Assembly (NCBI GenBank): GCA_900617105.1
Contig: UYFQ01000199.1
Coordinates: 1 to 43,322 of the forward strand
Source of the DNA: Hydrurus foetidus
Lineage: Eukaryota
Length of the DNA: 43,322 nucleotides
Direction: 5' to 3'
The notes beneath the pieces were generated by a model. That model had not been told where the DNA came from, did not search any database, and saw only the letters and a list, made by a program, of their open reading frames with translations. Positions 1 through 43,322 of the stretch are shown one piece after another; position 1 is the first letter of the stretch, and the number at the start of each line of letters is the position of its first letter. Both the position numbers and the translations under genes were made by a program.

Positions 1-1485
1 GTAAGTAATCACTTCATCAGGCATGGGTAGTGATGTGGCTTTAGTGCGTTTAACTATCTGTTCATTACTGAGTAACATGTAATACCAAGATCCTTCTAGA
101 TTGCCTGCACTCATTAGAGCGATAGCACCTGAAGTTCTGGCTTTATTACTATTATCAATATTATCAGAGTGCACTTGTACATAGTCACCAAAACCGTGTT
201 TCAGTTCTTTGTCCACGTTTATCTTCCTACCGTATAGTTTCTCTCTGGGGCTGACATAGTCTACGGTGTTCCTTGTCGGAACTAACACTATACGGTTAAC
301 AGCATATCTAACTAACCATCCCTCTAGCTTCTCAGTTAATCTAAATGGTAGTGTGTTGATTACTGCTCTAACTCTCTCTTTAATCTGTCTGATCTTACGC
401 TCGACTACGGTAACTGCCTCACCTGCACCTGTCGTGTCTAATGCAGTACCTATCGTTGCTAACTTAGTCTCAAACCATACTGAATTGATGGCGCCCTCTC
501 CATCAACTCTAACTAAATTTAAACTGAAACCATACTTAGTTATATGTCTGATATCGCTCTCTAAGCTAGTCCACAGTGTAAGATTGGCTCTGTTATTTAA
601 CTTATTTACCATAGTATATTCTAATGGCTTAACAACGGCAATTAAAAATGGATTGCCGTTAACAAACATAATGTCTATGTACATAATTTGATCTCTCTGT
701 TGTATATTATCTAACAGTGGTTGCTCCTCTTCAACCTGTGCCTGATGGCTTGGCGTTTTTCCCTTTAGGGAGCCTAAGTCAGGACCCCAGATATCCAAAG
801 ATCTAACTACATCTTGTGCTGTTATATTACTGTTAACTAGTTTACCCTGTCCTATCAGCTTAATTAACTGTCCTGGACTAGCGTATCCTAATTTCCTCTG
901 GTATTCTCTAGCTAACTCAGCTTGTTTTACCTGTCTAACTGTGTATTTCTTCATCTTATCTGTCACTGTTGTAACTAACATTAACTTAGGCTTACTTACC
1001 ATTGTGTCTAAATTACATATATATATATTATACTTTTCATCTCTGTTGAAATAGTAGCAACATCCGCCTCTTTTAATCTGCAAACTATAAAAATCGCTCC
1101 CACTACTATACTTCATAGAGTAACAATTATTTACCATGTTAGCAAAAGACAAGATGTTAGCTATACAATTAGGGTCAAAGTATACTAATCCAAAGTCCGT
1201 CGTACCGCACTCTCTTATAACCATCGGCTCTCCTCTACTATTGACTCCATTAACTATCATGGGTGGATCAGCAGGCACAATGTCATAGAACAGTGCAGCA
1301 GTTCTAAACACAGATTCGCCAGCACATGTGTCAAGAAGCAATTGATTGTCAGCAAATACATCAGAATCATTCGTGATATCTATGCTAAATATGTTGCTAT
1401 CTACTGCTGGAGTCTCCGACACTGGAGCTTCGTCATCTATGAGTTTAATTTGTACATATTTAGATATTCGTACGTGCTTAACATT
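1..1485 (-). CDS. pol: Copia pol (aspartic protease + DDE integrase), partial; no in-frame ATG before the protease active site
   Basis: Stop-free frame from 1485 to the window edge, absent from the ORF track. Protease LLLDTCA at ~1341-1321. Integrase D (YIDIMFV), D (RVDGEG), E (VERKIRQIKER), followed by SPREKLYG and FGDYVQ. Confidence 0.92.
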
Positions 1486-1558
1486 TTATTCACATCAACA
1501 GTCACATGGTTATTAACAGTACTAGCTATGTCATCATGTAAATAATCATATAAGTGAC

Positions 1559-2779
1559 TTACTTTCCCTTCCCAGGTGAAGCAGTTGGTTTTCCTCCTGG
1601 GCTCTTGCCTCCTTCCTCGCCCCAGTATTGAGCGACGGTGTCTGCAGCCTCAGATCTGCATTCCCGGGCTAGATGCCCATACTTTCCACAGTTATTACAC
1701 GGACCTCGTCTGTACCCCGCTGGTGGGGATTTGTTGGCAGTGTAAGCTCCCACAGGTGATCCTTTCTCTCTCGTTGATGCCTCCGGTGAGTCTGCTCCGT
1801 CCTTAACCCACTTTGCATTGGGTGCACCCTTTCCATTATGGCCTCCGGGGTATCCTCCTCTGTTACCTCTGCCTCCTCTTCCGGTCATTGAGAATGCATT
1901 CGCGCGCTCCATAGCTGCTGATGAGTTGGCGGCTGCTCTCTTAGGGTTGTATTTAGCAGCTTCTTGATACGCTGTTTCAAGACAATCTGGCCAGGGCTTT
2001 AGTCCATTAGTGAAGAAGGATTTGAACTCGCTATAGGCGTTGTTCAGTCCCAGAATAAATTTCACTGACATCTGACTCTCCATATGTATGTCGTCAATTC
2101 CTCCACAACCAGCCATCTCATATGCCTGCTGTATAGCAGTGAGTGCTGACTTCGTGTTCGTATAGTACATGCTTAGATTTTCATGCCCTCCCATAACTAG
2201 ATCATTGTATCTCTGTGTGATGACGTACATCTGATGAGCTATTCCCAGCGTAGAATCTCCGATATGAATTGCGAGAATTGCTTGCAGCAATTTCCTCGGC
2301 TCGAACTCATTCTCTGCCTCGACGCCTAGCTGCACTTCAGCTACTCTAGTTTTAGAGCTTTCGGACATCTGTCCTAGCATTGCACCGTATAGATTTCCTT
2401 TGTCCTCTTCTAGAGTTTTGATGTTTTTATTGTGGTCTACCATCGACAGTTCCCATATCTTTCTGTCATAAACTGTTGCACCATCCTGTGGTTGGTCTGG
2501 CAGTGCGTAGACTGGGTAATCTCCCAAGGTTCCATCTGCACCAAATATCATACTAACTCTTGATTTGAATGTTGTCATAGCGTACTCCTTTAGTTTTGCC
2601 ATCCATTTGGTAACCGCTCCATGGGCAATGTCCTTCCCAGGTGGTAGATCCAAATATGCTCCGATCGTCGGAATGTTTCCACGGTTGTGGTATGGTGTTG
2701 CTGGAGATCCTCTCCCACCACGACCGGCGAAATAACCTCGTCCACGTCCCTGGTGGTGGGGACTACCACGGCCTTTCAT
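1559..2779 (-). CDS. gag: Copia Gag, RGG-rich, with C-terminal zinc knuckle CNNCGKYGHLAREC
   Basis: ORF 1559..2800 in the track starts at TTG; the first ATG is 2779 (MKGRG). CX2CX4HX4C motif present. Lies directly after the LTR/PBS. Confidence 0.9.
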   Translation of the reverse strand: MKGRGSPHHQGRGRGYFAGRGGRGSPATPYHNRGNIPTIGAYLDLPPGKDIAHGAVTKWMAKLKEYAMTTFKSRVSMIFGADGTLGDYPVYALPDQPQDGATVYDRKIWELSMVDHNKNIKTLEEDKGNLYGAMLGQMSESSKTRVAEVQLGVEAENEFEPRKLLQAILAIHIGDSTLGIAHQMYVITQRYNDLVMGGHENLSMYYTNTKSALTAIQQAYEMAGCGGIDDIHMESQMSVKFILGLNNAYSEFKSFFTNGLKPWPDCLETAYQEAAKYNPKRAAANSSAAMERANAFSMTGRGGRGNRGGYPGGHNGKGAPNAKWVKDGADSPEASTREKGSPVGAYTANKSPPAGYRRGPCNNCGKYGHLARECRSEAADTVAQYWGEEGGKSPGGKPTASPGKGK

Positions 2780-2806
2780 CGTTGCAACTTCTTGTTGCAA
2801 GCGATG

Positions 2807-2817
2807 AGTGCTAATTA
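2807..2817 (-). promoter_or_regulatory. Putative primer-binding site TAATTAGCACT (non-tRNA; complementary to LTR 2958-2968)
   Basis: Directly abuts the ...CAACA LTR end and is the exact reverse complement of AGTGCTAATTA inside the LTR. Confidence 0.65.
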
Positions 2818-3170
2818 TGTTGTGAAATGTGGACTTAAAGGTGTGCCGTATATCCTATACGGTTGGTCACAAGCTCCCCACTGCACTCTCCGATGCGGCT
2901 TCACTCGCTCTGTCTGGACTCAGAAGAGAAGTTTCGCTGTCGGCTACGAGTTTGGGTTAATTAGCACTGCTGCAACGCAGTGGTGGTCGAGTGTAGTCAG
3001 TAGTTGTCGCAACAGGTTGATGGCTATCCTAGATCAAATACGTCATATCGTATGTAGTACGGTACTGCTGTGGTGCAACACCGTACGTGTGGTTCAAATA
3101 TGAAATACAGATAATAGCATCACAATTCGTATACGGAATATCTAGTCTACATAATACTGATATTACTACA
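2818..3170 (-). repeat. Inferred 5' LTR of Copia element 1 (TGTAGT...CAACA, ~353 bp)
   Basis: TG...CA termini. Both ends (TGTAGT..AT.AGTAT..ATGT and CAACA|TAATTA) are shared with Copia element 2. The partner LTR is outside the window, so boundaries are inferred. Confidence 0.7.
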
Positions 3171-3290
3171 CTGTACAGTGTGCATATATGTGCATCGCCA
3201 TACAGCCTTCAATAGCGAAGAGGAAGGTATAAAACGAGAGTAAGCAGTACATCAGGTTTTGATGCCATCCGGCAGCAAGAAGTGGGCGAG

Positions 3291-6074
3291 ATGTTACAGA
3301 AAATGCGGGGTCATAGCAGCTTTACTCGACCATTATGCAGTAGACAATGGAGTAACCTGATACGACGCGAGATAGAAACCAAATTGGTATCGAAGACCAC
3401 CACCCAGGAAGCCTTCGACAATTTTGTATCACTCCATCTCCTGGATTGTGACTGTGATGATATCAGCGATCTCATGCGTACCGTTGGCATGAAATCTTCC
3501 TCGAAATCCCATCTTTATCTGAGACGACATCTGCCTGCTGTTTCAACACAGATTGGATGTTTGTCATCTTCCGTTTGGACTTACGAAAGCATATCTTTTG
3601 TCATTAATGGTTTACAAGCAATGACTCCAAACGATGCGGGTTCGCTACAAATTATTGAAACGATGGTAAAAGTCGGTAACATAACTCTCGACGGGAAGTC
3701 GATACCCACAGGCGAGAATATCTCGATGGCAATGTTGGGTCTTCAGAACTACACTTGTGCGGAGAGAGCGGCCTTGGACTTCATCTCCATTCTGACGCGT
3801 ATGATACCGAAGTGTAAATCAGCATTTCGCCCCAAAGAGCTGAGTCATATCTTGTATTCCTTGAAAGGAATGAGGAGCGATACCGATGAAATTCGCGCTT
3901 TCATACTGGCAATCGTGCCCAAAATACGCAGCAACAAGGAATCATTCAACGTTCCACGCATCAGTAGCGCTGTTTACGGCCTCCAGGAAATGAAATGCAC
4001 AAGTTCAGAAGTACGCATGCTGGTCAAATCCCTGATACCAGCTATCAACATCATCAAGTATCCTTTCGATGCTCAAGCAGTTGGGAACTCTTTGTACGGA
4101 TTGAAGAACATGACTAGTGACAGCTCCGAGGTGCGCGGTCTGCTGTTTGCTATTACTTTGAGAATCAGAAGCTGCAATACAGAATTTACTGCTCAGAATA
4201 TTAGTAACGCCATGTATGGGTTGCGTTGCATGAGCGCGAAGGATTCAGATGTGCGTAATATCTTATCAGCTTTGGTGCCAAAGATCGTCACCTGTTGTAC
4301 GCCATTTACACCACAGAGTGTCGGGAGTTGTTTGTATGGGCTGCAATGTGTGAGCAGTGAGAGTGAGGAAGCGCGGACAATACTGCGGGTTCTACTGCCG
4401 AAAGTACAGGGCTGCACTGCAAACTATAATTCTCAGAATGTAGCTAATGCGCTGTATGGTCTACAATGCATGAGCGATGACTGCAGCGAAGTGCGCGCTA
4501 TTCTGTCAGCTTTAACGCCTGGAGTTCGAGAGTGCAAGACGCACTTTGACGAGCAGTCAATCAGCATGGCTCTGCACGGCATGAAAAACATGAGCAGCGG
4601 CACTCATGCAGTGCAACTCATGATAGAAATTCTCGCGGGGATAACTGAGAAGGCGGCTATTAACATGAGTGGCAAGAGCATCTCCCATGCGATGTTGGGG
4701 ATGCAACGGTTCCGCCACACACACAAGGGAGTGCATTCATTAGCATCAGCTCTCACCAAACAACTGAATAACTCCACGAAGAAGTTCGACATGCCAGCCA
4801 TCAGCAATTCTCTACTGGGTCTGCAGAGCATGCGCAGCGAGAGCACTGAGATATGCTCCCTCCTGCAGTCTCTGGTTCCGAAAGTGCTGTCAGCGACAGG
4901 TCACATGGACGCCAGAGGTGTCGCCAATGCGCTGTACGGGTTGCAAGGGATGAGCTGCAACGAACCAGCGGTACGTGCTATGCTATCATCGCTCACACCT
5001 AAGGTGGAGTCCTGTACCACACCATTCGATGCTCAAGCAGTGGCGAAGTGTATGTACGGTATGAAGAGCATGAGCAGCGAGAGTGAAGAGGTCAGAGCGA
5101 TGTTGCGAAGGCTTACTCCTAAGATAGAGGGTTGCACTGAAATGCTCTCTGCTGACTGCATGGGCGAATGTCTCTATGGGCTACAAAGCATGGAGAATGA
5201 TAACGCAGAAGTCCTTACCTTGCTATCAGTACTCGGCACCAAGATAACACAAAGCACTTGCCAACTCCATCCCGTTTCTGTGGGTGATGCGCTGTATGGT
5301 CTACAAGGCATGAAGAGCGGCAGAGCTGAGATAACAACTCTGCTGTCGGCGATAGCAGAGAAGATGCCTGGGTGGGAGTCACCCATGGATGTGAGGTCAC
5401 TCGGATATGCGATGTACGGGTTAGCGGGACTCAGCAGTGAGATCCCAGCCATAACTATCCTTAATGTCCTTATCTATCACCTACAGATGTTGGCCAGAAG
5501 TACTTCTAACTTCAAGCAACTCACCAACGATGGCTTGTCGCATCTCAGTAGAAATGTCGCATTCACTTTGAATCGCTCTAGAAATGAGCCGCTTAACGTC
5601 ATCTACGATATGCTTCGAAAGGAGTGGCAGCAGCGCAAGCACGCTCTCTCACCCGCACCACACATAGAATGCACAGAAGCAGAGCTGAGACTACTTGATG
5701 CTGCTGCTAAAGCAGTGGCAGGATCTAGTGTAGAAGTGCTACCCACTCACAACTTATTTGGCTTGTTTGAGTGCAACATCGTATTGAAGATTCCTCGCCA
5801 ATCTGAGAGTACCAACGTTTCCGACAGTGTCACAACGCCACATTTCACCTACGTGACTGTAGAAATAGAACGTACCTATGAGAGGGTAACGGAGAAGCGC
5901 TTCTGCATTAGGAGAGATGCACTCTTGGCCGCACAGGGAGTTGTTGTAAAGAGAATAGAAAGCGACCAAGTAATGCACATGGCACAAAGCGACTTGGAAA
6001 AATGGACTATAGCGGCTATGACCGATGTCTCTCATCCTAATTACCAAAATCGAATCCTTGCGACTGCCTCTTGA
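3291..6074 (+). CDS. Helical-repeat protein (16 x 40-aa 'LYGL' repeats, OPR/HPR-like) with C-terminal degenerate RAP domain; probably organelle-targeted RNA-binding protein
   Basis: Intronless ORF; first ATG is 3291. Repeat consensus FxxQxVxNALYGLQxMSSxxxEVRxLLxxLxPKxxxC. C-terminal ECNIVL...VEIE...FCIRRDALLAAQGVVVKRI resembles RAP. N-terminus is Arg-rich and lacks acidic residues. Confidence 0.85.
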   Translation: MLQKMRGHSSFTRPLCSRQWSNLIRREIETKLVSKTTTQEAFDNFVSLHLLDCDCDDISDLMRTVGMKSSSKSHLYLRRHLPAVSTQIGCLSSSVWTYESISFVINGLQAMTPNDAGSLQIIETMVKVGNITLDGKSIPTGENISMAMLGLQNYTCAERAALDFISILTRMIPKCKSAFRPKELSHILYSLKGMRSDTDEIRAFILAIVPKIRSNKESFNVPRISSAVYGLQEMKCTSSEVRMLVKSLIPAINIIKYPFDAQAVGNSLYGLKNMTSDSSEVRGLLFAITLRIRSCNTEFTAQNISNAMYGLRCMSAKDSDVRNILSALVPKIVTCCTPFTPQSVGSCLYGLQCVSSESEEARTILRVLLPKVQGCTANYNSQNVANALYGLQCMSDDCSEVRAILSALTPGVRECKTHFDEQSISMALHGMKNMSSGTHAVQLMIEILAGITEKAAINMSGKSISHAMLGMQRFRHTHKGVHSLASALTKQLNNSTKKFDMPAISNSLLGLQSMRSESTEICSLLQSLVPKVLSATGHMDARGVANALYGLQGMSCNEPAVRAMLSSLTPKVESCTTPFDAQAVAKCMYGMKSMSSESEEVRAMLRRLTPKIEGCTEMLSADCMGECLYGLQSMENDNAEVLTLLSVLGTKITQSTCQLHPVSVGDALYGLQGMKSGRAEITTLLSAIAEKMPGWESPMDVRSLGYAMYGLAGLSSEIPAITILNVLIYHLQMLARSTSNFKQLTNDGLSHLSRNVAFTLNRSRNEPLNVIYDMLRKEWQQRKHALSPAPHIECTEAELRLLDAAAKAVAGSSVEVLPTHNLFGLFECNIVLKIPRQSESTNVSDSVTTPHFTYVTVEIERTYERVTEKRFCIRRDALLAAQGVVVKRIESDQVMHMAQSDLEKWTIAAMTDVSHPNYQNRILATAS

Positions 6075-8253
6075 CACTCTAACCGATGCTGCAACACAAC
6101 AAGACTACTAGACTGTAGATAGATTTCATCATACATCAGCCTGCGTGGAGAACCATTTAGATGCATTATTTTTTATCAATAGAATTTCTCTGCACTAGCT
6201 CTCAAGCGCAGTCGTGTTCCCAATCAGACTCAGTTTAGATTGTGACAATAATTGGCTAGACAAGAGCACAAGTAGTTTACCCTAAATACTGTAATATTAT
6301 TATATACATGTCCATTTAAAATTTCTCAAATTCAAACTCGCGAGTATTTTCTTTTGTGCCCTCTTCTGACGAATCCAAATGAATGCATCGACCTGCGGAA
6401 CATTCTTTCACGCAAACTCGTCTTACATAAAAAAATAGTCGTCGGTCACCGAAAAGGAATCTAGTGTCGCTCCTATACTGCGTCACCCGAGAAATGCGGA
6501 CATACCCGTTCTTTCCACATGCAAATCACAGACTGCTGGAACCTCAAGATAAGTTTGTGTGCCCCAGAGTTAGAGACTTCTTCAACAGACGATCAATCAC
6601 CTTGTAGTACCCAAATACAAGATGAAGTAGCATTATTAATAATTGTGTCACTGTCCATCAATTTGATTTCCATACCGTCGAGTGCCAGATGTTTTGTATT
6701 TGAATAGGGCGTTAGGATTTATTTTTACATTGAAAATCACGGGAAAGAAATTTCTACGGAAAAATACTACCTCCTCGAATACTGCGTTTAATACCAATCT
6801 GATTACAGATTCGGATTCAGCAGAATTTTCTAATGAATTTGGTTTATTTGAATTTCTATGCTTAGCTTTCATTATCGAAATATTCACCGCCGGCGGTACC
6901 GAACATGGTAAAAATCACTTTTTTGACCCCAAATTGCACCTTAACCTGACGTCGTAGGTAGGGTATCATTATGTATCGATCTGTCCGGAATTCTCTCAAG
7001 AATTTGAAAACCAGAAGCAAATCAGACGCCCCTCACATACTATCAAAATTCTGGCGAAAATGTCACTTTTTTGGTCATTTTGGTTCAAACGGAAAACAAA
7101 ACATATGGCACTCGACGGTATATAGGATTGTACAGTGAGCACCAGGTACTTTGATGACTTTATCTGATTCAAATTAAATTTGGTAGTATGTGAGGTATTC
7201 ATTTCATCCCAAATTAAGATGATGTGGCGAGTAAACAAATATAATAGTCAGCAATTTTACCCGATGTGGTGGAAAACGTATTTCTGTCAGAAGATGAATG
7301 AGATCGTTAGTCACCTCAACTGCTGGTAGCCCCTTGGAACTGCAGGCTTGAATATTTGCTTTTGTTGCTGCAAGCACAAGTGACGTATTAAATGGTATCT
7401 TACAACCAATTAAGTGTTCTCAATTACATTTACATCTAATCATATTTTCGTTAAGATTTTCAATTGCATTTACATAAATATTTGCAAATAGCCATCAACA
7501 GCTAAATTTTTATCTGATAATGAAGAAAACAACAGACGACTGGTATCTAACGATCTGTCAGTGTCTTGTGTTATCTTACCATCACGCATGTCTACACTGC
7601 AAGTTTGCATATTGCTGCAACTCTGTTCATCTATCATGCTATCATATACTAATCGATACGTTAATATCTGCTAGTATTTTCAAATCCTTTATGATGGATT
7701 GATTTCATTAGATACCTTTATTTTGACTTGCCTACTAAAGGAAGCGACATTACATTTCCTCCAGATCTATTACTGTCTTCAAACCCTCCGGTGTATCATA
7801 GTGATCTACCAAAAACTAAATGGTATCTCATCACTATCTCAAAAGGATGCATATAACTTCCACTGGCAGATTATTTGAATAGAGAAATTTTGGTGATGTA
7901 CTGCCAACTGTTATCTGTCAGCATCATAATTGAACGATCTCTCAGTGCATTGGATGGTTCGGCATCAAACTTTACTGGAGTACATCTTGAATCATATTTT
8001 CAAATTAATGAATTAGCAGTAGAAAGAATTCAAGTTACGACAGTTAAAAAGATACGCTAAAAGACACGAATTTCGTCTCCTACAATTTGTGTAGCGGCAA
8101 CGATCAATGTATTAAACGACTGATAAAATTCATGAAAGTATTTTAATCGAGGATCTTGTGGAACCTTAAAGAATATCCTTACATCAATTTTACGATTGGG
8201 CTTCGAAAGATAATTATATCGGAGTTCTATCGATTATGTGGTAACTCGATTTA

Positions 8254-9270
8254 TCATACTTGTGCGATATCATTTGCTTCATACGATCTATTTGAGCTGT
8301 GCTCAGTTGGTGATAGTAAAAATGCAGTTGATGGTAATATTCCAAAAGGGATATTTACACCCTTGTCGATTCCCAAACTGTCCTGCATATGTGAATCGTG
8401 CATGGAATGCTGCCGTGCCGGGCTTGTAAAAGGTCTCCTTGGCGAATGAAAGTACTGCAACGCTGCGTCTGCATCCGTTCTTCCTACAGAGTGTATTTTG
8501 TTTGAGGATTTATCGGAGCCGCACTCGTCTGATGCTTGTGCTTTCATAAGTTTTAAAGGCGATGGCGCAAATGGTGCTGCCTTAGTTTGATAGAAATTCA
8601 GAAGTTTTGTGCGCGACTGTACACTCGTTGATTCAAATTTGACTGCGTCGCAAGCCCATGAAATTCCTGGGCTTCGTTTTGGTGATAGCTGGCTATTCAA
8701 CTGAGATTGAGAAGATGGAGGGGAGTCTAATCTGGGATCATAACTGAAATAAGTAGAGAACGAGATAGGAGAGCTGATTGAGAGATGCATCTTCTTTTTG
8801 TGAACGTTTTGGCAGCTAACTGCAGCAGCTAGAGGTGTTTTTGCAGGAGGTGTTCGTGGTTGCGATCTAGCTGCATTTCGCTGGTAGTAATTCATGGGCC
8901 TCGTTCTTTCTGGAATAGATTTTATAAGCATTGGTGGAAGCGGTCGAAATGGGAATCTCGTGATCCCTTCAGGAATCAGCAAGTAGCCTATTTCAGCGAT
9001 CATGTCGAGGGATTGTTCACTCTCTGGGGGATAAAATTTGATACTTCCAGAGACAGAACTTGCTTCGGTCTTGAAGCTGACAAAATTTCTCTCCATATCA
9101 TACCCCTTCTCAGAGATGCTTGTATCAAGTCCAGCTCTGAATGAGAGGCTGCGACAGTCATTTGGGCTCGTATTGACACTGCTGCATCGCAAGCAATCTG
9201 TCTTTGAAGATGCGGCGTCGATTTTACTTTTTCTCCTCAATGATTCTCTAGGCGATCTCCAAAACATCAT
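8254..9270 (-). CDS. Hypothetical Ser/Pro-rich protein (~338 aa)
   Basis: Stop-free ORF of ~1 kb in otherwise stop-rich DNA; first ATG at 9270. No recognisable domain. Confidence 0.5.
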   Translation of the reverse strand: MMFWRSPRESLRRKSKIDAASSKTDCLRCSSVNTSPNDCRSLSFRAGLDTSISEKGYDMERNFVSFKTEASSVSGSIKFYPPESEQSLDMIAEIGYLLIPEGITRFPFRPLPPMLIKSIPERTRPMNYYQRNAARSQPRTPPAKTPLAAAVSCQNVHKKKMHLSISSPISFSTYFSYDPRLDSPPSSQSQLNSQLSPKRSPGISWACDAVKFESTSVQSRTKLLNFYQTKAAPFAPSPLKLMKAQASDECGSDKSSNKIHSVGRTDADAALQYFHSPRRPFTSPARQHSMHDSHMQDSLGIDKGVNIPFGILPSTAFLLSPTEHSSNRSYEANDIAQV

Positions 9271-12209
9271 CGCTGCGACTTTGAAAGGGGATATCAATAT
9301 CAGAATCCAGCTTTACGATGTTCTTGGTAAGAATGGGAGAGCCGTGAATGTTGCAAGATACTAGATAATATGTGACGAGGTCAAAAAAGTTTGACATAAA
9401 ATTTCCGTTACTGCTTCATTGATGCCACTGGAAAAAATTAACGACATAAAGTGTTCATGAAGGTGCTATACTACATCTTCGTTTTGCGTTTTTAAAGACA
9501 AAATTAGCCGCCAGTAATGCACCATATCGCAGTCAAGGGCAGAAAATATAATGATTGAATTATCCATGGAAAAAGTGACGAGGTAGCAGTCGACTATGAC
9601 ATCTTTGTGAGCATTTTGAGTGTTGCAAGACCGTCACTAAGCATCTTTGTTTGCGGCAATATAGGCGACATCGACTATCTGATTATATTGAAACTTAATG
9701 TATGTAAGGACATGGGGCTGTGAGTGGAGAATATACTGTGCAGAGATGAGCGACAAAGACATCCTAAAAATAAAGCCAGGAGGCGAAAAGGTGAAAGTTT
9801 ATGGTGATTGTTTGAGATGGAGTTTCCCGTCGTTTCACACGCATCCAAACAGGTTTGGAGTAGTGCTGTAAGGGGCAAAGAATGTTTTATAAAGAGATTC
9901 TATACGTCGATAATGTGTTAGCAAGGTGGAGCGCTATATAGGCGAATTTTTTAGCATTTTGAATACACATTCCTAAAGATATAGACTTAAAGTCATACAC
10001 TAATTTGGTGTCAGATGCCAGTTGCAGTCTGATAGAGAGACCGGCCTCCAGAGCCCAAAGTGCAACGCTATACAGTCTACTACCTCCAAACGATTTTAAA
10101 TAACACGACTTAAAAAAGCATACAGTAAGATTTTGAACGATTGTTTTAATTATACACACTTTGATTATGAAATTATTTTTATTCGATAATATCTCTCTAT
10201 CTAGTAACGCCCATGTAGGAGGGGGGTCTTTGCACTATCTTAATAAAATTGTGTCGTAAAATCAATATTATTATCGGCTAGTGTTTCTCAGTTAGTATGT
10301 TTTTCCCGTAAGTATGTAGACAGATCATATACAGAATTCTAGAGGCAACACATCTTTGTGACAGGGGATATTAAGCGCGGTCAAATTTGAACATTCAGTT
10401 CAACAATCTATCGCTCTTTTATCGCGATCGTTATAGCTGTCTGGTACTGGTATATTGCTACTGGCGCCACTGCCGCTACTGTACTGGCTCTGCTGATGGC
10501 GCTACTAATTGCGCTAATATTTGCACTGCTACTATCATTGACTTTATTACTATTATCTGTCATAACCTTCCATTGAGCATATCCAATAATCATTCTGTTG
10601 AGAACATCGTAGTGTTCAATGAAATTGGAAATTGTCAATCATCATAAAATTTAGGTTTGACATCGTAACAGTAACTTCTATAGAGTAAGTGATTTTGCAA
10701 CTCGAAGTACTTTCTGTTTGTTTAGTCTCCTAGAAATTTTCGAATGATATTCTTTCGTCAAGAAGCTTTCTGATTACAAAATGATGTACGTGATACTGAA
10801 CCTTTTCTCGATGCATTTTTGGCTAAAATTATAATCATTTAAGTAATAAGAAGAAGTCGTCCGCATATACTGATCTACTATCTCTTCAATGGCAACAGAG
10901 GTCCCATCACGTTTACTGTTGATAAAGTCGTTGTGTATTGAAGCGGATGTCATGACTTACCGGTTTTATTCTTGAATTTTATAACAGCTGCATAATACAA
11001 ACAGTCGCAAGCTACTGAGTAAAGTAAACTCATTAGTTCTTCCACTTAACCACACAAGTATCTCATATAGAACATGATTCCTCTTAGGCAATATGATTTT
11101 AATCGGATCTATTTATTGCATTTATTGGTTTCGAAGTAAGTTTTAGATTCTCACAATTTTGGAGAAAAATATCAGCATCAGCACTTTTCAAAAAATACTC
11201 GTGTATGGCCCTTTCTATTGAGGAACTTCCAAATGATGGCTCTATGAGCTTTTGTCTCCTACTTCCAATCCGAATCACATGTATTATGAAGTCAAAGCAT
11301 GACAAAATAAATTTCTCTTCGACAAAAGACAGGCACCACCCAATCTACAAAGACAGTTTCTTTACACAGTCTTCACGATGACGGGATCTTAGGCATCCCA
11401 TCCAAAAAATAAAATCTGCGCCAGTCCCTTGAAACATGGATGAAAATTAGGACAAGATGTCCCTTGTATATTTTGAAGTCGACGATCACCAACGATATGA
11501 TCAGTGCAGCTCCCATTTCTTGCTGTGTCCTTTGAAGAAATCTCCAGTCCGTGATTGATTTCTAGTTCGCGAAGATACGAAAGTTGCGGTGTCTAGAGAA
11601 TTGTGTTAAAGTGTTACATGCAGTCCATTTTTTAATTACAGAATACAGTCTATGCTAGCGAATCACATACAGTCAATTTATTTGCGGTACAGGTGTTTGT
11701 GTTCGTATCAAGTAATGTTTCGGATGATAATGGGTGTTCGCTGCATTTGTGATACACTTGTGCATAGCAGACATCTGCTCCCCTCTGAATAACGAACAAT
11801 TTTGTACCGGGCGAATCATGATTTGACGTAAACTTTTGTCTACAGAAGAGGATTTAAGTTGCGAGACAGGAAAGAAAAAAGAAAAACACATGATGTTAAG
11901 AGGGAAAGTGATTCCAGACCGGCTAAGTCAAAGATGATTTCCCAAAGGAGCTGGAGGTGCAAGCTCATCATCTCACAGTCGCAGGAGAATAAATTTGCGG
12001 TATGAAATTTGCCGGTGACTCCACAATTTTCTCCGGCTGATTAACATTAAGTTCTGACATGTCATCTTACCGTCATCAGAATGCAGTAATGCCGTTGCAA
12101 AATTGTTGCCGAGTATATCGTATTTAGCTTGGATGCTGAAGTTCATACATAATCAACACCTATCATGTTCATTCCATTTAATTCAGAGAGCCCTACATCA
12201 TCGCAATGT

Positions 12210-12629
12210 TCAGAACAGTTTCCTCTCCGACTCCTCAATCTCAGCATCATTGATGCTTGCATACCTTCGTTGCATTAAACCATTCACATCGAATTCCCAC
12301 ATTTCATTGCCATATGCACGGAACCATTGTCCACTTGAATTATGAAATTCATACTCAAAGCGGACACCAATCTTGTTATCAGTGAAACTCCAAAGCTCCT
12401 TCTTCAATCGATAGTCAAGCTCTGTTTCCCATTTCTTCGTTAGAAAAGCCTTGATCTCATCCCGTCCATTGAGAAACTGGGTTCTGTTTCTCCATTCGGA
12501 ATCAATTGTGTAGGCCGTGGATACTTTCTCTGCATCTTTTGTGTTCCAAGCATTTTCTGCGTATTGGACTTTTTGCAAAGCAGTTTCGAGAGAGAATGGC
12601 GGAAGTGGAAGTCTCTGCTCAGCTGACAT
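12210..12629 (-). CDS. DUF1348 (SnoaL/NTF2-like) family protein
   Basis: [57 protein letters not shown] and RRYASIND are characteristic of DUF1348. Intronless. Confidence 0.93.
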
Positions 12630-13658
12630 TGCGAGGTCTCGAGATTATCTCTGGACAGTTGGAGTTGTTGAATCAACGTCACTAGGATATCATATTATGT
12701 GAGATGTGAGAGTTCAAAGCAGACGCTCGCTGTGACCGCTGAAGAACGAAGTACCCAGAACTGGGAACTGCTGGGAACCTTCCGTCATCGAAGTTTTTAG
12801 TTGCAGTAACTTTCCACTTCTTGCTTTTTACTTCTTACATCATTGCCTATTTGAGTCTACATCATGCTATCGAATCTCGAATTTCCATCTGCTACTCTCA
12901 CTACCTCTTCGCTTTTAACGTCTTCATTTGAGAGGGTCTGTTCCGTTCTTTCCCTACCTCTAATCAAGCCACGGAATGTTCTGTTGTACACAAGCAACAA
13001 TGCGACACTGTATCTATTATGTAGTAACATGAGATGAAATCAAATAACGGCTTGTGGGCAATCGAAAGCGAGCATCGAGATGCTGCGGTCAGAGGATGCT
13101 CACGAGAATCTAATTCCCAGCGGGGGGCTCGATTACGTGACTTTGTGAACAATCTTGTTGTGAAATCCACTCAGCGAGGCCGTAGAAGAGTATCTTCTAT
13201 CTATTTGACCCCCTAGCAGAATCAGGATGATTTTAATTGATGGACCAGTGTAGCTTCATCTCGCGTGTTTTCAATGTGTATCTCAGATTGAAGAAACGAA
13301 TTACGGACGAGTTAGGAGAGATAAAAGGTACTTGCAGAAAGAAGAGAGATAGGTTAATGCAAGAAGATATCATTCTTTTATCCCGCTGCTACTGTCCAGT
13401 CGAGTCTACACGTAGTGATGCTCCCCAGTACCCTGGTACCCTGCTATTCTAATTCGAAGGATCGAGACATCTCTCCCTCTGTTTGCTCTCATGATGATGC
13501 TGACAGGGAAGGGAGTCGAACTGCTGAGTCACCCCTACCATTGCTGTCACCTAATACCTTCAGCAGTCATCCAATCAACTCCGTTCCAATGTGATCTAGA
13601 TGCGCCTCTCTCCACTTCATCTAGTTGATTGGGCTGACTGAACAGACGGATTGGACTT

Positions 13659-16600
13659 CTATTGGATGTCTGTGAGAAAGGCGTCTATGTGCCTGCCAAC
13701 GAGGTCTTGCTCTATGAGGAACCCATCATGACCGTCCCCAGTCTTCAGCACGTGGAAAACACTCCCAGGTATGCCGGCATGCAACTGCACGAACATTGAG
13801 AGCAGTTTGGAGTTGAGTTAGATGTACCTGATGAAAATACTGTATATTTCTAGTTCTGTATGGCAAAGTCATCAATACATAAATATGCACCTCCTCTTGT
13901 TCGTGCAGCGGATACAGCAGGTCGGAGTCCATGCCTATAATCATGAATGGACACTTGATGCTCTTCAAGGCTGTTTGCACTCCTCCTGTTGGAGAGAGAG
14001 AAAGAGAGCAGCAGGAGGTTAGGAAGTTATAAAGCGAGGGGAATGAGATCTCTTGCCGATTGGGATGTAGAGATGGGCGATGATGGCAGTGAACACAGGG
14101 ATAAAAGGGAAGAGAAGAAAGGAGAAGAAAGAAAAGACAAGAAAGGAGAAGAGAGGAAGTCTCACCTCTCCCGTGTCCTATGTTGTGTGCGTCCATCTGC
14201 TCCGTTATCTTCACGTACGTGACAGGGTCAAATCGTTTCACAAACTTTAGGCCCTGAAAAGATCGAAAGTATTTGAGATCAGAATGTTTCTCAAGAATAC
14301 TCCGGGTCGCAGAAAGTTAAAAGCAGTGCGGCAATTCAGCAAAGCTAGTTCGCTCAGTTACGTGACAGATAGAGTGCCGTATCTGATGATGATAATATCT
14401 TCTCATCGCATGCTAGAGCTCATAATGCGCCTGAATTACATCACATGTAGGCACCTGATAGGAGAGATAGTTCTTGGCCTGGAAGACACCTGCACCATCC
14501 TTGCCACGTCCGAACTTTCCTTCGTACCCCTTGGCAGTGCGATACGTCACCATGGCGATTTGTCTCGCCACTGAGAGACCAGCTAGAGGTGGATCGCTAT
14601 ATTAAGATGAAGGTCATAGGATGGACTGCGTTAGGAATGGCGAAATGCAAGTGATCAAAGTTAAGTGAGGTGTCATGGATGATGATGACGACGTCAGATA
14701 TATTCGGATGATGACATACTTCATGTCCACATCTCCGTTGTTCCACTTCGGATCTGCATAAATGGCTTGTCTCTGCGTCTCACTAATGGCGATCTGCCAC
14801 GCTGTGTGCGCTGCACCGCACCCTGCAAGAAATCGAGTGAACAAGACATCAGATCAATCTCTGCAACCCACTTCCAGTCATTCTTCACGAGATGATCTGC
14901 ATTCTTGTGATCTCAATTTTTAGCATTTGTTCATAGGCGTTTTGAGTTTCGATGTCGTTCATCAAAGCGGCTAGCACTCCTTTCCTCCACTTTACTTCCT
15001 TCTACGACACTTCCCCTCATTTCACTTACCTATAGATACAGCTGACTGCACATAGTCGTCTTCGTTACACAGAAGAGCCCACTCAAGCGCCTGCATGCCT
15101 CCTATCACACACAACAAACACATACACGCGTATGATGATTTCGGATTAAGTCGTCTTGATCATGATATGAGGATGCATAGAAGGCGGAGAGGAGAGTGTC
15201 TAAAGTGTACTTTCTAAGATGAGAGTTCTGCTGCACGACCAAGAGAAGAGGAAAGAGAAGGAGAGAAGAGAAGAGAAGAGAAGAGAGAGAAGAGAAGAGA
15301 AGAGAAGAGAAGAGAAGAGAAGAGAGAGAGAAGAAAAGGAGAGTGATGATATGAGGAGGTGATGAATAGAAGGGTAGGGGAAACGCGTTGATCGAAGACT
15401 CTTCCTTCCCTCCCCCTCCTTCCTGACAGAATGAAGATGTTGGAAATAATGCTTCTCCCTCAGTCGCTTGTGGACAAAGTCACATCGCATTACATCACAT
15501 CACACTGCATTAAGTCACATTGTATTATATGACATGACATGGCATGGCATCTTGTCACATCGCATCACATCACAAGAGTCACTCGGAGCGGTTCTCACTC
15601 ACTCACTCACCCATGGACCCCCCAACAACACTCGCCACCTTCTTAGCTCCGATACCGTGTCTGGCCATCATGATGTGCAGCCGCACAGAATCTCTAATTG
15701 TGACCTGCAAATAGCGATTGCGACACTGATTATGATCGGGATGCGATAAGTGATGGACTAATCTGGGTCCACAAACATGCTGTGGGACTTTTAGTTACTG
15801 TTTACTATACGCTACAGAGGAATCATTCTGATGCTGAGGAACATCTTCATGAGCATAAGTTAACAGAAGATACCTGTGGGAAGTTGTTGCCATACTGCTC
15901 TCCTGTTTTTGGATCTATGCTCTGAGGGCCCGTACTCCCATAGCAGGACCCGAGCACGTTCGCACACACGACCATGTACTTCGAAGTGTCGAAGGACTTC
16001 CCAGGGCCTGAGATCAGCGGAACAGAGGTGGAGGGTGTGAATGTTCTGTTTGCTTGCTTGTAGCACTCGAAGTGGAGATCAGTTACAATTATGGAGTGGT
16101 CATGGTGTTCGACAGTCTCTCACCTAACATGGTGCCCCACCACTGATCGAGTTTCGAATTCCCAGTGAGCGCGTGGCAAACCACCAGCAAGTTATCCTTC
16201 GCCTCATTCAGTTCGCCGTAAGTATTGTAGCGCGCCTATTCCAGTGAGATCAAATAGTGGACACGTTTAATTGATTACAGGCGTCGATCACAGCAAATCG
16301 GTGAAACCATCACTTCATCTGCACTTCTATTCGGGCGGGAAATATAAATCTACGACTTCAGATTTTCAAGTGATTTACTGCGTACAAAAGGGAGTCTGCT
16401 ACAGGATATCGTTGTCTGTTCCGCAGCAACGGCCGAAATCGATGATTTTGGTAGATATCTTGAGAGATGTTTCATGCGTCAGGAGTGATGATTTTAGCAC
16501 CAGTTGTGAAAACAAAGAATTCTTCACGTACATGTGCCTCTAAAAGAACTTCGCCTGATTCTAAGACAAAGTTTTTCGCTACATAAGTCTCGCCAGAGCA

Positions 16601-16774
16601 ATCCATGTCGCCGTATTCGTCCTTCATCTCGTTAGTCTTACTTGAAGTTGACGGAGGATGCAGATGTATCCTCTCCGTCGCTGTGGAGGTCATACCGCGA
16701 ACGGCTCTTTTGGCAAGATGATTGTAGCGGGCTGCAGAAACTCCAGTGATCAAAGAGCGGCAAGTACTTAACAT
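13659..16774 (-). CDS. MET2: Homoserine O-acetyltransferase (MetX/Met2, alpha/beta hydrolase), ~10 exons
   Basis: Hand-spliced at GT-AG sites: CHALTGNS (exon 16235-16124), [12 protein letters not shown] (16007-15874), nucleophile [28 protein letters not shown] and GHDGFLIE. Stop TAG at 13661-13659. Confidence 0.92.
15241..15340. repeat. (AAGAG)n pentanucleotide microsatellite in a MET2 intron
   Basis: Direct reading of the sequence. Confidence 0.9.
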
Positions 16775-18079
16775 TTATCTAGCAAAGTTTCCCAACGACA
16801 GAAATCAAAGATAGATCATGACTGCCCGCAGCGATTATTAAGAAGCAGATTCCTGAGAGAACGTTGATCAGATATCAACAACAATCTTGACTTTCGCAAA
16901 GGAGCCCACCGAGCCTTTCTCGATCTATCTGGAATGAACTGATAAGTTGATGCCTTGACTGGTGGACATAGAAGTCGGGAGTGCAAGATCGAGATGTGTC
17001 AGTAACCCCCCGTTAAGGATATGATCCCCACAGGGAGCATTCACGACGATCAGTCTATATCAACTGCTTTTCGCTACAGTATTACAGTCGGAAGGTCCTA
17101 CAGACGACAATTTAATATTATGGGGGAATTGCGATCTCTATCAAACGTTTTGCACTGTGAAAAAAAGATTTCTGACCATAGACATCTGTTCGTCTCAGCT
17201 AAGAGAAAAAAACTGTATGGATCAAAATGTTTTTTTCACCTTCCAGCGAGAGTTAATAGAGGTCAAAGTTGAGTGGTGGCGAATCTCGCGGGATTAGTAT
17301 GGTGAAAGATCAAGACGTACCAGTTAGAACAGTTAGAACGTACAAATAGTGCAGCTGAACAGTGGGTTAACAGTGTCTTTATCCGCTTTTTCCGAGATTT
17401 TATCCGGTTTCATCTACACTAACTTTCTTTTTTCTCGTGGGACTTTTGTCGGCTATGGGACATTCCGACTGTACTCCTGTTTTTATTTTACGTTTTACGT
17501 CAGGGGGCAGTCATCTGATTTTTTACGAATGATGACAGAAAAGTTATGGCAGTACCTGATGTCAAAGAAAATTTCCACATCAAACGCAATATCGGCAACT
17601 AAATGCGAATTCCTTTTTGAATATATGCACTGCGAATTGTTTCTCACGAAGAATGTTCAATCCCATAAGAGAGGTAATTCTATGCCATCGGATCTCTCCG
17701 GCTTATTTAATTTGGAGCCAGTCAATATCAATTTGCAACGCGATATCATTTAGAGATCTAAATTGGGTCGATACATAGGAAGAGAGATGTTAAACTCCGA
17801 CTTCCAACCGTGACTGCATTCAGTACAGCGCGTTACGAGACATTCAATACATCAGTGATTTTGCTACATAATGCAACGAATTTGCTGGTTAGAAATAACT
17901 GTACAATGGCACAGAATAAAATAATGAAATGGGCCGACCTAAGTAGTTAAGAAATAAATCTGAGGTAGTTACCCACGCAAAGGGGGTCTGAATGTGTCTA
18001 CAGCTATGAGGCTGATAATGCCCTGTAATGTACAGCTGACTAAATAAAGATGAGGAAATATAAAGTGCATTACACCAGC

Positions 18080-20554
18080 TCAGCACAGGATTTTAATGTC
18101 CACTATGTCGCGCATGCCTTGTGCCTCAAGGCGACCAATGATGCTGTCAACTCCGAACTGAGAACTGTCCACATCGTCATCAACCAGCTCTGTTGGGATA
18201 ATGATTGAGAGGGGTTATAATTTGACAGAATAGAGTAGAATAGCCCAGAATAGCCCAGAATAGAATAGAATAGAACAGAACAGAATAGAATGAAATGGGA
18301 TAGAATAGAACAGAATAGAACAGAACAGAATAGAATGAAATGGGATAGAATAGAACAGAACAGAATAGAATAGAATGAAATGGGATAGAATAGAACAGAA
18401 TAGAATAGAACAGAACAGAATAGAATAGAATAGAATAGAATAGAATAGAATAGAATAGAATAGAATAGAATAGAATAGAATAGAATAGAATAGAATAGGA
18501 GAAGAATAGAGTGGAGAAGAATAGAACAGAATAGAATGAAGTAAAATAGAGCAAAATAGGACAGAATTACGTAGAGTAGAATAAAACAGATTCAAATGGA
18601 ATTTGACCTCAATGTAGTGGATTGAATTGAATTGAATTGAATTGAATTGAATAGGTAGGGTTCAGATGAAGTGACAGAATGTAAAGGTGAAGATTGAGAG
18701 CATGCTTGTGTCCTACGTCTTCGTGTTGTGCTGGAGATACACACACTAACTGTACAATACAGAACACAGTGTGTACAGAATACTGCAGAATACAGAATAT
18801 CTGTGCTCACCTACGACTTCTTCTCCTCCACTAGCGTGCACCACAAGAACTCTTCTCGCAGTGGGATGGGTGGTGTGCAGCTTGTGCGACATGCGAGAGG
18901 TGGCGTTAGGGGAGGGCTTGAGGGCGTTGCGGATCAAGAGTTCGAAGTGATCGTCATCATCCACTGCGAGACTGATTCCTACATGATGCGTTTCAACGTA
19001 ACGTCCAAATCAATGCTAAGCAGTGATCAGAGAAAGGAAGTCATTCAATGCGGTGCAATGCGATATTTTTCTTTTCTTTTCTGACCTTTGAAGTAGTCCA
19101 GGAACTCAACCCATGACACCTGACGGTCAGCCGAATGGCCACCTAATCAATTGCAACGCGTGATTTTAGCAGTCGAATTTATGGATAGACACCAAGTTAT
19201 GGAGATAAGGAAGATCAAACGTGAAGTGGGAGTCATTTATATTCTAAATGTTAACAGTTGGAAGTGAAGGAGAAGAAATGAAACGAAGTGGATTCAATAG
19301 AAACAATATGAGCAATGAAAAGGAAAGAAATGATACACTTACCTCCGAAATGCTGGTACATCTCATTCCTAGCTTGCTCAGCGGTCATTGATCGACCTGA
19401 AACACTTGGGTGCACATTGAAATCAAAATTCTGCACAATATCTTCGATAAGAACGAAACCTGAGAATATGGAAAGACACCGGAATATGAAGAAAGTAACG
19501 TCAGAATTTATCGGGAAATCCCAATTTGACAAAGAAGAGGTGGAGTGCTTTCATCACCTACCGACATCATATTGATCTAGACGTTCGAATACGGAGAGAA
19601 CAACTTGTTTCCTATCAAGGGGCATGCCGCACTGATGATATTCGAAAGTTAGGAAGTCAGAGACGTCAGACAATATCTGGCCACCTTGCTAACGCAGAGC
19701 ACAGACCAATATTTACCTTCAAGTATCGCACCAGCTCCAGAATAAGGAACTTTATTCATAAAGAAAAACGATTTTAGTTGACTAGTAGTTTTTTAATTGC
19801 GAGATAACAAGGTCAAAGTGTTAACATCATTCCACTTACCCGACTGTTCCCTTCAATATCAAATTTCTCGTACAAAATATCCCACTCTCGACTTGAAATG
19901 TTTAATATCCTCATATCTTTGCATAAGTTGAGTAGTCCCTCCCTCGTTACGAATCCTTCGACATCAATTTTCATGTTTCATGTTACTTAAATTACACAAA
20001 CTCCTCACACAGGTAGCCTCTACCTATTCCTCTTCAAAATAGCCCACCAGAATTCCATACAGTTACTTCTTCTATTCACCTGAGTCAATCCCATCCATGT
20101 TGTTCACCTTATTAGTGAATATCAGAAGGCCGCTGGCGCCTCCAACGGCAACGATAGATGACATCATTTTGTACACTACTTCGCGGGATCCCTTATCCAA
20201 CGAAATGGACTGCTTGCTCAACCCATACAAGCTTAGGGAGAACTCCTTGTAATCAATGAAACCGGTCAAAGAGTCATCGTATCTATTGAAAAGAGCTTCA
20301 ACTTCACGTTGCACGCCAATAAGATTGAACTTTGTCATGGCCTGGAAGAATTCTTGAAAGCTGAGTGAGCCTCTTCCAGAAGAGTCAAAGAATTGGAGCT
20401 GTTGCCTCATCATTCGTGATTGTGGGACAGCCTCAGCGAAACCTGAGTTGACCTCGATTCTCACTTTCAATCGTTTCTCAAGATCATCGATTTTTTCCTC
20501 GATAAAAATTTGTTTAATGCGGCTACTGCCGTTGACATTCCCTCTCGCATGCAT
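18080..20554 (-). CDS. Calcyphosin-like multi-EF-hand protein, multi-exon
   Basis: EF loops DSSGRGSLSFQEF and DDSLTGFIDYKEF; HPSV.GRSMT; VSWVEFLDYF; MDDDDHFELLIRNA; RRVLVVH. Last exon LVDDD...RLEAQGMRDIVDIKILC* ends at 18080. Confidence 0.82.
18226..18540. repeat. (TAGAA)n pentanucleotide microsatellite, intronic
   Basis: About 60 units of TAGAA/CAGAA, with a higher-order ATGAAATGGGA insert occurring three times. Confidence 0.97.
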
Positions 20555-21333
20555 TGCTCCCGATCAGTTGGTTTTGTCTCGTAGACAAATGTGTTAATGT
20601 GATATTGTCTCCGATCTGATCTCAACTCCTGTTCCTTGAAGCTTTCAGTCGCAGAAAAGTGTGTAACCGCGGACCGGAACTTGCTCCTAATATCATACCG
20701 TACTGTCCGGCTAATCCTTTCATCCAGTTGCCATCACGATTCATTTGGGAAAAATTAGATCTAGGATCCTAAGGACCCATTGAGCCCCAGGCAAATATGC
20801 ATTTGAGACTGTGCTTCATTCATTCTGATCTAAATCGTGGACAGAATGTTTCAATAACGATTTTATTTTTGAAGATTGACCTTCACTTTCAATTACATAC
20901 AGTCAGTTATCAATCGCAAGTGTCAAATACTCCCGAGATTCTGTGTTATGTATGAAAAACAAGGATCAATGAAATGTGCAAAATGTGACATGAAACATAT
21001 ATATGATTCAGAAAATTGAAAACGCAGAAATGTGAGAAGTATGGCTGATTTTCACAGAAATTTTCATAAGATTTCTTCACGAAAAATTAAGTGTCGATAA
21101 TTGATTGCTGCTGTAGAATATTTACACTGGAGAAATTGCGAGATGTTGTACATATTCTTTACAGATAAGAATGGACAATAAATCTCAAGATGACTGCTAT
21201 GTTTTACAATGAATGAGAAAATGAGAGGGAGATACATCCTCCTTATGAAGCGACTAGCTACGAGCCATTACATCATGTACGTACACACGTATCTGCAGTA
21301 TTGTCTATGCCTCTATTCTATTCTACAAATCTC

Positions 21334-24300
21334 CTAAGAGAGTCGGGAGTTGTATTTTGACCTGTGTTATGGATGAGGGGAGAAAAGAAGAGAGGACGCG
21401 AAAAGATTAGATTAGATGAGAAACATGCCATGTCATGTCATGCCACTGCATTGCATCCACGACAAGAATGACAAATACGCATCACATTGTACGCTTGATA
21501 AATACACATTATCAATCATATTCGCTATATAAACACAACATTCCCTTCACCCGTACAGTACAGTACCTCCAGTACCCCTCTTGAAACCCCCCCTCTGGGG
21601 GATCATCGAAAAGAATGCCTTCAGCCCTGACCCCACTTTGGACCCTAAGATCGTCCCTATCCCTGGGCATTGAAAAGATGGAGAGGAAGGGGGTGGAGGG
21701 GAGGGGAGTGTAACAAGTGAAGAGAGAGTTCGTGCGAGGGAGGTGAGGGGAGTGGAGTGGTGGCGATGAGGTATGGGCAGAGTTGATTCGGCTAGCACAT
21801 TGAGAGAGTTACAGGTCAGGTAAGGATGAATTTCTATACCTGATGAGTGAGACCGATGTAGCTACAGTACTGTTGCTATTGTTACCATTCCTGCTGCTGA
21901 ATGAAGTAAGATCAGGGTCTAGATAGGAGTAGGGAGAGTAACCTGGAGTACTCTGGTAAATAGTGGATGCCATGTGCATTTTCTTCTCTTGAGGAGTTAG
22001 CAGAAGGCTTTCTGTCGGGAAGATTGACCTAGTGTCTAACTGACCAGTGACGTACTTGTCCCTGTACAATCAGAAGCGATGAAAATGGCTATGAGAGGCG
22101 AAGTGATGACTTAATAGACTTAATAGAAAGGCAATAAAGAACGTGTAAAAGAAAATTGAAGTATAGATAAGTAAAGGATAGATACCTGCCATTCATTTGA
22201 CTGCCTGAGGGACCAGGGTAAGTGCCTATCTTTCTCTCCTGTTCGAATTGTTGTTGTTGTTGGTGTGGACGAAACATTCTCTGTATGGCTTGTTCCGAAG
22301 CGTGTAATACCCCAGGGTCCAGAATCCTCCCACTGCTACTACTGCTGCTAATGTTGGGTGCTTGGTAGGTGGAGGTGTTGTCTGAGTGCATAATGACGAG
22401 AGAAGATAGGGGAAGACAAGGGGGGGGAGTATAGATGGTTCATCACCATGTGATGTAAAGATGGTTGTCAATAGAATGAGCAGCAAAGATGGTGGGCTTA
22501 CTTTGGAACAGTTTGATGCGCACTGGGGATGGTCTGCTGCTGCTACTACCACTCCCAGGAATATGGCTATGACTGACATCTAAGTCAACCTCAGGCACCT
22601 GGGAGATGTTTGATATCGTGAGCAGCTGGTGCTTCATAGCAGTCAATTGGCCGTGTATCAGAGACATTGTCTGTATAGCCAGAGAGTCCTCGTCTTTGTC
22701 CTTCTGACCTCCATGTTGATTGCTACTCTTCTTCCCTACTGCCTTCTTGCTTCTATTCCCTGCATTACTAGTAGAATGCCTTCCGTTGTAGTCTACATCC
22801 CTGCTATCTTCCATCACAGAACTCTCTTCATCCTCGTCATGCCCTTCCTCATCTGCATTAACATCCGGACCGGAATCCATGTGTATGCTTCTTCTCTTCG
22901 ACCCCCTTGGGCTGTCAGAGCGATATCGACCATTGCCCAGACCTCCTCTCTCCTTCTCCCTATCCCGCTGTCGCTCTCTCTCCCTCTCTCTGCCATTCTC
23001 CCTTCCTGGACTGATAAACGCTCTCCTCCTCCTCATCGACTTGCGATCTTCAAGCTCCTCCTCTAACTCATCCACTCGGCGCTGGTGAATAAATTGATGT
23101 TGGTGAATATGATGATGATAATGAATACAATAATTTTGTACATGAAGTGTTGCAAGTCTGGATGACATGAACGAAAATTGGTCGACATGATTTCACAACT
23201 ATAAGAGGGTGCCATCAGCAGAATAAGAACGCACAGTACGTACAACATTTCTGGAGGCAGAGAATTGTAGTGTCGGATACTGTACAATACTGCAGAGCAA
23301 TATGCTGTAAAAGGGCACAGTGAGGTACGGTGCTGTACGGTACTACGCAGTACGTTACACAGCAGATCGGAATTTACCTGCAGTCTCTGAGAGTGATACC
23401 GCAGTCTATCCAGCTCCGCCTGAATGAAGGAAGAAGGGGGGAAGGAAGAAAGGAAGAAAGGAAAAAGGGAATGAAGGAAAAAAGGAGGAGGGGGAAAGAA
23501 TGGAATTAACTGAATGCAAACAAAATAACGAGATCATGCTGAATTATTGCTGTGATGTGCAACCCAAGCAATACGATGGACACGAAAGTGCTATCGGAAC
23601 AGAACGGAACGAAGTGGTACCTTTTCTTCAGCATGTGTTACTCTGTGTCTGGCTTCCCTCTCTGCTTGCCCCCCTTGCATCTCTAACAGCTCTTGCTTCA
23701 CCCTCTCCGTCTGGTTCTCATACCTAAAGAAGAAAAGTCACAGTGATTCTTATAGTGCTATGGTGTGTTTAATCCATGATTTAAGATTTTCCAATCAAGA
23801 GTTATCACAACAGCAAAAGTTAACAATGAAACGTAAGGACGGACGGAATGTCCTCGAGGGTATCTAGTTCTCTTGTGTTCAAACTATCAAATACAGTGGG
23901 ACACAATAAGAGGAGAGGGCTAACCTCATCTTGGCTGATGAAACCTCTTTCTCAACCCGTAACGCCAATTGGCTTTCCACCCTCTCCACAGCGGTGCTCA
24001 CTATTTTCGGCACCTAGATAGAGGAAGGAGGAGGAGGGTGGTGTCATAGTTTGATTGGTATAGGTTGAAAAAAGAGAAGGCAGGATGACGAGGAGAAGGG
24101 ATGGTGGTACAATGGGTTGATTTATATAGTTTGATTACAGAATGAGCTTGCGGCGTCTGAGGTACACATCTCGAGAATATAAGAAGGGTCCATGAAAGGA
24201 AGAAAGGTCGGACGGAGAGGAATGGAGAAGCGGGTGTGTCGCATCTAATTGCAATGCGTAGAGATGAACTGAGCAATATTCCCTCACTCGCAAACGTCAA

Positions 24301-27300
24301 ATAACACAATCCGTTCCACCAACAGACCTTCTCTGCAATATCTTTCTTGAGGTCCTCTAATTCCGCTTTGTGTCTACGTGCCATCTCAGCCCTCACAGCT
24401 TTCTCTTCTTGGATGACGACCTTAAGGGTGGAGATCTCCGCCTCGTACGTCATTCGCACCTCCTGAGAAATTATACGGATATGAGAGTATGATCGTGATA
24501 ATGCTTGAGAGAATGCTTGAGATTAGATTCAATGGGTGGTGCAGTGTCCCGTGAAAAGGACATCACGACATCCTAATCAAAGTATCGTCACACACCACAT
24601 GATATAACATGAAATGACGGTAACTGCCATAATATGCAAAAATGGTGTAAGTACGGAACGTTTCATCAGTGCACACAGTCAGAGCCGTTACATCTATTCG
24701 GCCCTCTGCATCGTCAGCCCTCTGCTTCTCATCGCGCAGATTGCGTTCTAAGTGTCCAATGAAAGCGGTGAAAGAATGTTAGATGGTGAGTGTTAGCAGA
24801 TGGTCATCAATGGCATCGGCTAAGATGATGCATTGAAGGGCATCGAAGAGAACAGCATGGTAAATGCTCCATGATAGAGTACAGCATCAAAAAGTTGACT
24901 TACAGACGACATTGAACAGCATCGAATAGCATGATAAAACAAAACACAACACAACACATCTTTACCTCTCAGTCGCATGAGCTCTTCAAATGTCCTCGAC
25001 TCCTTTTCCAGAGAAACACACCGCACTGCCTCTGCTTGAGCTTTTGCCTCCACGTCCACTAGGCGGTCCCTCAATCGACTTCAATGGAGAATGGGAGAAT
25101 ATAGTATTAGTCCCTGCATGCGCCTCATTCTTAGATTAAGTCTTCTGATAGGTGCATCGCAACAGAGAAGAATAGAAGTTGGAGGATCACTCACTCACCT
25201 TTCCTCATACTCCGCCTTGTCGAGAAGTCTCTGCAAGTCCCTAGAGAGATTAAAGCAGTGGAATGAATTAGATAATTGAGAGAGGGGTTACGTTGAGTTT
25301 AAGTCACCAAATCGCATCGCAAAAAATAAAATAAAAGTAAGACCGAAAAAAGTTAGGCCAACGAGCATAGCAGAAAATTGTGCATGCGTGTGTGGCAATG
25401 ACGCACATTTAGGTGAATACTTCTCATGCAAAGAAAGAGAAAGGAGTATTAAATATGAAAACAGAGCAACACGAAGAGACAGAGGTCTTGTGCTCGATTC
25501 GATATTACTGAAGTCACAACTCAACAGGAGCACCATTTATTTGTACTCGAAAATGACCGGTGATAACAACGGCGATAACTCTATAGTCATCAAGTATACT
25601 TCAATAAAATTACACAAAGTGCTGTGCGGTGTTATATTCGACAATAAGATAACTCTCACCTGTTTGAGGAGTTCTCTGCGTTGAGGGCGAGGTCCATCTG
25701 AGTTCTCAGCACGGAGTTCAAAGCATCCAGCTCAGCTACGCGGGAGTTCTGTCTGTTGATCTCACTCTGCAGTAGATCGAGTGGAATAGGGGCAGATGTA
25801 GGCACAAGCGATGATGAGAGGTGTAGAGGAGACATCAAGGTCGATCAAAATTGACACATCGATGAGATCAAAAACGAGAGAGGAAATATGAGAAGGATTT
25901 GTAGAGAAGATTTTGGAAGGCACAGAAGGTGTGCTTCAAATCTCATCAAGCCATAATGAATTGAAACCCGTCTGCTGATTTGTTGAGGAGACGAAGGATA
26001 GATTGACATGACAATGCGGTGAGTGCAGTACAGTACAGTACAGTACAGACAGTACAGTACAGTACAGTACTGTACGTACTTGTGTAGTCGCCTTGAGTCG
26101 CTTAAGGTCAGAAGTAGTCAGAGCGAGTTTCTCCTCATTTATACTGCATATGGTCTGTAGCTTCCTCGTGTCTCCATCCTGTGTCTCTCCTATTGATCTG
26201 GACAGCAGCAGGTCAGCCTTCATCTGAGCACACTCGCTGTCCAAGTGCTGGATGCGATGCGTGGCTTGGATCAGAGCAGAGTGGGATGTCTGCCCTTCTG
26301 ACATGGCCCCTGCTGCCTGTGCCTTGGCAGCTTCACACTCGGCCATGGCTACCTGTGCAGTCTGCAAGGCACTAGCCAGCCTGCTTGCCATTGCTCCGTG
26401 GTCATCTCTGTGTTTGCGATATTCTGCCCCTTGTGTCCTCAGCTGTTCTTCCAGGTCCTTCACCATTGCCTTCGCAGCATCTGCCTCCGCCTTGCCCTCT
26501 AACTTTCCGTCCTCTTTGCTCAACCCTGCTTTTCTCTTCACAGTCTCTAGTTGCTCTAGACATTCTTCTAGCTTTTTTTTGTTTGAGATGCTTTCTATTT
26601 TCGCCTCCTCTATTTCCAGATTATAGCGTCGCTCCAGAGCCTTCGACATCGCATCACATCACGATATAATAAAATAAAGTGAGACGAAAAGAGCTCATCA
26701 GATTACAGTGATGAAAGAAACATGGTCCCAAGAAGTCGCAGGAGATATTTCATGACATAACATGGCTACGCGACTACAGCGAGAAAATACAATGGCTAAA
26801 GAAAAAGGAATTAGACATTCACATACCTTCGTTTTCTCTCTCAGGTCTTCATCAGCCTCAGCTTTGGTTTTCTTTTGATTTTCTCTTAACCTAGAGTCGG
26901 CAGCATCTTCCGTCTCCCTTACACGGGCATCTCCTTCGCTTAGAAACTTTGTGAGACGCTCTGTGATGTGTTACGACAGGTAGAGAAGGAGTAAAGTCAG
27001 ATGTTTCAAAATCGTGAAGAAGACATTCAAAGAATAAGGAGGATTTTGGTTGAGGAGATTGATTGAATAATTAGCCTGAATAGCATTCACCTTCAGTGTC
27101 TCTGCGTCCCTCCTTCTCAGTTGTGAGTCTCTCTTCGAGACGACTGTTACTCGCCCTCATCACATCCAGCTCCTACCGAAGGATGAGTTAGCGTACAGCG
27201 TGAGTCAGCATAGCATTGATGAGTAGTGCTGTACAGTAGAGAAATCCTCTTACTCTTTGAGTCATGCGATTGATAAGGTATCAAATGAAATGCTGCGACA

Positions 27301-28520
27301 GGGGACTATACAGTGTAGAATAGTGACAGTGTAGTATAGCATACCTGCACATGTCTGTGCCTCAGGTCTGCGATGCGATCCTCCAGATCTCTGTTAGCAG
27401 CCTTCGCAGCTGCTGCCTCCGCCACCAAAGAAGAGTTAGCCGCAGTGCTGCTTTTCTCCGCTGCTCTCTCCCTCTCATTGTCACGCTCTCTGTCCCTCTT
27501 CTCCTTCTCGCGTAAGTCTTTCTCTCTGGCTTCTCTATCACGACTTTCTCTTTCACTATTCTCTCTATTCCTTGATTCCTTTTCTTGAGCTTGCCTCGCA
27601 GCAGCCCTATCCTTAGCGTCTTTACCCGGACTTTTCGATCTTGTATCTCCCTTGTCAATCGCACTGCTCTTCTGGATATCCTTTCCCTTGTTCGCGTCAT
27701 CTTTCCCACGTGCTGTTCCATCCCGTGTGGATATCGGAACAGGCTCGTTATCCATATCATCATCCCATGAAATCGACTCTGATCTGGATCTGTCGGTCTT
27801 TGCTGCTTTATCTTTGTCGGCAGTTGCTTCATTCCAAGATGTCTTCGTGGCAGTTTTCTTCTCCGTCTCCTTCCGCACATTCTTCGGCTGGAAAACAGTT
27901 TTTACAACGTCATCTACCTCATCATCAGAAAGAAAATCAGCAGCGGACATGCCATACGATTGACCCACAGCTTCATTCTTTTTTGCGCCAGTACTGGCTG
28001 ATGAAGGCTTTTTAAATTTACCAACAGAGTCATCGTCATCATCATCATGGAAAAATTCTGAAACTTCCACCACGTCATTTTTGCCTCGCGAAGTATTTGA
28101 CTTGCTGTCCTTGCTTTTCGCAGTGCTGTGACTACCTGAGTTCCTATCGGCACTGTCACGACCTCTATCATTTTGATTGACATGATTACGATTTGAACCC
28201 TGATTATCTGTCTTTCGATTACGTTTCTTTTCCTCCTGCTCTAACTGGATTCTCTTCTTCTCCTCCTTCACTTTTTTTATGTAGACGGCCTCCTTGGGAT
28301 GTTTCCACACGCTTGCCCCAGAATCTTCATTGAAGAAATAAGGTATGCCCGCATTGTCGCCATCACCTATTCCCAGCGCCCACCCCGTCGGTAAATTTCG
28401 AAGTGCATTCTCAGCTATCGGAAGCAGCTCCTGCTCGCTCTCGAGATCTATTCCAAGGTAATGAGCAAACACAAGTACTGCAGTCGATATATCTGCTTCA
28501 TCAAGTGATTCCTCACTCAT
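21334..28520 (-). CDS. CEP164: CEP164-like WW-domain/coiled-coil centriolar protein, >15 exons
   Basis: N-terminus FAHYLGIDLESEQELL.IAENAL..LP.GW...PYFFN..SG.SVWKHP matches the CEP164 N-terminal/WW module. Long coiled-coil exons follow (e.g. 26645-26080). Hand-spliced C-terminus ...GFQEGYWRSKYNSRLS* ends at 21334. Exon structure is approximate and orthology is inferred. Confidence 0.7.
26025..26072. repeat. (CAGTA)n pentanucleotide microsatellite, intronic
   Basis: Direct reading; lies next to the splice donor at ~26079. Confidence 0.85.
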
Positions 28521-29063
28521 TCTTTATCTTTCTGCGGATCTCCCGTCTGATGATTGCAAATCGCATCAGAGTTGAAAGCAATTTCTGAAATAAATCTCCA
28601 GGAGTCCTTAGGAACTCGATATCACCTCATGATGTGCTTTTAGAGTCAACACGCGATATTCTATGTGGGTTTTGATGTCACTGCTACATGTTGACAGTTG
28701 AGTTACAGTTAGGCAACGGACATATTTACGAGAGGACTGTGGGTCAGCGGTCAGCATCATATGCCGTAAGACCTCAAAAGTTTTACCATAGTATATACAG
28801 TTTACTGTTTACTGTTCTGTATACAGTATAATTTTGCGAGGTACTACTTAAAGTCGTTGAAAAACTCACAATTTGGAATTGAATTGTGTTCTAGCAGAAG
28901 GATGTTGAATGTGTTTTTAAGATGGAGTGTGCCTCCAATTTTCTAAAAGTTGTTTTCTAGGTGCATGTTGCCAATAGTTAACTCGTTCTTGATCAAGTAT
29001 ATTTCAATGCGCTGCCATGCTCTGTAAAACTCGATTCTCCCCCAGTCGGTACTGTATAATATG

Positions 29064-30751
29064 CTGTGTTGGGGCATAGGCATAGGCGCCTATATAGGCA
29101 AACGGAAAGTATGCCTATATAGGCGCCTATATAGGCTTGATCTGATCGCATAGGCAAAACCTCTAAAATAAGCCTAATCTGTGGTATTGCATAATAGGCT
29201 TGATTTAGAAGATTCCTGTGGTATTTGCTGTCAGTTAGGTGCGGTGATGTCATCACACACTCTTTGCGAACGGCGAACCCCACGATCAGTAGCTTTGTAT
29301 AAGGGTTCTGTTGAGGGAATCGATTCAGAAAGTGTCTACTATTGGCAGAAATATGGAAAGTGCGACAGCGACAGCGACAGCTACAGCTACTGCTACTGCT
29401 ACTGCAAGCAGCCCGGCGGCTAATGCTGTTATGCCCCGGGATGTCACACTTGGTACTCCGCAGCCAACAGAACCTGTAATTCGGTTCATGTGGATTATCT
29501 GTGCTGTTGGTGGTAACAAAAAGTTCCAGTGCAAACTTTGTGGAGGAAGATTTACTGGTCAAAAGTCTACGGTAATAACTCACTTCGTCAGTGACTTCAG
29601 TGAGCAGCGAGTTTCAAAGTGCATGGAAAATGTACCGGAGGAACTGCACGATGAGTTGAAAATTGCAGTTGAGAAGAAAAAGAAGGAGGACGATTTGAAA
29701 AATCAAGCAAGGCCGCAGGCGGACAGCGCTTGTCTCGAGAGAGGGAGAAGGACATCACGTCCCTGCTGTGTCTAGCGGCGGCTATGGTCCTCCCTAAACA
29801 TGTTTACGTTGAGGATGGAAATTATGTATACGTCGTAGAGGGTGGACAAGCAGCAGTGATTTCGGTCATTGACAGGTATTACGAAGACGTAGACAAGCAA
29901 ATTGAGGCCCTGAAGAATTTTCAATACTTCAGGTCAAAATCAGGGGAGCTTTTCGGACCACCTCGCCTGATCCATGCCGGCAGGAACAACAACGCTGACG
30001 ACTTCTGGTCGCTTGCGGTTATGGTGGAACCTGTAGGATGCGAAGTTTTCAGAAAATTAGTAAATGGTTACAGTGGTCAAGGTGAAAGTGAGCGTATGAA
30101 CAAGCAAGTCAAAAAGTTTCGGACAACGACGAGAAATCGGCAGTCCCATTTGGTCACTTCTGCGTACATGGAATTAGATTCATCTATGATATGATGCGCA
30201 GTAAGAAGGAAGGTCCGAAAGTAGGCACTTACTTGGAATGCCTTCGTGATAAGTACAGGGATGTCCGAGAGATTCTGGTGCTTGAAGCTGAGGACAGAGA
30301 CTTGGCTGCCCTAGCGGCTGATGCGGAGTCTGATGGGGCAGAAGGCGACGAGGACGAAGGCGACTATGATGGGGACATTCCTGATGTTAGTAGAGATGCC
30401 TTGATTGATCTGCTGAACGCAGCAGCGATGATCGAGTGATATGATTTATTGTGGTAGCACAGCAGACACTGATAGTAATGCTTGTTGATATTCGCAATGA
30501 CTATTTGATTTGAGCGCCTGCTCCTAACACTTCGAAACTCGAATCTGTAACGTAAGAAGTAGCCGTTTTTAATTTTCATTTTCATATTCATGTCCATTTT
30601 CATGTTTGGTTCCTGAGAAACCGTATAAATGTACAGAAGTACCGTATAGATCGTGTGTGCTGTGCCTATATTGCCTATATAGGCAGTGGGGGCCCAAATC
30701 ATGCATATTGCCTATATATCTGGGGCATTTTTTGCCTATGCCCCAACGCAG
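29064..30751 (+). mobile_element. hAT DNA transposon, internally deleted (non-autonomous), 1688 bp
   Basis: 19-bp TIRs CTGTGTTGGGGCATAGGCA (29064-29082; 30733-30751, one mismatch). Perfect 8-bp TSD ATAATATG (29056-29063, 30752-30759). Subterminal GCCTATATAGGC palindromes. Confidence 0.95.
29353..30439 (+). pseudogene. Truncated hAT transposase: BED zinc finger and C-terminal region, central catalytic core largely missing, frameshifted
   Basis: W..C...FQCKLCG...ITHF...C (BED) is joined near 29770 to a C-terminal part (DFWSL...GESERMNK, hAT dimerisation region). Three broken ORFs. Confidence 0.8.
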
Positions 30752-30949
30752 ATAATATGTGCGGAATAGGGTAGGAAATGTTGCTTCCGGTAGAAACTTA
30801 CTATATTTAGGTGTGCCTTTTACACAACGTACCAGACTGATGACTGATGATGAGAGAGGGTGCTGTGTAAACAGTGGAGTTGACAGAACCTCCAGTATTT
30901 TCAATTTATCAGAGAGACCGGTTCGGTGAGTTTGCACTGGAATTGTCCA

Positions 30950-32282
30950 ATGCTGAGCTCATCTTCATCTATCATCCGTTCTGTGATCGAAAAAGCTGAA
31001 AACAGAGCTTCAGTGCTTATCTCCCTGGAGAAGTCTTATGGCAGTACCGCCCAGCAGAAGACTCCGAAGAAACAGCATTTGGCATGCGCAATACCATTAT
31101 CTATTGGCGTTGGCCGTCAGATACAGACACTTCAAGCGGTGCTCTGTGATGACAGCGAAAAACTTCGGAAAGCATTACATGACTCACTTCTCGGGAAATC
31201 GATTGTTTTGACAAATCTTAAATCCCAAACGGATGCCTCAAAATCAGCGAAAAGGGTGAAAAGGTGAAAGCAAATTCTGTTCAGCTTGCGATAAGAGTGT
31301 GCCAATCACTTTTCGTAACTCCTATCTCTACATCAACATCGTTCGTCCCTGTAAATAGTGCACTAGGAAAACAGAGATCAAAACAAACTTCAAAATCAAA
31401 ACTGAAACGTCTGTCCCTCTGCGATCCGCTGACTCCGCCACTGGCAGCTGATCTGCACACTCTGAACAGTCTTTGGTGTATGTACATGTCGAGTATTCTG
31501 AAGGGAGCGCAAAGCGAGGCACAGCTTCAAGCGAGGTGAGAATTTCAAAATACTTGGCATTAATGGGTCAACATCATATTCAACATCTAGTAAACAATAT
31601 CTATGATATCCTGCACAGACTTATTACAGCCGAGTTGGTGGGAGCCCAGGTGTTTGTGGTAAAGAGTGGGACTGATAAATGTCCCAATAAATGCAGTGGT
31701 CGTAGAGGAATTATCAGCGCTGTCTCGAAAACATCTTTTTACATCGCTTATGAAACGATGGTTGTCATAGCTTCTACGACATCATCAGTGGAGGAGATAG
31801 CCCAGTCAGTAGCCATAACATCCTGTATGATATCTCAAGAGGATGCGGCAGCCTGCAGCAGCAGCAGCGGCAGCAGCAGCATTGAATTATCCGGTGATGA
31901 CTTCCTCTGTGACTACATAGAGGAATCTTCATCTAGTAGAACCAGCCCTCATTGTAATGGACTACATGATGATGACACATCTGCAATGACTGATTCGCAT
32001 GAAGTCAACATGAACTCCGAGCCCATTGAAGCATCGGCAGGTATGCAGAGTAAATCCGATTTACCTGTGAAGAAAAAAGAACTGACTTGGGCACCAGGTG
32101 TGGTGGTAAAAAGGATTTTAAAAGAAACTTGCATTCTAGCGGTAGTGCTGCCTGCGCAGAAGAACAGCTCCAGCAATAAAAGGGGTAGAGAAGGCGGGGC
32201 TATGACTGAGGCTAACAATGGTCGCATTTGCCTGTTGCATGGAATACATCATATGCCTTTTACAAACCAGTCTTTAATATGA
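30950..32282 (+). CDS. POP4: RNase P/MRP subunit p29 (POP4/RPP29), 3 exons
   Basis: LNSLWCMYMSSIL, TAELVGAQVFVVKS, CSGRRGII, KRILKETCIL and CLLHG follow the Rpp29 pattern. Introns at ~31264-31359 and ~31536-31618. Confidence 0.75.
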
Positions 32283-32869
32283 AGACTAGTCTTTCGGTAA
32301 AATAATGGTCGGTCTTTCAGTGAAATGGAAGCTAGTCATTCAAAGTTCCTCTTTTTGCAAATCTGTTACGGTAATCACTAGCGAGCACTCCTAATGGGTG
32401 CGTGGATAGGAGAGTGAATGAGCTTACCTTCCATCCAACATCACTTGTGTCTACAGAGCCCCCCTCAATGCCATCCAGAATTGAGCCATACAAACCGAAA
32501 AATGCCATGATCCACTACAGCAAGTATCCATAAAGCCTAACACTGACGCACAATTAGTCGCCGCTGCATGAAAAATGAACAATTCTCATGATCGCGAAGT
32601 CGCCTTACAGCGAAAGACGAAGCTTTGGCTGAGATGCATGATATGGTGCTGTAAAGTTGCTGAAGATCAGTAGACATTTCTAAACTGCCATGTCCTAAAC
32701 AGTCAAATCCCTGAGCCAAAGATGCATCGGATAGAATAGTGAACATCATATATTACTAATAACCAACATCGGAAAAATTGTGCCACATCAAAAAAATTAA
32801 TTCTTTGGACCTAAAAATAGTGTTTTTCCACCTAAATTTCAGTTTCCTGTTGCTCTTGTATCTTCATGC

Positions 32870-34258
32870 ATGAAGGTCGATCTCGATCTTGATCTCGATC
32901 TCTAATCTGCTTTATCCTTTATCAACCTGCAGGCATTCACCATCCCAACCACGACTTTGCGTAGAACTGTGCTTCGTAGGAATGAAAGCATGCATTCTCA
33001 TCCTAATTCCGATTTCTCCTTAAAATGCGAACTCTTTGCACCAGACTTTGGCGCAGACAGTTTGGAGTTTCTTGAAACTATTAGTATCAGTGACGTGAGT
33101 CGCACAAGACTCGTGAAGTGCCGCATCGACAGTAAATACTATGCCCTCAAATCTTCAAAAAAGTATGCGCTGGTGTCGACGAATCAAACTCAGCACGCTC
33201 TGAATGAAGTACAAATACTGTCCCGATTGCGATGTTGCTTTGTGCCTGAGCTTTATTCAGTTTTTCAAGATGAAAACACATTATTTCTTCTACTTGAGTA
33301 CGTTCCTGGGGGGGAGCTGTTCTCTCATCTTCGGCGAAGAGGCGTCTTTGATTTTGCGATGTATCAGTTTTATGCCACAGAGATTGCCTGTGCCCTGAAG
33401 TATTTACATAATTTGAATATTCTCTACAGAGGATTGAAACCTGAGAATATCGCAATTACTCGTAGTGGGCATATCCGCCTTATTGATTTCAGTTACTCGA
33501 AGATAATTGAGGAGAGAAAAACTTTTACCCTCTGCGGCACACCGGAATATTGTGCACCTGAAATACTCTTGGGAACAGGGTATGGGAAATCTTCCGACTG
33601 GTGGGCGTTCGGTGTTCTTATTCATGAGATGTCTTGTGGCTACTCGTGCTTCATGGGAGATTCCCCCTTCGTTATTTACAACAAGATCGCGGCAGCAAAA
33701 GTAAACTTTCCTCGATCGCTTCCACGAAGCACAAGAAATATCATTCGAGGCCTTCTGATTAAAGATAGACGATTTCGCTTAGGTAAATGTCATGAGAATA
33801 TCCTTCATTTTTCAGCTATCCTTGGCTGCTTTGAAGGCTGGATATCATTTTTTACTTGATTACTCCAAGTTTGCAATCTATCGTCCACAGAATCAAATGC
33901 TACATGATCTTTTAGGCTGTGGTCGAGGTGGATTCGGAAGTATAGAGTCGCAATCCTTTTTTGCTGGCATCAATTGGACAAGGTCTGCTTACTGTTTACC
34001 AACGAACAAGCTGTCTTGAATGATTCACTGTCGATAACTCATATCATTCTAATCACATTCAAACATCCACTTCGCAGCGCTGGAAGAGAGCTTATAGCTT
34101 CGCCAGCTGCCCCATCCGTGGAAATCGATGGCGACACAAGCAACTACGACTTTTACGAAGAAGATGATTCAGAAGTTGTCAACAACCTTTCTGCCTCTCA
34201 AAGGGACGATTTTATATTATTCGACAGTATGATAGGCAAAATGAATCCAGCTGGTTGA
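32870..34258 (+). CDS. AGC-group PKA-C/PRKX-like kinase with degenerate catalytic motifs (pseudokinase)
   Basis: YYALK, LEYVPGGELFSHLR, TLCGTPEYCAPE, DWWAFGV and the tail GDTSNYDFYEE are present, but YRG replaces HRD/YRD and DFS replaces DFG. Exons ~32933-33782, 33916-33982, 34078-34258. Start is 32870 via a micro-exon, or 32990. Confidence 0.85.
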
Positions 34259-34369
34259 TCATTTGGGACAGTTCGATCTCAATTCTCGGTAAGCACACTT
34301 GAAGATTTCACGCAGCATAAAATTATTCTGTGGAACACTGCAGTTCGATGATAAGTTTCATTATTTTTC

Positions 34370-35044
34370 TCAGGTAGTCCCATTATTTTCCAGCATGTCT
34401 ATTTCCCACTTAATGTTTTCTCTGGCGTTTTTCTCCATCATCAGTTGAAATTCAGCAGTGATAAATATACAACCTTCATTTGCCAGCACTGTCTTCAAGA
34501 ATCCGGAACGACCTGAGTTAAATAAAATGGCATCCACGTGGATGTACTCCTGCCTAATTTGTCTTGCATACAATTCATACTCATCTCTGCTTCTTCCAAG
34601 GATGGACATGTCGCAATCTAGAAAGAGGAGTAAATCTTCGTCGGTTTGATCTGAAGTTTTGTGACTTTTGGTGGCGATGATGTATTTAACAACTTTTTGG
34701 ACAAGCCGTTTATCAAGACTTGCCGAAAGCAGCTCCTCAAATAACAATGCACTATTTTCTTCATTGCGTGATGATGATGGATCGTAAATAATATCGTGAA
34801 AGACGATCGCGAGGAGAATGGCGTTTTGATCTGAAATTTTTGATTTGAGTGGCGACAGCACATTGATCAAGTCGAAAATGTGCTGAAGAGTGTGGTAGAA
34901 TCTGTGGGGTTCGCAATAATGTGCTTCTATGATACTCCAAACTTTTTCCTCAATGTCGCGAGGAACACACAGCTCATGTCTGCAAATTGATTCCCAGGTT
35001 ACTTTGACCCCTAAGTTTGCAGACATCGGCGACAAATTTGCCAT
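34370..35044 (-). CDS. HD-superfamily predicted metal-dependent phosphohydrolase (COG4339-like)
   Basis: HRFYHTLQHI, FHDIIYDP, NEENSA, ATKSH, FLDCDMSILG and IRQEY. Intronless. Confidence 0.9.
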   Translation of the reverse strand: MANLSPMSANLGVKVTWESICRHELCVPRDIEEKVWSIIEAHYCEPHRFYHTLQHIFDLINVLSPLKSKISDQNAILLAIVFHDIIYDPSSSRNEENSALLFEELLSASLDKRLVQKVVKYIIATKSHKTSDQTDEDLLLFLDCDMSILGRSRDEYELYARQIRQEYIHVDAILFNSGRSGFLKTVLANEGCIFITAEFQLMMEKNARENIKWEIDMLENNGTT

Positions 35045-35389
35045 GAAAGCAGCGATGATGAATTACTGCAGTACGACTGATGGTAAACGATTCCAGATTA
35101 CACCAGCGATTGATCCGGAAAGCATCTTTGCCGGTACCGACAAAGTAGGAAGGAGATCTCTGGATTCGTTTATAGAGATGATTGGTGGAGATGAAGTCTA
35201 CTGTCCTCTTTAAGCAGAATTTCTTCGCTAGATTTTCAAACGCGCCTTCACAGCTCACCTGCGGCTCTATCGGATCTGGTGATATCGATCACCTAACTTA
35301 CTACTTCGAAGCCTGAACTTCCAGCTGTAAGCACAGCAGGACTATGTTGGAGTATCCGGAGAAAAGACACTGCTGTAGTCGGAGCCGAA

Positions 35390-35928
35390 ATCCAGCCTCG
35401 CGACCCAGCCCCTTGAGCCAGCATTTTATTTGGTCGTCGGATCGAGCGCGAATTTTTTGTGGAATTTTTTTTCTGAACTGAAACCTCGACCTAACCCTAA
35501 TCTGATTGTAACTGAACCCTAACGCAGCAATCGCCACCGAACCCTAACTCAGCAATTGCCACTGAACCCTAACTCAGCAACTGCCACCTAACCCTAACTC
35601 AGTACGACAAACATTCAATTTTCTTTCCAGAATCCTTGCCGTGAACCCTAACCTTATCGTAACTGAACCCTAATTTAGCGACTGCAACCAAAATCCAATT
35701 TTGACGTCGAAGAGCGGTAACTGAGCCAGAAGTCCTCACAAAATGTTGAAAAAAATTCTACCAGCTCGATCCCGCGACCAAAAGAGTTAAGAGAAGCGCC
35801 TGGCCACTTGGCCAACAGTGCCCAGCTGGATTTTTCTCGAGAAAAAATACTCGAATTTGTGATAAATTCGCGCTCGATCCGACGACCAAAAAAATGCTGA
35901 CTCAAAGGGCTGGGTCGCGAGGCTGGAT
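35390..35928. mobile_element. Non-autonomous TIR element (MITE-like, ~540 bp) with ~65-bp terminal inverted repeats
   Basis: ATCCAGCCTCGCGACCCAGCCC...GGTCGTCGGATCGAGCGCGAATTT at 35390-35455 is the near-perfect reverse complement of 35864-35928. No coding capacity. TSD ambiguous. Confidence 0.85.
35511..35602 (+). repeat. 25-bp tandem repeat (3.7 copies) containing telomere-like AACCCTAA
   Basis: Units ACTGAACCCTAAC(G/T)CAGCAA..GCC start at 35511, 35536, 35561 and 35586. Confidence 0.9.
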
Positions 35929-35941
35929 AATCTTTCCGTGC

Positions 35942-36230
35942 TGTAGTTGTATAGTATATGTGTGGATCCTGACGGTCAGCGGTGTGCATCCTGGGGATGT
36001 GGACTCTGGACCGTTGGTTGTATGGGCTCATGGAGCCATCCATTCATCTATCTTCAACATGGATAGAACATGTGCAATTGCCTAGATATGTAAAGCTTCG
36101 TTGCCGTCTTGATTGATGCCGGTGCACAAGTTTAATTATCAAGTAATTACACAGTACAAGTCTATTTTACGAGCCTTGGGTCACCGGTAGCAAGAGTCAC
36201 TAAGCATCCGGACTTAGAGAAAGCCCAACA
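35942..36230 (+). repeat. Inferred 5' LTR of Copia element 2 (TGTAGT...CAACA, ~289 bp)
   Basis: Same terminal motifs as element 1 and lies 25 nt before the gag ATG. Partner LTR not in the window. Confidence 0.7.
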
Positions 36231-36240
36231 TAATTAAACT
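36231..36240 (+). promoter_or_regulatory. Putative primer-binding site TAATTAAACT (complementary to LTR 36129-36138)
   Basis: Abuts CAACA and is the exact reverse complement of AGTTTAATTA in the LTR. Confidence 0.65.
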
Positions 36241-36255
36241 AAGCAGCGCACCGAG

Positions 36256-37673
36256 ATGCCGCCGAAGAAACTAGAAGAACCAAAATCAGGTGCAGAGCCG
36301 TGCATGCTGAAATTTGGGCGTTACAACAACGTGGTTCAGTGGAGGGAAGATATGCAGAACGAGGCATGCGGCCTCTACGGGATGACGGGCACGTTCTTCA
36401 CCACCAACAAGAGTTACGCCCATCCGTATCCTCGCGAGGAGGACTACAACCCCACCTTTCTAACGGTGGAAATTGATACCCCGACAGCGGGTACCGAAAA
36501 CGAAGACGAGGAAGACGAGTCCGTAGACTTCGAAAATGTCATGATCGGGCCACAGCTTCCTCCAGAGCCCTCTGTCGTGTACTCCGAGGCACTTATCGAC
36601 AGGCTGAGAGCCAATGCGTTCGAGGGACGCCGCAAGGCAGTAGAGACTCAAAAAGTCGACGAGCAAAAGCTCTTCCCACTCATGTGGTCGAGAATGTCGA
36701 CGGGGTCCAAATCCAAGGTGCGCGAGGAACCAGGATTCGAAGCGGCCCGTCTCAGACTTGACAGTGTGAAACTGTGGGAGTACATTCGTAGGAGCCACTT
36801 AACTCACGTCTACGGAGAAGATGATTGAATGAGAGCAATGAACGTTCACGAGCAAACGATTAGGTACAACTACCTCAGACAAGGTGAACGTGAAATAATA
36901 GGCGATTTCAAGACACGCTTCGACAATCAGGTATTAGCCAACAGAGGTGTTGGCATGACTGAAGTAGAAGAACCGATTAGAGCAATCGACTTCCTCAGTA
37001 AGTTAGACCCGAAAAGGTATACCGGTATGTTGACACTGATGCGTAACAACGCTGTACAAAACCTGCCGAATAGTTTCCCTTCTACCTTAGCCGGAGCCTA
37101 CAGGGTAGCGTCATCCTGGACCAGCTCGGGCGGCGGAGTCCCCCTCGGAGCCGAGCAACATTCCGCATTCCTCACTGACTCTTTGATAGGCACAAAGGAA
37201 AAAGTCCCGGGAAAAGGATCGAAGGGGAAGACAGCGGGGACGAAGAAGAAAGTATCGTCAGTGATATGTTTCGTTTGCGGAAAGACGGGTCATTTCGCAA
37301 GAGATTGTGATCAACGCAAAGATGGAGAGCACGCTCTACTCACCAGCGTTGAAGAAGATATTGAGGAGGACGACGAGAGCATAGAAGCAGCCTTCGTCGC
37401 GACAGACGTAGTCGTACTTTTCACTCGCAATCACGTGCTTCTAGGCAACCAAGATTCGGTTAACATCTTTTGCAACCCAAGCCTTCTCACGGATATTAGG
37501 AAATCGCAACACGCGATCCTGTTTAATGGAGTACAGTCCGAAGCGCATGGAGTCAGAGTCGATCAAGAAGGAGACTTTGGCGAGATTGGACCTGTCTACT
37601 TCAGTCGTGGGGCAACGGCCAACATACTGTCCTTCGCCGCCATGGCAGACAGCGGAGCAGACATCAGCTACTA
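36256..37673 (+). pseudogene. gag-pol: Copia gag-protease, single frame with one in-frame TGA (36826-36828) and a degenerate protease active site
   Basis: ORFs 36256..36828 and 36829..37692 are contiguous in one frame. LLGNQ occurs where LLD is expected. Confidence 0.85.
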
Positions 37674-37942
37674 TGGTCATAACGGGGCCTAGGACGGAGG
37701 ACGGAGGTTTCGATAGTTGACGGAGGATTAAAGACGGAGGCGTGGGACACGAGAAGACGTTGCTAGGAGGGATAACGTTGTGTTTATAGTTTACAGTTAA
37801 AGGATAGGTGATGTACAGTCTCCTAACAGGGCGGGAGATCTATGTAGAACTAAGACCTAAAACTGGAATCTGGGCGTATTGTACCTATTGTACCTAGTTA
37901 ACCTAGACACATTGTATCCACCTAGGGATGCATAAGGCTACA
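37674..37942 (-). repeat. Gypsy 3' LTR (TGTAG...GACCA, 269 bp)
   Basis: Matches 43116-43322 with about 5 differences over ~207 nt by eye. Starts with TG immediately after the PPT. Contains four GACGGAGG copies. Confidence 0.92.
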
Positions 37943-37962
37943 CTACCCCTTCTTCCTTTTTT
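37943..37962 (-). promoter_or_regulatory. Polypurine tract AAAAAAGGAAGAAGGGGTAG
   Basis: Purine run directly upstream of the 3' LTR TG on the minus strand. Confidence 0.88.
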
Positions 37963-38142
37963 GAAAATCAACACCAATATGTGTTAGAGAAAAAAAGTAT
38001 ATGTATATATATATAGCGTATAAAAACTTGAAACGATTATGTCAGACTTTTACTGACTAAACTCTCCAAAAAAGACCCGTAGGTAAAAAAAATGGGAGAG
38101 AATCCTCATGGATAAAGTTTCAAGGATATATGTATATAAAAG

Positions 38143-39909
38143 TCAACGATGTTGTTTATTGATTAAATTGGTCATACTATTATGACGTAAATAATCATGA
38201 AGTTTAACAACGTCACGAAGACTTGAATAAGGTTCCCAAGTGTTTTTGTCAGAAGGGTAATTTAACCACTTGACTAAAAACTCTATGTGGGTGCGTTGAT
38301 GTTTACCACGATGTTCAAGAATATCTTCAACGAAGTATTCCATGTGATCACGTCGTGCAACATCTAACGGATTTGTGATTGATGAGTCAAATAGAAAAGG
38401 TTTCATGGAAGATACATGAAATTCTGATGTTTTCTGAGTGACGAGATCATATAAAGTGTAACGCGAATTTTCGCCACTAACGACTTTTAATGGACCTCTC
38501 CAATGCGTGTGAAGACGTGAAGGAGGTGATCCATCGCGATAGTGCACCAAGACATAAGAGTCTTTTGGATACTCTACATGTTGAAAGATTTGAGACTGAC
38601 TTTGATGAAGCAAATCTGTGCGAAGAAGTTCTTTAGCAGAAGCTTTAAGAAGGCTTTCTTGCGTTTTGAGCAGATTGCTCATACGCTTTGACAAAGGTTT
38701 GTCATCAGTAACGTTTCGCTCAGCAGGAGGTAAAAAAATACCTCTGTCGAGTTTCAGTACATTTCCGAAAAGAAGTTGAGAAGCTGATATCTTTAAACGA
38801 TCACTGTGGTTAGAATTTAAAATTCGTTGCACAAAAGGAAGTGATGTTTTATAATCTTCTAGTGTGACATTATCGAATGTTAATGCACGAAGATGTCTAT
38901 TAACTTCTTTATTCATGCGCTCAACAATAGCATTTTCTTCTTTAGAGTATGCTAAAGTAAGACAATGTTGAGTGCCAATAAGAGTTAGAAACTCTTTGAT
39001 AACTTCGGAAATGAAGTGTGGCCCATTATCAGAACGGAGTTGGAGAGGTGCGCCGAAACGACCGAAATGTTGCAAGAGGCATTTAGCTGTTGAAAGTGCC
39101 GTAGCATCTTCTGTATGAAACAGTTCAACCCATCTTGTGAACGTATCGATAATTACGAGTACGTACCCGCCGTCTGGAAACGGTCCTATGAAGTCTATGT
39201 TAAGGCATTCCATAGGTGTGTAAGTAGAAGTCGAGAAGCCATGAGCATTTATTGGTATCTTTAACATACTCATCTTCTGACAACACGAACAGTGATCTAT
39301 GAACCACCTGACATGCTGTCGCATATATTGCCAACTTTCATTATTATCTTTGAGACGCTTTAGAGTGCGCTCTAGACCGAAATGTCCAACTTGTGAGTTG
39401 TGTACTTTACTGATAATATTGTACTGCTCACGTGTTAGTTTAAATTTCTCAATAATATTAGCAGACATGATTGCATCAGGAGTATATTCCTGAGGGAAAT
39501 CAACCATGTTATTGCGACAGAGTCGAGACATCGAATCAGCTATATCATTGTTAGATCCAGGTATATACTCAATCTTAAATGAATATTCGGATAAGGCCAT
39601 AAACCACCGAACAATCATTGGATTTGAATTATCCTTGATGTATAACAAGTTACGATGATCTGTTCGTAATGTAAACAAACGATCACGTAATAGCGATTTT
39701 AAATACGTGCACGAATAAAAGATAGCATATGCTTCTTTCTGTATAACAGCCCAACGAAGCTGAGCTTTGTTAAGTGATTTACTGACAAATGCTATGGGCG
39801 TCTCTTGACCGTCAACTAACTGGAAAAGATAGGCACCTACACCGTAGTCCGATGCATCAGTGTGCAAGTAAATCGGATCGGTGTCACTAAAAAGTGCATA
39901 GTCGTGCAT
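38143..39909 (-). CDS. pol: Gypsy pol C-terminal part: RNase H, integrase, chromodomain
   Basis: TDASDYGVGA, QKEAYAI, H..GHFG...CSCCQK, IDFIGP, SDNG, VERMN; chromodomain YFVEDIL...FLVKWLNY...NTWEP. Confidence 0.95.
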   Translation of the reverse strand: MHDYALFSDTDPIYLHTDASDYGVGAYLFQLVDGQETPIAFVSKSLNKAQLRWAVIQKEAYAIFYSCTYLKSLLRDRLFTLRTDHRNLLYIKDNSNPMIVRWFMALSEYSFKIEYIPGSNNDIADSMSRLCRNNMVDFPQEYTPDAIMSANIIEKFKLTREQYNIISKVHNSQVGHFGLERTLKRLKDNNESWQYMRQHVRWFIDHCSCCQKMSMLKIPINAHGFSTSTYTPMECLNIDFIGPFPDGGYVLVIIDTFTRWVELFHTEDATALSTAKCLLQHFGRFGAPLQLRSDNGPHFISEVIKEFLTLIGTQHCLTLAYSKEENAIVERMNKEVNRHLRALTFDNVTLEDYKTSLPFVQRILNSNHSDRLKISASQLLFGNVLKLDRGIFLPPAERNVTDDKPLSKRMSNLLKTQESLLKASAKELLRTDLLHQSQSQIFQHVEYPKDSYVLVHYRDGSPPSRLHTHWRGPLKVVSGENSRYTLYDLVTQKTSEFHVSSMKPFLFDSSITNPLDVARRDHMEYFVEDILEHRGKHQRTHIEFLVKWLNYPSDKNTWEPYSSLRDVVKLHDYLRHNSMTNLINKQHR

Positions 39910-41570
39910 TTAGAAATCTCGGATTTGATCAAATTGAATGCTCTGAGAGCTTCTATTGTCCAAGTTATTTTCTTATACTTATTATAGTTAAGAAGCAACT
40001 GATGTAACGGGTATACAACAGTAGAAGCGTTTCTAACAAAGTCGTGAAAATAATTAACCAATCCTAAAAAACTTTTAAGTTGTTTAGATAGTACTGGTTT
40101 AGGAAAATCTAAGACAGTCCGTATTTTTCTTGTGACATTCTAAGTCCATCCGCAGATAGAACTTTGCCAACATAGTCTATTTCGGCATAGCCTAGATAAC
40201 ACTTATTCGGTTTAAGGAATATTTTGTGTTTTCTAAAGCGTTCAAAACAAGACGAAGTCTAGAAATGAGTTCATCAATGTCTTTACCGAAAACATTGCAA
40301 TCATCGATGTACATTTCGCATATAGAGTATATCAGACCTGCTAACACAACAGTCGTCATGATCTGTTGGAAATAGGAGGGAGCTTGTTTTGGCCCAAAGG
40401 GTAAACGAGTGAATTGATATACTCCGCAGAAAAGTATGAATGCAGTAAAGCACGTGCAGCGAGTGTAAGTGGTGCTTGATGATAACCTTGAGTGAGGTCA
40501 AGTACAGCAAACACTTTTGCTTTATGTGCACCTATTCTACGCAACATCTCACCGATGTGTGGAATAGGATGTGATTTATCTTCGGTACAATTGTTGAGAT
40601 TCCGAAAATCAATACACATGCGCTTAGTTCCATCAGATTTTGGAACTAGTAAAACTTGGCTATAATAAGCCGCGTTTGATTTTTCAACAATATTATGTTT
40701 TTCAAGTTTGTTAATCTGACTAAGAATGTCAGCTTGATCAACTGTTGATTTAGACCATGGAGGTTGTCTATTTCTAGGGACTCTCCATTGGTCGTCATTG
40801 ACATGAAAGTCAAAAGGTGGAATATCAGCAGGAGTGGCCGAAAGTTCACTGCTAAATATATCCTTGAATTCGTTTACTAGTAATCGAAGTTTATTTTTCT
40901 GATCTTCATCACCTGCTAAGTTTATTAGCGAGAGTGGGTCAGTATCAGGAAACTCATCTATCCAAGGTGAAAACGAGTCCTTGATCGAGTCGTCGATTTC
41001 ATCCTCATCAGGGGGCACAGACTCAAAAAGTCTTTCAGACTCTTGTATTAGTGAGGCTAGAATAACGTGTGTTTGAGTGACTGCCGGTTTCACCTTTTGG
41101 GTTAAAGGATCGACTTTTGGGGAGCCGTCGGAGGGTAGCAAATTCTCCTTAGGCTGACAGCCACACGTTATATCCACCTGCTCAGAAGATAAAACTTCCG
41201 CTAACGGGATTGTGCTTGATGAAGCATTGGCAGATATCTGATCTGGGAATCGTGAAAACAAATTCAATTCGCGAATTGATTTTCGTCCCACTATTAGATC
41301 AAATTTTGAATCGTTTAAAACATAAGCCGTGATTTGAAAAGTATAATGATTATTTAAATCAGGGCAAAAATAAGAAAGAGTTAAGTCTATAGTGTCAGAA
41401 ATATCATAACAATGATTATCTAGTCCACTACAAACTTTACACAATTTCTCTGAAGAGTTAGAAACGAATTGTGTGAAATTATGATTAGTTATAATGCGGC
41501 GATGTATAAAGTTGCCAGCAAAAGAGCCGGTGTCCAGGAGAGTAAAGACTCTATTACTTTTTTCCAGCAT
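39837..41570 (-). pseudogene. pol: Gypsy protease and reverse transcriptase, broken by several frameshifts
   Basis: LLDTGS, RMCIDFRNLN, LDLTQGYHQ, YIDD and FLGLVNYF are spread over different frames. Confidence 0.9.
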
Positions 41571-41641
41571 AACCTCCTGTGAGAGGGGAGATATGAAGAA
41601 AGGAATAAGTTCTGGATCATCGGAAAGAATAGATGATGAAT

Positions 41642-43011
41642 TTAGGTTGCATAGTTGCTCACCCTTGTGTTTCTTCGCTGGGTTTGTCGAGTCTGCTGTT
41701 GAAGTAGCAGGTTTTGACGAAGAGGAAGAGGAGAAGAGGAAGACGATGAAGAAGAGGTCGATGGCTTAGGTAAAGTTGGAATAAACTTAGCCTTTGAATC
41801 GACTTTCAACAACTGCTTATGACCCTCAGAGTTAATGTAGGGTGTCTGTACTATTATAGTACGGAGACGTAGTGTAGAAACACGTGGCGACGAAATGGCC
41901 AAGTCTCCCACAACCTGTGCACAGAGGTCTTTCGAATTTGTCAGACTTGTCTGATTGCACAGATTGCTCGTCCTCTCGTGGACGTTTTTTGATTTTGTCC
42001 TGAGAGGAACGAGCAGGAGCTTTGATTTGGCGAGAGTTATCACCATACAAAGGAGAGACATCAATGAACCGTAAGGCATCAATTGATTCTCGTAGCTTAG
42101 CAAGCTGCGCAAGCCATACGAATCGGAAGTCTTCGATTGTAATGAGTCTTGGCGTTGTATTGTTAAGACTACGCTGTAACACTGCTCTCCAATTGATAGG
42201 TTCGACAGGCAACTTATCGATGAGAATTTTGGTTGCCTGAAGTTGGAGAGCGGGTGTTGCATCAGGGAATCCATCAACAATATCAGCTAAAAGCTGATCT
42301 GTCTTGTCTTCCACTGATTTATTCTTCAGGTCGAATTGAAGTGCGACCTGAGAAACAGTTTCAATGAAGCTCAGCTTGTCAGTTCGATTGACAGCTGATG
42401 TAGGAACTGTGAGATTGAGTTCTCTACAGAACAATTGATTCGACCAATGTTTCCAATTGTTACAGGAGTCGCGACGATCGGGATCGGTCGCAAACTTACG
42501 CTTGAGAAGCGTTGTAAACGATTGATGGTTGGAAACATGGACTACGTCAACTGGTTTAAATGGAGTTCCATTTGAAAGGAGGACCTCCATTACCCGTAGT
42601 ACTTCCTGACGAGAGGGCACGGCGCTCAACTTAGGAGCTCTCTCACCCGTCTGCACATATTGCTGGGGTGGTGCCATCGTCCTTGGAATAGGATTCTCAG
42701 CAATAGCTGGTGTCGCAGCCAAAGCTGGTGTCGCAGCCGAAGCTGGTTGCAATGACAAAGCAGATAACGCAGAAATGACAGGAATATCAATGACAGACAT
42801 GACCGCAGGCTCCGAATTCCGCTGAGGAATCGGTGCAGACAGGTCGCCGGCGGGTCCTGAGCCGCAGGTGGCCCAGGAGACTCGAAATCTCCGCCACGAT
42901 TGTGGTGCTCATCATAACGTTGTCGGAAGGCGACGGCAACAGCTCGAGGTTGCTGTTGTCGACGAGGGCATTGATGGAACTGGTCTTCTTTTCCTGGCGA
43001 CGTACCGCCAT
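41642..43011 (-). pseudogene. gag: Gypsy gag with CTGCGRLGHFVATC knuckle, split over frames
   Basis: ORF 41832..42800 carries the knuckle; flanking frames (ATG at 43011; 41642 frame) probably continue it. Confidence 0.75.
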
Positions 43012-43115
43012 AACTTTAGCTTGATGGGGAATGTTGGAAGGAGTCGAAGGTAACAGTTGTAGAGAGAATAGAATTTCTCGGAGGAAACTTCGGTGACGAC
43101 CGAATATCGATATTA

Positions 43116-43322
43116 TGGTCTGAACGGGGCCTAGGACGGAGGACGGAGGTTCGATAGTTGACGGAGGATTAAAGACGGAGGCGTGGGACACGAGAAGACG
43201 TTGCTAGGAGGGATAACGTTGTGATTATAGTTTACAGTTAAAGGATAGGTGATGTACAGTCTCCTAACAGGGCGGGAGATCTATGTAGAACTAAGACCTA
43301 AAACTGGAATCTGGGCGTATTT
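43116..43322 (-). repeat. Gypsy 5' LTR, partial (runs off the window)
   Basis: Direct repeat of 37674-37880. Confidence 0.92.

Follow-up and report, generated by a model that had tools for sequence, protein, structure and literature searches.

How does a Copia retrotransposon begin minus-strand DNA synthesis when the word directly behind its 5' LTR lacks the TGG of a tRNA complement? The question is raised by element 1 of the window (the whole 43,322-nt stretch of DNA analysed here), for which the original prediction proposed a self-priming Copia design in which the RNA 5' end would anneal to the primer-binding site (PBS), with a possible second helix close by, an arrangement not known to its author as described for Copia. 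Our analyses strongly supported this architecture across the relatives of the element, while the second helix and the supposed novelty for Copia did not survive. On the basis of the sequence, we consider with some confidence that element 1 likely primes its minus-strand DNA with the 5' end of its own RNA rather than with a tRNA, in a Tf1-like manner.

Structure of element 1 and pairing between its LTR and PBS

Element 1 lies on the minus strand of the window and belongs to a high-copy family. The ends of its 5' LTR (2818..3170, minus strand; TGTAG...CAACA) were examined by aligning the contigs of two runs, with low-share runs left out, to positions 2400-3400, and contig divergence and steps in depth were found at both ends. 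At the outer end, contigs split off behind 3170/3171 (10 in X1; 8 and 7 in X2), and the summed depth falls from approximately 60,000 to approximately 105 behind 3170. At the inner end, one contig matches 2818-2975 and then carries 312 unlike letters beyond 2818, and the depth drops from approximately 170,000 to approximately 28,000 across this position. The boundary that had been placed at 2818 from the letters alone is borne out by this contig, which aligns from exactly 2818, and by the depth step at the same position. Because the ends are fixed at 3170 and supported at 2818, the LTR is 353 nt in length. Its TG...CA ends fit Ty1/copia, the 3' LTR lying outside the window, and 5-bp target duplications, as in Ty1/copia, were found in two relatives (L033 and L092).

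Concerning the coding region, the gag ORF of element 1 (1559..2779, minus strand) encodes 406 aa with a CCHC zinc knuckle and has a terminal stop, and the 5' part of pol (1..1485, minus strand), which is protease-like and then integrase-like, occupies a separate frame and runs off the window. The pol fragment gave no Pfam match. It shares 86% identity with the N-terminal portion of the protein P0001, and since P0001 carries RVT_2 downstream, a Copia-type domain order (PR-IN-RT-RH) is assigned to element 1, the reverse transcriptase of which lies outside the window. The gag stop precedes the protease in the subclade formed by element 1 (1486-1561, minus strand), L002, L003, L005, L006, L012 and L013, and the frame of pol after gag differs among these elements (0, +1 or +2). 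In element 1, a GTAAGT word overlaps the gag stop (1486-1561, minus strand), so that splicing may serve to express pol. On the other side of the LTR, an intronless frame of 952 aa (3216-6074, plus strand) begins 46 nt away; it contains repeats of approximately 40 aa, has a RAP-like end, and is expressed from the strand opposite to element 1.

The PBS of element 1, TAATTAGCACT (2817-2807, that is 2807..2817, minus strand), directly abuts the terminal CA of the LTR and does not begin with TGG, as had been predicted. It is the exact complement, over 11 nt, of AGTGCTAATTA within the LTR (2968-2958, that is 2958..2968, minus strand), the predicted self-primer. The minus-strand positions originally given for both 11-mers, as well as for the words GTTGCA and TGCAAC discussed below, were all correct. 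With the boundary fixed, 1.1e-4 copies of the complement of the 11-mer are expected by chance in the 353-nt LTR, and none of 100 dinucleotide shuffles attained 11 nt when the match was maximised over all 26 CA positions. The palindrome TAATTA within the word, which had been raised as a caveat, provides no explanation for a match 140 nt away. Among the 40 substitution rows listed out of 93 for the family contigs, none falls in either 11-mer; indels in the family occur at 2798, 2801, 2806 and 2807, the last of which affects the eleventh pair in approximately 5% of the depth. The pairing feature of element 1 is confirmed as real. In folding predictions, the primer-PBS helix has a probability of 0.91-0.93, and a transcript folded from 2968 closes this helix over three stems, together with a hairpin at 2806-2777 (z -4.3).

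Recurrence of the pairing in element 2 and in relatives

A second Copia element in the window has the same design in different letters. Its 5' LTR (35942..36230, plus strand), with ends placed from the TGTAG...CAACA motifs alone, is followed directly after CAACA by the 10-nt PBS TAATTAAACT (36231..36240, plus strand), the exact complement of a predicted self-primer at 36129..36138 (plus strand) that is preceded by C|A; gag runs from 36256. The number of copies of this complement expected by chance is 3.1e-4, and the helix is predicted with a median pair probability of 0.93, the overall fold being no better than that of shuffles (z 0.43).

A MITE-like element (35390-35928) with inverted arms of 41 nt and 31 nt, and with 25-nt internal repeats containing CCCTAA, lies directly upstream of the LTR of element 2, and a Gypsy chromovirus (37669-43322, minus strand), the LTRs of which are approximately 98% alike, is nested in the protease region of element 2. 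At the PBS position, the chromovirus harbors a 12-nt palindrome (43103-43114) without TGG; the complement to this position in its LTR never exceeds 6 nt, and the site resembles the hairpin site of the fungal GalEa elements.

To collect relatives of element 1, 73 homologous pol proteins were aligned, and this alignment led to 68 loci in metagenomes and 24 in prokaryote bins; a single-sequence metagenome scan gave no relatives, nor did the viral contigs. The 24 bin loci (L069-L092) are eukaryotic-type retrotransposons inside prokaryote genome bins and are probably eukaryotic contaminants of these bins. Forty-one of the 92 loci, two of them located by hand, covered the polypurine tract, the LTR and the start of gag, and the other 51 were left out as too short or as having no recognisable tract or ORF. 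Together with the two window elements, this gave a set of 43 elements in 36 clusters. Owing to the shared ancestry of the relatives, the clusters cannot be counted as wholly independent events. The polypurine tract, GG[G/A]G[T/A]G immediately in front of TGT, which the search pattern required, is highly conserved in the lineage, unlike the PBS.

A first rule, based on terminal inverted repeats only, returned a complement of at least 9 nt in 28 of the 43 elements, and a shorter one in 12, while 3 received no call; it picked the wrong end for element 1, a downstream CAACA look-alike. The final statistic, the best match after any CA, was adopted after inspection of 13 of the 15 misses, and all nulls were maximised in the identical way. 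By this statistic, a perfect complement of at least 9 nt (range 9-25 nt) is present in 35 of the 36 distinct elements and one of at least 10 nt in 32 of the 36, with a mean of 12.9 nt versus 6.5 in shuffles. At the threshold of at least 10 nt, the controls gave 1/36 for direct, 0/36 for reverse and 1/36 for complement matches, and 42 of 1260 cross-element pairs reached the observed length. Although a start at +2 was permitted, every best match starts at +1 after CA, and the LTR ends with CAACA, TAACA, CTACA or TTACA before 31 of the 35 paired PBSs. The sole miss, L053, has 6 nt by the final statistic, while its apparent end CAACG gives 10 nt post hoc. The boundary could also be determined independently at loci with two LTRs: in six of the seven, the LTR ends at the CA (within 2 nt) and a complement of 14-16 nt starts there, while the seventh (L029) gave no information. 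Of the six, L033 and L092 lie outside the 43-element set.

The complement at +1 after CA recurs across the lineage with different letters. At each PBS position between +1 and +9, three or four pair types were observed, and close relatives have changed on both sides of the helix (one change between L012 and L013, three between L028 and L041, and one between L005 and L015). Over their 9-25 nt, the helices contain Watson-Crick pairs only; at +10/+11, a single G-T was noted among the mismatched cells. The helix was predicted in 33 of 35 transcripts. In an integrase tree comprising 30 of the 43 elements, element 1 falls into a clade of nine with 100/100 support, all members of which pair over 9-12 nt, and the longer primers sit in other clades; identities to element 1 range from 27 to 51%.

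The second helix fared differently from the first. In element 1, GTTGCA (2971..2976, minus strand) and TGCAAC (2799-2794, minus strand) do offer 6 bp as sequence, but their predicted pairing probability is at most 0.005 when longer 5' ends are folded. The candidate was rejected, as GTTGCA precedes the start predicted at 2968 and TGCAAC is lost to a local hairpin directly 3' of the PBS (2777..2806, minus strand), which also holds the gag AUG and is predicted with a probability of 0.99-1.0. A local hairpin at this place is element-specific, being found in 9 of 35 elements at p<=0.05. A second helix of at least 6 bp occurs in 4 of 35 elements versus 3% of cross pairs, and two of these four are the window elements that had prompted the test. 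In element 2 (36120-36255, plus strand), a possible 6-bp second helix, CGGTGC/GCACCG, lies 7 nt past the PBS, like that of element 1; a helix so placed is not general among the relatives. A slightly more upstream transcription start in the host of elements 1 and 2 is possible.

Candidate primers and the predicted transcript start

Evidence for a tRNA primer was sought in the PBSs and in the surrounding DNA. None of the 35 PBSs starts with TGG, and they share no tRNA-like motif. The 43,322-nt window contains no tRNA gene, and ARAGORN, run at a relaxed threshold on the loci of the relatives, returned matches mostly with long predicted introns, none of which was tRNA-Ile; these matches were set aside. 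A tRNA B-box-like word is present within the LTRs of L008 and L009.

For element 1 in particular, approximately 8-9 nt of the PBS could presumably pair with the anticodon arm of tRNA-Ile, so that half a tRNA-Ile(AAU) might prime the element through this arm, as in the plant Bianca elements, and the LTR match would be incidental. Position 37 of tRNAs is a conserved purine, whereas full pairing with tRNA-Ile needs a pyrimidine there, which would leave a mismatch next to the 3' end of the primer. Moreover, the tRNA-Ile motif occurs in only one of the 35 elements, namely element 1, and is absent in element 2 of the same window, and half a tRNA-Ile leaves the 11/11 match to the LTR unexplained. Although a half tRNA-Ile is used in 92% of the 260 Bianca elements treated in PMC6317226, we regard its use by element 1 as extremely unlikely.

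The other edge of the helix points to the RNA 5' end. In 29 of 35 elements (5.6 expected), the 5' edge of the paired LTR site has a C|A step no more than 1 nt away, whereas such a step is found at the 3' edge in 0 of 35. If C|A is read as an initiator, as we infer, the predicted +1 of element 1 is 2968. Counted from the A of C|A, the predicted primer measures 11 nt in 11 and 15-16 nt in 12 of the 29 elements, and in 13 of the 29 the +1 A does not pair. RNA reads on element 1 numbered 14 and 20, from one sample (approximately 6% of each run), with none on gag and no start pile-up among them. Element-sense reads span approximately 3180 to 2944 and stop there; the stop near 2944 would fit a poly(A) site lying close to the primer, and proves nothing in itself.

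We propose the following course of events for element 1. Transcription would start at the A of C|A at 2968, and nucleotides 1-11 would base-pair with the PBS, closing a loop of 140 nt. The RT/RNase H of the element would then cut after the paired stretch, as in Tf1, leaving a 3'-OH for extension, and plus-strand synthesis would finally copy the primer into a new PBS. Because the primer would be recopied into the PBS in each such cycle, exact complementarity could be kept despite sequence drift.

An alternative hypothesis is that the helix is a structural long-range stem, acting in packaging, dimerisation or gag translation, and that another primer, for example an unrecognised host RNA or a protein, is used. 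Covariation indicates pairing, not priming, no primer was observed, and in element 1 the helix adjoins the hairpin that holds the gag AUG. However, in all 35 positive elements the helix has its first pair at +1, immediately behind the LTR end, leaving no other PBS, and its far edge coincides with C|A. In addition, a pure Watson-Crick helix of 9-25 nt fits templated copying better than it fits a structural stem. We judge the structural explanation to be decidedly improbable compared with priming by the element's own RNA.

Comparison with known systems and implications

The self-priming mechanism of Tf1 has been described (PMC7175516, PMC4600332), and in Tf1/Tf2, Tj1 and the Tf1/sushi group the PBS likewise lies directly after the CA of the LTR and is complementary to an upstream LTR site. 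The Tf1 primer is 11 nt in length, as predicted for element 1 (PMC7175516, PMC4600332, bioRxiv 2022.12.06.519325). The Tf1/sushi elements are Ty3/gypsy chromoviruses with the Gypsy domain order and a chromodomain, whereas the lineage of element 1 has the Copia order and RVT_2 and, unlike Tf1, a second primer class of 15-16 nt. Self-priming of Tf1 was shown by experiment, while that of element 1 is predicted from sequence. Tf1 also needs two further duplexes, which together with the first form a three-duplex "pretzel" (bioRxiv 2022.12.06.519325). Accessory duplexes of this kind were found in 3/35 and 2/35 elements at p<=0.05, which is near chance, although short duplexes could be missed at this level.

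This absence of the Tf1 accessory duplexes would also suit the same primer acting in trans, supplied by the 5' end of a second packaged RNA or by a short LTR transcript. Many PBSs start with near-palindromic AT-rich words, and cis and trans pairing are indistinguishable from sequence. On the other hand, 33 of 35 predicted transcripts favour pairing in cis, and Tf1 is the only demonstrated precedent in the sources consulted (PMC7175516). A primer in trans appears very improbable to us, and priming in cis by the 5' end of the same RNA is the reading we prefer.

Within Copia, self-priming has been predicted for 89% of 203 plant TAR elements in PMC6317226, which also refers to a previous proposal concerning Houba and Osr-1; such priming had thus already been predicted for Copia, which the original prediction did not know. 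In the same paper, self-priming is assigned where a complement of 10 bp or more begins 0-5 nt behind the LTR, a range that includes the 11 nt at +1 of element 1. TAR is a plant lineage, whereas the relatives of element 1 come from aquatic protist-type contigs, and their self-priming may have an origin independent of TAR. The fungal GalEa elements, as treated in PMC5445492, are described as being without a tRNA PBS and as having a Conserved Hairpin Site, with no LTR complement found. GalEa shares with element 1 its Copia affiliation, the lack of a tRNA PBS and a palindromic AT-rich word immediately behind the LTR. In GalEa, however, this word is a conserved 9-mer with its partner 12-41 nt downstream, while the lineage of element 1 has a variable PBS that pairs with an upstream partner in the LTR.

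Diatom CoDi elements have been described in PMC2806351, the main text of which makes no mention of tRNA or priming, and Branch 1 in PMC2774666; PMC6934838 provides further known context. Among the clusters of gag look-alikes, Bacillariophyta was the most frequent taxon where one was known (few records), weakly suggesting that the lineage of element 1 is diatom-type. The protein motifs of element 1 presumably resemble those of CoDi, and the CoDi label is plausible for it. Protein searches brought up no named Copia reference. We found no report of self-priming in diatom or stramenopile Copia in the literature covered, to which subscription papers, Repbase and GyDB did not belong. Repbase entries for diatom LTR elements are said to mention self-priming by palindrome.

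In a broader perspective, these elements may represent a large aquatic-protist Copia lineage in which self-priming arose independently of both Tf1/sushi and TAR, by means of a single duplex without the pretzel, primers of two preferred lengths (11 and 15-16 nt) and cutting by a Copia-type RNase H, a proposition for and against which we see about equal odds. So far, self-priming has been demonstrated only in the Gypsy element Tf1 and merely predicted for the plant TAR Copia elements. If the proposition is true, a diverse Copia lineage carries freely drifting primer/PBS pairs, tRNA independence would not be rare, and a Copia-type RT/RNase H could cleave without the accessory structure of Tf1. 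This would bear on the order of origin of tRNA priming and self-priming, a subject of PMC3601003. From the self-priming reading, a transcription start can also be predicted for every element, and this reading explains why PBS-based annotation would miss elements of this kind.

Follow-up and report, generated by a model that had tools for sequence, protein, structure and literature searches.

A lineage-wide self-complementary primer-binding site in Copia retrotransposons points to self-priming from the LTR

The two Copia elements of contig UYFQ01000199.1

The window analysed here is a whole stretch of 43,322 nt from Hydrurus foetidus (assembly GCA_900617105.1, contig UYFQ01000199.1, positions 1 to 43,322), which carries two Copia elements on opposite strands. 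Element 2 lies on the plus strand and has the TG...CA bounds of a long terminal repeat (LTR), with TGTTG at 35345 and CAACA at 36226-36230. Its 5' LTR is split by an inverted-repeat, MITE-like insertion (35380..35947, no strand assigned) into the outer 35 nt (35345..35379, plus strand) and the remainder (35948..36230, plus strand); contigs of relatives join these 35 nt directly to the sequence from 35939 onwards, and the LTR measures 318 nt without the insertion. The insertion has inverted ends of about 100 bp, internal 25-nt repeats containing AACCCTAA and a 9-bp target duplication (35371-35379 and 35939-35947), which we take to be Mutator-like. Contigs of two runs exit into unrelated flanks exactly behind 36230, so that the LTR end is fixed independently of any pairing and 36231..36240 (plus strand), flush after the LTR and without TGG, is the primer-binding-site (PBS) position. 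The gag start codon at 36256 opens a gag-protease region (36256..37671, plus strand), which contains a premature stop at 36826-36828 and is cut off by a Gypsy chromovirus (37672..43322, minus strand) with an LTR pair and with reverse transcriptase (RT), RNase H, integrase and chromodomain. Element 2, with its premature stop and with the chromovirus inserted at about 37672, outside the putative priming structure, is a dead Copia retrotransposon.

The gag protein of element 2 has 35 homologues among longer proteins, with identities of 39-84%, and these include polyproteins of 1,573-1,625 amino acids in which RVT_2 (PF07727) stands behind the integrase. Judged by the order gag-PR-IN-RT-RH with RVT_2, which is read from the homologues since element 2 itself is cut after the protease, the family is Ty1/Copia. 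Two of the family-2 polyproteins, P0105 and P0130, carry the RNase H end motif ANVLTK, whereas ADMLTK or ADIMTK is found in family 1.

Element 1 lies on the minus strand and its 5' LTR, from TGTTG to CAACA, spans 2818..3080. Across the protease-integrase region, the family of element 1 is about 31% identical to that of element 2. Element 1 contains a counterpart of the pairing described below for element 2: an 11-nt arm within the LTR (2958..2968, minus strand), which begins at the A of a CA, is complementary over 11 bp to the PBS position (2807..2817, minus strand), 2968-2958 pairing with 2817-2807. Directly after the PBS, a strong local hairpin (2777-2806, minus strand) takes in the gag start codon. 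Adjoining element 1, positions 3282-6074 encode a 930-amino-acid protein with 40-residue (120-nt) repeats.

Pairing of the primer-binding site with the LTR in element 2

In element 2, the PBS position is the exact reverse complement of an arm within the LTR (36129..36138, plus strand), and an extra pair between T36139 and A36230 is possible. This pairing, here called helix 1, had been pointed out in a first-pass annotation of the window together with a second helix, a 7-nt spacer between the two and a location just before the gag start codon, and all of these coordinates proved to be exact. Composition predicts 0.0007 such matches in the 318-nt LTR, and helix 1 exceeds 100 of 100 shuffles. A further null set comes from viral contigs, in which a DNA pattern for the PBS returned chance matches alone, none of which matched the protein set used; with CAACATAATTA and the upstream TAATTA fixed by the search, 10 bp are reached in 2 of 114 of these matches, both of which belong to one inverted-repeat locus. 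The helix 1 duplex is weak on its own (-6.5 kcal/mol). It forms with a mean pair probability of 0.97 in a fold that starts at 36128 and is not formed in a fold that starts at 36110.

The element 2 family was compared across metagenomes from freshwater, sediment and air and in one coded organism. Among the listed substitutions, a list that omits differences near the ends of stretches, 33 of 37 fall into the loop between the paired segments (36145-36225), two into the PBS and none into the arm, for which no variant rows were recorded in four runs. The two PBS substitutions each stem from one contig, at a depth of 2.7, and contigs drop rare variants.

Conservation of the pairing among relatives

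Relatives were gathered blind to the PBS with a DNA pattern for an RT motif common to both families, which returned at least 122 metagenome loci (full flanks for 80) and 12 loci in genome bins. The latter (L244-L255) are Copia RT loci in bacterial bins and most likely represent eukaryotic contamination. Sufficient upstream sequence and a frame open through the motif were present in 51 loci, of which eight were dropped (five with too little LTR, three with a gag start that could not be located) and two were duplicates, leaving 41 non-redundant relatives. For the circular contigs L131, L139 and L189, which have two candidate LTR starts, the start was picked by hand, as was the gag start codon of L131. 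No relatives came from protein-pattern scans for the gag of element 2 in viral and metagenome contigs, for the gag of element 1 in genome contigs, or for RT and integrase in viral contigs, and the RT DNA motif had no match in viral contigs. Helix 1 was scored as the longest perfect complement right after any CA located 8-270 nt before the gag start codon, and each element was compared with 100 dinucleotide shuffles. The arm is picked as the best complement, and the independent evidence consists only of the shuffles, a cross-element control and the CA signal described below.

In 34 of the 41 relatives, the bases following the 5' LTR form 9-17 perfect bp with a site inside the LTR, as the first-pass annotation had proposed for this Copia lineage, which is deeply diverged; the sequence of the pairing changes freely. 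At least 10 bp are reached in 30 of 41, and 28 of 41 exceed all 100 of their shuffles, so that the complementarity does not drop to chance level once the TAATTA palindrome is discounted. One relative, L163, pairs over 10 bp at a CA whose assignment is ambiguous and over 8 bp at CAACA; it is counted among the 34 and excluded from the 33 used in later tests. The other seven relatives were misses. Behind a mutated LTR end, 11 bp are present in L144 and 10 bp in L182; L167 pairs over 9 bp at a repeat-defined LTR end outside the scored window, the junction is apparently absent from L141 and L196, and L184 and L247 are long branches outside the clade. The winning CA coincides with the best terminal-inverted-repeat match in only 20 of 34 relatives, some of them tied; among the five contigs that contain both LTRs, the called LTR end is also the end of the repeat in two (L167, L180), and the repeat runs 1, 4 and 19 nt past the called end in the other three.

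Pairings within an element measure 9-17 bp, whereas across elements 8 bp are attained in 8 of 1,056 combinations and more than 9 bp in none. The sequence of the pairing is largely free, as 32 distinct first 9-mers occur among 33 PBS sequences and all four Watson-Crick pair types are found at seven of the first nine helix positions. The PBS starts are biased to YAATW. The tRNA-type TGG is absent from the first 8 nt of 35 PBS sites. The median RT identity among helix-positive relatives is 41% (436 pairs), and close relatives differ as well: L125 and L177, with 85% RT identity, have different PBS and correspondingly different arms, and the pairs L150/L189 and L143/L173 likewise have different PBS, each with a matching arm. 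Helix 1 is thus a real, lineage-wide self-complementary PBS.

Position of the arm and the start of transcription

On the 5' side, the pairing stops at a CA in both elements of the window (36127..36128, plus strand, in element 2). In 24 of 33 relatives the arm has a CA at its 5' edge, as compared to 30 of 187 chance helices taken from these regions (Fisher p 1.7e-10); in 9 of the 33 relatives, a CA at offset -1/0 is missing. This dinucleotide resembles the initiator described for LTRs (PMC3601003), and in the self-primers of fission yeast the transcription start coincides with the 5' end of the primer (bioRxiv 2022.12.06.519325). The CA enrichment suggests that the arm represents the first 9-17 nt of the RNA, with transcription starting at the A of the CA, which makes A36128 the likely +1 position of element 2. 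The primer lengths deduced in this way range from 9 to 17 nt with a mode of 15 and amount to 11 nt in both window elements. TATA enrichment before the arm was looked for and not found, and the contig of L150, which begins 6 nt before the presumed +1, was not counted as start-site evidence.

The two bases after the arm are most often T (17 of 33) followed by C (18 of 33); G is rare at the second of these positions (2 of 33), and the duplex accordingly seldom extends into the terminal CA of the LTR. The T-then-C may mark the cut site.

A model for self-priming

We consider it likely that 36231-36240 is the PBS of element 2 and that the arm at 36129-36138 acts as primer in place of a tRNA in a Tf1-like manner. 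Transcription would start at A36128, within the CA that precedes the arm, and the front of the RNA, likely its first 11 nt, would fold back onto the PBS at 36231-36240. The RNA would then be cleaved where the arm ends on its 3' side, at about 36138/36139, and, if the process resembles that of Tf1, this would be accomplished by the RNase H of the element; the freed 3' end could subsequently prime minus-strand DNA synthesis through U5. In the standard scheme of LTR replication, plus-strand synthesis copies the primer into the PBS. A self-primer copied in this way would keep arm and PBS matched while both drift. The first-pass annotation had taken compensatory change as a sign of selection; the matched change of arm and PBS holds, but it is not necessarily due to selection alone, since a primer arm would be copied into the PBS.

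The second helix and other explanations

The second helix of element 2 is formed by 36120..36125 (plus strand), which is the reverse complement of 36248..36253 (plus strand) and is separated from helix 1 by 7 nt. The first-pass annotation regarded it as part of a bipartite duplex under selection, a claim that finds no support among the relatives, in which helix 2 stays at chance level. Its mean length is 3.52 bp in 33 relatives and 3.58 bp in the control (permutation p 0.68), 6 bp are reached in 1 of 33 relatives as compared to 3.6% of the mismatched pairs of elements, an energy-based comparison of 32 relatives gave 3.9 extra pairs versus 4.4 in controls, and elements with a short helix 1 show no excess. 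Within the family of element 2, every contig of four runs carries T at position 36251, a C in the window, and this leaves the family with a G.U pair at 36122/36251; in addition, insertions of 1-2 nt in the 7-nt spacer are common in its contigs, and one subfamily has a different sequence before 36125. The 5' half (about 36119-36125) has an alternative perfect partner at 36182-36187, and the local hairpin of element 1 occupies that element's 3' half of helix 2. Judging by the CA signal, transcription probably starts downstream of the 5' half of helix 2. A structure with an RNA start no later than 36120 and with both helices selected as one unit could account for the 6-bp helix 2 in both window elements despite the low integrase identity of about 31% between their families, for the fold from 36120, which forms both helices, for the absence of variant rows in 36120-36125 and for the 12 extra pairs (p 0.09) of L172, the locus nearest to the element 1 family; in view of the results from the relatives, however, we judge it very unlikely. 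Helix 2 is most likely incidental, although it may be confined to a sub-lineage, given the 6 bp in both window elements and the long extension in L172.

Other readings accept helix 1 and assign it a different role. If R ended with the arm in the 3' LTR, the cleaved 3' end of the RNA could anneal to the PBS and serve as primer; the arm is indeed present in both LTRs and is AT-rich like poly(A) regions, but AATAAA or ATTAAA occurs 10-40 nt before the 3' end of the arm in none of 33 relatives, with the reservation that protist signals may differ, and the sharp 5' stop of the pairing at a conserved CA would be expected for the beginning of an RNA rather than for its end, so that priming from the 3' end appears just as improbable as a selected two-helix structure. 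It is even harder to reconcile the PBS with a tRNA or tRNA fragment as primer and an LTR pairing that merely masks or regulates the site. Half-tRNAs are used by several Copia lineages (PMC6317226), and the YAATW bias of the PBS starts could reflect an outside partner; the missing TGG, the diversity of the first 9-mers and the differences between close relatives argue against such a primer, as does the lack of any Rfam match over the region at E values up to 1, and we regard tRNA priming as extremely unlikely. No conserved tRNA match appeared within this scope, and the 43,322-nt window contains no tRNA gene. The idea that the TAATTA palindrome is decisive, either for dimerisation or as a GalEa-type hairpin site, with the LTR match as a by-product or chance, draws on the palindrome of the fungal GalEa Copia elements, which has the same core at the same position (PMC5445492). 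However, the PBS starts with TAATTA in only 5 of 33 relatives and non-palindromic sites occur among the longest helices (16-17 bp), which makes a decisive palindrome hardly credible. Self-priming from the 5' end of the RNA remains our preferred reading.

Comparison with known priming systems

In the literature covered, self-priming is shown for Tf1, a Gypsy element, and for Copia is a prediction only, namely in plant TAR elements (PMC6317226). As in Tf1, the PBS of the lineage described here is complementary to its own LTR and lacks the tRNA-type TGG. Tf1, Tf2 and Tj1, members of the Tf1/sushi group, are Ty3/Gypsy chromoviruses, whereas the present elements are Copia, with the integrase before the RT and with RVT_2; membership in Tf1/sushi was rejected on this domain order and on RVT_2. 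In Tf1, the cut that releases the primer is made by RNase H (PMC7175516), and its 'pretzel' is a structure of three duplexes, two of which flank the primer duplex (bioRxiv 2022.12.06.519325). In contrast to Tf1, the primer length varies here (9-17 nt), and self-priming is predicted from sequence alone. Three tests for Tf1-type flanking duplexes, carried out in windows of 30-40 nt, stayed at chance in 33 relatives (p 0.64, 0.35 and 0.24). A single duplex appears to suffice in this lineage, as neither helix 2 nor flanking duplexes of the Tf1 type are conserved.

For the plant Ty1/copia TAR elements, including Houba and Osr-1, self-priming was predicted from LTR complementarity of at least 10 bp, found in 89% of 203 elements (PMC6317226). 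The present lineage resembles TAR in being Copia with self-priming predicted from LTR complementarity; however, TAR was described from plants, whereas the nearest Atlas clusters of the RT are eukaryotic and most commonly diatom here, a statement based on 2-3 members with known phylum. The fungal GalEa elements have no tRNA PBS and instead possess a Conserved Hairpin Site, a palindrome that has AATT or GATC as its core and directly follows the LTR, whose partner lies 12-41 nt downstream and whose sequence is conserved; the authors report that they found no LTR complement (PMC5445492). Here, by contrast, the partner is located upstream, within the LTR, and the sequence varies freely. Membership in GalEa was rejected because the PBS is variable, unlike the conserved 9-bp palindrome of GalEa, and because the RT of the relatives reads K[AS]RLVAGG and HVD[DG] as opposed to KSRLVI and QTDD in GalEa. 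The diatom CoDi elements (PMC2806351) are likewise Copia and algal, in keeping with the diatom share of the Atlas clusters, and the main text of the CoDi paper contains no primer-binding, tRNA or priming terms. The name 'CoDi-like' stems from the first-pass annotation and is a candidate label for the present lineage. A report of self-priming protist or stramenopile Copia was not found in the literature covered, which extended to neither subscription journals nor Repbase notes, and the large supplements of PMC6317226 may list more self-priming Copia elements.

A broader proposal, to which we give an even chance, is that an old and widespread protist Copia lineage (RT identity of about 40%) gave up tRNA priming altogether and uses the leading 9-17 nt of its RNA as primer in a single bare duplex that lacks the pretzel, an arrangement that would have originated independently of Tf1/sushi and of plant TAR and in which the Copia RNase H would cut and replication would keep primer and PBS matched. 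The available tree is a quick, midpoint-rooted version of 67 rows with no named references and can neither place the lineage nor count origins. The proposal bears on how often tRNA independence arose. The dozens of natural primer variants in a large non-plant Copia lineage lend themselves to testing what a self-primer requires, which is apparently a duplex of 9-17 nt with a biased WATTR end that starts at the initiator and stops at the LTR end, and the model predicts the transcription starts in these LTRs to the single base. Searches for a PBS based on tRNAs would leave such elements without a PBS, which the self-complementary PBS explains.

In the Gypsy chromovirus inserted into element 2, the PBS position lacks TGG and has a complement of at most 6 bp in the available part of the LTR; it is taken up by a perfect 12-bp palindrome (43103-43114), which overlaps the apparent LTR end.
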